From an uncultured Pseudomonadota bacterium (GTDB lineage Bacteria > Pseudomonadota > Alphaproteobacteria > Rs-D84), in the NCBI GenBank assembly GCA_900313285.1, contig OMQP01000001.1, forward strand, positions 1-40,141: a stretch of DNA of 40,141 bases, in the 5' to 3' direction. Under the pieces are notes generated by a model. It was given only the letters and a program-made list of their open reading frames with translations, was not told the DNA's origin and searched no databases. This document shows, in pieces, positions 1 through 40,141 of the stretch (positions are counted from its first letter, which is position 1; every line of letters begins with the position of its first letter). Made by a program: the position numbers and the translations under genes.

Positions 1-626
1 CGTTTAAGATATGTTATTGCATTATCAAAATCGCCACTGTCTAAAAAATATATTCCGGACAAATACATTAATGCAGGATTCATGATTTCACGAAACGCCA
101 ACCAATCGCTAGTGTTTTTATTTATAAATTCTTTTATATCTTCATTTTCATAAATTCTGTTTTTGTTTTCTTCAATCATTTTTTCGTATTGTCGTGACAT
201 ATTTTTTTGGCGTTCATATGATTGATTTATTACTACACGCACATTATTGAAATCTTGTTGTGCCAACAAATCCCATATTTGATAATATGATACAAATAAA
301 GAATCCATCATGTATGGTTTATAAGAATTGACCGCCTGGCCAAGTAATAGCCCAGTGGCTTCACGAGAAATAGATGAAGATGTTTCGTGCAAATTTCTTT
401 TGTTGAATTCTTCAAAAGTTAAATCGCTTTCTTTGAATTTATTTGCATGGAACAGGGCGGCCCCATTTATTAACAAATCAAGATTGCTTTGATCTTTTGC
501 ATTTGAATCATCGGTTATTTCAAAATCAGATTTTGCAAAATTATTTTGAATATTATCAAGACGTGATTGTACCGTCGCGGCACATCCGTATAAAAACAAT
601 AAACAAATAATAATTATTTTGCGCAT
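1..626 (-). pseudogene. lipoprotein-like gene (3' end beyond window) interrupted by one in-frame TAA
   Basis: Hand translation. ATG at 624-626 gives MRKIIIICLLFLYGC, a lipobox signal. The same frame hits TAA at 516-518, then stays open from 515 to position 1 (..DLLINGAALFHANKF..SYKPYMMDSLFVSYYQIWDLL..NPALMYLSGIYFLDSGDFDNAITYLK, helical-repeat/TPR-like). It is absent from the ORF track because it runs off the edge. Confidence 0.5.
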
Positions 627-644
627 GTGGTTAGTATAAACCGA

Positions 645-2915
645 TTAATGCAAAGGTTCCAATATTTTTATTTCTTTTGTTTGCGGATTTAAAACGCAAG
701 GATTTCCTTCGTAGCCCATAATCGCATGATGTGATGGAATTAAAAATTCAGGTAATGGTGAAGATTCACCAAGCGCGATTTTTTCCAAAAGTTTTTTCTG
801 AATAGGTGTTTTGTTCATATAATATTGTATGTTTGTCGCTTCTATTGGGCGATGATACCAACCTTGATAAATAACCAATTGTTTATCTTTTGGTAATTTC
901 ATGATATCCATTTCAGTATAAAGCCATTCTTCTTTTGGCTTTTTTACCTCTTTACCGTCTTTGTCTTTTTCAATTTTTTCTGTTTTTTTCATCCCAATCA
1001 TTTCAACAAATTTATGTGCAGTATCAAAATCATTTTGACGTAAAACAATTTTTGCAGCGGTTGTTGATATAATTGTTGATGCAGCATCTGCACCATATTT
1101 TTCCTGAATCTGATGGATGTCTTGCCCAATGATTAAATAAGATACTTTGCATCCACGACCTAAATCTGGCCCCTGAATAACCGCATCTAATTTTTGCATT
1201 TTTGGCATTTCATCTAAAGCAAACAAAACAGGGTATGGACCAACACGTTCACCATCGACAATGGTGTCTGGAGTATGTGCCAATAAATAACTCGACATCA
1301 GTTCAATGAATATAGCAGTAATAGGGTTCACTGCTTGGGCATCGACCAAGTTCACGGATAAATAAACACTTACTGGTTTAATTTTACCATCTCGCGGATC
1401 TTTCATTCCACGTAAATCAGCAAAATGGAAGTCGGAATGACTTGTTCTGTTGCGAACGGCAGCATTACGGAATATCGCTAACCCTTCAACCATTGTTGAT
1501 AATATAGATCCGCGTTCTTTATCTGGGGTATTCGCTAATTGTGTTAATTCCGATACTGCACGATGTGCGTACGAAAAACGACGCGCTTCTTCGACTGCTT
1601 CTAATAATAAATCTTTCATTGGGTCTGCCATCATAACCATTTGGTCGCCCTGACGTCTGCGTTCTTCCATTTGTTCGGCAATTGCAACCTGACTTGATGT
1701 CAACCAATCAAGAATCATAGAAAGTGATGCTTCTTTGCCATGCCATGCATCTGGAATGTGAGCCCATGTTCCAACATGTACATAATTTGTTGTATTTAAT
1801 TCACCACGTTGTAACAAAGAATATGCAGCGTACGCATTTGGATCATTCATCATGGATAAATAATAATCACCCAAAACAGCGGCGTCATCACTGTTAAATG
1901 TTCCGTTATTTATACGTGCATAAAAATAATCATCAGCTTTTGCACGTTCAACCTTGGATACAATAAAATTGACCAATCCAGATAATCCTGCGCGTCCAGT
2001 GTTCGCCCAGTGCGGATCTGCATTTGCGCCTTTTGCGTCTGGAACCAGAACTTTGCAAATGGCATCGATATACAAATCGCGTTGTTCTGGATTATACGGA
2101 ACATGTTCAGGTGACAATGGATTCCATGATGGGTAATATATACCACGTTCTGGTTCGTCCTGACCCGCCCAATTCATAATAAATACAGGACCTATAGTTG
2201 CACGATATGCAGAAGTTTTTTGTTTTAATTCTGGTTTTGGATCGTTAATAATCATGGATACCCCATCACAGTCCAAAATAGTTGGAACTATAACGCCGGT
2301 TGTTTTACCAGTTCCTGGAGGTGCAACGCACAAGGCAGACAAACATTCATCCATCATTAATGGTGTATCTTTACCCTTGTACTTGAAATACCCCAATACC
2401 ATCATGAAACCATGGAATAAACCTTCTTTGTTTTTGAAATCTGCAGCCATTTGTTTAATATCATCGACGGTTGCTTTGCGGGAAGATTTTTCATCGTAAT
2501 TGTCTTTGCCAGCCGGGTTAAATTCGGCCTTTAATGTATCGTCAACCAAGAAATAATATGCGATTATTGGTAATAATGGTGTTATGGACGCAATGTCTGG
2601 GTGTTGCATAGTGCGTGCAATCCAATATGGTATTTCTGCTATAACAGACATACCAAGCGTCATAAACATATTCTTTATATATATAATAACCCAATGTTGT
2701 GTGGCAATTCCCCATCCATAACGCCATATATGTTCAACAGCAAAAGACAGCCCAAACGCGAATGCGCATATCAACCAAATACCGACATTCCAGCGCATAT
2801 TCCAAAATTTACGAGCCACAGGTGCCTGTTCGTGTTCTTTGTATGCGCTTGATTCAAAGATCTTTAAACCTTTGCCTTTGCCACTGCTAGAGAAAATGTT
2901 GAACTTTATTGCCAT
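645..2915 (-). CDS. type IV secretion coupling protein (VirD4/TraG-family T4CP)
   Basis: 756 aa with N-terminal TM helices. Walker A is CVAPPGTGKTTGVIVPT, followed by IINDPKPE and ..WNPL. The Walker B region is LFALDEMPKM. IIGQDIHQIQEKYG..RQNDFDTA matches the VirD4/TraG Q-x-x-Q-x-x-x-YG signature. Confidence 0.8.
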   Translation of the reverse strand: MAIKFNIFSSSGKGKGLKIFESSAYKEHEQAPVARKFWNMRWNVGIWLICAFAFGLSFAVEHIWRYGWGIATQHWVIIYIKNMFMTLGMSVIAEIPYWIARTMQHPDIASITPLLPIIAYYFLVDDTLKAEFNPAGKDNYDEKSSRKATVDDIKQMAADFKNKEGLFHGFMMVLGYFKYKGKDTPLMMDECLSALCVAPPGTGKTTGVIVPTILDCDGVSMIINDPKPELKQKTSAYRATIGPVFIMNWAGQDEPERGIYYPSWNPLSPEHVPYNPEQRDLYIDAICKVLVPDAKGANADPHWANTGRAGLSGLVNFIVSKVERAKADDYFYARINNGTFNSDDAAVLGDYYLSMMNDPNAYAAYSLLQRGELNTTNYVHVGTWAHIPDAWHGKEASLSMILDWLTSSQVAIAEQMEERRRQGDQMVMMADPMKDLLLEAVEEARRFSYAHRAVSELTQLANTPDKERGSILSTMVEGLAIFRNAAVRNRTSHSDFHFADLRGMKDPRDGKIKPVSVYLSVNLVDAQAVNPITAIFIELMSSYLLAHTPDTIVDGERVGPYPVLFALDEMPKMQKLDAVIQGPDLGRGCKVSYLIIGQDIHQIQEKYGADAASTIISTTAAKIVLRQNDFDTAHKFVEMIGMKKTEKIEKDKDGKEVKKPKEEWLYTEMDIMKLPKDKQLVIYQGWYHRPIEATNIQYYMNKTPIQKKLLEKIALGESSPLPEFLIPSHHAIMGYEGNPCVLNPQTKEIKILEPLH

Positions 2916-2922
2916 GATTGTT

Positions 2923-2931
2923 ATTATATCA
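2923..2931 (-). promoter_or_regulatory. extended -10 promoter element (TGaTATAAT) 7 nt upstream of the T4CP ATG
   Basis: The minus strand reads ttatttttaTGaTATAATaacaatcATG. There is no Shine-Dalgarno between the -10 and the ATG. Confidence 0.35.
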
Positions 2932-2966
2932 TAAAAATAAACCTTTTTATACCAAAAGATTTAAAA

Positions 2967-3626
2967 ATGCAAAATATACCAAGAATATATATCAAAGATA
3001 AAATAGAATCTGGAAAATCATTGCCTGTTGATAAAGATATTGTTCATTATTTGCGTCATGTTATGCGTCGAAATGATTGTTTGGTTTTTAATTCTGGGTT
3101 GGAATATACGGCGGCACTTAGTGATGATAATAAAAATATTATTATTGGTGAACAAACAGATCATGTCGACCCAAGTAATGATTTGATTTTTTGTTTTGCA
3201 CCAATTAAAAAGCTGGACGAAATGTTAAATATGGTGACACAAATGGGTGTTGCTGTTTTGCAACCTGTTATAACAGAACGCACAGTTGCACATCATGTAA
3301 ATTGGGAACGTATGCAGAAAATTATAACAGAAGCATCTGAACAATCTGGTCGTAACAGTGTACCAGAATTACGCAATCCAATTAAATTTGAAGAATTAGA
3401 TTTAACAAATTTGATTGTTGCGGACGAACGATTCGCACATGGTAAAAAAGGCACAAAACAAACTGTTTCTGGGAATCGAGTTTTTATAGGACCCGAAGGT
3501 GGCTTTTCATTGTCTGAATTTGAAAAAATGGACGCATCAGGTGTAAAAGGTTTATCGCTGGGTCAAACAATTTTACGTGCAGAAGTTGCTGCGGTTGTGT
3601 CTGTATCAAAGGTGTTAGATAAATGA
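2967..3626 (+). CDS. rsmE: 16S rRNA m3U1498 methyltransferase RsmE
   Basis: 219 aa. The C-terminal SPOUT knot motif is VFIGPEGGFSLSEF .. LGQTILRAE. The gene overlaps the next gene by ATGA. Confidence 0.8.
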   Translation: MQNIPRIYIKDKIESGKSLPVDKDIVHYLRHVMRRNDCLVFNSGLEYTAALSDDNKNIIIGEQTDHVDPSNDLIFCFAPIKKLDEMLNMVTQMGVAVLQPVITERTVAHHVNWERMQKIITEASEQSGRNSVPELRNPIKFEELDLTNLIVADERFAHGKKGTKQTVSGNRVFIGPEGGFSLSEFEKMDASGVKGLSLGQTILRAEVAAVVSVSKVLDK

Positions 3627-4330
3627 GTACACGTTTAGCAAAATTTTTATCTGATTCTGGCGTTGCTTCGCGTCGTAGCGCAGAAGATTTAATTAAATCT
3701 GGTGTTGTATCTGTGAATGGAAAGATTATAGATACGCCAGTATTCTTTGTTGATGGAAATGAAAAAATTTGTGTAAATGGTATTGAAATAGAAAAATCAA
3801 ATGAAACAAAATTATATATGTTTTATAAACCACTTAACACTATGACAACAACAAAAGATCCGTTGGGGCGTAAAACTATATATGATGTATTGGATAAAAA
3901 ATATAGAAATTTAAAATACATTGGTCGTCTTGATTTTAAAACAACAGGTTTATTGCTTTTAACCAACAATGGTGAATTGGCAAGACAAATGTCTTTGCCT
4001 AAAAATCATATTCCGCGTACTTATATTGCTACTGTTGATAAATATTCAAAAAATAATTTAGATATCGCACGTCATGGTGTGGTTGTTGATGGTATAAAAT
4101 ATCGCCCTATGAAAATAGAAACAATAGATGAACATAATTTAAAAGTCACAGTAGAAGAGGGTAAAAAGAACGAAATTCGAATCGTTTTGAAACATATTGG
4201 TTCGCCTGTTAAGGCATTACATCGTATTTCGTATGGATCGTTTGTATTGGGTGATTTAGGTGTTGGAAAAATTTTAGAAATAGATAAGAAAACAATTGAC
4301 GCATGCTTAAAAAAATTGCTAAAATTATAA
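3623..4330 (+). CDS. rRNA pseudouridine synthase, RsuA/RluB family
   Basis: The N-terminal S4 domain is RLAKFLSDSGVASRR. The catalytic motif is GRLDFKTTGLLLLTNNGELA. Confidence 0.85.
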   Translation: MSTRLAKFLSDSGVASRRSAEDLIKSGVVSVNGKIIDTPVFFVDGNEKICVNGIEIEKSNETKLYMFYKPLNTMTTTKDPLGRKTIYDVLDKKYRNLKYIGRLDFKTTGLLLLTNNGELARQMSLPKNHIPRTYIATVDKYSKNNLDIARHGVVVDGIKYRPMKIETIDEHNLKVTVEEGKKNEIRIVLKHIGSPVKALHRISYGSFVLGDLGVGKILEIDKKTIDACLKKLLKL

Positions 4331-4352
4331 ATATGAAGAGAGGGAGTTTTTT

Positions 4353-5315
4353 ATGAAAAAAGCAAAAAACACAAAAAAAGTACAACCAGCAACAAAGAAA
4401 ATCGTTGCAAAAGAACCATGCTGTGCCAGCAGCGTTTGGTCGTGGACGATTTATGTTTATTGGTTTATTATCTTGTTCTTTATTGCGATAACTTTTTATA
4501 TTATTGGACGCAGTCATGAATTTTTGCATCCTGCACCAAGAAATGTTGTTGTCACAGAAGAAGCTTTAATACAACCTGATGATTATATCGCTTCTGCAAA
4601 AGAAAAATTGATTGCTGGCAATATTGAGGAAGCAATTACAGAATTAAATGCTGCGGTTGATGCAAATGCATCTTCTAATCTGTATGCTTTTCGTGGTGAA
4701 GCATATATGCAAACAGGGGAATATCAAAAAGCATTGGAAGATTTTGATTCTGCCATTGAAATTGACGGTATGAACGCGGTTGCTTTCTATGACAGATCGT
4801 TGTTGAATACACGTCTTGAAAATTATGAAGCTGCATTAGCAGATATAAATAACGCTTTGGCTGCACAATCTATGAAGCCATCTGATATTTTGAATATGCG
4901 TAATTTATATGCAAAACGTGGTCAATTGAATTTATGGTTGAAAAATTGGCAGGGGGCAATCGCTGATTATACAAATTCACTTGCACGTTCAGAAGGCAGT
5001 GTTTCTGCAAATGTTTATGCTGAACGTGCAGAAGCGTACACTGCGATGGGCGATTATGAAAGCGCGGTCAATGATTACACTTCTGCTGTTCGTATAATCA
5101 GTGAACAAATCCAGGCAGCACCAACCCAAGAAGAACGTGAAATGCAATCAAGCAATGCGATGGCTTATTTCGAAAAATCTGCTGCATTGAATTTGAATTT
5201 GGGTAAAACAGATGCGGCAAAGACAGATTTAGAATCTGCATTTGCTATCGCTGTTGCTCTGAATGATGAAGAGAGTATCGAAAGAATTCAAAATTTAATA
5301 AATGGTTTGAATTAG
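4353..5315 (+). CDS. membrane-anchored TPR-repeat protein
   Basis: Basic N-terminus, one TM helix (WSWTIYVYWFIILFFIAITFYIIG), then repeated A-x-x-D-Y/F-x-x-A-I/L TPR-like units. SD gagggag lies upstream. Confidence 0.6.
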   Translation: MKKAKNTKKVQPATKKIVAKEPCCASSVWSWTIYVYWFIILFFIAITFYIIGRSHEFLHPAPRNVVVTEEALIQPDDYIASAKEKLIAGNIEEAITELNAAVDANASSNLYAFRGEAYMQTGEYQKALEDFDSAIEIDGMNAVAFYDRSLLNTRLENYEAALADINNALAAQSMKPSDILNMRNLYAKRGQLNLWLKNWQGAIADYTNSLARSEGSVSANVYAERAEAYTAMGDYESAVNDYTSAVRIISEQIQAAPTQEEREMQSSNAMAYFEKSAALNLNLGKTDAAKTDLESAFAIAVALNDEESIERIQNLINGLN

Positions 5316-5316
5316 T

Positions 5317-5348
5317 AAAAAAATCCGCCAATACGGCGGATTTTTTTT
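5317..5348 (+). terminator. rho-independent terminator after the TPR gene
   Basis: aaaaaaATCCGCCaatacGGCGGATtttttttt: GC-rich stem plus a T-run. Confidence 0.75.
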
Positions 5349-5375
5349 GACTTTTGTTTTTTCTTGTAATAAAAT
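5347..5375 (+). promoter_or_regulatory. sigma70-like promoter P1 (TTGACT-17-TAAAAT)
   Basis: -35 at 5347-5352 and -10 at 5370-5375. The expected +1 falls on A5382, which is the A of the mini-ORF ATG. Confidence 0.4.
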
Positions 5376-5381
5376 ACGGAC

Positions 5382-5438
5382 ATGTTTTATAAGTTATTTA
5401 TCTTCACAGCTACAACTACAACCCCTTTGGGGGTCTAG
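5382..5438 (+). CDS. candidate Thr-rich leader peptide upstream of thrS (MFYKLFIFTATTTTPLGV)
   Basis: ATG 5382, TAG 5436-5438. Codons 9-14 are ACA GCT ACA ACT ACA ACC. No SD. The ORF is below the ORF-track size cutoff. Confidence 0.4.
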   Translation: MFYKLFIFTATTTTPLGV

Positions 5439-5447
5439 ATTTCTATA

Positions 5448-5476
5448 TTGCGATTATTTTTCGCACGTACTATAAT
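5448..5476 (+). promoter_or_regulatory. promoter-like site P2 (TTGCGA-17-TATAAT) upstream of thrS
   Basis: -35 at 5448-5453 and a perfect -10 at 5471-5476. The site overlaps the hairpin UGCGA-N7-UCGCA. Confidence 0.4.
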
Positions 5477-5523
5477 AAGCAAGCAATTTAATAAAATTTA
5501 TAAAATAAAAAAGAAGGTTAATT

Positions 5524-7257
5524 ATGTCTTATCCTATTGAAATAATCCGTCATTCATTGGCACATGTGATGGCGGCAGCTGTGCAAAAATTACATCCTGA
5601 TGTGAAATTTGCAGGTGGTCCTGCAATTGAAAACGGTTTCTATTATGATTTTGATACAGAATACCGTTTCAGCGAAGAAGATTTTGCAGCTATTGAAAAA
5701 GAAATGAAATCTTTGATTAAATCTGATGGTCGTTTTGACAGACGTGAAATATCGTTAGATGAAGCCAAAGAATTATTTAAAGACCAACCATATAAAATGG
5801 AATGGTTGAATGAATATGATGCAAATGGCGAAGTATTATCTGTTTATTCTTTCCGTGATTTTACAGATCTTTGCCGTGGTCCACACGTTGCGTCTTCTAA
5901 AGATTTACCAAAAGATGGTTTCAAAATAAGAAGTGTTGCAGGTGCATATTGGAAAGGCGATTCGAAAAACAAAATGTTACAACGTATTTATGTTGATGCA
6001 TTTGAAAGCGCAGAAGCATTGGAAGAATTTTTGAAAATGCAGGAAGAAGCGGCTGCGCGTGACAATCGTAAACTGGGTAAAGATATGGATTTGTTCCATT
6101 TTGAACCAGAATATGCCCCAGGTGCTGTTTTTTGGCATGACAAAGGATATAAAATTTATCGTAAATTAATTGAATATATTCGCGCACGTCAGGAAAAGGC
6201 AGGGTATTTTGAAATATCAACGCCTTCTGTGATGGACAGATGTTTATGGGAAAAATCAGGACATTGGGCAAAATATGGTGCGCACAATTATTCTGGTACA
6301 ACCCAAGATGGCAAAGTTTTCTGTGTGAAACCTATGTCTTGTCCTGGCGGCATGTTGGTATTTGGTAATGGTTTGAAATCATATAAAGATTTGCCATTGT
6401 ATTTGGCAGAATTTGGTAAAGTAAATCGTTACGAAGCTGCAGGTGCGTTGGCTGGTTTGATGCGTGTTCGTGAATTTACTCAAGACGATGCCCATATCTT
6501 TTGTACGGAAGATCAGTTGGAAGATGAAGTTGTAAAAATTTTACGTTTCATCAAAGATATTTATGGGAAATTTGGTTTTGATAAAATCACGATGAAATTA
6601 GCAACGCGTCCATTGTCTGAATTCCGTATAGGAAGTGATGAAGTTTGGGATAAAGCGGAAGGCGCGCTTAAAAACGCGTTGGAAAAGAACGGAATCGCAT
6701 ACGAGATTGCAGAAAATGACGCTGCGTTCTATGGACCAAAAATAGACAACTATTTAAAAGATTCTATGGGACGTGTATGGCAATGTGGTACGGTCCAATT
6801 GGATATGAATTTGCCAGAAAGATTTGATTTATCTTATATTGGCGAAGATGGCGAAAAACATCGTCCAATTATGTTGCATCGTGCAATGTTAGGATCTATT
6901 GAAAGATTTATGGGAATATTGCTTGAATCAACGGGTGGGGCATTACCATTATGGTTGTCACCAGAACCGGTGGTTGTCGTTCCTGTATCTGAAAAATATA
7001 AAGATTATGCGGACGAAGTTGTTTCATCTCTGAAAGAATCAGGTGTAAATGCACGTGGTGATTTGCGTGATGAAAAAGTGAATTATAAAGTTCGTGAATT
7101 ATCATTGTCAAAAACACCAATCATCGCAGTTGTCGGTGAAAAAGAAATGGCAGATAAATCGGTTACGTTGCGTTATCTTGGCAAAGAAGGTCAGGAAGTT
7201 AAATCACTGGCTGAATTTGTTGAATATATGAAAAACGCGATTAAGATGCCGTTATAA
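5524..7257 (+). CDS. thrS: threonyl-tRNA synthetase lacking the N-terminal TGS domain
   Basis: 577 aa. It starts in the editing domain (IEIIRHSLAHVMAAAV..GPAIENGFYYDFD). Class II core motifs and the anticodon-binding C-terminus are present. SD gaagg. An in-frame TAA 15 nt upstream (5506-5508) excludes a longer N-terminus. Confidence 0.93.
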   Translation: MSYPIEIIRHSLAHVMAAAVQKLHPDVKFAGGPAIENGFYYDFDTEYRFSEEDFAAIEKEMKSLIKSDGRFDRREISLDEAKELFKDQPYKMEWLNEYDANGEVLSVYSFRDFTDLCRGPHVASSKDLPKDGFKIRSVAGAYWKGDSKNKMLQRIYVDAFESAEALEEFLKMQEEAAARDNRKLGKDMDLFHFEPEYAPGAVFWHDKGYKIYRKLIEYIRARQEKAGYFEISTPSVMDRCLWEKSGHWAKYGAHNYSGTTQDGKVFCVKPMSCPGGMLVFGNGLKSYKDLPLYLAEFGKVNRYEAAGALAGLMRVREFTQDDAHIFCTEDQLEDEVVKILRFIKDIYGKFGFDKITMKLATRPLSEFRIGSDEVWDKAEGALKNALEKNGIAYEIAENDAAFYGPKIDNYLKDSMGRVWQCGTVQLDMNLPERFDLSYIGEDGEKHRPIMLHRAMLGSIERFMGILLESTGGALPLWLSPEPVVVVPVSEKYKDYADEVVSSLKESGVNARGDLRDEKVNYKVRELSLSKTPIIAVVGEKEMADKSVTLRYLGKEGQEVKSLAEFVEYMKNAIKMPL

Positions 7258-7290
7258 AAAAACAGGGCGCGATTTTTCGCGCCCTTATAT
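7258..7290 (+). terminator. rho-independent terminator after thrS
   Basis: aaaaacAGGGCGCGAttttTCGCGCCCTtatatat. Confidence 0.7.
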
Positions 7291-7309
7291 ATATAAGGAA
7301 TAAAAGGAC

Positions 7310-7450
7310 ATGAAAAAAATATTATTATTTGTTGCATTGTGTTCGGTTGTCGTTACGGTGGCTGGATGTTGTAAATGTGAAAATGAACCTGTTATTGAAG
7401 AAAATCATAAATTAATTGTTCCACCTAATTTTGGAAATATGCCAAAATAA
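7310..7450 (+). CDS. small lipoprotein (46 aa)
   Basis: SD aaagga. MKKILLFVALCSVVVTVAGC carries a lipobox and is followed by CKCENEPVIEENHKLIVPPNFGNMPK. The ORF is below the ORF-track size cutoff. Confidence 0.55.
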   Translation: MKKILLFVALCSVVVTVAGCCKCENEPVIEENHKLIVPPNFGNMPK

Positions 7451-7471
7451 TTTTGGTTTGTGCTTTTTTTA

Positions 7472-7480
7472 TGATATAAT
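7472..7480 (+). promoter_or_regulatory. extended -10 element TGaTATAAT upstream of the SPOR gene
   Basis: Sequence tttatGATATAAT at 7472-7480. Confidence 0.35.
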
Positions 7481-7500
7481 ATATCCATGATAATTCAAAA

Positions 7501-8247
7501 ATGGGGGAAATCATGGACCAGGATGAAAATTTAGATTTATTAGATTTAGAACAGGACGCGGAAGTAGACACGTTGCCAGAGGCAGCACCGTTTACAACAC
7601 CACGTCCAAAGAAACCATGGCTTTTGATGGGGGTTGGTATCGCGATTATCGTATTGGCAACATGGATAGTTGTTGCACGTATCGGTGGCGATTCGGGTAC
7701 AACAGTAAATGTTGATTTAGATACACCTGTTGAAAAAGTTGAAGCGGTTCCTGCACCTGTTGCAGATTTGAATGTTCCTGCAAAACCAGTGGAAGCCGTT
7801 CCGGCAGCTAAACCAGAACAAAAAACACCAGAGGCGAAACCGGTTGAAACAAAACCTGTAGAAACAAATGGTACCCCTGTCCGTGTGGTCAGCGACAGAA
7901 AAGAAGTGACATTTAATCCTGATAAACCTGCAACAAAACCTGTGGCGAAACCTGCACCTGTGAAAAAAGCAGTTGCACCAGCACCAAAACCAGTTGCAAC
8001 ATCAACAGGCAGTGTATATGTTCAATTTGGTTCATACAGTACACGTGCATTGGCCCAGGCAGCAGAACAAAAAATACGTGCATCTCACAGCAGTTTGTTT
8101 TCGGGCAAACAATTCGTTATCTTGGCTGCCCAGGTTAAAGGGCAAACAACATACAGATTGCGTGTGGCATTCCAAAATGCAAATGACGCAAATGGTTTTT
8201 GCAGAAATGCAAAATCAGATGGTCTTGATTGTTACGTAACAAAATAA
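7501..8247 (+). CDS. SPOR-domain protein (TM anchor, Pro/Lys/Ala-rich linker)
   Basis: TM helix WLLMGVGIAIIVLATWIVVA. KP(V/A)E-type linker repeats. The C-terminal SPOR fold is VYVQFGSYSTRALAQ..YRLRVAFQNANDANGFCRNAKSDGLDCYV. The start may be ATG 7513, which has GGGGA as an SD. Confidence 0.8.
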   Translation: MGEIMDQDENLDLLDLEQDAEVDTLPEAAPFTTPRPKKPWLLMGVGIAIIVLATWIVVARIGGDSGTTVNVDLDTPVEKVEAVPAPVADLNVPAKPVEAVPAAKPEQKTPEAKPVETKPVETNGTPVRVVSDRKEVTFNPDKPATKPVAKPAPVKKAVAPAPKPVATSTGSVYVQFGSYSTRALAQAAEQKIRASHSSLFSGKQFVILAAQVKGQTTYRLRVAFQNANDANGFCRNAKSDGLDCYVTK

Positions 8248-8262
8248 TAAAAGGGGAGAATC

Positions 8263-8448
8263 ATGAGTATGCCAGGTGGGACAGAAATAATAATAATTGT
8301 TATTCTTATATTGGTTTTGTTTGGATCTGCAAAGATTCCTTCGATTGCTAAAAATATTGCAAGCGGAATTAAAACTTTCAAGAAAGAAATGAAAGATGAA
8401 CCAAAAAAAACACCAGCCAAGAAAAAGCCGGCTGCAAAAAAGAAATAA
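8263..8448 (+). CDS. tatA: twin-arginine translocase subunit TatA/E
   Basis: 61 aa. TEIIIIVILILVLFGSAKIPSIAKNIASGIKTFKKEM is the typical TatA TM helix plus amphipathic helix. SD aagggga. Confidence 0.85.
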   Translation: MSMPGGTEIIIIVILILVLFGSAKIPSIAKNIASGIKTFKKEMKDEPKKTPAKKKPAAKKK

Positions 8449-8462
8449 AATTATTGTAATAT

Positions 8463-8496
8463 AAAAAAATACCGCCCAAACTGGCGGTATTTTTTT
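8463..8496. terminator. bidirectional terminator between tatA and dksA
   Basis: aaaaaaaTACCGCCcaaactGGCGGTAttttttt, with an A-run and a T-run flanking the stem. Confidence 0.75.
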
Positions 8497-8926
8497 AATG
8501 TTTTCTTTGTTCGTATTCTTCCTGTTCTTCAACAGTCATTGTGGCCAATGGACGCGCCAGCATTCTTTGCAGGCCGATTTCATCGCCAGATATAACACTG
8601 TATCCGAAAGTGCCGTTTTCAATACGTTCAAGGGCTGCATTTATTTTTTGTAATAAATTTGTATTACGTTCAGACATACGCAAATTCATTGTGATTTCTT
8701 GTTCTGCAGCTGCTTGATCTTGTTCATCACCAACACCAGCAGTTTCATTTTTTTCAGCCATACGAACATCATTTAATACGGATGCGCGGTCATCCATCAA
8801 TTCGTCACGTTGAGTGTTTAATAACTGATAAAAATATGCTAATTGTTCAGGGCACATATATGGTTCAGATTTTTTTGGAACATATTTTGGTGCCAATTCG
8901 ATATTTTTATAATTCTTTTTTACCAT
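8495..8926 (-). CDS. dksA: RNA polymerase-binding factor DksA (Cys-less zinc-finger region)
   Basis: The coiled-coil tip is DEQDQA (DxxDxA). The C-terminus RIENGTFGYSVISGDEIGLQRMLARPLATMTVEEQ aligns with the DksA C4 finger, but all four Cys are replaced. Confidence 0.85.
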   Translation of the reverse strand: MVKKNYKNIELAPKYVPKKSEPYMCPEQLAYFYQLLNTQRDELMDDRASVLNDVRMAEKNETAGVGDEQDQAAAEQEITMNLRMSERNTNLLQKINAALERIENGTFGYSVISGDEIGLQRMLARPLATMTVEEQEEYEQRKH

Positions 8927-8927
8927 T

Positions 8928-9248
8928 TTATGATGCCTTTAATTCTTGAATCCATTGTTGAAGGGTTTCTTCGTCCATTAAACCAGTACGCGCTTCTTTT
9001 AATTCGCCGTTTTTAAAAGCCAAAACGCTTGGTATGCTGCGAATACCAAATTTTGCAGGACTGCGTCGATTTACATCGTCAATTTCAAATTTTACAAAAT
9101 TCACGTCAGGTTCGCTTTCGGATACACTTTCAAATATTGGGCCAAACATTTGACAAGGACCACACCAAGAAGCCCAAAAATCCACCAAAGTTAAACCCTG
9201 TGCGACCATTGAATCGAACGTTTCATCATTAGCGTGTTTCAGTGCCAT
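8928..9248 (-). CDS. trxA: thioredoxin
   Basis: 106 aa from ATG 9248, with SD aggaga. The active site is WASWCGPC. The track ORF's upstream extension to 9407 has no support. Confidence 0.9.
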   Translation of the reverse strand: MALKHANDETFDSMVAQGLTLVDFWASWCGPCQMFGPIFESVSESEPDVNFVKFEIDDVNRRSPAKFGIRSIPSVLAFKNGELKEARTGLMDEETLQQWIQELKAS

Positions 9249-9267
9249 CTTTTTTCTCCTTATGTTG

Positions 9268-9295
9268 TTGATATTTCGTTCAAGTCTATTATAAT
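9268..9295 (+). promoter_or_regulatory. promoter-like site TTGATA-16-TATAAT upstream of sufS
   Basis: -35 at 9268-9273 and -10 at 9290-9295. Confidence 0.45.
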
Positions 9296-9322
9296 CACAG
9301 AAAAAAGCAAGAGAAAAACGAC

Positions 9323-10435
9323 ATGAAAAAATTCGTGTATTTTGATGCAGCTGCCAGTTGGTTAAAACCACAATCTGTGATTGAATCTGAAATCGATTTT
9401 CTGGCAAACAAATATGCTAATGCTGGACGTGGAATATGTTCCCGTGCAGAAGGTGTGGACATGTTGATTTCTGGTGCCAGACATACTGTGGCGGATTTCA
9501 TTGGTGCAAATGTGGAAAATATTGTTTGGACGTCTGGTACAACTGATGCGTTCAACAGAATTGTAAATATTATAAAAAATACGATTTCTAATAAATGTCC
9601 AATGGTCGCTGTTTCTGATTTAGATCATCACAGTGCACGTTTACCGTTTGAAATGTTGGCACAAAAAGGTGAATGTCAAATTACTAATATTCCACTTAAT
9701 GACGATTTGAATATAGATATTGAACATATGCCAAAGGCTGATATTTATGTTATAACCGCCATGTCAAATGTGCTGGGCATTCCTCAGGATATTATTGCAA
9801 TTACACAAACAATTCGCACAATAAACCAAGATGCAATTATAATCGTTGATGTTGCGCAATATGTTGTACATAACAGAATAGATGTTAAAAAATTTGATTG
9901 TGATTTTCTTTGTTTTTCCGGACATAAAATTGGGGCAGATACGGGCATTGGAGTATTGTATATTAAAAAACCAGATGTTTGGAATGTTGATAAATTTGGT
10001 GGTGGTATGGTTAACAGAATAATTAGTCCTGAAAACATAGTTTTAAACCAATCACCTGAAAAATTTGAAGCAGGGACTTTGCCTTTGACACAGATTATTG
10101 GTTTGCCATATGCTGTAAAATATTTATCAAACTGGAATGGCGGACACGATTTGATTGAATATATGTATGATGAATTATCAAATTTGGATAATGTAAAAAT
10201 TATCACAAAACGTGATGCGTGTATGCTTTCGTTTATTGTGAAAAATATGCATGTTTTAGATTTTGGGGCAATGTTGGGGACGCGCGATATTTGCGTTCGT
10301 GTCGGTAACATGTGTGCATCATGGATACATAAATATTTAAATATAGATGGCAGTATTCGTATATCTGTCGGTCCGTGGAATACAATGGATGATGCACGAT
10401 ATGTTGTTGATGTAATCAAAGATTTGGTGAAATAA
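9323..10435 (+). CDS. sufS: cysteine desulfurase (SufS-like, class V aminotransferase)
   Basis: The PLP-lysine motif is FSGHKIG. The C-terminal active-site Cys is in VRVGNMCASW. The gene is followed by sufT and sufE. At 370 aa it is shorter than typical SufS. Confidence 0.8.
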   Translation: MKKFVYFDAAASWLKPQSVIESEIDFLANKYANAGRGICSRAEGVDMLISGARHTVADFIGANVENIVWTSGTTDAFNRIVNIIKNTISNKCPMVAVSDLDHHSARLPFEMLAQKGECQITNIPLNDDLNIDIEHMPKADIYVITAMSNVLGIPQDIIAITQTIRTINQDAIIIVDVAQYVVHNRIDVKKFDCDFLCFSGHKIGADTGIGVLYIKKPDVWNVDKFGGGMVNRIISPENIVLNQSPEKFEAGTLPLTQIIGLPYAVKYLSNWNGGHDLIEYMYDELSNLDNVKIITKRDACMLSFIVKNMHVLDFGAMLGTRDICVRVGNMCASWIHKYLNIDGSIRISVGPWNTMDDARYVVDVIKDLVK

Positions 10436-10436
10436 G

Positions 10437-10751
10437 ATGACTGTGACTCGTGATGCTATTATTAACGAAATAAAAAAAGTGTATGACCCTGAAATTCCGG
10501 TCAATATATGGGATTTAGGTTTGATTTACGATATCGCGATAAATCAAGACAGTGTTTATATTGAAATGACTTTTACATCACCAACGTGTCCAATGATGGA
10601 AGACATTTTGGATCAGGTGAAAACAAATGTTGAAACTGTCAGTGAAGGAAAACCAGTAAATGTGAAATTGGTATGGGATCCTGCGTGGGATTTATCACGA
10701 ATGAGTGATGCTGCGCGTGTTGAACTGGATTTAACAGAGCAGGGATGGTAA
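10437..10751 (+). CDS. sufT: Fe-S assembly protein SufT (DUF59/MIP18 family)
   Basis: VYDPEIPVNIWDLGLIYDI and FTSPTCP motifs. Confidence 0.8.
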   Translation: MTVTRDAIINEIKKVYDPEIPVNIWDLGLIYDIAINQDSVYIEMTFTSPTCPMMEDILDQVKTNVETVSEGKPVNVKLVWDPAWDLSRMSDAARVELDLTEQGW

Positions 10752-10754
10752 AAA

Positions 10755-11117
10755 ATGACATATGATGATATAAAACACGCTTTATCTATTCTGGAAGATC
10801 CAAGTGATAAATTAGAATTGGTAATGGATATTGGAAAAAATCTTGAACCTGTACCAACTAATGCTAAATGTACAGAAATTACCGGGTGCGCATCGTTTGT
10901 TGAAATATGTGAAAAGGACGGGCGTTTTTATGGTGTCGCTGATTCAATGATGGTTCGTGGTATTGTCGCGATTATTTTGGCTATGGTTGCTGGTAAAACA
11001 CATGAAGAAATACGAAATCTGGATTTATTAAACGAATTTAACAGTTTGAATTTGCACTTTGGTGCATCGCGATTAAATGGCATTCAATCTATGATTAGTT
11101 TTTTTCATAATTTGTGA
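10755..11117 (+). CDS. sufE: SufE-like sulfur acceptor
   Basis: 120 aa. The ITGCASFV active-site Cys loop is present. The gene lies after sufS-sufT. Confidence 0.75.
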   Translation: MTYDDIKHALSILEDPSDKLELVMDIGKNLEPVPTNAKCTEITGCASFVEICEKDGRFYGVADSMMVRGIVAIILAMVAGKTHEEIRNLDLLNEFNSLNLHFGASRLNGIQSMISFFHNL

Positions 11118-11147
11118 TAGAATATATAGCAAGGAAGGATTGTATTC

Positions 11148-11438
11148 ATGCGTGACGACGAAAAAATGTTTAATATAGGCATCGCTATGTTGATGGGCGT
11201 TGTGTTTATGATTGTTTTTTTACAGGTATGTTATCGTGTACAAAATAATAATCTTAGAGAAGTGCGACATGATATGGAAACAACGCAACATGAAACTGAT
11301 ATTGCTGGAACAAAATTGTCAGCATTAGTGTCGGCGGATATGTTAAGAAATTCTGTTATTGGAACAAATCCGCATGCAGAAACTGTTTCTTTCAGCAAAA
11401 CAGTACATATAGATAATATACCAATGGTGCAAGAATAA
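11148..11438 (+). CDS. ftsL: cell division protein FtsL-like (single TM)
   Basis: Small bitopic protein (IGIAMLMGVVFMIVFLQV). It sits immediately upstream of ftsI and overlaps it by 1 nt (TAATG). Confidence 0.6.
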   Translation: MRDDEKMFNIGIAMLMGVVFMIVFLQVCYRVQNNNLREVRHDMETTQHETDIAGTKLSALVSADMLRNSVIGTNPHAETVSFSKTVHIDNIPMVQE

Positions 11439-13102
11439 TGAATTTCAATATTGGCAAAGATATTTTACCACATGAATACAAAGGTGCTGTTTATAACCGG
11501 GAAAGCGCCGGGCGCTTGCATTGGATCAAGGTATGTTTTGCCGTTTTGTTTTGTGTTTTTATTGCGCGTACTTTGCAATTAGGCTTTCAAAGCAGTGATT
11601 ATAAAAAAGGTAATGGCAGATCTGTTGAGATAGAAAGTAGGGCAGATATAGTAGACAGAAATGGTGTGGTTATCGCGAAAAGTGTTAAATCTGGGCATAT
11701 AAAATTATTTCCACCACGTGTCAAAGAAAAAGACGTAAATGAAGTTGCAGCTGTGATACATAAAATTGCGCCAATGGATTACAGTTTAGAAGATGCATTG
11801 AAATTAGTTCGTTCCGGAAAGCGTGGTTTGTATATCAAAAAGAACGCAACTGAAGAACAAATGAAAGATGTTAAAGAAGCGCACAGAAAATATAACTGTT
11901 TCGAAATAGAACAATTTACAAAAAGACGTTATCCGCAAAGTAATGTTTTCGCGCATGTCGTTGGGTTCGCGGGTAAAGATGCGGGATTAGAAGGTGTTGA
12001 ATTTACATATGATAAATATTTGCGTGAAAATAAAGATCCATTGAAATTATCCATAGATGCACGTGTGCAAAATATTTTTCACGAACAGTTAACTATCGCT
12101 ATGAATAAATATCATGCCAAAGGTGCGCTGGGAATGTTGATGAATTCGAGTACAGGAGAAATGATTGCAATGGTTCAGTTGCCTGATTTCGATCCAAATA
12201 ATATAAATTCAAGTCCTGTAAATGTGCGTAAATTTAAATTGATGCGTGATAATTTTGAAATGGGATCTATATTCAAAATATTTAATACTGCTATGGCATA
12301 TGAAAATGGTTTAGAAAATAAAAATTACAAAGTTGATGAACCATTAATGATTTATGATAAATTTGGCAGAAAGGCATTATTAAAACCTATAGATGATGTT
12401 TCATCGTTTAAACGTGATGTTGTAAAGAAAATGGGTAAAAAAACATTAAAGGCCCCAGAAATCATGTTGCATTCTTGCAACGTTGGCAGTGCACGTATAG
12501 CGCTTGATTTTCCAGAAGGTACACAAAAAGAATTTTTCCATAGATTAAAATTTGATAAATCTTTACAGTTAGAATTTGGAAAAACAGAAACAGCATTAAC
12601 ACATAGAATCTGGGGACCCGCAGAAAAAGCAACTGCTGCATTTGGACATGGTGTTACAGTAACACCAATGCATTTATTGTTGGCTGTTAATGCTATGACA
12701 AATGGTGGTATTTATATTTATCCTACATTACTAAAAAGAAATATTGGTGCCGTACGTGGAGAACGTGTTTTAGATACACAAATATCTGCGAAACTGCGTG
12801 ATATTATGTTTCATATTGCAGAAGAAACAACAGCAAAAAAAGCCCGGGTAAAAGGAATAGATGTTGGCGGTAAAACAGGAACGGCAGAAAAACGTCATGC
12901 TGACGGAACAACCGACAGTAAAAGAAATTCAACCGTGTTTACTGGTGTATTTCCAGTTTCTGCACCACAATATATTATTTTGATCATGTTGGATGAACCG
13001 CAAGGGACAAAAGAGTCGGGTGGTTGGAAAACTGCTGCGTGGAATGCTGTGCCAACAGCGGGTGCAATATTAGATGGTATCATGCCATTGCTATTTGAAT
13101 AA
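11438..13102 (+). CDS. ftsI: peptidoglycan D,D-transpeptidase FtsI (PBP3)
   Basis: N-terminal TM anchor. SxxK (GSIFK), SxN (HSCN) and KTGT motifs are present. Confidence 0.9.
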   Translation: MNFNIGKDILPHEYKGAVYNRESAGRLHWIKVCFAVLFCVFIARTLQLGFQSSDYKKGNGRSVEIESRADIVDRNGVVIAKSVKSGHIKLFPPRVKEKDVNEVAAVIHKIAPMDYSLEDALKLVRSGKRGLYIKKNATEEQMKDVKEAHRKYNCFEIEQFTKRRYPQSNVFAHVVGFAGKDAGLEGVEFTYDKYLRENKDPLKLSIDARVQNIFHEQLTIAMNKYHAKGALGMLMNSSTGEMIAMVQLPDFDPNNINSSPVNVRKFKLMRDNFEMGSIFKIFNTAMAYENGLENKNYKVDEPLMIYDKFGRKALLKPIDDVSSFKRDVVKKMGKKTLKAPEIMLHSCNVGSARIALDFPEGTQKEFFHRLKFDKSLQLEFGKTETALTHRIWGPAEKATAAFGHGVTVTPMHLLLAVNAMTNGGIYIYPTLLKRNIGAVRGERVLDTQISAKLRDIMFHIAEETTAKKARVKGIDVGGKTGTAEKRHADGTTDSKRNSTVFTGVFPVSAPQYIILIMLDEPQGTKESGGWKTAAWNAVPTAGAILDGIMPLLFE

Positions 13103-13144
13103 ATTTGTATTATAATTATACCGATAATAAAAAAAGAGTATAGA

Positions 13145-14899
13145 GTGCGTAAGATAGTTGAAAAATCCATGCTTGGAAAAGTATGGGCAGTGTCGGATAA
13201 TTATGAACAAGAAATAGATTTACGTGATACAGAAAATTTAGTAAAAAAAATTCTGAATTCACGCGGTATAATTGGCGATACTGAAATAGAAAGATTTTTA
13301 CATCCATCAATCAAGGAATACATGCCTGATCCTTTTGTGTTAAAGGATATGGATGCTGCAACACGTATAATCGCAGATGCAATTTGTGAACATAAAAAAA
13401 TTGCGATATATGGTGATTATGATGTAGATGGAATTACTTCTACTGCGATTTTTATTAAATATTTGCGTGCTTTGGGTGTTGATGTTTCATGGCATTTGCC
13501 AACACGTGAAGGCGAAGGTTATGGTTTAAATGTATCTGCAATTGAACAAATAGCACAAAGCGGTGTCGGTTTGATGATAACTGTGGATTGTGGAATAAGC
13601 GGTCTTAATGAAGTAGCAAAAGCAAAAGAATTAGGATTGAAAATAGTTATCACAGATCATCATTCGCCAGATAACGTTTTACCAAATGCCGATGCCATTG
13701 TTAATCCAAAACGCCGTGACGATACGTCGGGATTGTCTTTTTTGGCAGGTGTTGGGGTGGCTTTCTTGACGTTGGTTGCATTAAATCGTGAATTGAAAAA
13801 CAGAAACTTTTTTAATGAAAATGTTCAACAAATAAATTTATTAAATTATATGGATTTTGTCGCACTGGGGACAATATGTGATACTATGCCACTTGTTGGA
13901 TTGAACAGGGCTTTTGTTTCGACAGGATTAAAAGTTTTAGGTTTGCGTCAAAACTTGGGACTTAAAACTCTTATGGATTTGGCGGGAATAAAACAACCTT
14001 CTGTTTATGCTGCTGGTTTTGCAATAGGACCACGTCTTAATGCAGCAGGACGTCTTGATTCTGCATCACCTGCGCTGGATTTGTTGTTAACAGATAATCC
14101 TTTGATTGCTAATGATTTGGCAAATAAATTGCATCATATGAATCAGGAAAGAATAGATATACAAAATGCAATTATGCTGTCTGCAACTGATATGGCAGAT
14201 CATTGTTGCAGGGATGGTAAATGCAGCTTGTTTGTTTGTGGCGATAATTGGCACGGTGGTGTTATGGGAATTATCGCAGGACGATTGAAAGATAAATATA
14301 ATTTGCCTACATGTGTTGCTACGCGTAATGATGGTATTATAAATGGATCTGGACGTTCTATACCTGAAATTGATTTGGGTAAAATTATACATGATGCATT
14401 ATCCACTGGAATTTTATTAGAGGGCGGTGGTCATTCTGCGGCTGCTGGATTTACATTAAATGTTGAACACGAACAGGATTTTTGTGATTTCCTTGAAAAA
14501 TCAGTTAAAGAACAATTACAGGGTAAAACCCCAAATCCTGAAATATTTGTTGATGCACAAATTGATGCAAGTGGTGCAACAATGAAACTGGTGGATGCTT
14601 TATCTGAAATTGCACCTTTTGGACAATCTAATCCGGAACCAACATTGGTATTAAATGGTTGTATATTAAAATTTGCAACGGTTATGGGTAATGGTGCACA
14701 TTTACGTGGCATGGTTCGTACCAGCAATGGTGGCCAATTAGCATTCGTCGGATTTAATTTGGTTGGGACTCCTGTAGGTGATTTTCTGCTGGACGATGCA
14801 AATATAAATACTAAAATAATGATGTTGGGCAAACTGAAAGAAAATGAATACAATGGACGTGCAAGCGTTCAATTCACACTTGAAGATATGGCAATATAA
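13145..14899 (+). CDS. recJ: single-stranded-DNA-specific exonuclease RecJ
   Basis: GTG start. DHH-family motifs are YGDYDVDGITS, ITDHHSP and GGGHSAAAG. Confidence 0.9.
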   Translation: MRKIVEKSMLGKVWAVSDNYEQEIDLRDTENLVKKILNSRGIIGDTEIERFLHPSIKEYMPDPFVLKDMDAATRIIADAICEHKKIAIYGDYDVDGITSTAIFIKYLRALGVDVSWHLPTREGEGYGLNVSAIEQIAQSGVGLMITVDCGISGLNEVAKAKELGLKIVITDHHSPDNVLPNADAIVNPKRRDDTSGLSFLAGVGVAFLTLVALNRELKNRNFFNENVQQINLLNYMDFVALGTICDTMPLVGLNRAFVSTGLKVLGLRQNLGLKTLMDLAGIKQPSVYAAGFAIGPRLNAAGRLDSASPALDLLLTDNPLIANDLANKLHHMNQERIDIQNAIMLSATDMADHCCRDGKCSLFVCGDNWHGGVMGIIAGRLKDKYNLPTCVATRNDGIINGSGRSIPEIDLGKIIHDALSTGILLEGGGHSAAAGFTLNVEHEQDFCDFLEKSVKEQLQGKTPNPEIFVDAQIDASGATMKLVDALSEIAPFGQSNPEPTLVLNGCILKFATVMGNGAHLRGMVRTSNGGQLAFVGFNLVGTPVGDFLLDDANINTKIMMLGKLKENEYNGRASVQFTLEDMAI

Positions 14900-15849
14900 T
14901 GGAAAATAAAATAAAAGTTTTAATAGATAAAATCAAAAATGCTAAATCTATTGTGATATCAGGGCATAAAAATCCTGATGGTGATTCTTTATGTTCTGCA
15001 TTGGCTTTGATGAAGATAATAGAATTAAATTTCGGTAAAAAGTCCACTGTCATTTATGATGGAAATGTGCCAAAATTTTTAGATGAAATTCCATTAAGAA
15101 ATCAAACATGTTTTCATGTTCATATTCCAGAAAGTACTAAGTTTGATTTGTGTATTTTGGTAGATTATGGAACGCGCAGTCATCTTGGCGGGGCAGAAAA
15201 ATTTGTTGCTGCTGCAGATTTTATAATTGAATTTGATCATCATTTTAATGACGATTTAGTTGGAAATTTATGTTTTGATGATACAACCAAGGCTGCCGCA
15301 TCCCAGGTTATTTATGATGTCGTAAAGTCAGCAAAATTTAAAACAGATAAAGATATAATTGATTTGTTAACTTTGGGAATAATTACAGATACAGGTGGTT
15401 TTAAATTTGTTCGTAATAGTACCGTGTTAAAGGATGCCGCGGAACTGGTTGATTCTGGGGCTGATATCGCATATTTAACTAATCTGTTAAATAACAGTGA
15501 TAAAAAAACTGTTTTGGTAGAATCTATGGCTGCAGCCAATGCTGAATTCTTAATGAAAGGGCGTCTTGTTATTGCAACAATCGCAAAATCTGATTATAAA
15601 AAATTAGATGGTCGCGGAGAATTAGTATTAAATATACTTGGTCAGATACATGGCGTTGAATATATTGTTCTATTAAAAGAACAAAAAGAAAATCAAATTG
15701 GAATATCTTTACGTAGTAAACATGATCCCATAAATAAAATAGCAGAAGATTTAGGTGGTGGTGGGCATTTGTGTGCTGCCGGGGCAGTGGTGAAAGACAG
15801 TTTGGAAAATGTTCGCGAACAAATCATAAATGCTTTCAAAGGAAAATAG
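14899..15849 (+). CDS. DHH/DHHA1 phosphoesterase (NrnA-like oligoribonuclease/pAp phosphatase)
   Basis: Motifs HKNPDGDSLCS, EFDHHFND and GGGGHLCAAG. It overlaps the recJ stop by 1 nt. Confidence 0.75.
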   Translation: MENKIKVLIDKIKNAKSIVISGHKNPDGDSLCSALALMKIIELNFGKKSTVIYDGNVPKFLDEIPLRNQTCFHVHIPESTKFDLCILVDYGTRSHLGGAEKFVAAADFIIEFDHHFNDDLVGNLCFDDTTKAAASQVIYDVVKSAKFKTDKDIIDLLTLGIITDTGGFKFVRNSTVLKDAAELVDSGADIAYLTNLLNNSDKKTVLVESMAAANAEFLMKGRLVIATIAKSDYKKLDGRGELVLNILGQIHGVEYIVLLKEQKENQIGISLRSKHDPINKIAEDLGGGGHLCAAGAVVKDSLENVREQIINAFKGK

Positions 15850-16464
15850 ATGAAAAAAATAATATTAATATTTGTTTTGATTTTTAACTGTACATTTGCA
15901 AATGCTGCGGTAGATAAACAGTTGGTTATAAAAGCTGAAAAATATTTAAATTCTGTTACAGGGCTTTATGGGGATTTTACGCAAAATGCGAACGGAAAAA
16001 CAGAAACAGGTGTATTTTCTATGTTGCGTCCAGGACGTGTTAAATTAGATTACAAAGATGCACCGATTCAATTGGTTTCTGATGGTAAAGATTTATATTT
16101 TTATGATAAATCATTGGATCAAATTACAACAGTGCCGTTAACAAGTACACCTGCTGGAATATTGGTTCGTAAAAAAATAGATTTACAAAATGCAGATATT
16201 AAAGTTATTGAAACATCATCTGGTAAAGATACTTTTACTTTGAAGATGGTTTTACGTGACCAAGAGGGATTAGGTAATATGTCAGTTGTATTTAATAAAA
16301 GTCCTGTACGTTTGAATTCTTGGTCTGTGGTTGACGCCACGTCTGCAAAAACAGACGTATATTTTTATAATTTAAAGAATAAAACAGATTTTGGTAAAAA
16401 CTATTTTCAATTATCACGTCATAAAACAGTCAGCACTAATGATGGTGATGACTTTTATGATTAA
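15850..16464 (+). CDS. lolA: outer-membrane lipoprotein carrier LolA
   Basis: Signal peptide, then GDFTQ...G.FSMLRPGRVKLDY, the pattern typical of LolA. Confidence 0.75.
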   Translation: MKKIILIFVLIFNCTFANAAVDKQLVIKAEKYLNSVTGLYGDFTQNANGKTETGVFSMLRPGRVKLDYKDAPIQLVSDGKDLYFYDKSLDQITTVPLTSTPAGILVRKKIDLQNADIKVIETSSGKDTFTLKMVLRDQEGLGNMSVVFNKSPVRLNSWSVVDATSAKTDVYFYNLKNKTDFGKNYFQLSRHKTVSTNDGDDFYD

Positions 16465-16472
16465 GGTTTAAT

Positions 16473-16742
16473 ATGTTTGGAATTAGTTGGACTGAATTTT
16501 TAGTAATATTATTAGTTGCAATTTGTGTTGTGCCTGCCAAATATTGGCCAGATGTTGCACGTTTTTTTGCACGTTGTGTAAAATATATTCGCAATTTAAT
16601 ATGGAAAATAAATGATTTCAGCGAAGAAATTCAACAACGCATAGAACTTGAAAAGCCAATAGATGATTTAATATCAAACGCAACAAAAGATATGTTTCCA
16701 GAAAAGGTTTCAACAAAGAAAAAAAAGACCAGTAAAAAATGA
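16473..16742 (+). CDS. tatB: twin-arginine translocase subunit TatB
   Basis: MFGISWTEFLVILLVAICVVPAKYWP is a TatA/B-type N-terminus. The gene overlaps tatC by 4 nt. Confidence 0.75.
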   Translation: MFGISWTEFLVILLVAICVVPAKYWPDVARFFARCVKYIRNLIWKINDFSEEIQQRIELEKPIDDLISNATKDMFPEKVSTKKKKTSKK

Positions 16743-17446
16743 AAATGACGATGATGCAACATTTTTCAGAATTAAGACGCAGAATATTGTGGTGTCTGTG
16801 CGTTTTTGCGTTTTCATTTTGTTTTGGTTGGATTGTTTCGCAACATGTTGAATTTTTTTTGACTTTGCCTTTGTTGAACATATGGCATAATGCAACGCTT
16901 TTATACACTGGTATAACAGATGGTCTGATGATACAGCTTTCTTTGGCAACATTGGTTGCATTGGTGATAACCGTTCCTGTATTATTATGGCATATATGGG
17001 CATATATTGCCCCGGGTTTACATAAAAACGAGAAACAATTTTTGATACCGATTTTTGTTTTGTCGCCAATATTGTTTATGCTTGGTGTGGCTTTTGCCTT
17101 TTATATTTTATTTCCATTTGTTTTTAGATTCTTTTTAGAAATGAACGAAGCAGCAAATTTGCCTGTTGTTTTATTACCAGCTGTTACTGGTTATTTAGCT
17201 TTTGCTGTTAGTTTATTAAAAGTTTTTGGTTTGGCTTTTCAATTACCTTTGGTTTTAATTGGTTTGAACAGGGTTGGTGCCTTGTCAAAACAAAGTGCAA
17301 TTAAAAGTCGCAGATACGTTATTATAGGTGTTTTTGTTTTGGCGGCGATGTTGACCCCGCCGGATGTTGTGTCTCAAATTGTGCTGGCTCTTCCTATGTG
17401 GTTGCTCTTTGAAATCAGTATTTTGTTTATGCGCGAAGACGCATAA
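16739..17446 (+). CDS. tatC: twin-arginine translocase subunit TatC
   Basis: 235 aa, six TM segments. HFSELRRR N-terminal motif and the C-terminal LTPPDVVSQ motif. Confidence 0.9.
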   Translation: MKMTMMQHFSELRRRILWCLCVFAFSFCFGWIVSQHVEFFLTLPLLNIWHNATLLYTGITDGLMIQLSLATLVALVITVPVLLWHIWAYIAPGLHKNEKQFLIPIFVLSPILFMLGVAFAFYILFPFVFRFFLEMNEAANLPVVLLPAVTGYLAFAVSLLKVFGLAFQLPLVLIGLNRVGALSKQSAIKSRRYVIIGVFVLAAMLTPPDVVSQIVLALPMWLLFEISILFMREDA

Positions 17447-17470
17447 GTGTTTTATTTTTTGCTATTTTTA

Positions 17471-17479
17471 TGATATAAT
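17471..17479 (+). promoter_or_regulatory. extended -10 element TGaTATAAT upstream of the LysM/M23 gene
   Basis: Sequence tttaTGATATAATtc. Confidence 0.35.
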
Positions 17480-17492
17480 TCAAAACGTGAGA

Positions 17493-18926
17493 ATGTATAA
17501 AATAAACTTCTTGAAAGTGTCTGTTTTGTCTGCACTTGTTCTTTGTGCGTGTGATTTGCAACCTAAAATAGCATCCATTCCGGATAATATAGGTATATTT
17601 ATTGAAGACAGGTATCCTGCATTATTAGCTGATCCGCAAACACAACCAGAGATATATAATTCTGCGGTAACTGATTATGGTGTGTATGCGTCCCCTGAAT
17701 TGTATGGCTCTGCAAGAATGGAAGATTATGTTTTATATGCCAGTGTTGATGATTATGTTTTAGTTCCAGAAACAAAGGAAGTTGAAATAGCAAAAGAACA
17801 GGTAGAAGAGCAAACAGAACAAGAAATCAAAGAAGATTATTTGATTGTTCCTGTATATGGTGGCAATACAGTTTTGGATGAACAACCAGATGCTAAAACC
17901 GAAATAAAAGACACAGATACAATAATTGTCGTCAAAGGCGATACTCTTTATTCTTTGGCGCGTAAAAATAATATGAGCTTTACAGAATTAGCAAATATAA
18001 ATAATTTAAAGGAACCGTATACTTTATCTGTTGGACAAAAATTAACAACGCGTAAACCAACAAACAAATTAAATGTTCCAAACGTTATATCTGAAGAAAA
18101 GGTTCAACAAATCAAAGCAGAAAAAACTGAAAAAGTTATTGTTAAAGAGGCTGTGAAACCTAATAATACTAAACGTGTCGATTTACAAGAAATCATTGTT
18201 GCAAAAGGGGATACTTTATATTCATTATCACGTAAATATGAAATACCTGTTAATGATTTAGCGGTCATGAATAAAATATCGGCACCGTTTACTTTATCTG
18301 TTGGACAAAAAATAAAGGTCCCAAAATTAAGCAACGTTCAAACACGGTCAGCCACAGAAGTGAAAACAGTTATGCCTGTGGCAAAAACTACACCGAAGAT
18401 AACGCCAGCAAAGAATACAACACAAAAACAACAAACAGCTAAGAAACAGCCGGATACAAAAGTTGCAGATAATGCAAATAAAATGAATAAATCGGAAAAA
18501 ATATCATCAAATCCGAAACAGCAATTACCAAAAATATCTGCACGTTCTGCATCAAAGTTTTCATGGCCATTACGTGGGACAATTTTGTCTGCATATGGAC
18601 CAAAGAAGGCTGGCCTTGTTAATGATGGCATAAATATATCTGCCGCTTTGGGAGCACCAGTTAAAGCTGCTGAAAATGGTGTTGTTGCATATGCTGGAAA
18701 TGAAGTAAAAGGTATGGGAAATTTAATAATCATTCAACACAGTGATGGATGGATGACCGTATATGCACATCTTGATTCAATGTCTGTTAAACGTGGCAAT
18801 AAGGTTAATGTTGGGCAGCCGATAGGGAAGGTTGGAAAAACAGGTAAAGTTGATAGACCGCAATTACATTTTGAAATTCGCAAGGGAACTAAAGCATATA
18901 ACCCAACACAGTATCTAAAGAAATAA
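17493..18926 (+). CDS. LysM-LysM-M23 murein hydrolase activator/peptidase lipoprotein (NlpD-like)
   Basis: Start reassigned to ATG 17493 (MYKINFLKVSVLSALVLCAC lipobox). Two LysM repeats (GDTLYSLARKN.., GDTLYSLSRKY..). The C-terminal M23 domain is GINISA..G..V.AAENGVVAYAG..GNLIIIQH..HFEIRKG. Confidence 0.85.
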   Translation: MYKINFLKVSVLSALVLCACDLQPKIASIPDNIGIFIEDRYPALLADPQTQPEIYNSAVTDYGVYASPELYGSARMEDYVLYASVDDYVLVPETKEVEIAKEQVEEQTEQEIKEDYLIVPVYGGNTVLDEQPDAKTEIKDTDTIIVVKGDTLYSLARKNNMSFTELANINNLKEPYTLSVGQKLTTRKPTNKLNVPNVISEEKVQQIKAEKTEKVIVKEAVKPNNTKRVDLQEIIVAKGDTLYSLSRKYEIPVNDLAVMNKISAPFTLSVGQKIKVPKLSNVQTRSATEVKTVMPVAKTTPKITPAKNTTQKQQTAKKQPDTKVADNANKMNKSEKISSNPKQQLPKISARSASKFSWPLRGTILSAYGPKKAGLVNDGINISAALGAPVKAAENGVVAYAGNEVKGMGNLIIIQHSDGWMTVYAHLDSMSVKRGNKVNVGQPIGKVGKTGKVDRPQLHFEIRKGTKAYNPTQYLKK

Positions 18927-18956
18927 ACCAGGCATCAATTATAACGCCTGGTTTTA
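18926..18956. terminator. hairpin terminator between convergent genes
   Basis: AACCAGGC-N12-GCCTGGTTtt. Confidence 0.5.
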
Positions 18957-18966
18957 TCATCGTGTT

Positions 18967-19518
18967 TTATTGGTTTAATAACGTACCCCATGCAGCTTTA
19001 TATCCACCATCTCTGGTCAGAAATAATTTAGCATTGTTTAATTGGGTGGCAGTTAAACCACGAATAATATAAGATTCTTGCAGACGGCCTGAGGCTTTTG
19101 TTTGTATTTGTGGTAAATCAATAGCCATAGCTTCTGTGTCACAACAAACACTGTTATTGCATGCCTCACATTGATAAATTTGTGCAGTATATACTTTGCC
19201 AGGTCTTAAATCTATTAAATCTACTACCATGTTTAACCCATTATCGGTTTCTTTGAATTGAATGATGCCCATTTCAGATTGCCCTCCACGTGATGAACGT
19301 GTGTATATATTGGCTTTGACATTATGTATGTCGGATGTGTCATATGTTTGTTGGAATACGATGGGTTTATCTTGTTTTTTATGTTTATATTTTTCATGAG
19401 TTTTATATCTTTGTTCATGGTGTTGATGATGGACACCTGTTGGACAAGTTGTGCAGCCAGCCGTCAAAAGTGCAATGCCACACAAAGCTGGGATTAAAAA
19501 TAAATTTGTTTTATTCAT
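18967..19518 (-). CDS. SodC-like (Cu,Zn-SOD fold) lipoprotein lacking the metal-ligand histidines
   Basis: Lipobox LLTAGC. His-rich stretch GVHHQHHEQRYKTHEKYKHKK. MGIIQFKETDNGLNMVVDLIDLRPGKVYTAQIY aligns by eye with SodC G.V.ITETD.GL.F..DL..LPPG.HGFHIH. Confidence 0.5.
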   Translation of the reverse strand: MNKTNLFLIPALCGIALLTAGCTTCPTGVHHQHHEQRYKTHEKYKHKKQDKPIVFQQTYDTSDIHNVKANIYTRSSRGGQSEMGIIQFKETDNGLNMVVDLIDLRPGKVYTAQIYQCEACNNSVCCDTEAMAIDLPQIQTKASGRLQESYIIRGLTATQLNNAKLFLTRDGGYKAAWGTLLNQ

Positions 19519-19644
19519 ATTTTTTCTCCTTTGGTTCGTTGTAGTTACGTATCTTAGTCTATCTTAATTAACATTAAATAGCTTTCGGTTTGAATACCTA
19601 AATCACACGGAAATATACGTATTGCATGATTTACCGATAAAAAC

Positions 19645-19673
19645 TTGCATTTAGCAAAAAAAGCATATACAAT
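19645..19673 (+). promoter_or_regulatory. promoter-like site TTGCAT-17-TACAAT upstream of tRNA-Lys
   Basis: -35 at 19645-19650 and -10 at 19668-19673, about 10 nt before the tRNA 5' end. Confidence 0.45.
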
Positions 19674-19683
19674 TCATGGCACT

Positions 19684-19759
19684 GGATGCATAGCTCAGTT
19701 GGTAGAGCAACTGACTCTTAATCAGTGGGTCCAGGGTTCGAGTCCCTGTGCGTCCACCA
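19684..19759 (+). tRNA. tRNA-Lys (anticodon CTT), CCA encoded
   Basis: Manual cloverleaf: GGATGCA/TGCGTCC acceptor stem, GCTC-AGTTGGTA-GAGC D arm, ACTGA-CTCTTAA-TCAGT anticodon arm, CAGGG-TTCGAGT-CCCTG T arm. 76 nt. Confidence 0.9.
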
Positions 19760-19763
19760 AGAT

Positions 19764-19798
19764 AAAAAAGACCACACAAGTGGTCTTTTTGTTTTTTT
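19764..19798 (+). terminator. rho-independent terminator after tRNA-Lys
   Basis: aaAAAGACCACacaaGTGGTCTTTttgttttttt. Confidence 0.7.
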
Positions 19799-19842
19799 GG
19801 ATGATGTTTGCAAAATCTTATTTTTATGTTTTAATTATATTC

Positions 19843-20520
19843 ATGAAAATAATAGATGCACATTCTCATATAGATTATATAACTCATGATATTCAACCTG
19901 GGGTAGTTGGAACAATTTGTTGTACAACAGATGAAACACAATGGTTAGATTTAATAAATATGATGAATGTTGACAATCGTATATACGGATGTTTTGGAAT
20001 ACATCCATGGTTTGTGCAAAATATCAAAGATGGTTTTGAAGACAGATTATACGATTTATTAAAAAATAACGAATCGTTCTTTGTCGGTGAAATAGGTCTT
20101 GATAAATATAAACCAGATATTGATATTCAGATAGATGTTTTCAAGAAACAATTTGACGTTGCAGTTAAATTACACAGAACTGTATTTTTGCATTGTGTTG
20201 GCGCATGGGAAAAAATATTTTTTATATTAAAACAATATAAAAAATCAGAATTACCTGTATTGGTTATACATGATTTTCATGGAAGTGATGAAATTTTAAC
20301 GAATTTATTAGATAATTATAAGGTTATGTTTTCTTTTAATAAAATTGACAAACCCCAGTATATTCGCCGTATAGAGCTTGAAAATATTTTGGTCGAAACG
20401 GATGGTAAGGCGGATGTTATATTAGAAAATATAATCACAGATATTTCAGATATAAAAAATAATACATATGTTGCTGATATAATATATAATAATACACAAG
20501 GACTTTTAAAACATGAATAG
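19843..20520 (+). CDS. TatD-family metal-dependent hydrolase/DNase
   Basis: Start reassigned to ATG 19843, because the track ORF runs through the tRNA. Motifs IDAHSH, GEIGLD, LHCV and LVETDG. Confidence 0.7.
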   Translation: MKIIDAHSHIDYITHDIQPGVVGTICCTTDETQWLDLINMMNVDNRIYGCFGIHPWFVQNIKDGFEDRLYDLLKNNESFFVGEIGLDKYKPDIDIQIDVFKKQFDVAVKLHRTVFLHCVGAWEKIFFILKQYKKSELPVLVIHDFHGSDEILTNLLDNYKVMFSFNKIDKPQYIRRIELENILVETDGKADVILENIITDISDIKNNTYVADIIYNNTQGLLKHE

Positions 20521-21187
20521 ATTAAATCGTATTACTTTATTATTCGGTGCTGAAGCAATCAAAAAATTGCAACAATCAAAGGTAATGGTTGTTGGTTGTG
20601 GCGCAGTTGGTTCTTTTGCAATTGAAGCATTGGCGCGAAGCGGTATAGGGCATATTATTATAATGGATTTTGATAAAGTAGAAGAATCAAATATAAATCG
20701 TCAACTGTTTGCGTTAGATTCTTCGCTGGGCAAGCAAAAGGTTGAAATTGCAAAATCAAGAATACACGATATAAATCCAAATATCAAAGTTGATGCTATA
20801 AATGCTTTTTTTGATGATGATATTGTTTTAGATATAAAACCAGATTGGGTAATAGATGCCATAGATACGGTACCGTCAAAAATAGCATTGTATAAATGGT
20901 GTTTTAAAAATAATGTACCATTCATATCAAGTATGGGCGCTGCACGTAAGACAGACATAACAAAAATTAAAATTGCAAAAATATCAAAAACTGCAATGTG
21001 TCCATTAGCATCAAAAATACGTCATATAGTTCGTGATTTAAAAATGAAAGATTTTCCAGTTGTTTATTCCGAAGAACATGCTATGCCACAACAAAATGGT
21101 GGGCGTGAATTTGGTTCTGTGATAACTGTAACGGGTTCGTTTGGTTTAATATTGGCGGATTATGTTATTAAAAAATTAATTTCATAA
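20513..21187 (+). CDS. ThiF/MoeB/HesA-family protein, TcdA/CsdL-like tRNA t6A dehydratase
   Basis: Rossmann motif VMVVGCGAVGSFAIEALARSGIG..DFD.VEESNINRQ. Short (224 aa) single-domain form. Confidence 0.65.
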   Translation: MNRLNRITLLFGAEAIKKLQQSKVMVVGCGAVGSFAIEALARSGIGHIIIMDFDKVEESNINRQLFALDSSLGKQKVEIAKSRIHDINPNIKVDAINAFFDDDIVLDIKPDWVIDAIDTVPSKIALYKWCFKNNVPFISSMGAARKTDITKIKIAKISKTAMCPLASKIRHIVRDLKMKDFPVVYSEEHAMPQQNGGREFGSVITVTGSFGLILADYVIKKLIS

Positions 21188-21316
21188 AATTCTGTATACG
21201 TTGCAAATACTGGCTTTTAAGACATGTGTCCTATGTATACATGCCTATATAAATATTATATATCATTTGATAAAATACAAAGTGTTGAGATTAATCAGCA
21301 ACAAAAGGAGAAACTT

Positions 21317-21931
21317 ATGAAAAAACTTATTGCCGGTTCAATGGCAGTATTATTATCCGTACCAGCTTTTGCAGGTGGACGAACCTATGAACAACAAACA
21401 ACTAATTTTCTTGGTTGGGACATTTTACCATATGTAGCAGTGCGTGCCGGTGCAACATATGGCAATTTGAATTATAACTTTAATGATACTAAAGAAAGCA
21501 TAACTCAAAATTTATACCAAGCTCGTGCAGCACTTGGGTTGACCATGTATGATACAGCACGTTTTGAAATCGAAGGTTCTTTCTTTACAAAAGGAAAAGC
21601 CAACAAGGGCTTTGGCACAATAGACGATGTTGAAGTTACTTCTAAAAACATTGAATTGATGGCTAATGCCTATATGGATTTGGGACATTTTCATTATATT
21701 CAACCATTTGCAGGACTTGGTGCTGGTCTTGCCTTTATAAATACAGAAGCTAGTTCAGCGGTTTATTCAGAAAGCAAAGACAATACCAGATTTTCAGCAA
21801 TGGCTACATTGGGACTGGAAATGCCATTTGGCTGCTATTCTGTTGATGTGGCTGCACGTTATAACTATATCGATGTTCAATCTGGAATGCATGATTTCAG
21901 TGCCGATATCGGTATTCGTTATATGTTTTAA
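21317..21931 (+). CDS. small beta-barrel outer-membrane protein (OmpA-like/Opa-like barrel family)
   Basis: Start at ATG 21317 with SD aaggag. Signal peptide ..SVPAFA. Alternating-residue strands. C-terminal aromatic end GIRYMF. Confidence 0.65.
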   Translation: MKKLIAGSMAVLLSVPAFAGGRTYEQQTTNFLGWDILPYVAVRAGATYGNLNYNFNDTKESITQNLYQARAALGLTMYDTARFEIEGSFFTKGKANKGFGTIDDVEVTSKNIELMANAYMDLGHFHYIQPFAGLGAGLAFINTEASSAVYSESKDNTRFSAMATLGLEMPFGCYSVDVAARYNYIDVQSGMHDFSADIGIRYMF

Positions 21932-21951
21932 ACTTTCCTCGTTTCGCTTTG

Positions 21952-21979
21952 AAATCCCGTTTTTATACGGGATTTTTTT
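21952..21979 (+). terminator. rho-independent terminator after the OMP gene
   Basis: AAATCCCGTttttatACGGGATTTtttt. Confidence 0.75.
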
Positions 21980-22021
21980 GTGTTGTGTTTGAAAAATGCT
22001 ATGTGCTAGCATAAACATGAT

Positions 22022-23572
22022 ATGAAAAAATACCTGTTCATCTTTGTGCTTATATTTATAAATGCATCTGTTAATGCCGATATATTTTACAGCGGTGGGG
22101 ATTATCTTATTCCTAAGTTTTCTGGTGAAGAAAATATAGTTCAAAATGGTGCAACTGTTTCATCAAGTATTGGTCAAGATATTACAATTGATACAGACAT
22201 GTCTTTATATAATGATGGCACAATAGATGGGCGTATAGATACACATAATCACAATATAACAATATATAATACAGGAAGTATAACTGGTGGAATAACAACA
22301 GAAAATGGTGGCAGTGTTCGTCAAATGATTAATTCACAAGCCGAAATAAACACCATAAATGTTGTTGGTGGAAATCACATCATACAAATAGAGAATTTTC
22401 AAAATATTCAATTTGCAGATATAAAAGATTTAAATGCGACATCTTTCAGTTTGACGAATTCGTCCGTGGTTATAGATGACTTTGCACTGTGGCAAACATG
22501 GGGACAAAATGTTAATATAGAAGGCCATGTAAATTTGATTATAAATAACAAAAATACCATCGTTGATGGTGATGTCGTGCATAATATTGTTTCTGGTTGG
22601 GAAAATTTAATCGTTAATGTAACAGATCTTGACAGTATGTATGTTGTTGAACTTAAGCAATATGGATCTGATTTAACTTTGCACCTTGTTAGAGAACAGA
22701 ATAATGATTGGGCTTTAAACGGTAGCGATGGTCCATTGGAAATAATAAGGCAAAACAATCCAAATGATAAAATGGTTCTTGCGTTGGATTCAGCACGTAA
22801 TAAAGCCGATGTAAATAATATTAAAAATAATTCATACCGTTTTAATCATAGTATTTTAATGCACCCAATCAGAGTGCTAAATGATATTGCTTTGTTCAAT
22901 GTCTTGCACCATGAAAAAGAACTTGGAATCGGATTAAATACTTTTTATGTCACTTCTGATACAACAGGGGATTTTGGTGGTCGTATTTATATTGGCAATA
23001 AATTTGACGATTTATATTTGAACATGGGTTTCAGTTTTAATAGTTTTTCATATGAAGATAATTTAAATGATTTTTCTGGTGTTTCTTATGGGTTGGATAT
23101 ACGTGCGAAACAGAATTTTGATAAATTATGGTTGGATGGAACAATTGGAATAAATATATCAAAATTTGATGCCGATTATATAACAAACGATAATACAATA
23201 AAACAAGACCCAATAGGGTATTCTGAGTATGGAAAGATAGATATTGGACATGATTTTGATATTTTGTCAGATTTAACTGTTTCGCCGTTTGCTGGAATCG
23301 TGTTTCAACAATATAATATTACAGATGTTTCAGATTTTGATTTTCACGTACGAAGTGGGGCAGATTTAAAATATGTATCTTTGATGGACGGCATAAAATA
23401 TGAATATTCTCTAACTGGTGCATTAAGTGAAAATGGTGATTTGTTTTCAGCATTGAAAATTGGTTTTTGGTCTGTTATAGACGGGGTGGGGGCTTCTTTC
23501 AATGCTGGGTTATTCAAAAATGATATAGATTGGCACTACAGGTTTTCCATAGACGCTAAATTTGCGTTTTGA
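22022..23572 (+). CDS. autotransporter-like outer-membrane protein (short passenger plus C-terminal beta-barrel)
   Basis: Signal peptide ..NASVNA. The N-terminal half is Asn/Gly/Ile-rich and repeat-like. The C-terminal ~270 aa show an alternating strand pattern and end ..RFSIDAKFAF. Confidence 0.55.
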   Translation: MKKYLFIFVLIFINASVNADIFYSGGDYLIPKFSGEENIVQNGATVSSSIGQDITIDTDMSLYNDGTIDGRIDTHNHNITIYNTGSITGGITTENGGSVRQMINSQAEINTINVVGGNHIIQIENFQNIQFADIKDLNATSFSLTNSSVVIDDFALWQTWGQNVNIEGHVNLIINNKNTIVDGDVVHNIVSGWENLIVNVTDLDSMYVVELKQYGSDLTLHLVREQNNDWALNGSDGPLEIIRQNNPNDKMVLALDSARNKADVNNIKNNSYRFNHSILMHPIRVLNDIALFNVLHHEKELGIGLNTFYVTSDTTGDFGGRIYIGNKFDDLYLNMGFSFNSFSYEDNLNDFSGVSYGLDIRAKQNFDKLWLDGTIGINISKFDADYITNDNTIKQDPIGYSEYGKIDIGHDFDILSDLTVSPFAGIVFQQYNITDVSDFDFHVRSGADLKYVSLMDGIKYEYSLTGALSENGDLFSALKIGFWSVIDGVGASFNAGLFKNDIDWHYRFSIDAKFAF

Positions 23573-23573
23573 T

Positions 23574-24875
23574 TTATTTGATTATTTCACCACGCAAACA
23601 AGATTTGTTAGCATCTGTGATTTTTATTTTTTGCAAAGGTGCAATGTCTTCGTTTGGTTTATCAACGATGCATTGTTGCATATATGGTGTACGGAACACA
23701 AGATGGCGACCGGTCTTGTCAACGCTTTCATATAAACAAATCATTTCTTTACCAATGCAAGACATATTGAATTCGCGTTGATTTTCATTTAATTGTAAAT
23801 CGAGTCTTTGCAGGCGAACCGATTTTATTTGTTCGCTGATTTGGTTCGACATTAGTGCTGCTGCTGTATGTGGACGTGGTGAATATTTAAACGAATATGA
23901 ATTTATATATTTGATTTCTCGTGCAATATTTAATGTTTGTTCAAAATCTTCATCGCTTTCATCTGGAAAACCGACAATAAAATCAGATGATATTTGAATG
24001 TCATTACGAACAGATTTTAATTTTTTCACAATAGTTTTATAGGCGTCTATATCATCGGGTCTGTTCATTTTTTTCAAAATACGTGGAGATCCACTTTGGA
24101 TAGGCATATTTAAAAATGGTAATAATTTTGGTTCGGTTCCAAATATTTCAATTAAATCATCTGACATTTCTGTTGGATAACTTGACGTGAAACGTATACG
24201 GCTGATTTCGGGCAGTTTAGCAGTTTCGCGAATTAAATCAGACAGTTTATATAATTTGCCATTTTCATCTGTGTATCTGTATCCATTAACATTTTGCCCA
24301 AGGAAACATATTTCTATCGCACCGGTTTTTGAAGCGTTAATAACATCATTTATAACATCATTAAATGGGCGGGATAATTCACGTCCACGTGTATATGGAA
24401 CAATGCAATATGTACAACAATGATTGCATCCTTCTTGAACTGGAATATATGCAACCAATGGTGTTTTTGTCATTTGTGGTAATTCGTCGAATTTTTCCAA
24501 ACCACCCAAATCAATATTTAATAATTTTGTATCTGGATTTTTTATGATTTCTGGTAATTTATGATAACTTTGTGGACCCAAAACAAAATTCAATTCCGGG
24601 ATTCTGCGAAACGCGTCTGCGCCAGATTCACGTGCAACGCAACCAACAATGCCGAGCAGGGCAGATTCTTTTTTTGCGCGTCTTATTCTGCCCAATGCAG
24701 AATAAACTTTATCAGTTGCCTTGGCACGAACAGAACAGGTATTTAATATAATTAAATCAGCATCACTAACGTTTTCTGTTTGTGTAAAGCCGTGTTTTTC
24801 CAGCATGGCGGCAATTCTTTGTCCGTCATAAACGTTCATTTGGCAACCAAAAGTTTGTATAAAGAATTTCTGCAT
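23574..24875 (-). CDS. miaB: tRNA-i6A37 methylthiotransferase MiaB
   Basis: N-terminus FIQTFGCQMNVYD. Radical-SAM motif EGCNHCCTYCIVPYTRG. C-terminal TRAM domain. Confidence 0.9.
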   Translation of the reverse strand: MQKFFIQTFGCQMNVYDGQRIAAMLEKHGFTQTENVSDADLIILNTCSVRAKATDKVYSALGRIRRAKKESALLGIVGCVARESGADAFRRIPELNFVLGPQSYHKLPEIIKNPDTKLLNIDLGGLEKFDELPQMTKTPLVAYIPVQEGCNHCCTYCIVPYTRGRELSRPFNDVINDVINASKTGAIEICFLGQNVNGYRYTDENGKLYKLSDLIRETAKLPEISRIRFTSSYPTEMSDDLIEIFGTEPKLLPFLNMPIQSGSPRILKKMNRPDDIDAYKTIVKKLKSVRNDIQISSDFIVGFPDESDEDFEQTLNIAREIKYINSYSFKYSPRPHTAAALMSNQISEQIKSVRLQRLDLQLNENQREFNMSCIGKEMICLYESVDKTGRHLVFRTPYMQQCIVDKPNEDIAPLQKIKITDANKSCLRGEIIK

Positions 24876-24878
24876 TTT

Positions 24879-25208
24879 TTATTTGCTTTTATATCTGTTA
24901 AATATTGTTTGTTTGTTAAATAGTTTTATTTTATTAAAACGCTTTATATCAATGTTTTTTGGAACATAGTGTTTAATTTTTTTTGTCGGTATTATTGGCT
25001 CTTCTATTGGATGGACAACAATTTCACAAGGTTTTATTTGCTCAAAAACTTTTCTTGCCGCTTCTTCCAAATTTTCTTTTTGTATTACAAGATTTGCACA
25101 ATTTATATCGGATGTTAGCTCTATGTGATTTAAGGATAAAACATGCATTATTTTATTCCGTATCATATAATCTATGTCTGGTGAAATAAAAACGATAATA
25201 TTCTGCAT
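24879..25208 (-). CDS. hypothetical protein (109 aa, basic C-terminal tail)
   Basis: The ORF has a 3-nt gap to miaB and a 3-nt gap to the upstream small ORF. No family recognised. Confidence 0.5.
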   Translation of the reverse strand: MQNIIVFISPDIDYMIRNKIMHVLSLNHIELTSDINCANLVIQKENLEEAARKVFEQIKPCEIVVHPIEEPIIPTKKIKHYVPKNIDIKRFNKIKLFNKQTIFNRYKSK

Positions 25209-25211
25209 TTC

Positions 25212-25379
25212 TTATTTTTGTCTTGTATTTGTTTTGTGTTGTCTTTGTTTTGTTTGAGCGATTGCCTTGTTATAAGCTTTTACGTGTTTTTGTTTCAAAA
25301 TTTTTTCATCATGTATTTCAACAGTGCCATATACAACACCAGTTACATGATTATCTTCGACAATAGTTATTATTTGCAT
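25212..25379 (-). CDS. hypothetical small protein (55 aa), not in ORF track
   Basis: Hand translation gives MQIITIVEDNHVTGVVYGTVEIHDEKILKQKHVKAYNKAIAQTKQRQHKTNTRQK. SD aagga lies 7 nt upstream and overlaps the stop of the preceding ORF. Confidence 0.45.
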   Translation of the reverse strand: MQIITIVEDNHVTGVVYGTVEIHDEKILKQKHVKAYNKAIAQTKQRQHKTNTRQK

Positions 25380-25389
25380 TTGTTTATCC

Positions 25390-25572
25390 TTATTTATGTT
25401 TTGTTCTAACTGTTTTTCTTATTTGTTGATATTGTCTGGCGCGTGCCTTGGTATAATTATCGTGCAAAGATTTATATTGTTTATTCTTCGCTGAATTATC
25501 AATCTTTGCGAGCGCAGAAAAACGCATCATTTCACGATTTATTAACATAAGGGCATGAACCATATCTTTCAT
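25390..25572 (-). CDS. hypothetical small protein (60 aa, basic C-terminal tail)
   Basis: The ATG is 3 nt after the gatB stop. SD ggga lies inside the gatB 3' end. Confidence 0.45.
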   Translation of the reverse strand: MKDMVHALMLINREMMRFSALAKIDNSAKNKQYKSLHDNYTKARARQYQQIRKTVRTKHK

Positions 25573-25575
25573 ATA

Positions 25576-27102
25576 TTATCCCAATTTTTGTTTTAATAAA
25601 TCGCTTACCATTGCAGGGTTGGCCTGGCCGTGTGTCGCCTTCATAACATTACCAACAAAGAATCCAAGTAATCCAACTTTGCCAGATTTATACTGTTCAA
25701 CCTGGGACGGATTATTTTTGATAACTTCATCAACAGCGCTTTCAATCGCTCCAGTGTCGGTAATTTGTTTCATACCATATTTATCGGCAATTTCATGAAT
25801 TGTGCCACGTTCGCCATCCAACATTTTGATAAATATTTCTTTGGCTTGTTTACCGTTGATTTCGTTTGCAGCAATCATATCGACCAATTCAGAAATATTT
25901 TCTGGGGTAATAATACGTGGAGCATCAGGATCTGTATTTTCTTTGATTTCATTTGTGATATCAAAGTTTTCAGGATGTGCAAACAATTCAGAAATCATCC
26001 AATTCGCAATTGGTTTTGCACGTTCTTTTTTACCATCAACAGCAGTATCATACCATTTTGAAATATCTGTTGTTTCTGTTAAGCGATTTGCATCATATTC
26101 TGATAAACAGTATTCGTTGATGTATCTTGCACGTGTTGCAGATGGCAATTCTGGCATTGTTTTACGAATGCGTTCAATTTCTTCATCAGTAATTTCCAAT
26201 TCCAATAAATCTGGATCTGGAAAATAACGATAATCAAGGGCATCTTCTTTGCTGCGCATGACAGTGGTTATTCCTTCATCTGGTAAATAACGCATCGTAT
26301 TGCGTTCAATTATTCCACCGTTTTCAAGTATTTCTATTTGACGTTTTGCTTCGTATTCAATTGCGGCCTTGATAAATTTAAACGAAACCATGTTTTTGAT
26401 TTCACAACGTTCGTTAAAGTATGTTGCACCAACTGGACGAACAGATACGTTTACGTCAGCACGCATAGAGCCTTCTTCCATATTTGCTTTTGAAACACCC
26501 AGTGCACGTGCAATTTCGCGGACTTCACGTAAGTATCTTTCTGCTTCATCAGGGGATGTTATATATGAATTATTTTCATTATTCTTAACATCTATAAAAT
26601 TTACTATTTCTAATAAAGCAACACCAGTACGGTTGTAATCTGCCATAGATTTTGTTGGATGCATATCATGTTTTAATTTGCCGGCATCTTGTTCCAAATG
26701 TGCACGTTCAATTAAAATCTTTTTTGGATTACCGTCATCCCCGATAATTTCAATCCAACCACGTCCAACAACAGGTGGTTCTTCAACAGGTTGTGAAATC
26801 TGATACCCCTGGGGCAGGTCAGGGTAAAAATACTGTTTACGGGCAAATTTAGAATGTTTTGAAATTTCTGCGTTTATTCCTAAACCAAATTTAATTGCTT
26901 GTTCAACACAGTGTTTATTTAAAACTGGCAACATTCCTGGCATTGCAACGTCAACCATGCAAGCCTGGGTGTTTGGGGCAATTGTTGGATTATAGTTTGC
27001 TGATGCGCCGCTGAATAATTTCGAATTAGAAAGAACCTCTATGTGTATTTCTAATGCTATAACTAATTCCCAATCTGTTGTTTTGCCTTTTATCGTAAAC
27101 AT
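25576..27102 (-). CDS. gatB: Asp/Glu-tRNA amidotransferase subunit B
   Basis: 508 aa. WELVIALEIHIEV N-terminus, LEQDAGK motif and a C-terminal YqeY-like tail. Confidence 0.93.
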   Translation of the reverse strand: MFTIKGKTTDWELVIALEIHIEVLSNSKLFSGASANYNPTIAPNTQACMVDVAMPGMLPVLNKHCVEQAIKFGLGINAEISKHSKFARKQYFYPDLPQGYQISQPVEEPPVVGRGWIEIIGDDGNPKKILIERAHLEQDAGKLKHDMHPTKSMADYNRTGVALLEIVNFIDVKNNENNSYITSPDEAERYLREVREIARALGVSKANMEEGSMRADVNVSVRPVGATYFNERCEIKNMVSFKFIKAAIEYEAKRQIEILENGGIIERNTMRYLPDEGITTVMRSKEDALDYRYFPDPDLLELEITDEEIERIRKTMPELPSATRARYINEYCLSEYDANRLTETTDISKWYDTAVDGKKERAKPIANWMISELFAHPENFDITNEIKENTDPDAPRIITPENISELVDMIAANEINGKQAKEIFIKMLDGERGTIHEIADKYGMKQITDTGAIESAVDEVIKNNPSQVEQYKSGKVGLLGFFVGNVMKATHGQANPAMVSDLLKQKLG

Positions 27103-27156
27103 TTTTATTTTTCCTTGCTTTTTGTTTTTTTATACTATATTATGTCCCTCACGGAT

Positions 27157-27232
27157 GGCTAGATAGCTCAGTTGGTAGAGCAAGGGACTGAAAATCCCTG
27201 TGTCAGTAGTTCGATTCTACTTCTAGCCACCA
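27157..27232 (+). tRNA. tRNA-Phe (anticodon GAA), CCA encoded
   Basis: Manual cloverleaf: GGCTAGA/TCTAGCC acceptor stem, AGGGA-CTGAAAA-TCCCT anticodon arm, AGTAG-TTCGATT-CTACT T arm. 76 nt. Confidence 0.9.
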
Positions 27233-27263
27233 TTTTTTTTACCAACTTTTTTTTAATCATTTT

Positions 27264-28733
27264 TTATTCACCCATAACAGACGTTGGACGATTATCTATT
27301 GCTGCAGCGGTTTCTATATGTTTTGCCAATTGCAAAACCTGCATATCTGCAAATCTTGGTCCAACAACTTGCATCCCGAGTGGTAAACCGTTTGTGGCCA
27401 AACCACATGGAACAGAAACCGATGGTATACCAGCCAAATTCATTGCAACTGTGAATAAATCAAGTGCATAGTATTCAAGTGGTGTTAAATCTGAATCCAA
27501 TGGCATTGCTGTTCCGGCAGATGACGGACAAATAATCAAATCACATTGTTCAAATGCAGATTTAAAACTGTCTGCAATCATACGACGAACGCGTGCCGCT
27601 TGCATGAAATATACTTCATAAGATTCACTTGATAATACTGCCGTACCAATAATCATACGACGTTGAACTTCTTCGCCAAAACCGGCAGCGCGTGTCTTTT
27701 TATATGTATCAATTAAATCTTCGCCTTCGACGCGCAGACCATATTTCATACCATCATAACGTGCCAGGTTTGAAGAAGCTTCTGCAGGGGCGATAATATA
27801 ATATGCCGCCAATGCGTCCAAGATATTTGGAATAGATACTTCGACAATTTCGGCACCCATAGATTTCAAATCTGAGATTCGTTTTTCAAACAGATTTTTC
27901 ATGTCGTCCGAAATTTTCACAGAATTAAATTCTTTGATGATACCAACACGTAATTTTTTGCCATCACCCAAAATAGGTTGTAAATTACCATCGCTTTCAA
28001 AGCATGCCTTTGGTGAAGATGTTGAATCTTTTGGATCATGTCCAGCCATTGCTGATAACATCAACGCAGCGTCTTCAACGGTACGTGCAATTGGACCCGG
28101 TGTGTCCAAACTGGATGCAAAAGCAACACACCCCCAACGTGAACATAAACCATATGTTGGTTTCATACCAACCAAACCAGTCATTGCAGATGGAAAACGA
28201 ATTGAACCACCTGTATCTGTTCCAGTTGCCGCAATTGCAAGACCACCGGCAACAGCACTGGTTGAACCACCAGATGAACCACCAGCGGTTAATCTTTTTT
28301 CCATTTGCCATGGATTAACAGGGGCACCAAAGAAAGATGTCTTTGAAAATGTTCCCATTGCAAATTCATCCAGGTTTGCCTTGCCCAATAAAACTGTTCC
28401 GGCATCAATTAATTTTTGTGAAATGGTTGATTCGTATTCTGGAACAAAGTTTTCAAGCATACGCGATGCAGCGGTAGTGCGAATGCCACGTGTTGCAAAT
28501 AAATCTTTCATTGCAATTGGCATACCGTCCAATGGTAATGCAGAGCCATTTGCATAACGTTCGTCAGATTCTGTCGCGTCTTTCAAAGCACGTTCAGGTG
28601 TTGTTGTAATATAACAATTTAAATCTTTGCCAAATTTTTCAATACGGTCAAGATATGCACGTGTTAATTCTGTTACAGAAATTTCACGTGATTTCAATTT
28701 TTGTAAAGCTTCTTTAATTGTTAAATTTATCAT
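27264..28733 (-). CDS. gatA: Glu-tRNA(Gln) amidotransferase subunit A
   Basis: 489 aa. The amidase signature is GGSSGGSTSAVAGG..TDTGGSIRFP. Confidence 0.93.
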   Translation of the reverse strand: MINLTIKEALQKLKSREISVTELTRAYLDRIEKFGKDLNCYITTTPERALKDATESDERYANGSALPLDGMPIAMKDLFATRGIRTTAASRMLENFVPEYESTISQKLIDAGTVLLGKANLDEFAMGTFSKTSFFGAPVNPWQMEKRLTAGGSSGGSTSAVAGGLAIAATGTDTGGSIRFPSAMTGLVGMKPTYGLCSRWGCVAFASSLDTPGPIARTVEDAALMLSAMAGHDPKDSTSSPKACFESDGNLQPILGDGKKLRVGIIKEFNSVKISDDMKNLFEKRISDLKSMGAEIVEVSIPNILDALAAYYIIAPAEASSNLARYDGMKYGLRVEGEDLIDTYKKTRAAGFGEEVQRRMIIGTAVLSSESYEVYFMQAARVRRMIADSFKSAFEQCDLIICPSSAGTAMPLDSDLTPLEYYALDLFTVAMNLAGIPSVSVPCGLATNGLPLGMQVVGPRFADMQVLQLAKHIETAAAIDNRPTSVMGE

Positions 28734-28748
28734 ATCTTCAACCTTTCT

Positions 28749-29042
28749 TTATTCATCCATAACTTTTGGTACCGCAAAATAACCACGTGATGCACCAGTG
28801 GTATCTGGATCGTTAGCCAATATTTTATCGCGCATATTTGGTTCGGTTACAACGTCTTCTCGCAATGGTAATTTATGTTCGGCCGGACTTAACATAGGTG
28901 ATACACCGGTTGTGTCAATCTTTTGTAATTTGTCCAACCATTCAATAACACCGTCAATGTTCATTTTTTCCAATTTTTCATCAGATATTTCAATTCTGAT
29001 TAAATCTGCGAATTTTTGTAATTGTTGCTTGCTAAATGCCAT
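28749..29042 (-). CDS. gatC: Asp/Glu-tRNA amidotransferase subunit C
   Basis: 97 aa, upstream of gatA. Typical LAxLxRIEISDEE-like N-terminus. Confidence 0.85.
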   Translation of the reverse strand: MAFSKQQLQKFADLIRIEISDEKLEKMNIDGVIEWLDKLQKIDTTGVSPMLSPAEHKLPLREDVVTEPNMRDKILANDPDTTGASRGYFAVPKVMDE

Positions 29043-29080
29043 TTTGAATCCTATTATTTAAAAACATAAAGGATTATACA

Positions 29081-29527
29081 ATGATTTTATCTGATTACAA
29101 GGATTTTCCGCGCGCTGGGCGAATTTTAGGTCTTGATTGGGGATTGCGTCGTTGTGGGGTTGCAGTGTCAGATGAAAATCGTGGTTTTACTTTTGCTAGA
29201 CCCCAACTTTATATCAAATCTCAAGATGATTTAATTCAAAATGTCTTAGAGATTATAAACGAAGATAAAATATCTGGGATTGTGGTTGGATTGCCACTTC
29301 ATGCGGACGGAACAGATTCAGAAACAACAATGATGGTTCGTGAATTTGTTAAATCTTTGTCAGAAAAAACGTCATTACCAATAATCTTTATTGAAGAAAA
29401 CCTGACCAGCAGTGCCGCCCAGGAAGAAATAGGGCGCAAAAGCATACAAAAAATCAAGGCAGAATTAGATTCTGTATCAGCCAAGATTATTCTTGAAAAT
29501 GCGATTGCTGTCTTAAAGCGTATTTAA
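29081..29527 (+). CDS. ruvX: pre-16S rRNA nuclease / Holliday junction resolvase-like YqgF (RuvX)
   Basis: ILGLDWGLRRCGVAVSD N-terminus. GIVVGLPLHADGTDSE motif. Confidence 0.85.
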   Translation: MILSDYKDFPRAGRILGLDWGLRRCGVAVSDENRGFTFARPQLYIKSQDDLIQNVLEIINEDKISGIVVGLPLHADGTDSETTMMVREFVKSLSEKTSLPIIFIEENLTSSAAQEEIGRKSIQKIKAELDSVSAKIILENAIAVLKRI

Positions 29528-30570
29528 TCACTTTGTGTTTCGTCCGGAATTTTACCATCTGTTGACAGCAATGTCGCAATCCAACGCGTAGATTCAAATT
29601 GCGCGGTGGTGATGTAAACTGCTGCCAATATAGGAACACTGAAAAACATTCCTGCTGCACCCCAGATCATTCCCCAGAAAACCAAATTGATTAATATAGC
29701 CAATGTTGAAATATTTAACGTTTTCCCGGTTAATTTTGGGTCAATGATATTTCCAAACACAACTTCAATACTAATCAAAGAAATTGCTGTGAATAAAGAT
29801 AAATGCCACGTGTCACCACTTATCAAAGCATATGTAATGGGCAGGGCGCATGCAAGAATAGAACCAATCGTCGGAATGTAATTAAGAATAAAGATAATAA
29901 ACGCCCACACGCTTGCATATTCAAGACCGATGATACTTAATAATATGTATGCACTTAATCCTGTCGCAGCAGAAATAAACGTTTTTGTGAATAAATATTT
30001 TTTCATATTTTCGTCAATGCTGTTTAAAATGTAACGTAATTTTTTAGATTTTGGTTTCGATAACGGCATTGCATCTATTTTTTTGTTAAACGAACTTTGT
30101 TCAATAAACATGAATATTAAATAAATCAAAACCATACCTGTAGATGTTGCAAGTCCCGCCAATGATGATCCAATATATCCGGCGATTTGCGGCAAACTTG
30201 GTATTGAATCAATGTCTATATCAAAACCTATTTTGTCGGACAAGAAATTGCTAAATGCTAACAGTTTGTTCTGTAAAACAGGTGTTGCATGATAAAGTTC
30301 TATTAACATTGGTTTTATTTGTGTCGCGAATAAATATATGACGAAACCAACCGTTAAAAAAGCAAGTAATATTGATAAAAAGGTGTACATGCGTCCAGGT
30401 ATTCTGCAGACACCAGAATATGTTTTATAACATGGCATTATTTTGCGATAATATGCAGCTATAGCATTCAATAAATACCATAAAAAGGTTGCAAACAATA
30501 GTGGAATAAATATTGAACGTCCAATCCATAAACAAAATATCAGTGCAATAAAGAATACCAGGTTATGCAT
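29524..30570 (-). CDS. AI-2E family transporter (PerM/YhhT-like)
   Basis: 348 aa polytopic membrane protein. The C-terminal motif is LINLVFWGMIWGAAGMFFSVPI. Confidence 0.7.
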   Translation of the reverse strand: MHNLVFFIALIFCLWIGRSIFIPLLFATFLWYLLNAIAAYYRKIMPCYKTYSGVCRIPGRMYTFLSILLAFLTVGFVIYLFATQIKPMLIELYHATPVLQNKLLAFSNFLSDKIGFDIDIDSIPSLPQIAGYIGSSLAGLATSTGMVLIYLIFMFIEQSSFNKKIDAMPLSKPKSKKLRYILNSIDENMKKYLFTKTFISAATGLSAYILLSIIGLEYASVWAFIIFILNYIPTIGSILACALPITYALISGDTWHLSLFTAISLISIEVVFGNIIDPKLTGKTLNISTLAILINLVFWGMIWGAAGMFFSVPILAAVYITTAQFESTRWIATLLSTDGKIPDETQSD

Positions 30571-30588
30571 ATTTAACCCCTTTGGTTG

Positions 30589-31434
30589 TTAAATTAACAG
30601 TGACAAAACTGCCATAATAATTGCAATGTTTATACCAACAGCGGTTAATGCGTATCCGTTGTTAATATTTTTTACAAAATCAGATTTATGTTTTATGTAC
30701 CATAATGTGTAAATAACAAGCAAAGACAAAGTTAACAGCATTGTTGAAACACCAGCAAAACTTGTTTTGAATAACAGTATCAACAAAAATACTAATAAAG
30801 TGTTATTAAAATCATTTAATATCCATTTGTTTAATTTTGAATACCAAGCGGATTTTATTTGTAAATTTGATTTGTTTGATTTTTCAGCAAGTAAATATCC
30901 TGGTGTCCACAACATAAAGAAGGCAAAAGGCATGGATAAAATAATCTTCCATGTGGATATACCCATTTCACGACAGCGTTTGTATTTCGCATAAATACCA
31001 GATATTGCAATACCAGATAAATATAAACCTGAAAAAATAAGAGCTGTCATTCCAGTTATGACTATAGCCGGATGCGTTGCGTATAACCATAATGCCTGTG
31101 TTTGTGCGTCAGGGCCATGTGGCACAAATAGAATAAGTAAAGAAAATATTATAGATATAAAGGCTCCACCGTTTACTATGGCAACAAAATCATTCCTGTA
31201 CATTTTATCATGTGGTAATTTTTTTATCGTGTAATAGACAGAAAAAATGAAAGATAAAATAAACATAATTGCCAAAGGTGCAGAAGATTCAATTGGCACG
31301 AACATGGATATTATTGAATGAATAACACTGAATATCAAACCCAATCCAACAAATATAAAAGTAAATAAAATTGGTTTGTTAAAAAGCCATTGTTTTAATT
31401 GATTGTTTTTCATTTTCTTTTCCTTTTTCTTCAT
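30589..31434 (-). CDS. polytopic membrane protein of unknown function
   Basis: 281 aa with about 8 hydrophobic helices. It starts immediately (0-nt gap) after the sufC stop. Confidence 0.6.
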   Translation of the reverse strand: MKKKEKKMKNNQLKQWLFNKPILFTFIFVGLGLIFSVIHSIISMFVPIESSAPLAIMFILSFIFSVYYTIKKLPHDKMYRNDFVAIVNGGAFISIIFSLLILFVPHGPDAQTQALWLYATHPAIVITGMTALIFSGLYLSGIAISGIYAKYKRCREMGISTWKIILSMPFAFFMLWTPGYLLAEKSNKSNLQIKSAWYSKLNKWILNDFNNTLLVFLLILLFKTSFAGVSTMLLTLSLLVIYTLWYIKHKSDFVKNINNGYALTAVGINIAIIMAVLSLLI

Positions 31435-32112
31435 CTATTTTACCACAATTTCGCCATTATCTAAAGTGGTTGTTTGTGTTATGTTAATATTGTTAGCAAA
31501 ACCATCCTGGTGAGAAACAAATAAAAATGTTGTCTTTTTCATTTCGTTTATTGTTTCTATGATTTGTTTTTGGACATCTTTATCAGCGCCAGAATCTGGT
31601 TCATCTAACATTGCAAATTTTGGTTGTGTTAAAACAAGTCGCAATAACATTATGCGTTTTCGTTCCCCACCAGAAAAACCAACGTTTACATAACGGTTTA
31701 ACCAATCTTTAGGTATATTTAATTGTTCGCGTGCAGATTCTAATTTTTCAAGAAATTCACCCATAGATAAATCTTTGCCGGTTTCAAAATGTTTATGTGC
31801 AATCATAGAATGTTTTAAAAAACTTAATACGGTAAGTCCAGGAATTTCAGGAACATTTTGTCCGCCTAAGAACATTCCTAATAATGCACGCGTTGTTGCA
31901 GTTTCAGTTGTGATATCTTTGCCATCTAATATAATTTTACCAGAATCTATATTATAATTTTTATCGCCGGCGATAGTGTTTATCAAAGTTGATTTTCCAG
32001 AACCGTTATGACCAATCAATCTGTGACGTGCGCCATCTTTTATTACCATATTAATATTTTTTAATAATGGTTTGTCGTCTAAAGATACACAAAGATTTTT
32101 TATTTCAAGCAT
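31435..32112 (-). CDS. sufC: Fe-S cluster assembly ATPase SufC
   Basis: Walker A GHNGSGKST, ABC signature FSGGERKR, Walker B MLDEPDSG. Confidence 0.9.
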   Translation of the reverse strand: MLEIKNLCVSLDDKPLLKNINMVIKDGARHRLIGHNGSGKSTLINTIAGDKNYNIDSGKIILDGKDITTETATTRALLGMFLGGQNVPEIPGLTVLSFLKHSMIAHKHFETGKDLSMGEFLEKLESAREQLNIPKDWLNRYVNVGFSGGERKRIMLLRLVLTQPKFAMLDEPDSGADKDVQKQIIETINEMKKTTFLFVSHQDGFANNINITQTTTLDNGEIVVK

Positions 32113-32116
32113 GTTT

Positions 32117-33457
32117 TTATTCTTTTGTTAAAGCCATTTGTATTAATTGTTTTGATTCTACCAAGAATTCCATTGGTAATCTAGATATTATTGGTGTTGC
32201 CATAGAACCAATGACAAGTGCAATCGCTTCGTCTTCATTTAATCCGCTTTGTTCAAGAAAAAGCAGGGCGTTTGCATCAATAGCGCCAGTTGTCGCTTCG
32301 TGAGATTGTTGGTTTAATCCGTTTGAATGAACAACAGTTGGAATTGTGTTTGCTGTGGCATTATTGCCGATTATACGACTGTCGCATTTTGAAGCGTTTT
32401 TTCCACCTTTGCCAGAAAAGGAAACCAGTGATCTGAAAGTTTGTTTTGAATAATCCGTTGCAACACCATATGAAACAATATTAGATATTGTGTTATCCCC
32501 AATATGAATCATCTTTGTTCCAGTATCTGCCTGTTGAACACCGCGTGTTATAGAAAGTGAATAAAAATCGCTGTGCGAATTTTTGCCATATAAAATCGTT
32601 GATGGATATTTCCATGTCATGCTTGATCCAATTTCAATTTGTGTCCAATCAAGAGACGCATTATCAAAACATTTTCCACGTTTTGTGACAAAGTTTAAAA
32701 TACCGTTTTTTGATTGTTTTGATTTGTTGTATACGGCAGAATCTCCGGCGTACCAGTTTTGTACAGTTGAATATTTTACATATGCATTTTTCTTTACAAC
32801 TATTTCAACAACACCACTGTGCAATTGGTGGTTTGGACGGCGTGGTGCACTGCAACCTTCCATGTATGACAAAGTAGAACCTTCGTCTGCTATTATGAGC
32901 GTTCTCTCGAATTGTCCTATCTTTGCAGTTTCGATACGAAAATAACTTGCCAAATCTATTGGGCATTTTGTGTTTTTTGGAATATAAACAAATGTCCCGT
33001 CAGAAAAGACAGCTGCATTAAGTGCTGCAAAAAAGTTGTCATTATGTGGTACAACACTGCCAAGATATTCTTTGACTAATTTTGGATATTTAATAACTGC
33101 TTCTGACAATGGTAAGAAAATAATTCCCAGTTTATTTAATTCATCGGTGTATGAAGTATGTACAGATTTACTGTCAATGACAGTATCCGTCGCCATGCCA
33201 AGCAGGGCACGTTGTTCGGATTCTGGCAATCCCATTTTTTCGTATGTTTTTTTTAATTTTGAATTATCTATCTTTTTGGGTTCGTTGTAATAATTCAAAG
33301 AATCATAATCAATTGGTTCATAATCTATTTCTGCCCAATGTGGTTCTTTCATCTCTTTCCATTTTTTAAACGCGTCAAGTCGCCATTTCAACAACCATTC
33401 TGGTTCGTTGCGCAGAGATGAAATTTTTTTAATAAGTTTTTCGTTTAATCTTTTCAT
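32117..33457 (-). CDS. sufB: Fe-S cluster assembly scaffold SufB
   Basis: 446 aa. N-terminus EPEWLLKWRLDAFKKW and a beta-helix core. The gene lies directly upstream of sufC. Confidence 0.88.
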   Translation of the reverse strand: MKRLNEKLIKKISSLRNEPEWLLKWRLDAFKKWKEMKEPHWAEIDYEPIDYDSLNYYNEPKKIDNSKLKKTYEKMGLPESEQRALLGMATDTVIDSKSVHTSYTDELNKLGIIFLPLSEAVIKYPKLVKEYLGSVVPHNDNFFAALNAAVFSDGTFVYIPKNTKCPIDLASYFRIETAKIGQFERTLIIADEGSTLSYMEGCSAPRRPNHQLHSGVVEIVVKKNAYVKYSTVQNWYAGDSAVYNKSKQSKNGILNFVTKRGKCFDNASLDWTQIEIGSSMTWKYPSTILYGKNSHSDFYSLSITRGVQQADTGTKMIHIGDNTISNIVSYGVATDYSKQTFRSLVSFSGKGGKNASKCDSRIIGNNATANTIPTVVHSNGLNQQSHEATTGAIDANALLFLEQSGLNEDEAIALVIGSMATPIISRLPMEFLVESKQLIQMALTKE

Positions 33458-33996
33458 TTATCTGTATTTGCTAACGCTTGGGCTTGAGCAAAAAATGTTA
33501 ATGATTGCCCAAGAAGTCCATCTGTAAATGTTGTTGATAAAATACCATCTGTATCTGTTGCGGACATGTGTTGCAAAAATAAATTTGCACGGTTTAAATA
33601 ATGTCCAACATTGTGCGATATATTAGAATCTAATTTAATCGCGCGACGCAATTTTTCAAGGACAAAAGGATTTTTAGCGTATTCGTCCATGATGCCCCCA
33701 AGTGCACGCCAAAGAGGATGTTCGGATGTTGTCCGTGGCATTACGTCAATAGCCGCCATAATTGGAATGAGATCTTGTAATAAATCTTGATAGATAATTT
33801 CAGCTTTATCTGTGGTTTCATTAACAGAAAATTTATTTTTTAATACTGTTTGAATTTTGACCATCAAATTGTATTGGTATGTCAAAGTTTTGGTTATATT
33901 TTTGATATCTCTGTTGGTTGAAAAAAACAAAAATATAGAACAAATACTGCATAAAACACATATTGCAACCAGAATCAAAATTAAAGTATTTCCCAT
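33454..33996 (-). CDS. single-TM protein of unknown function, translationally coupled to sufB
   Basis: 180 aa. Strong SD aaggtgg. TM helix LILILVAICVLCSICSIFLFF. ATGA overlap with sufB. Confidence 0.6.
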   Translation of the reverse strand: MGNTLILILVAICVLCSICSIFLFFSTNRDIKNITKTLTYQYNLMVKIQTVLKNKFSVNETTDKAEIIYQDLLQDLIPIMAAIDVMPRTTSEHPLWRALGGIMDEYAKNPFVLEKLRRAIKLDSNISHNVGHYLNRANLFLQHMSATDTDGILSTTFTDGLLGQSLTFFAQAQALANTDK

Positions 33997-34103
33997 TTTT
34001 CCACCTTAAAGTTCGTTTTTTCAAGTTTCAGTATATCATGTTTTACCGATTCGTGCGATTTTTTATCGTATAAAATTTTTTGTGAATTTTGTGTTTTTAG
34101 CTC

Positions 34104-34132
34104 TTGCACAGATTCGGTCAAATTGGTATAAT
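34104..34132 (+). promoter_or_regulatory. strong promoter-like site TTGCAC-17-(TGg)TATAAT upstream of the pilL-like gene
   Basis: -35 at 34104-34109 and an extended -10 at 34124-34132. Confidence 0.5.
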
Positions 34133-34164
34133 CATATATAATAATTAAAAGGAAAGGAAAAAAT

Positions 34165-35088
34165 ATGTTCCAAAAAACATGTGTTTTTGCAGTGATTGCT
34201 GGTTTGTTAAGTGCCGCGTGTGCCGCAGACGATGGCGTGCAACAGATTGTTACTTCTGAAGTTTTCTATGATGCTGGTCAAACAGTTGAAGAAGTGGCCG
34301 AAGAACCAGAACAATTTGTTCAATCAGAAGAAGTTGTTTACGAAGAAGTAGAAGCCCAAGATTATGTCGCAGGGGAAGTTGATTCTGATGTTCCAACATG
34401 GCCATTGGCGGGATCCGAAGCGGATGTTGAAATTGCATGCGCTGGACGTGAATGTGCTGAAAATAAAATTGTTACCAAAGTTGGTTCTGGATTGGTAATT
34501 GAAAACAATATCAATACCAAGGGCACAGGTTGGACGGGGGGTCCAAACATTATGAATGGTACACAAATTCCTGCAGGATTTGATTATGAATGTGCAAATA
34601 ATGCCGAAATGCCTTTGATGCGTCGTGAAATGATGGAAGATGATGGTGGCAGTGTTTTGGCAATGTCACGCAGCGGACATAAAAATTGCAATAAACAGGC
34701 AGATTCATATGCTGTGTTTGCACAACGTGCAGGGTTTAATCCTGAAAAAACATGCAATAAATCCTCTGGTAATGACAGTGAAATTTCTGTAAATGAATAT
34801 GTTGATGAAGAAGCACCTGCACCAGTTCAAGATCAGGTTCGTTCATGGGTTGTTGCAAATGGTCAAACATTACGTGAAGTTTTACAAAGCTGGTGCGATA
34901 AAGAAGGTTGGGATTTGGTTTGGACAACATCTCGTGAATATCCAATCGAGGCAAGCGCTGTATTCAAAGGACGTTTTGTAGACGTCGCATCTGCGTTGGT
35001 TCGTAATTTTGAACGTGCAACACCGATTCCATATGCAAAGTTTTACAAAGGTAATCGTGTGTTGGTAATTTCGACCACAGAAGAATAA
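34165..35088 (+). CDS. PilL/TcpQ-like protein (type IVb pilus secretin-associated)
   Basis: Signal peptide, possibly a lipoprotein (LLSAAC). Acidic linker. The C-terminal SWVVANGQTLREVLQSWCDKEGWDLVWTTSREYPIEASAVFKGRFVDVASALVRNF matches the TcpQ/PilL C-terminal domain as I remember it. Confidence 0.6.
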   Translation: MFQKTCVFAVIAGLLSAACAADDGVQQIVTSEVFYDAGQTVEEVAEEPEQFVQSEEVVYEEVEAQDYVAGEVDSDVPTWPLAGSEADVEIACAGRECAENKIVTKVGSGLVIENNINTKGTGWTGGPNIMNGTQIPAGFDYECANNAEMPLMRREMMEDDGGSVLAMSRSGHKNCNKQADSYAVFAQRAGFNPEKTCNKSSGNDSEISVNEYVDEEAPAPVQDQVRSWVVANGQTLREVLQSWCDKEGWDLVWTTSREYPIEASAVFKGRFVDVASALVRNFERATPIPYAKFYKGNRVLVISTTEE

Positions 35089-35121
35089 AATATACCCGAC
35101 AAAGGACGGTAGGAGAAAAAC

Positions 35122-36753
35122 ATGAAGTTTCATTTTAATATTGGTTTAATTTGTGCTTTGACAAGTTTGATTCTTGGCGGTTGTACTTTGCATCAGTCTG
35201 CGAAAGTTTCTGCAGAGGTAGATCAGAATTTTGTTAATGCATATGAAGCTTTTGAAATGTCAAAGGCCCCCCGTGCCAAGGTTGCAAGTGGCGATACGGT
35301 TTCTATGTCCGAAGGGGTGTGGTTGGGAAACAAATCAACCGTGTTAGAACATAAAAATAAATTACCATCTAAATTTGAAACAGATACAGGTATAACAATT
35401 TTATTAAATGAACCTGTTACATTACAGGTTTTGGCAAATGACATAAATTCTATTACTGGTATTCCTGTAAAAATCGATAGTCAGGTTGATAATGAAAAGT
35501 TAAAAAAGACAGTTGATGTTGCGTATACTGGAAAATTGTCTGGTTTGCTTTCACAAATTGCAACAGATTTAGATTTGCTTTGGTATTATAACAAAGATTC
35601 TATTGTGTTCTATGAAACAGAAACCAGAACATATACTTTGTATGCGCTGGGGACAGATGTGTCATACCAATCGTCTGTTCAAACAGACAGTGGAAATCAC
35701 GTGTCATTAGAATCTACATTAAAAGAATGGGATGAAGTTGAATCAACAATAAATTCTATTATAAATAATTCCAAAAATGCACAATTTACTGTATCTCGCA
35801 GTTTGGGAACAATAACCGTCACTGCATCGCCATCGATTTTGAATCGTGTTGGGGAATATATCGCAAAACAAAATAAACGTTTGTCTCAATTAGTGACAAT
35901 CGATGTCAAGGTTTTACAGGTATCATTAACAAATGAATCTGCGTTTGGATTGAATTTGGCTGCTGCGATAAATTCTGCATCGGGATTAAATATCGTTGCA
36001 AATCCAAAAAATAATTTAGCAACAACTGAAGCGTCCTCTATGAATGTTGCAGTGTTATCTAATGCTGTATCTGCGGCAACCGGGGCCACACACATAGATG
36101 CGTCTGGTAAAGTTGTCGAAGGGGCATATACTAATGAACAGATTAATAATGGTTCAATGGCAAGAATCGCTGGAACAAATGCTTTGATAGAAGCATTGGC
36201 AAAGCAGGGCAAGGTTTCATTGGTGACAAACGTTGGTGTTACAACACGTAATAACCGTGTCGCACCGGTTACAAATACAAAAACAACAGGATACATCAAA
36301 CGTTTTGAATCAAGAACATTCACAACCGTAGAATCAAGTACTGTTGACCAGGATGATTTGGAAACAGGATTTTCAATGCAATTATTACCGAACGTTTTGG
36401 AAAATGGAAAAATATTATTGTTGTTCAAAATGTCTGTTCGTGAATTGTTGAAAATGGCAACACAAACTATCGGTGCGGTTACATTACAATTACCAGAAGT
36501 TGAAGAACGTTCCTTTATGCAGGAAGTTATCATGGAATCTGGTCAAATGTTGGTTGTTTCCGGATTTGAAAAACAGAGCAACAACGACACAAGATATGGT
36601 ATTGGGGATGCTGATTTCATGGCGTTGTCTGGATCACGTGATACTGCTGCAACCCGTGAAGTGTTGGTTGTTATCTTAACACCTCAGGTTTTGGTCAGTC
36701 CAATGGATGCCGAACGCAGTATCCAACAACATTGGGGTGCACCATTAAATTAG
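35122..36753 (+). CDS. PilN/BfpB/TcpC-type lipoprotein secretin (type IVb)
   Basis: Lipobox LILGGC. 543 aa. The C-terminal secretin domain is GFSMQLLPNVLENGKILLLF..QEVIMESGQMLVVSGFEKQ..REVLVVILTPQVL. Confidence 0.7.
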   Translation: MKFHFNIGLICALTSLILGGCTLHQSAKVSAEVDQNFVNAYEAFEMSKAPRAKVASGDTVSMSEGVWLGNKSTVLEHKNKLPSKFETDTGITILLNEPVTLQVLANDINSITGIPVKIDSQVDNEKLKKTVDVAYTGKLSGLLSQIATDLDLLWYYNKDSIVFYETETRTYTLYALGTDVSYQSSVQTDSGNHVSLESTLKEWDEVESTINSIINNSKNAQFTVSRSLGTITVTASPSILNRVGEYIAKQNKRLSQLVTIDVKVLQVSLTNESAFGLNLAAAINSASGLNIVANPKNNLATTEASSMNVAVLSNAVSAATGATHIDASGKVVEGAYTNEQINNGSMARIAGTNALIEALAKQGKVSLVTNVGVTTRNNRVAPVTNTKTTGYIKRFESRTFTTVESSTVDQDDLETGFSMQLLPNVLENGKILLLFKMSVRELLKMATQTIGAVTLQLPEVEERSFMQEVIMESGQMLVVSGFEKQSNNDTRYGIGDADFMALSGSRDTAATREVLVVILTPQVLVSPMDAERSIQQHWGAPLN

Positions 36754-36770
36754 TATATATATAATAAGAT

Positions 36771-36802
36771 AAAAACATCCGCATTTCTTGCGGATGTTTT
36801 TT
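36771..36802 (+). terminator. rho-independent terminator after the secretin gene
   Basis: aaaaaCATCCGCatttcttGCGGATGtttttt. Confidence 0.8.
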
Positions 36803-36825
36803 ACTTTTTTTACCACCCCCATTTG

Positions 36826-36834
36826 TGATATAAT
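36826..36834 (+). promoter_or_regulatory. extended -10 element TGaTATAAT
   Basis: tttgTGATATAATag, 27 nt upstream of ATG 36862. Confidence 0.4.
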
Positions 36835-36876
36835 AGAACAAAAGAAAAGGGGAATAAAGTCATGAAAGCCGCAGAA

Positions 36877-36908
<32 letters not shown>

Positions 36909-36958
36909 GGGTGTCTTTGTAAAATAATATTATCCATAATCGCAATCGCGATAATAAC

Positions 36959-37004
36959 CCCCACATACGCAAAAGATTCAACCCCACATACGCAAAAGAT
37001 TCAA
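36959..37004 (+). repeat. perfect 23-bp tandem duplication (ccccacatacgcaaaagattcaa x2)
   Basis: Copy 1 is 36959-36981 and copy 2 is 36982-37004, and they are identical. The unit length is not a multiple of 3. Confidence 0.98.
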
Positions 37005-37719
37005 ATAATCATATAGAACCAAGTCCAACAAACGATTGTGTCGAATCAACATTGGGTACAGCAACTGGTCCTGCAAATTTGGAAGCAGATTGGACTGCAA
37101 ACACATTAACAATAGATTGGTATAATGGTGATACAAAATTATCATCAAATACATGTACATATGATGGACAAATAATATTACCATCAACGAACCCAGAAAA
37201 AACGGGATATACATTCCGTGGTTGGCAGGTTAGAACTGTACGACAATGCAGTTTAAAAGATTTTGCTGCAACCGTAGGAGCAGCGTCTACAAGTGTATAT
37301 GGTTCAGGAAGGGGGTTTATAGAAACAGATCCTATGAATGACAGAACTGCTAAAGCGGATGTCTTTGGTTTAACAGAAAAAGGCCAATGGGCAACAAATT
37401 TTGATGGTGGTGTGGTAAAGGGTATCAGTATATGTAGTAGTACGCCTTCCAATACCTATAATCAAGTTGTAGATAATGTATCTGCTGACAAAGGTGATTA
37501 TTGCTGGTGTAAACCAACAAGTTTTACTTTAAAAGAAAATGATATCATTGGTGAAACGTGTATGATTATATCTTCAAAATGGATTTATGCAGAAAAAGAT
37601 TGTTGGAACTGTGCTTGGTATTGTGCTAATTATGCAAAAGGGGATCATGCTACGAAGGTCGCTTACAAAACAAGTTTGTTTAATAATTTTTAATCATTTC
37701 TTAATAAAAACGAATACAC

Positions 37720-37753
37720 AAAAAACAACCGCCCAAACGGGCGGTTGTTTTTT
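37720..37753. terminator. bidirectional terminator between the repeat-protein gene and rpsT
   Basis: aaaaaaCAACCGCCCaaacGGGCGGTTGtttttt. Confidence 0.8.
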
Positions 37754-37765
37754 AAGAATTTTTAT

Positions 37766-38026
37766 TTAAGCAATTTTAGCAACTTTTTTTGCCAAACGTG
37801 CAACTTTGCGTGATGCAGTTTTCTTTGGCATTGTTTTGCCCGCTGCTTTCATAATTTTGCTTTCAGCACTGCGTACTGCTGCAACTGCAGCGGCTTTATC
37901 ACCAGATTCAATCGCTTTCAATGCTTTCTTGGTTTCTGTTTTTACAGCACTGCGACGTGCAGTGTTTATTGTATTCTTTTTTTCTGTAACCAGAATTCTT
38001 TTCTTACATGATTTATGATTTGCCAC
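37766..38026 (-). CDS. rpsT: 30S ribosomal protein S20
   Basis: 86 aa. MANHKSCKKRILVTEKKN..ARRSAVKT.. is the typical S20 sequence. Confidence 0.92.
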   Translation of the reverse strand: MANHKSCKKRILVTEKKNTINTARRSAVKTETKKALKAIESGDKAAAVAAVRSAESKIMKAAGKTMPKKTASRKVARLAKKVAKIA

Positions 38027-38100
38027 TTTATTTTCCTTTTATTTTATATGGTTTTCTGTTATTTTATAGAAAACAAACGCAAAATCAAGGGGAAAATGAC

Positions 38101-38688
38101 ATGTCTTATTTAATTTCTTTAATATTGGCTTATTTTTTTGGTTCAATACCATTTGGTTTAATCATTACAAAGTTATTTAACAAAGGTGATATCCGCAAAG
38201 TCGGTTCTGGAAATATTGGTGCAACAAATGTTATGCGCGTTGGGGGATTGCGTATGGCAGGACTGGTTTGGATATTGGATATGTTAAAGGCCATTATTGC
38301 TGTATTAATTGGTCGATATGTTGGTGGTGAAATATTGGCTGTGTGGTGCGGTTTTGTCGCTATTGTTGGGCATTGTTTCCCAATTTGGCTGAATTGGAAG
38401 GGGGGCAAAGGTATATCCTGTTTGTTCGGAGTGTTATTAGCAATTAACCCATTATTATTTATAATATGTGGAATTGAATGGTTAATTGTTGCGTTGGGAA
38501 CGGGATATTCGTCTGCTGGGGCTGTTGTCGCGTTTTGTATAATGCCAATTTTGGGTTTTGTGATAAGTTTTGGTATTGGTTTCGGGTTCCTGGCGATTGC
38601 ATTACTTTGTTTATGGCGCCATCGTGAAAATGTTTTACGTTTGATTTCTGGCAAAGAATCAAAAGTAGAATGGAAATGGAAAAAATAA
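38101..38688 (+). CDS. plsY: glycerol-3-phosphate acyltransferase PlsY
   Basis: Start reassigned to ATG 38101 with SD aagggga. Motifs YFFGSIPFG, GSGNIGATN and HCFPIWLNWKGGKG. Confidence 0.9.
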   Translation: MSYLISLILAYFFGSIPFGLIITKLFNKGDIRKVGSGNIGATNVMRVGGLRMAGLVWILDMLKAIIAVLIGRYVGGEILAVWCGFVAIVGHCFPIWLNWKGGKGISCLFGVLLAINPLLFIICGIEWLIVALGTGYSSAGAVVAFCIMPILGFVISFGIGFGFLAIALLCLWRHRENVLRLISGKESKVEWKWKK

Positions 38689-38726
38689 TTTTCATTATAA
38701 TAATATTTGTTTTTAATGGCATTTTG

Positions 38727-38735
38727 TGGTATAAT
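38727..38735 (+). promoter_or_regulatory. extended -10 element TGgTATAAT
   Basis: ttttgTGGTATAATac, 26 nt upstream of ATG 38762. Confidence 0.4.
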
Positions 38736-38761
38736 ACATGGCATAAAGAGAGGATATTCAA

Positions 38762-39547
38762 ATGAAGTATTTTGTATCATTATTGGTTTTAACAACCCTG
38801 GTTTTTGATGCCAATGCTGCAAGTAATGCACGTCCTGCGATGTCTGGAAAAATGATTATGGCGGCGCCACGTTATACGGCATCTATCAATCAATTAAATG
38901 CCGGGAAACCAACAACTGTGGCAGAACCAGAAGTCGTTGTTGAAGAAAAAGATATGCGCGAAGAAGAACGTAATGCATGTATCAATAACAATATTGGTAT
39001 TGGTAATACTTTTGTTTGGGCATCCCGTGACAGTGATACATCTAATTATGCAAATATGGTTGAAGATATAGAAAACCCTGAAAAAAATGTATGTTTTGTA
39101 AAGGTTGAATTGTCATCTGATGATGAATCCAGGGTGAAAGTTTCCGACATTGAACCAAAATATTTCATGTGGGGTGAAGCAATTGAATGTGGTTCATGGG
39201 CAGACGCACAAGAAATGGAAAAACGTATATTGGACGCACGCAAGGGTGCCCGTATTGGCGGTATCGTTGCAAGTACTGTTGGTGGCGCAGGACTTGGTGT
39301 CGGTGCAATGGAACTGATTGGTAATTACGCCATAGACGGATGGAAAGGTCAAAAAGAATTAGAAGGTGCACAATTATACAGATCACAGATATTGGCTTTG
39401 CAGAACAGCAAAAAGGTCGCTGATAACCAAAAAGCTGCCGAAATTATCGGTTATTTAAGGGTTGTTAGAGATGCGCATAATGCTGGTACTGCAATTGAAA
39501 ATTACGAAGAAATATATAAACCATTAATAGAAGAATTTGCACAATAG
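38762..39547 (+). CDS. exported/membrane protein of unknown function (261 aa)
   Basis: SD agagagga. Signal peptide ..VFDANA. Cys-containing middle domain. Gly-rich hydrophobic helix ARIGGIVASTVGGAGLGVGAMELIG. Helical C-terminus. Confidence 0.6.
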   Translation: MKYFVSLLVLTTLVFDANAASNARPAMSGKMIMAAPRYTASINQLNAGKPTTVAEPEVVVEEKDMREEERNACINNNIGIGNTFVWASRDSDTSNYANMVEDIENPEKNVCFVKVELSSDDESRVKVSDIEPKYFMWGEAIECGSWADAQEMEKRILDARKGARIGGIVASTVGGAGLGVGAMELIGNYAIDGWKGQKELEGAQLYRSQILALQNSKKVADNQKAAEIIGYLRVVRDAHNAGTAIENYEEIYKPLIEEFAQ

Positions 39548-39556
39548 GGGAAATGG

Positions 39557-40072
39557 ATGAAAAAGTTTTTAATATTTGCATTGTTTATTTTTCCGATGAT
39601 TGCTGTCGCAGCACCATCTGTTCGTATGTTGGGTAATAATACGACAAATGCAGCATCGGTTCAGAAAATTACACCAACAAAAAGTGGTAATACAGCAACA
39701 ACATCTGCACGTGTTGGGGTTTTGCGTGCTGCACCAAAAACATCTGGTGGAAATGTTGGGGCTATTACAGGGTCAAATTCACGTTTCCCAATAATTACAC
39801 CTGCACATTCTTATAACAGTGTTGCTGCACCAAGCAAAGATACTACTGTTGTTGTTCCTGCTGATGTGGATATAAATGCTATTACTGATGAAGTCACACA
39901 AAGAATAGAAAATAACTATTATAATAAAACCGAAGTTTATAATAATAATGAATTCAAAGAAGCGGTTAAAAACGTAGATGATCCAAGAATCGACGCAATC
40001 AAAGTTGGTTCAAGACCTGTTCATTCTGCGACTTTGCCATCGGATTATGTTTATATCTGGATCGAAGAATAA
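39557..40072 (+). CDS. secreted protein of unknown function (171 aa)
   Basis: SD gggga. Signal peptide ..MIAVAA. Ser/Thr/Ala/Gly-rich low-complexity region. Compact C-terminal domain ending ..DYVYIWIEE. Confidence 0.6.
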   Translation: MKKFLIFALFIFPMIAVAAPSVRMLGNNTTNAASVQKITPTKSGNTATTSARVGVLRAAPKTSGGNVGAITGSNSRFPIITPAHSYNSVAAPSKDTTVVVPADVDINAITDEVTQRIENNYYNKTEVYNNNEFKEAVKNVDDPRIDAIKVGSRPVHSATLPSDYVYIWIEE

Positions 40073-40098
40073 ATTAAATTATGAATTTTTTTCTTTAA

Positions 40099-40130
40099 GA
40101 AGATTGTAGATTTGTTCTACAATCTTTTTA
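40099..40130 (+). terminator. rho-independent terminator
   Basis: AAGATTGTAGAtttgtTCTACAATCTTttt. Confidence 0.7.
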
Positions 40131-40141
40131 TTATGAATGAA

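Follow-up and report, generated by a model that had tools for sequence, protein, structure and literature searches.

Leader-peptide attenuation has precedents in pheM-pheST and in the thr, his, and trp leaders. Known control of thrS is through a tRNA-mimic translational operator in Escherichia coli and a T-box in Firmicutes. Leaderless leader peptides have been described in Streptomyces and in mycobacteria. In Streptomyces lividans TK24, a leaderless thrL of 18 amino acids was annotated from RNA-seq data in front of thrS, and the same report annotates the leaderless pairs leuL-leuS, trpL-trpS, and alaL-alaS (PMC8079986). For mycobacteria, Canestrari et al. describe leaderless poly-Cys sORFs that act as attenuators (bioRxiv 10.1101/834739). 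Leaderless mRNAs are reported to be frequent and efficiently translated in alphaproteobacteria (PMC4117421).

Here we describe a conserved leader in front of thrS of Candidatus Enterousia, a gut alphaproteobacterium of the order Rs-D84 with a reduced genome; genomes of this type are described as smaller than 1 Mb, with little spare DNA (PMC12306168). The window, that is, the whole stretch of DNA analysed, is 40,141 nucleotides long. The features of the locus, all on the + strand, are as follows.

5317-5347, +, intrinsic terminator ending the upstream gene for a TPR protein (stem of 13 bp, then a T-run)
5347-5375, +, promoter P1, TTGACT-17-TAAAAT (motif scan; equivalent in 33/33 species)
5382-5438, +, leader ORF (thrL-like), candidate leaderless, 18 codons, MFYKLFIFTATTTTPLGV (sequence; kept in 33/33 species)
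5406-5423, +, Thr codon run ACA GCT ACA ACT ACA ACC, which would sense how far tRNA(Thr) is charged (codon conservation)
5421-5434, +, hairpin hp1, ACCCC-UUUG-GGGGU, loop 5426-5429 (stem invariant in 33/33 species)
5439-5447, +, pyrimidine-rich linker AUUUCUAUA between hp1 and hp2 (alignment)
5448-5476, +, internal promoter P2, TTGCGA-17-TATAAT (motif scan; conserved in 33/33 species)
5449-5453 and 5461-5465, +, the two arms of hairpin hp2, UGCGA-N7-UCGCA (covariation)
5477-5523, +, thrS 5' UTR, A-rich, G-poor, and unstructured (63% A, 4% G)
5524-7257, +, thrS, threonyl-tRNA synthetase, 577 amino acids (Pfam tRNA_SAD, tRNA-synt_2b, and HGTP_anticodon)

The mini-ORF that the preliminary description had noticed can be read directly in the sequence, from the ATG at 5382 to the TAG ending at 5438: ATG (5382-5384) TTT TAT AAG TTA TTT ATC TTC ACA GCT ACA ACT ACA ACC CCT TTG GGG GTC TAG (5436-5438). 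Five of the six codons at 5406-5423 encode Thr, as stated there. The bases before the ATG are ACGGAC and do not form a purine-rich Shine-Dalgarno (SD) sequence, which bears out the earlier remark that the mini-ORF lacks one, and the A of the ATG is the seventh base past the -10 hexamer of P1, a promoter that our scan found again at 5347-5375. The T-run of the upstream terminator overlaps the -35 box of P1, and this terminator insulates the leader against read-through from the upstream gene. At the other end of the leader, thrS has its own SD sequence, GAAGG at 5513-5517.

Three counts in the window set the leader ORF well apart from chance, with conservation as the decisive point. Among about 80,000 six-codon windows (six frames of the 40-kb window) only two contain at least five ACN codons, and the leader run is one of them. 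The leader ORF alone among the 30 mini-ORFs adjoining promoters in the window has at least five identical residues out of six; the rest have at most three. The motif CCCC-N3-4-GGGG occurs a single time in the 40 kb, and hp1 as a copy of a dispersed repeat is ruled out by the same count. The 40-kb window contained no other amino-acid-run mini-ORF. No synthetase was present among the ten largest ORFs at 11.4-36.8 kb of the window or within 10 kb past its right end.

The comparison among relatives covered 33 species-level genomes of the Enterousia/Rs-D84 clade, with ThrRS 77-93% identical and a mean column identity of 60% in the leader. The complete unit in front of thrS, which comprises P1, the start codon with its reading frame, the series of Thr codons, hp1, and a stop codon just past hp1, is kept in 33/33 species, so that the conservation of the ATG, the Thr run, and the hairpins upstream of related thrS genes, proposed earlier as the first check, is indeed found. 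The outcome named beforehand as refuting, a lack of conservation of the mini-ORF or of its Thr codons among relatives, is thus strongly contradicted. A Thr-rich sORF was absent in front of thrS at all 44 outgroup alphaproteobacterial loci, which came from a sister gut clade (about 60% ThrRS identity) and from Pelagibacterales, Rhodobacterales, Hyphomicrobiales, and others. Presence in every relative and absence from every outgroup locus support the original reading of a Thr-sensing leader peptide. Among the relatives, the leader ORF has 17, 18, 19, or 20 codons with 4 to 8 Thr per ORF, always starts with ATG, and has the core M..[FY]..FF-T(4-7)-P-[LAT]-G-V-stop (33/33 species). Its length differs by whole codons only, and in every species the ATG and the ACC of hp1 share one frame. 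The Thr codons vary synonymously (ACA 93, ACT 46, ACC 38, ACG 8), and the Phe codons swap between TTT and TTC. This synonymous variation, together with the whole-codon length changes, the constant ATG, and the preserved frame, suggests that the leader ORF is translated. Counted back from the hairpin, codons 0 to -5 encode Thr in 33, 33, 30, 27, 25, and 24 of the 33 species. The comparison shows selection on the ORF with its frame and Thr run, on both hairpins, and on both promoters, as well as linkage of the ORF to thrS. The mini-ORF very probably lets the cell sense charged Thr-tRNA and set the amount of ThrRS, and we consider it highly likely that the leader is a Thr-charging sensor for thrS.

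The start of the P1 transcript is expected at the A of the ATG, which would make the transcript leaderless. Equivalents of P1, with the consensus TTGAyw-17(16-18)-TAnnAT, lie 6 to 10 nt ahead of the ATG and without an SD sequence in all 33 species. Two hexamers were scored one base out of register in four species, and another hexamer was called for species L011; in register, all gaps are 6 to 10 nt. With a predicted start no more than some 3 nt from the AUG, the promoter geometry agrees in 33/33 species, as does the ATG start codon.

The first hairpin, a CCCC/GGGG stem overlapping the last codons, was recovered with the boundaries A5421-CCCC and GGGG-U5434. It lies wholly inside the ORF: its 5' arm consists of the last Thr codon and the Pro codon, and in the window the stop codon follows 1 nt past the stem. 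Across species the consensus is ACCCC-N3-4-GGGGU, which lies in the final codons for Thr, Pro, and Gly, and the folding energy ranges from -8.6 to -10.4 kcal/mol (mean about -9.6). The stem lengthens to a bulged stem of 8 to 9 bp in about 20 species, and the loop varies (UUUG, GUUG, CGCG, UGCG, CACG, or UUUU). hp1 is not a canonical terminator, and genuine terminators nearby carry long U-runs. With a AUUUCUAUU-like tail, hp1 passes a loose terminator rule in 20/33 species, and those of L024 and L029 were flagged as terminator-like; the hp1 of the window, which was not flagged, and those of 12 other species fail even the loose U-tract rule. The preliminary description was therefore correct in its caveat that the window has no canonical attenuator of a hairpin plus a U-run. 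In the linker at 5439-5447 two T columns are invariant, and the 10 nt after the hp1 stem contain on average 5.5 U; the linker may be a weak U-tract or a pause region. The distance from hp1 to the TTGC of P2 is 11 to 15 nt in 32/33 species.

The second hairpin had been proposed as UGCGA-N7-UCGCA at 5449-5465, and its stem covaries among the relatives. Counting from the G of TTGC as 0, position 2, the third pair of the stem, is occupied by G-C in 26 species and by A-U in 6, and the fourth pair (position 3) occurs as four Watson-Crick pair types. Closing U.G pairs, which are valid on the + strand only, are found in 21 cases. The loop is 3 to 9 nt long and is not conserved, and a U-run after hp2 is not found in all species. 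hp2 RNA is predicted to occur in P1 transcripts only. As hp2 covaries as + strand RNA beyond hp1, P1 transcripts must run past hp1.

The second promoter-like site downstream of the mini-ORF, at 5448-5476, also exists as first described and is conserved in 33/33 species, as TTGCnn with a spacer of 17 (28 species), 16 (3), or 18 (2) bp and a TATAAT-like hexamer. The caution that AT-rich DNA easily generates such hexamers does not hold for this site, because its fixed spacing in all 33 species speaks against an artefact. The spacing stays constant while the hp2 loop changes in length and the -10 element lies at a variable distance (4 to 10 nt) from hp2, and the 8 species with the weaker -10 sequence AATAAT all have a TGn just upstream (extended -10). 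Since the geometry is kept whatever the form of hp2, and weak hexamers are made up for by an extended -10, we read P2 as a real promoter, and it is probably the basal thrS promoter. Its conservation with fixed spacing means that thrS is not transcribed through the leader alone, and part of thrS expression is predicted to escape the sensor. We considered whether the conserved UAUAAU might pair with the start region of thrS and rejected this, since the pairing is too weak (about -1.7 kcal/mol) and shows no cognate specificity; a spacing to TTGC fixed at 17 bp, and a TGn that compensates for weaker hexamers, indicate a DNA promoter element rather than an RNA pairing.

A well-conserved P2 downstream of the ORF would also be expected if the mini-ORF only adjoined thrS and yielded a separate product, either a peptide or a trans-acting RNA comparable to rnTrpL/peTrpL of Sinorhizobium, with thrS transcribed from P2 alone. 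hp1 could then terminate a transcript of about 60 nt, and trans roles of leader RNAs and peptides have reported precedents (PMC6614838, PMC7298713). We regard this explanation as very improbable. An unrelated product would hardly explain why a conserved series of Thr codons, cognate to the enzyme, precedes thrS, the covariation of hp2 takes P1 transcripts past hp1, and the scarcity of spare DNA in genomes below 1 Mb (PMC12306168) leaves little room for an unconnected element. Moreover, the upstream neighbour gene differs between species (several unrelated clusters) while the mini-ORF remains beside thrS, and this linkage thus outlasts the changes of neighbour. The idea that the leader is a relic of a lost TGS-coding region was considered and set aside: the ThrRS encoded here has no N-terminal TGS domain, and the leader peptide is unlike TGS N-termini (MVAIKLPD...).

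Searches for known regulatory structures gave little. Rfam at gathering thresholds found no known RNA family other than two tRNAs in the whole 40-kb window. A T-box had no match in the window at these thresholds, nor in 5250-5600 at E values up to 10. In the latter region the Leu_leader model matched the minus strand below threshold (E=0.0003), and Phe_leader and Trp_leader were not significant; the weak matches to these three models stem solely from the upstream terminator hairpin. A mimic of the tRNA(Thr) anticodon was also rejected, the loops of hp1 and hp2 being variable and containing no conserved Thr anticodon-like triplet. Both hairpins lie more than 55 nt from the thrS SD sequence, and the UTR beside it is unstructured.

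The preliminary description had suggested folding the leader for mutually exclusive structures. Neither alifold nor duplex tests between leader segments yielded any: alifold of the leader alignment returned hp1 alone, and cognate-specific complementarity, as expected for an antiterminator, was found in 0/28 pairs of 8 leader segments. The comparison of cognate and non-cognate duplexes recovered hp2 as the positive control (arms -7.05 against -5.32 kcal/mol, p<0.0002). A long-range pairing of the 5' end with the UTR in the minimum free energy fold of the window was dismissed (z=-0.95, not conserved). No leader segment showed cognate complementarity to the thrS ribosome binding site (RBS), and sequestration of this site, lifted by a stalled ribosome, was rejected as well, with a predicted unpaired probability of the SD-AUG of 0.45 in the free leader and 0.46 when the footprint of a stalled ribosome was masked (Wilcoxon p=0.48).

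Our best explanation is that the leader is a cis-regulator that uses a stalling ribosome. At P1, RNA polymerase would initiate on the A of the ATG, and a 70S ribosome would load on the 5'-terminal AUG and read the 17 to 20 codons that end in the Thr run. hp1, made of the last Thr codon ACC and the Pro and Gly codons, would act with the pyrimidine-rich tract as a pause or a weak intrinsic terminator. Under a shortage of Thr-tRNA(Thr), the ribosome would stall with the Thr codons beside the hairpin in its A site and its footprint over the 5' arm of hp1; hp1 would not form, and P1 transcripts would extend into thrS. When Thr-tRNA(Thr) is ample, the ribosome would pass the run and exit at the stop past hp1, and hp1 would form and attenuate the P1 transcripts. 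P2, 3' of the attenuator, would give unregulated basal thrS mRNA. Thr conservation peaks at the codons abutting hp1 (33, 33, 30, and 27 of 33), and by standard footprint dimensions a ribosome with its A site at these codons would extend over the 5' arm of hp1. Stalling would thus presumably increase thrS expression, and hp1 would work by termination or pausing. hp2 has no part in this occlusion of hp1. Taking sensor and output jointly, a ribosome-mediated, Thr-specific cis-regulator of thrS on a leaderless leader peptide seems to us an evenly balanced proposition; that the output runs through direct occlusion of hp1 we would rate somewhat below that.

There is a kinetic difficulty in the occlusion of hp1. 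A ribosome tightly coupled to RNA polymerase would block hp1 even with ample Thr, and one that stalled as early as the first Thr codon would fall short of it. It is thus biological logic, and not the sequence, that gives the response its assumed direction. The response could have the opposite polarity, as in pyrBI: only a ribosome keeping pace with RNA polymerase would melt or block hp1 and permit read-through, and a stall at the first Thr codons would lead to termination of P1 transcripts at low Thr-tRNA, with P2 left as the basal source. By standard footprint dimensions, a ribosome halted at codon -5, the first of the Thr run, falls short of the hairpin core. The ORF always spans hp1, and in 32/33 species its stop is located -2 to +4 nt relative to the end of the stem, which is the pyrBI arrangement. 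Such a design would, however, put ThrRS under positive feedback, the reverse of every characterised synthetase control (T-box, pheST, and E. coli thrS), and a general sensor of coupling has no specific need for Thr codons, whose conservation is strongest beside the hairpin and not at the start of the run. We therefore find this polarity improbable.

A stalled ribosome could also act without hp1 as the main element. In a Rho-dependent version, similar to tnaC, it would mask the G-free, C-rich Thr tract and its flank as a Rho loading site and prevent termination in the untranslated 85-nt spacer, and after a quick exit of the ribosome Rho would terminate at pauses at hp1 and hp2. The leader contains neither a canonical terminator nor an antiterminator, and C makes up 31% and G 5% of the stretch of about 34 nt that runs from the Phe codons through the Thr run to ACCCC, the genome having about 35% GC. 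The UTR is A/C-rich, G-poor, and unstructured, and ACG is strongly avoided among the leader Thr codons (8/185 compared with 157/533 in thrS). This mechanism has the expected direction, as a stall gives more expression, and does not depend on tight timing. We nevertheless judge it unlikely, if worth serious attention, because the C-rich tract is short, with only 3 to 7 YC dinucleotides, and masking of a Rho site would not need the invariance of hp1 or its exact place at the end of the ORF. The avoidance of ACG could come equally from the choice of tRNA isoacceptor or from avoiding a G that would pair with the CCCC arm.

Regulation could instead be post-transcriptional. A ribosome on the Thr run, at most about 45 nt from the 5' end, would guard the P1 mRNA from 5'-end-dependent decay, as in ermC, or alter RNase cleavage in the AU-rich linkers flanking hp1 and hp2, and thrS mRNA would be stabilised at low Thr-tRNA. 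This would be free of the kinetic coupling problem and agrees with the lack of a predicted structural switch at the thrS RBS; in many species a single-stranded stretch resembling AAUUUCU comes after each hairpin, and hp2 could serve as a 5' stabiliser of processed thrS mRNA. However, no particular sequence feature demands such a mechanism, which is purely speculative, the second UUUCU tract is absent from the group of species L019-L027 and L035, and an ORF that runs through hp1 is left unexplained. We give it little credence.

Returning to the stalled ribosome that occludes hp1, the comparison with known systems shows which parts of this design are familiar. As in E. coli thrL-thrABC, hisL, trpL, and pheM-pheST, a short ORF rich in cognate codons lies in cis before a gene of the pathway, and the regulatory codons are in or beside the 5' arm of the first hairpin, as in classical attenuators. 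In pheM-pheST the leader-peptide principle is used at a synthetase gene, as we propose here. The differences are considerable. Classical attenuators use an SD-led ORF, whereas the ORF described here has no SD sequence and begins 6 to 10 nt past a -10 element (33/33). Their alternative 1:2, 2:3, and 3:4 hairpins with an antiterminator are absent, and in place of a GC hairpin plus U-run terminator before the gene there is only a noncanonical hp1 (loose rule, 20/33). Unlike in classical attenuators, the ORF runs through the sole attenuator-like hairpin, and a conserved promoter, P2, lies between attenuator and gene. In its most specific form, our proposal is a minimal one-hairpin attenuator, in which a stalled leaderless ribosome would occlude the only hairpin within its own last codons, or a Rho site of those codons, without an antiterminator or RBS switch and over a constitutive internal promoter. 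We put this form forward tentatively and think it rather more apt to fail than to hold. By analogy with tnaC-tnaAB, a stalled leader ribosome may mask a Rho site without an intrinsic terminator; there the stall is a ligand-arrested ribosome at the stop codon, whereas here it would be at hungry codons inside the ORF.

The mycobacterial poly-Cys sORFs resemble this leader in being leaderless, cognate-codon sORFs at the very start of the transcript, and there, too, a stalled ribosome is described as blocking an RNA structure directly without a classical terminator (bioRxiv 10.1101/834739). In that report the blocked structure sequesters a downstream RBS and the target is a biosynthetic operon (bioRxiv 10.1101/834739), whereas here no such duplex is predicted, cognate and non-cognate energies being equal, and the target is a synthetase gene. 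The S. lividans thrL-thrS pair shares with our locus the pairing of genes, the length of 18 amino acids, and the leaderless start, and its authors report one hairpin without a U-rich tract (PMC8079986). Compared by peptide alone, thrL (MKRVRPFLETTPGFVPAR) contains TTPG where the Enterousia peptide has TTTPLGV; it is actinobacterial, has two Thr only, and is described there as a single-strain annotation (PMC8079986).

The E. coli operator and the Firmicute T-box act on the same gene and respond to the state of tRNA(Thr) or ThrRS. Their features are missing here, as is the TGS part of the N-terminal region of ThrRS. The earlier suggestion that Thr-dependent leader control of thrS would be a different solution is anticipated in part by the leaderless thrL-thrS of S. 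lividans (PMC8079986) and by leader peptides at other synthetase genes. If our reading is correct, obligately host- or partner-dependent alphaproteobacteria with genomes below 1 Mb and no amino acid biosynthesis still retain a dedicated sensor of Thr-tRNA charging, in an architecture without the alternative hairpins of textbook attenuators. If, in addition, the same design precedes other synthetase genes, a ribosome-run regulon would replace protein regulators in a reduced genome. The leader of about 150 nt offers a compact natural test case for communication between a leaderless ribosome and RNA polymerase, and for the combination of an attenuated and a constitutive promoter on one essential gene. 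The comparative support found here (33 species, frame-preserving, with synonymous variation) looks far stronger than that presented for S. lividans thrL (PMC8079986), and the thrS leader would represent a third route of thrS control beside the E. coli tRNA-mimic operator and the Firmicute T-box.

Upstream of thrS, the gene for threonyl-tRNA synthetase (ThrRS), a reading of positions 4900-5800 agreed base for base with the preliminary description of the leader, which is laid out as follows.

4353-5315: gene for a TPR protein of 320 aa; its stop precedes the terminator
5317-5347: strong terminator hairpin of the TPR gene; its T-run runs into the TTGACT of P1
5347-5352: -35 hexamer TTGACT of P1, the promoter before the mini-ORF; 17-nt spacer to the -10
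5370-5375: -10 hexamer TAAAAT of P1; the mini-ORF ATG (5382) begins six bases on
5382-5438: mini-ORF of 18 codons, MFYKLFIFTATTTTPLGV; ATG at 5382, TAG at 5436-5438
5406-5423: Thr run, codons 9-14 of the mini-ORF, ACA GCT ACA ACT ACA ACC
5421-5434: hairpin hp1, A5421-CCCC / UUUG / GGGG-U5434, -8.6 kcal/mol, made of the last Thr, Pro and Gly codons
5448-5476: P2, promoter-like site TTGCGA-17-TATAAT between mini-ORF and thrS
5449-5465: hairpin hp2, UGCGA (5449-5453) / UCGCA (5461-5465), within P2
5513-5517: SD GAAGG in the A-rich thrS 5'UTR, upstream of thrS
5524-7257: thrS, 577 aa

Two tRNAs are the sole above-threshold Rfam matches in the whole window, and Rfam found no T-box or known leader family in the leader. 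Leader-family matches below threshold fall on its minus strand and stem from the terminator hairpin upstream. That terminator (region 5317-5352) is symmetric (A7-stem-T8), so that it could act in both directions, and the P1 -35 hexamer takes its first bases from the terminator's T-run, as is also the case in the relatives' loci L007, L015 and L066.

A chance origin of the mini-ORF is excluded. At least five ACN codons in six occur in 2 of about 80,000 windows (six frames of the 40-kb window), one of the two being the mini-ORF. Among 30 mini-ORFs of 8-40 codons directly after a promoter-like site, it alone has a run of at least five identical residues in six, and the window has a single copy of CCCC-N3-4-GGGG. 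When one genome per GTDB species was scanned, 80 thrS loci were obtained; 32 of them (ThrRS 77-93% identical) are in MAGs labelled Candidatus Enterousia or uncultured Alphaproteobacteria, and the others belong to distant alphaproteobacteria and to a gut sister clade with about 60% ThrRS identity. The exact ThrRS protein was also found on metagenome contigs. Enterousia are gut bacteria of the order Rs-D84 with genomes below 1 Mb and no amino-acid biosynthesis (PMC12306168).

We parsed and aligned the 260 nt before thrS across the clade of 33 species. P1, mini-ORF and hp1 are present in the same order in all 33; the conservation on which the preliminary description had staked its proposal thus holds for the ATG, the Thr run and hp1 throughout. 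P1 reads TTGAyw and TAnnAT with a spacer of 17 in nearly all species, followed 6-10 nt after the -10 hexamer by an ATG without an SD. The ORFs have 17-20 codons (26 in one species), with a hydrophobic, Phe-rich N-terminal half, then 4-7 Thr codons and Pro-[Leu/Ala/Thr/Phe]-Gly-Val before the stop. Mean column identity is only 60%, and neither the region upstream of P1 nor the interval from P2 to the SD is conserved; invariant or nearly so are the P1 hexamers, the ATG, the TT of the Phe codons, ACAACCCC...GGGGT, the linker TT, TTGC, ATAAT and the thrS start. An ORF of 8-45 codons with four Thr in six codons was found in none of the 44 other thrS loci (350 nt upstream searched). The nearest upstream genes of the clade loci fall into several unrelated clusters, indicating that the mini-ORF stays linked to thrS rather than to any adjacent gene.

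The ThrRS proteins themselves also differ. All 33 leader-bearing enzymes (L007-L038, L066 and the window, 5524-7257) start MSYPIE.. in the tRNA_SAD region, without an N-terminal TGS domain, whereas most of the 44 other loci (L039-L086) have a possible start about 67 codons (32-143) upstream, giving MVAIKLPD-like TGS N-termini. The gain of the Thr leader thus coincides with the loss of TGS.

The mini-ORF varies as a translated sequence would. Its length changes in steps of entire codons (gaps of 3, 6 or 9 nt in the alignment), the third base varies at Thr codons (ACA 93, ACT 46, ACC 38, ACG 8), TTT and TTC alternate at the Phe positions before the Thr run, and in 33/33 species the hp1 ACC shares the reading frame of the ATG. 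Leaderless initiation strongly requires AUG, in agreement with the ATG start codon of all 33. In Caulobacter and Sinorhizobium, mRNAs without a leader are common and are translated efficiently (PMC4117421). Counted from the hairpin, codons 0 to -7 are Thr in 33, 33, 30, 27, 25, 24, 8 and 3 of 33 species, so that conservation drops with distance. Of the leader Thr codons (5406-5423 and the corresponding positions in 32 loci), 4% are ACG, against 29% in the thrS genes of these loci, which leaves the Thr run almost without G.

The hp1 stem is invariant in the clade, so there is no covariation to count; its loop is free to vary, altering the encoded residue (Leu, Ala, Thr or Phe). In 32/33 species the first base of the stop codon lies at -2 to +4 nt relative to the end of the stem. 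In about 20 species hp1 is extended to UACA.ACCCC / GGGGGUGUA (about -10 kcal/mol), followed directly by AUUUCUAUUU. A simple terminator scan marks hp1 in L024 and L029, and 20/33 species pass the same rule; the window fails it, and hp1 is, as had been noted, not a canonical terminator with a U-run.

The covariation of hp2 is real. Its third stem pair (position 2, with the G of TTGC as 0) is G-C in 26 species and A-U in six, and its fourth (position 3) takes four Watson-Crick forms, A-U, C-G, G-C and U-A. There are 21 U.G closing pairs, which on the opposite strand would be C.A mismatches, and cognate arms pair at -7.05 kcal/mol versus -5.32 for shuffled partners (p<0.0002). Together these results indicate that hp2 is a plus-strand RNA structure and, consequently, that P1 transcripts reach at least past hp1. 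The preliminary description cautioned that AT-rich DNA easily generates promoter-like hexamers; for P2 this is not upheld, as a TTGCnn-N17-TATAAT-like site is found in 33/33 species (spacer 17 in 28, 16 in three, 18 in two). Its spacing is held although the loop of hp2 ranges over 3-9 nt and the interval between hp2 and the -10 over 4-10 nt, indicating a constraint on DNA geometry, and by its sequence P2 appears to be a real promoter. In eight species (L019, L021-L025, L027, L035) the -10 is the weaker AATAAT, always with TGn just upstream, which would be an extended -10 compensating the weaker hexamer. The P2 -10 hexamer ends 37-55 nt ahead of the thrS ATG, implying an unstructured 5'UTR of about 30-48 nt. 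Many species have a motif A(A/U)UUCU(A/G)U after both hairpins (window 5439-5447 and 5466-5476), as in L013 with UAAUUUCUGUA 3' of hp1 and CAAAUUUCUAUAAU 3' of hp2; the second copy is missing in the L019-L027 and L035 group. These tandem motifs might be weak U-tracts, RNase sites or a promoter feature.

The comparative data support well, at the level of sequence, a sensor in which a leaderless ribosome reads the Thr run, the last codons forming the 5' arm of hp1. By standard footprints, a ribosome would unwind RNA to about 8-11 nt past the first base of its A-site codon. If it stalled while any of Thr codons -3 to 0 was in the A site, and these are the Thr positions conserved best, it would overlap the hp1 stem, and we therefore propose that stalling keeps hp1 from forming. 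hp1 and the pyrimidine tract would attenuate P1 transcripts through weak or factor-assisted termination or pausing, P2 would supply basal expression, and a stall would raise thrS expression. This direction is argued from feedback logic and from all characterised synthetase controls, not from the sequence; a rival reading, a pyrBI-like coupling sensor, would have the opposite polarity. The non-canonical hp1 is a weak point, close coupling of translation to transcription would keep hp1 blocked under ample Thr as well, and hp2 has no place in the mechanism. Alternatively, the stalled ribosome may mask a Rho loading site; the leader tract is 31% C and 5% G, and ACG is avoided in leader Thr codons (8/185 versus 157/533 in thrS). 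The P1 mRNA could also be stabilised or processed, or the leader could yield an independent peptide or RNA product. The mutually exclusive structures for which folding had been suggested as a check did not appear: among all pairs of eight leader segments (ORF 5' half, Thr run, hp1, linker, hp2, -10 box, UTR and RBS) there is no cognate-specific complementarity, and masking the stalled-ribosome footprint leaves predicted SD-AUG accessibility of thrS unmoved (0.45 versus 0.46). The analysis thus shows no antiterminator, anti-sequestor or RBS switch.

Elsewhere in the window, gatB and gatA (Asp/Glu-tRNA amidotransferase; 25576-28733, minus strand) imply indirect charging of tRNA(Asn) and/or tRNA(Gln), and the mini-ORF scan showed no leader-like sORF before them. 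A TraG/VirD4-type type IV secretion coupling protein (645-2915, minus strand) and a TcpQ and secretin pair (34165-36753, plus strand) are components of a secretion or pilus apparatus, in an organism presumed to be partner-dependent. A longer contig from this organism (L087, 11868-13148) carries dnaA, then dnaJ and gyrB, about 1.8 kb past the right end of the window, and cumulative GC skew climbs across most of the window, so that the replication origin may lie nearby.

Among synthetase genes, pheM-pheST is an established case of a cognate leader peptide. Leader peptides were predicted for trpS and leuS in Streptomyces (PMC1262725), and one was observed before trpS in Caulobacter (PMC4117421). 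In S. lividans (PMC8079986), leaderless leader peptides are annotated before alaS, thrS, trpS and leuS; thrL there has 18 aa like the mini-ORF and is leaderless, as is predicted for the mini-ORF, with a peptide containing TTPG and a hairpin without a U-run downstream. Mycobacterial leaderless poly-Cys sORFs illustrate that a stalled ribosome can act by merely blocking RNA structure (10.1101/834739). A full-text literature search turned up no account of a leader peptide before thrS in Alphaproteobacteria or Enterousia. The leader first described is thus confirmed and its reading as a leader peptide supported; the suggestion that a Thr leader peptide at thrS is a different solution is partly anticipated by the annotated S. 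lividans thrL. The minimal architecture departs from the textbook attenuator, and the thrS leader is best read as an unusually well-conserved form of a known regulatory principle.

Follow-up and report, generated by a model that had tools for sequence, protein, structure and literature searches.

A described counterpart of the gene pair reported here is found in the bundle-forming pilus of enteropathogenic E. coli, where BfpB and BfpG form a 17:17 complex in which BfpG adopts the N0-like TcpQ fold, TcpQ being the BfpG homologue (PMC12531336). The toxin-coregulated pilus of Vibrio cholerae likewise uses a lipoprotein secretin and a TcpQ-family periplasmic partner (TcpC-TcpQ), a likeness drawn by family and not by direct alignment. 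The Pfam family PF10671 takes its name from TcpQ, and the tcp genes form one contiguous block within a pathogenicity island, unlike the genes described below. The thin-pilus operon pilI-pilV of IncI1 (R64-type) plasmids, which also occurs on elements of the SPI-7 and PAPI-1 types, encodes a set of families matching the one assembled here: a TcpQ-domain PilL, a PilN-family secretin, PilO, a PilP-like protein, a T2SSE ATPase, a T2SSF platform, a PilS-domain pilin and a short A24 peptidase. The type IVa pilus systems of Pseudomonas and Neisseria distribute one machine over several chromosomal loci with separate promoters, but they employ another class of secretin (PilQ, assisted by the pilotin PilF/PilW) together with the alignment complex PilMNOP and ATPases for retraction.

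The locus under study derives from Candidatus Enterousia, an uncultured gut bacterium of the order Rs-D84 with a tiny genome (assembly 0.86 Mb, 87.6% complete). Bacteria of this order have few transporters, incomplete glycolysis and genomes below 1 Mb, and a partner-dependent lifestyle is suspected for them. The window, by which we mean the whole analysed stretch of 40,141 nucleotides, is the entire contig C31 of the assembly. Its positions 34104-36802 make up a single promoter-to-terminator unit with two intact genes, pilL and pilN, spaced 33 nt apart. The features of the unit are as follows.

34104-34132, + strand: sigma-70-type promoter, TTGCAC-17 nt-TATAAT with an extended -10 (TGg), from reading of the sequence
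34150-34158, + strand: Shine-Dalgarno region AGGAAAGGA ahead of pilL, from reading of the sequence
34165-35088, + strand: pilL, PilL/TcpQ/BfpG-like gene, 307 aa (ORF, PF10671 match)
34840-35073, + strand: TcpQ (N0-like) domain of PilL, aa 226-303 (PF10671, BfpG match, AF2 model)
35122-36753, + strand: pilN, PilN/BfpB-type lipoprotein secretin gene, 543 aa (ORF, secretin domain, lipobox)
35182-35184, + strand: Cys21 of PilN, the cysteine of the lipobox LILGG|C
36193-36693, + strand: secretin pore domain of PilN, aa 358-524 (PF00263)
36771-36812, + strand: intrinsic terminator, a 13-bp stem with a 5-nt loop (36771-36801) followed by a T run

The first-pass annotation had described a self-contained unit with a strong promoter, two genes and a clean terminator, and every one of these elements was recovered. 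The 29-nt promoter block CTTGCACAGATTCGGTCAAATTGnTATAAT is unique in the genome and almost invariant, being kept with its spacer in 77 of 79 species loci; relatives also carry a promoter-like site upstream of pilL, and AGGAAAGGAA recurs in orthologous pilL leaders. An operator common to pilLN and to the pilOPQR genes encoded elsewhere (see below) was not found, as the 23-nt core of the pilL promoter had no second genomic copy with up to 5 mismatches allowed. An antisense ORF at 35886-36533 was taken to be a chance frame inside pilN.

The product of the first gene was predicted to carry a TcpQ/PilL-type C-terminal domain, and analysis confirmed this assignment. Residues 226-303 of PilL match the Pfam TcpQ model with 65.2 bits against a gathering score of 27, and a phmmer comparison of this domain with the BfpG chain of the solved complex (9u5s_R) gave an E-value of 1.7e-13. 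The same domain is modelled by AF2 with a pLDDT of about 90, and a Foldseek search with the model retrieved 9u5s_R with an E-value of 4.4e-7, a TM score of 0.85, an rmsd of 2.0 A and 33% identity over 84 columns. PilL begins with a signal peptide (aa 1-21, cleavage ACA|A), indicating a secreted protein of the signal-peptidase-I type and not a lipoprotein, and many of its orthologues have a signal peptide that lacks cysteine. Between the signal peptide and the TcpQ domain lies a long, acidic, low-confidence region with short conserved motifs, of which only WP..G, GW[ST]GG and MPL....M.DDG were found; an AF2 model built from a 47-sequence alignment remained below a pLDDT of 50 at aa 28-216 and gave no assignable fold there.

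Identification of the second gene product as a lipoprotein secretin of the PilN/BfpB/TcpC kind was equally borne out. Residues 358-524 of PilN match Secretin PF00263 with 47 bits (cut-off 27.5; 50.7 bits in a whole-genome scan), and the lipobox is present in 85 of 86 orthologues, the lone exception being a truncated locus. The best NCBIfam model is TIGR02520 (PilN family), with the MshL model far behind at 91 bits; the TIGR02520 score of 247.3 bits lies under the equivalog trusted cut-off of 287.65, and PilN is therefore a divergent relative and not a formal equivalog. Its identity to plasmid PilN is just 25-27%. The pair is a divergent representative of a known kind.

Comparison with the bundle-forming pilus extends to the architecture of both proteins. 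PilN is colinear with BfpB (9u5s_A, E 3e-40; aligned blocks 33-117, 128-302 and 352-524), and both are lipoprotein secretins of similar length (543 aa versus 535 aa) with the same layout of an N-terminal lipidation and partner-binding region, N0, N3 and a pore domain. PilL and BfpG have the N0-like TcpQ fold in common, and each system pairs its secretin gene with that of the partner. The proteins differ in that PilL, at 307 aa, carries an N-terminal extension of roughly 200 low-confidence residues, whereas the BfpG chain in the structure comprises 114 aa. Furthermore, unlike its E. coli counterpart, the Rs-D84 system is chromosomal and conserved across the order, and in Enterousia the pair stands apart from the other pilus genes.

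The surroundings of the pair offer no further pilus genes. None was found in the window or within 10 kb on either side of pilLN across 80 related species, so the earlier observation that no other type IVb pilus genes lie nearby holds well beyond this contig. Such isolation could mean that an orphan secretin has been recruited for a different, pilus-independent task, for example export of the neighbouring phase-variable Cys-rich protein or of the two secreted proteins encoded at 38.7-40.1 kb. The self-contained transcription unit and the several secreted proteins encoded close by speak for this explanation, as does the fact that certain type IVb systems secrete soluble proteins such as TcpF and CofJ. 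The proposed cargoes, however, do not travel with the pair. In 79 of the 80 species loci, and in five of five contiguous pil operons of relatives, pilL adjoins pilN. The Cys-rich gene adjoins pilN in a single one of the 80 loci and is missing from those operons. Two genes, rpsT and plsY, lie between pilN and the gene for the 261-aa secreted protein, which likewise has no linkage to the contiguous operons. Neither suggestion of the first-pass annotation concerning cargo is thus supported.

The remainder of the genome bears on this question directly, as a full set of pilus assembly genes is encoded there. Contig C25 encodes PilO (PAP_PilO PF06864, 41.1 bits, cut-off 26.7), a probable PilP, the assembly ATPase PilQ (T2SSE, 223 bits) and the platform protein PilR with two T2SSF domains; the PilP assignment rests on a TIGR03021 score of 30.4 bits, just under the cut-off of 34.65, and on the expected location between PilO and the ATPase. 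A short prepilin peptidase (Peptidase_A24, 49 bits) is encoded on contig C35, a PilS-type pilin (PF08805 at 23.2 bits, cut-off 22) on contig C29, and a second pilin together with three large proteins with pilin-like N-termini on contig C21. These three large proteins matched neither PilV nor any other family. The leader of the pilins is only 6 residues long and position +1 is an arginine, both atypical for type IVb pilins. A small lipoprotein gene upstream of pilO was considered as a PilM equivalent and rejected because it has no family match and is missing from the contiguous operons. Neither PilM nor a PilV shufflon adhesin was found, and no PilT-like transglycosylase was recognised in searches aimed at other components.

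Scans for secretins, ATPases and platform proteins further showed that the genome contains one of each. The assembly yielded no secretin match besides PilN, and tblastn of PilN in a closed relative also returned a single match; the sole assembly ATPase is PilB-like, and the retraction ATPase PilT was absent from the genome-wide ATPase scan. None of the type IVa hallmarks (the PilQ class with its pilotin, PilMNOP, a retraction ATPase) was seen in Enterousia, and the scans revealed no T2SS or other secretin-using machine. With a single secretin, assembly ATPase and platform, recruitment for other export is unsupported, and we regard the orphan explanation as highly improbable. Of the two possibilities left by the first-pass annotation, the split pilus system stands and the recruited secretin lacks support, since the rest of the pil genes are present elsewhere in the genome, the very outcome which that annotation had named as refuting an orphan.

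A different use of the pore would be to serve a VirB/VirD4 type IV secretion system or DNA uptake without any pilus fibre. The genome does encode VirD4 (window positions 645-2915), a VirB11-like ATPase (contig C54) and VirB4 (contig C39) in addition to ComEC, and the TcpQ fold of PilL is also similar to the C-domain of Xanthomonas VirB7. Nevertheless, the operon partners of pilLN in relatives are PilO, PilP, PilQ and PilR and not virB genes, type IV secretion systems make their own outer-membrane core, and pilins and a prepilin peptidase are still kept. Taken with this evidence, a fibre-free pore appears very unlikely.

A split pilus operon is visible in gene order. We found pilL-N-O-P-Q-R as one operon in five loci, which come from two further genera of the same family and from three genomes belonging to other Rs-D84 families; rpsD flanks pilL in two of the contiguous genomes. 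In six more genomes of other families, the secretin and ATPase genes share a strand at a distance of about 2-3 kb, and outside the split clade this distance of 2-3 kb holds in 11 of 12 tested genomes. The closed genome of a relative (958,618 bp) maps pilLN to 341.3-344.0 kb and pilOPQR to 220.9-225.5 kb, the two halves being about 118 kb apart, with minor pilins and pilin A at 119-126 kb, pilin B at 356 kb and the peptidase at 592 kb; on this map the Enterousia pilus genes occupy five chromosomal sites. As the six core genes are contiguous in relatives, the Enterousia arrangement is a lineage-specific operon split. Comparative gene order shows a single operon pilL-N-O-P-Q-R as the ancestral Rs-D84 arrangement and places the break between pilN and pilO on the branch to Candidatus Enterousia. 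The pilLN half stayed in place, preceded by the promoter-like site that relatives share, and now ends at a terminator, and the pilOPQR half has a promoter-like site of its own. The L-N-O-P-Q-R order of the relatives is that of R64-type plasmids. Unlike the R64-type operon, however, the Rs-D84 system lacks pilM between pilL and pilN, both in the window and in the contiguous operons of relatives, and it has no pilI and no recognisable PilV shufflon; the Enterousia genes moreover lie off mobile elements and not in one contiguous operon.

The closest annotated relatives of the pair reside on conjugative IncI-type plasmids and the operon is broken, which might suggest a decaying, non-functional remnant of a mobile-element pilus operon. 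Conservation argues in the opposite direction. Neither ORF is disrupted, the promoter hardly varies, as described above, and all partner genes found are open frames, although pilR exits the end of C25, the contig terminating inside that gene. A survey of the order across 22 genera recovered the secretin in 150 of 151 genomes, and the median identity of PilN among related species loci (83%) exceeds that of SufB (77%) and of ribosomal protein S20 (80%). A remnant is the least credible of the explanations considered and extremely unlikely.

Together these results make it very probable that pilLN specifies the outer-membrane part of a type IVb pilus machine that is chromosomally encoded and of the R64 thin-pilus/BFP kind. 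By analogy with the solved BfpB-BfpG complex, PilN would receive its lipid at the predicted Cys21 and then be sorted to the outer membrane, where the multimeric secretin would form the channel for passage of the pilus fibre. PilL would be exported via the Sec pathway, and its N0-like TcpQ domain would bind and stabilise the secretin ring at the periplasmic face, probably with one copy per subunit. The remaining parts are encoded by pilOPQR on C25, the peptidase gene on C35 and the pilin genes on C29 and C21, the three large pilin-like proteins of C21 being candidate tip adhesins. As to the role of the pilus, our best guess is that it serves to attach the bacterium to a partner cell or a surface; DNA uptake is a second possibility, since ComEC is present and DprA is encoded nearby in a relative.

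These findings give the apparent oddity of an "orphan" secretin in a reduced genome an ordinary cause: pilLN look orphaned because the lineage split an ancestral six-gene operon and has the other parts scattered over the chromosome. The fission itself can be dated, with the pilLN half in place and the pilOPQR half behind its own promoter-like site. One description of Enterousia/Rs-D84 genomes assigns type IV pili to another lineage only (PMC12306168), and the complete, highly conserved pilus machine documented here for Rs-D84 is missing from that account. More tentatively, and with the balance leaning somewhat against it, the type IVb pilus may be a chromosomally fixed, lineage-defining organelle of Rs-D84 for partner-cell contact or for DNA or nutrient uptake, and not an accessory pilus of mobile elements. 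If this is true, it would account for the near-universal presence of the secretin and for its conservation above that of SufB and S20. A universally retained fibre with three large tip-pilin-like proteins is in any case an obvious candidate for the contact apparatus of these bacteria and can serve as a guide for imaging or enrichment.

The secretin gene pilN and its partner gene pilL were found to form a single transcription unit, and the promoter, the two genes and the terminator described in the first-pass annotation are all present. The window is the entire contig C31 of an 859-kb assembly (67 contigs, 87.6% complete, about 35% G+C).

Features of the pilLN unit in the window
34104-34132, plus strand, pilL promoter (TTGCAC-17 nt-TATAAT, extended -10 TG)
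34165-35088, plus strand, pilL open reading frame (307 aa)
35122-36753, plus strand, pilN open reading frame (543 aa), co-directional with pilL
36771-36801, plus strand, terminator 3' of pilN (13-bp stem, then a T run)

Shine-Dalgarno sequences precede both genes. The promoter, including its 17-nt spacer (34103-34132; CTTGCACAGATTCGGTCAAATTGnTATAAT), is almost invariant (77 of 79 species), while the intergenic DNA flanking it and PilL itself (median identity 57%) are divergent. An imperfect inverted repeat within the promoter spacer (TTGcAC-N7-GTCAA) may serve as an operator, and no second copy of the promoter block was found in the genome.

The earlier assignment of gene 2 to the PilN/BfpB/TcpC kind of lipoprotein secretin was borne out by a match to the Pfam Secretin model (47 bits), by TIGR02520 (PilN family) as its best NCBIfam model (247 bits, below the equivalog cut-off of 287.65) and by a genuine lipobox (LILGG↓C) that is retained in 85 of 86 orthologues. 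PilN can be aligned along its N-terminal region, N0, N3 and pore with BfpB, the secretin of the EPEC bundle-forming pilus (PDB 9u5s_A, E 3e-40). The TcpQ/PilL-type C-terminal domain attributed to gene 1 was likewise recovered by Pfam TcpQ (aa 226-303, 65 bits), and PilL aa 220-305 match BfpG, the partner chain of 9u5s (E 1.7e-13). An AF2 model of PilL based on an alignment of 47 orthologues was confident for aa 222-305 only, and this region superposes on BfpG with a TM of 0.85 and an rmsd of 2.0 Å; VirB7 and secretin N0 domains rank next after BfpG in a fold search with the C-domain. The PilL signal is of the signal-peptidase-I type (ACA↓A), and because many orthologues lack a cysteine there, PilL of this clade is predicted to be a soluble periplasmic protein rather than a lipoprotein. 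Its N-terminal part of roughly 200 residues (34165-34840, aa 1-225) is acidic and of low model confidence, carries short motifs invariant across the whole order (W79-P80, G125-G126, M149-P150-L151 and D159-D160-G161) and may extend to the cell wall or to the layer formed by PilO and PilP. The six cysteines of the window's PilL are not conserved in other families. In the 17:17 BfpB-BfpG complex, the ring is anchored through the secretin's lipidated N-terminal domain, which is also where the N0-like partner binds (PMC12531336). By homology, PilN would be a lipid-anchored channel and PilL the periplasmic partner bound to its ring.

The pair is not an orphan, as the remaining pilus machine is encoded on other contigs of the same assembly.

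Pilus genes outside the window (C-numbers are contigs)
C25, PilO (416 aa; PF06864, above cut-off)
C25, PilP-like protein (232 aa; TIGR03021, 30.4 bits against a cut-off of 34.65)
C25, assembly ATPase (545 aa; T2SSE, 223 bits)
C25, platform protein (two T2SSF domains; the gene runs off the contig end)
C35:11234-11737, the sole prepilin peptidase (167 aa; Peptidase_A24 match)
C21:14603-15058, plus strand, pilin (about 150 aa; MREQSG↓RSLIE)
C29:11521-11985, minus strand, pilin (about 150 aa; MRQESG↓RSMIE; passes the Pfam PilS model)
C21:8676-12554, minus strand, three-gene operon with pilin-like N-termini (443, 401 and 459 aa; no family match)

On C25 (5.6 kb) the four pil genes come after the 3' end of lpxC and a gene for a small lipoprotein. 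The C35 peptidase showed no methyltransferase domain. The shared pilin N-terminus, MR(E/Q)(Q/E)SG↓RS(L/M)IE, with a leader of 6 residues followed by Arg at +1, is unusual for type IV pilins; Pfam PilS is the R64/Salmonella type IVb pilin domain. The three large C21 proteins, 47-54% identical in a closed relative, may be tip adhesins or minor pilins. Secretin, PilB-type ATPase and platform protein each occur once in the assembly; apart from the pilus ATPase, just one T2SSE-family match passes the Pfam cut-off, a VirB11-like ATPase of 325 aa. With a full pilus gene set in the same assembly, the proposal that the secretin had been recruited for another task is unsupported.

The scattering of these genes is genuine rather than an artefact of assembly, as seen in the closed relative.

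Pilus genes in the closed relative (958,618 bp)
119-126 kb, three large pilin-like genes and pilin A
220.9-225.5 kb, pilO-P-Q-R
341.3-344.0 kb, pilL-N
356.3 kb, pilin B
592.0 kb, prepilin peptidase

The pilLN and pilOPQR halves lie 118 kb apart in this genome and 120-133 kb apart in three more genomes with both halves on one contig. Together with the location of the remaining pil genes on C25, C35, C21 and C29, this distance upholds the other initial proposal, a split pilus system. Synteny was sampled in 80 species-level relatives with secretins 81-95% identical (gut and rumen MAGs, Candidatus Enterousia or Alphaproteobacteria by name). pilL is directly 5' of pilN in 79 of the 80 loci, the order sufB(-) orf180(-), pilL pilN, rpsT(-) plsY is kept in a large majority, and no other pil genes occur within 10 kb except for pilins at one locus.

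Of 151 genomes sampled in the order, 150 encode the secretin, with 22 of 22 genera represented. Secretin and ATPase coordinates were compared in 16 genomes. The two genes share a strand and are separated by 2-3 kb in two further genera of the window's family, which have its most divergent secretins (61-65% identical), and in 9 of the 10 genomes taken from other families of the order. Five fetched loci each contain one operon, pilL-pilN-pilO-pilP-pilQ-pilR, with pilM and the small lipoprotein gene absent from all five. Every tested genus whose secretin is at least 73% identical to that of the window has the split; there are four of these, the window's own genus and three sister genera. The contiguous operon is therefore the ancestral state, and the pilN/pilO break arose inside the family, probably in a single event. 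In the contiguous form the pilN-pilO gap is 34 nt with no terminator, whereas the window has a strong terminator behind pilN; on C25, pilO is preceded by an extended -10 (TGCTATAAT) and by a terminator located 3' of the lipoprotein gene. A promoter-like CTTGC(A/T)...TATAAT site also lies upstream of pilL in the contiguous operons. In two of these (one from a same-family genus, one from another family) rpsD is located just upstream of pilL, and this neighbourhood may be the ancestral location. The Enterousia contexts differ from it, suf/rpsT flanking pilLN and lpxC flanking pilOPQR.

The Enterousia pilus is a divergent example of a known machine, its gene arrangement being unusual but explained. 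It shares with the IncI1/R64-type thin pilus a TcpQ-domain PilL, PilN, PilO, ATPase, platform, PilS pilin and short A24 peptidase, and has a PilP-like protein in the place of PilP. An IncI1-type Salmonella plasmid is annotated with pilI, a TcpQ-domain protein, pilM, pilN, pilO2, platform, pilin, transglycosylase, peptidase and pilV, in that order, in one contiguous block; its gene table, described as incomplete, has neither a PilP nor an ATPase entry between pilO2 and the gene for the platform. In contrast to the plasmid system, the Enterousia genes are chromosomal, fixed across an order and dispersed over five sites, pilM, pilI and the shufflon pilV are missing, the 6-residue prepilin leader is short and Arg occupies +1, and the window PilN is just 25-27% identical to plasmid PilN. 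One Rs-D84/Enterousia genome description reports type IV pili only for another lineage (PMC12306168), so those of Rs-D84 were seemingly overlooked, probably due to their divergent, scattered genes.

A gene for a Cys-rich 'Listeria-Bacteroides repeat' surface protein (PF09479 match) follows pilN at 36862-37693. Its start codon (ATG at 36862) is closely followed by an (AC)14 tract (36881-36908), and 23 bp are perfectly duplicated in tandem at 36959-37004. In the assembled sequence the frame of the ATG is offset by one base from that of the protein body (ORF 37052-37693), so this copy is phase-OFF. A paralogue that begins with the same MKAAEIYTHTHT is in frame and lies at C54:80-925, minus strand. 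Of the 80 related loci, just one has the Cys-rich gene next to pilN. Nothing ties secretion to the neighbouring genes, and the idea that their products are cargo found no support, though the pilus machine may secrete soluble proteins. Type IV secretion genes (VirD4 at window 645-2915, VirB11-like ATPase at C54:3786-4763 and VirB4 at C39:1971-2537) and the ComEC competence channel gene are scattered rather than clustered, as are the pilus genes.

Median cross-species identity is higher for PilN (83%) than for S20 (80%), SufB (77%) and PlsY (69%), and the pilus ATPase shares 79-83% identity with its counterparts in relatives of the genus. Enterousia/Rs-D84 genomes are about 0.9 Mb, with incomplete glycolysis, few transporters and suspected partner dependence (PMC12306168). 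DNA uptake is a possible role that we rank second; the ComEC gene is present (C9:4096-4917), and the closed relative has dprA in the vicinity of pilN. Based on a fibre with three large tip-pilin-like proteins, we prefer the reading that the pilus would serve in attachment to a partner cell or surface.
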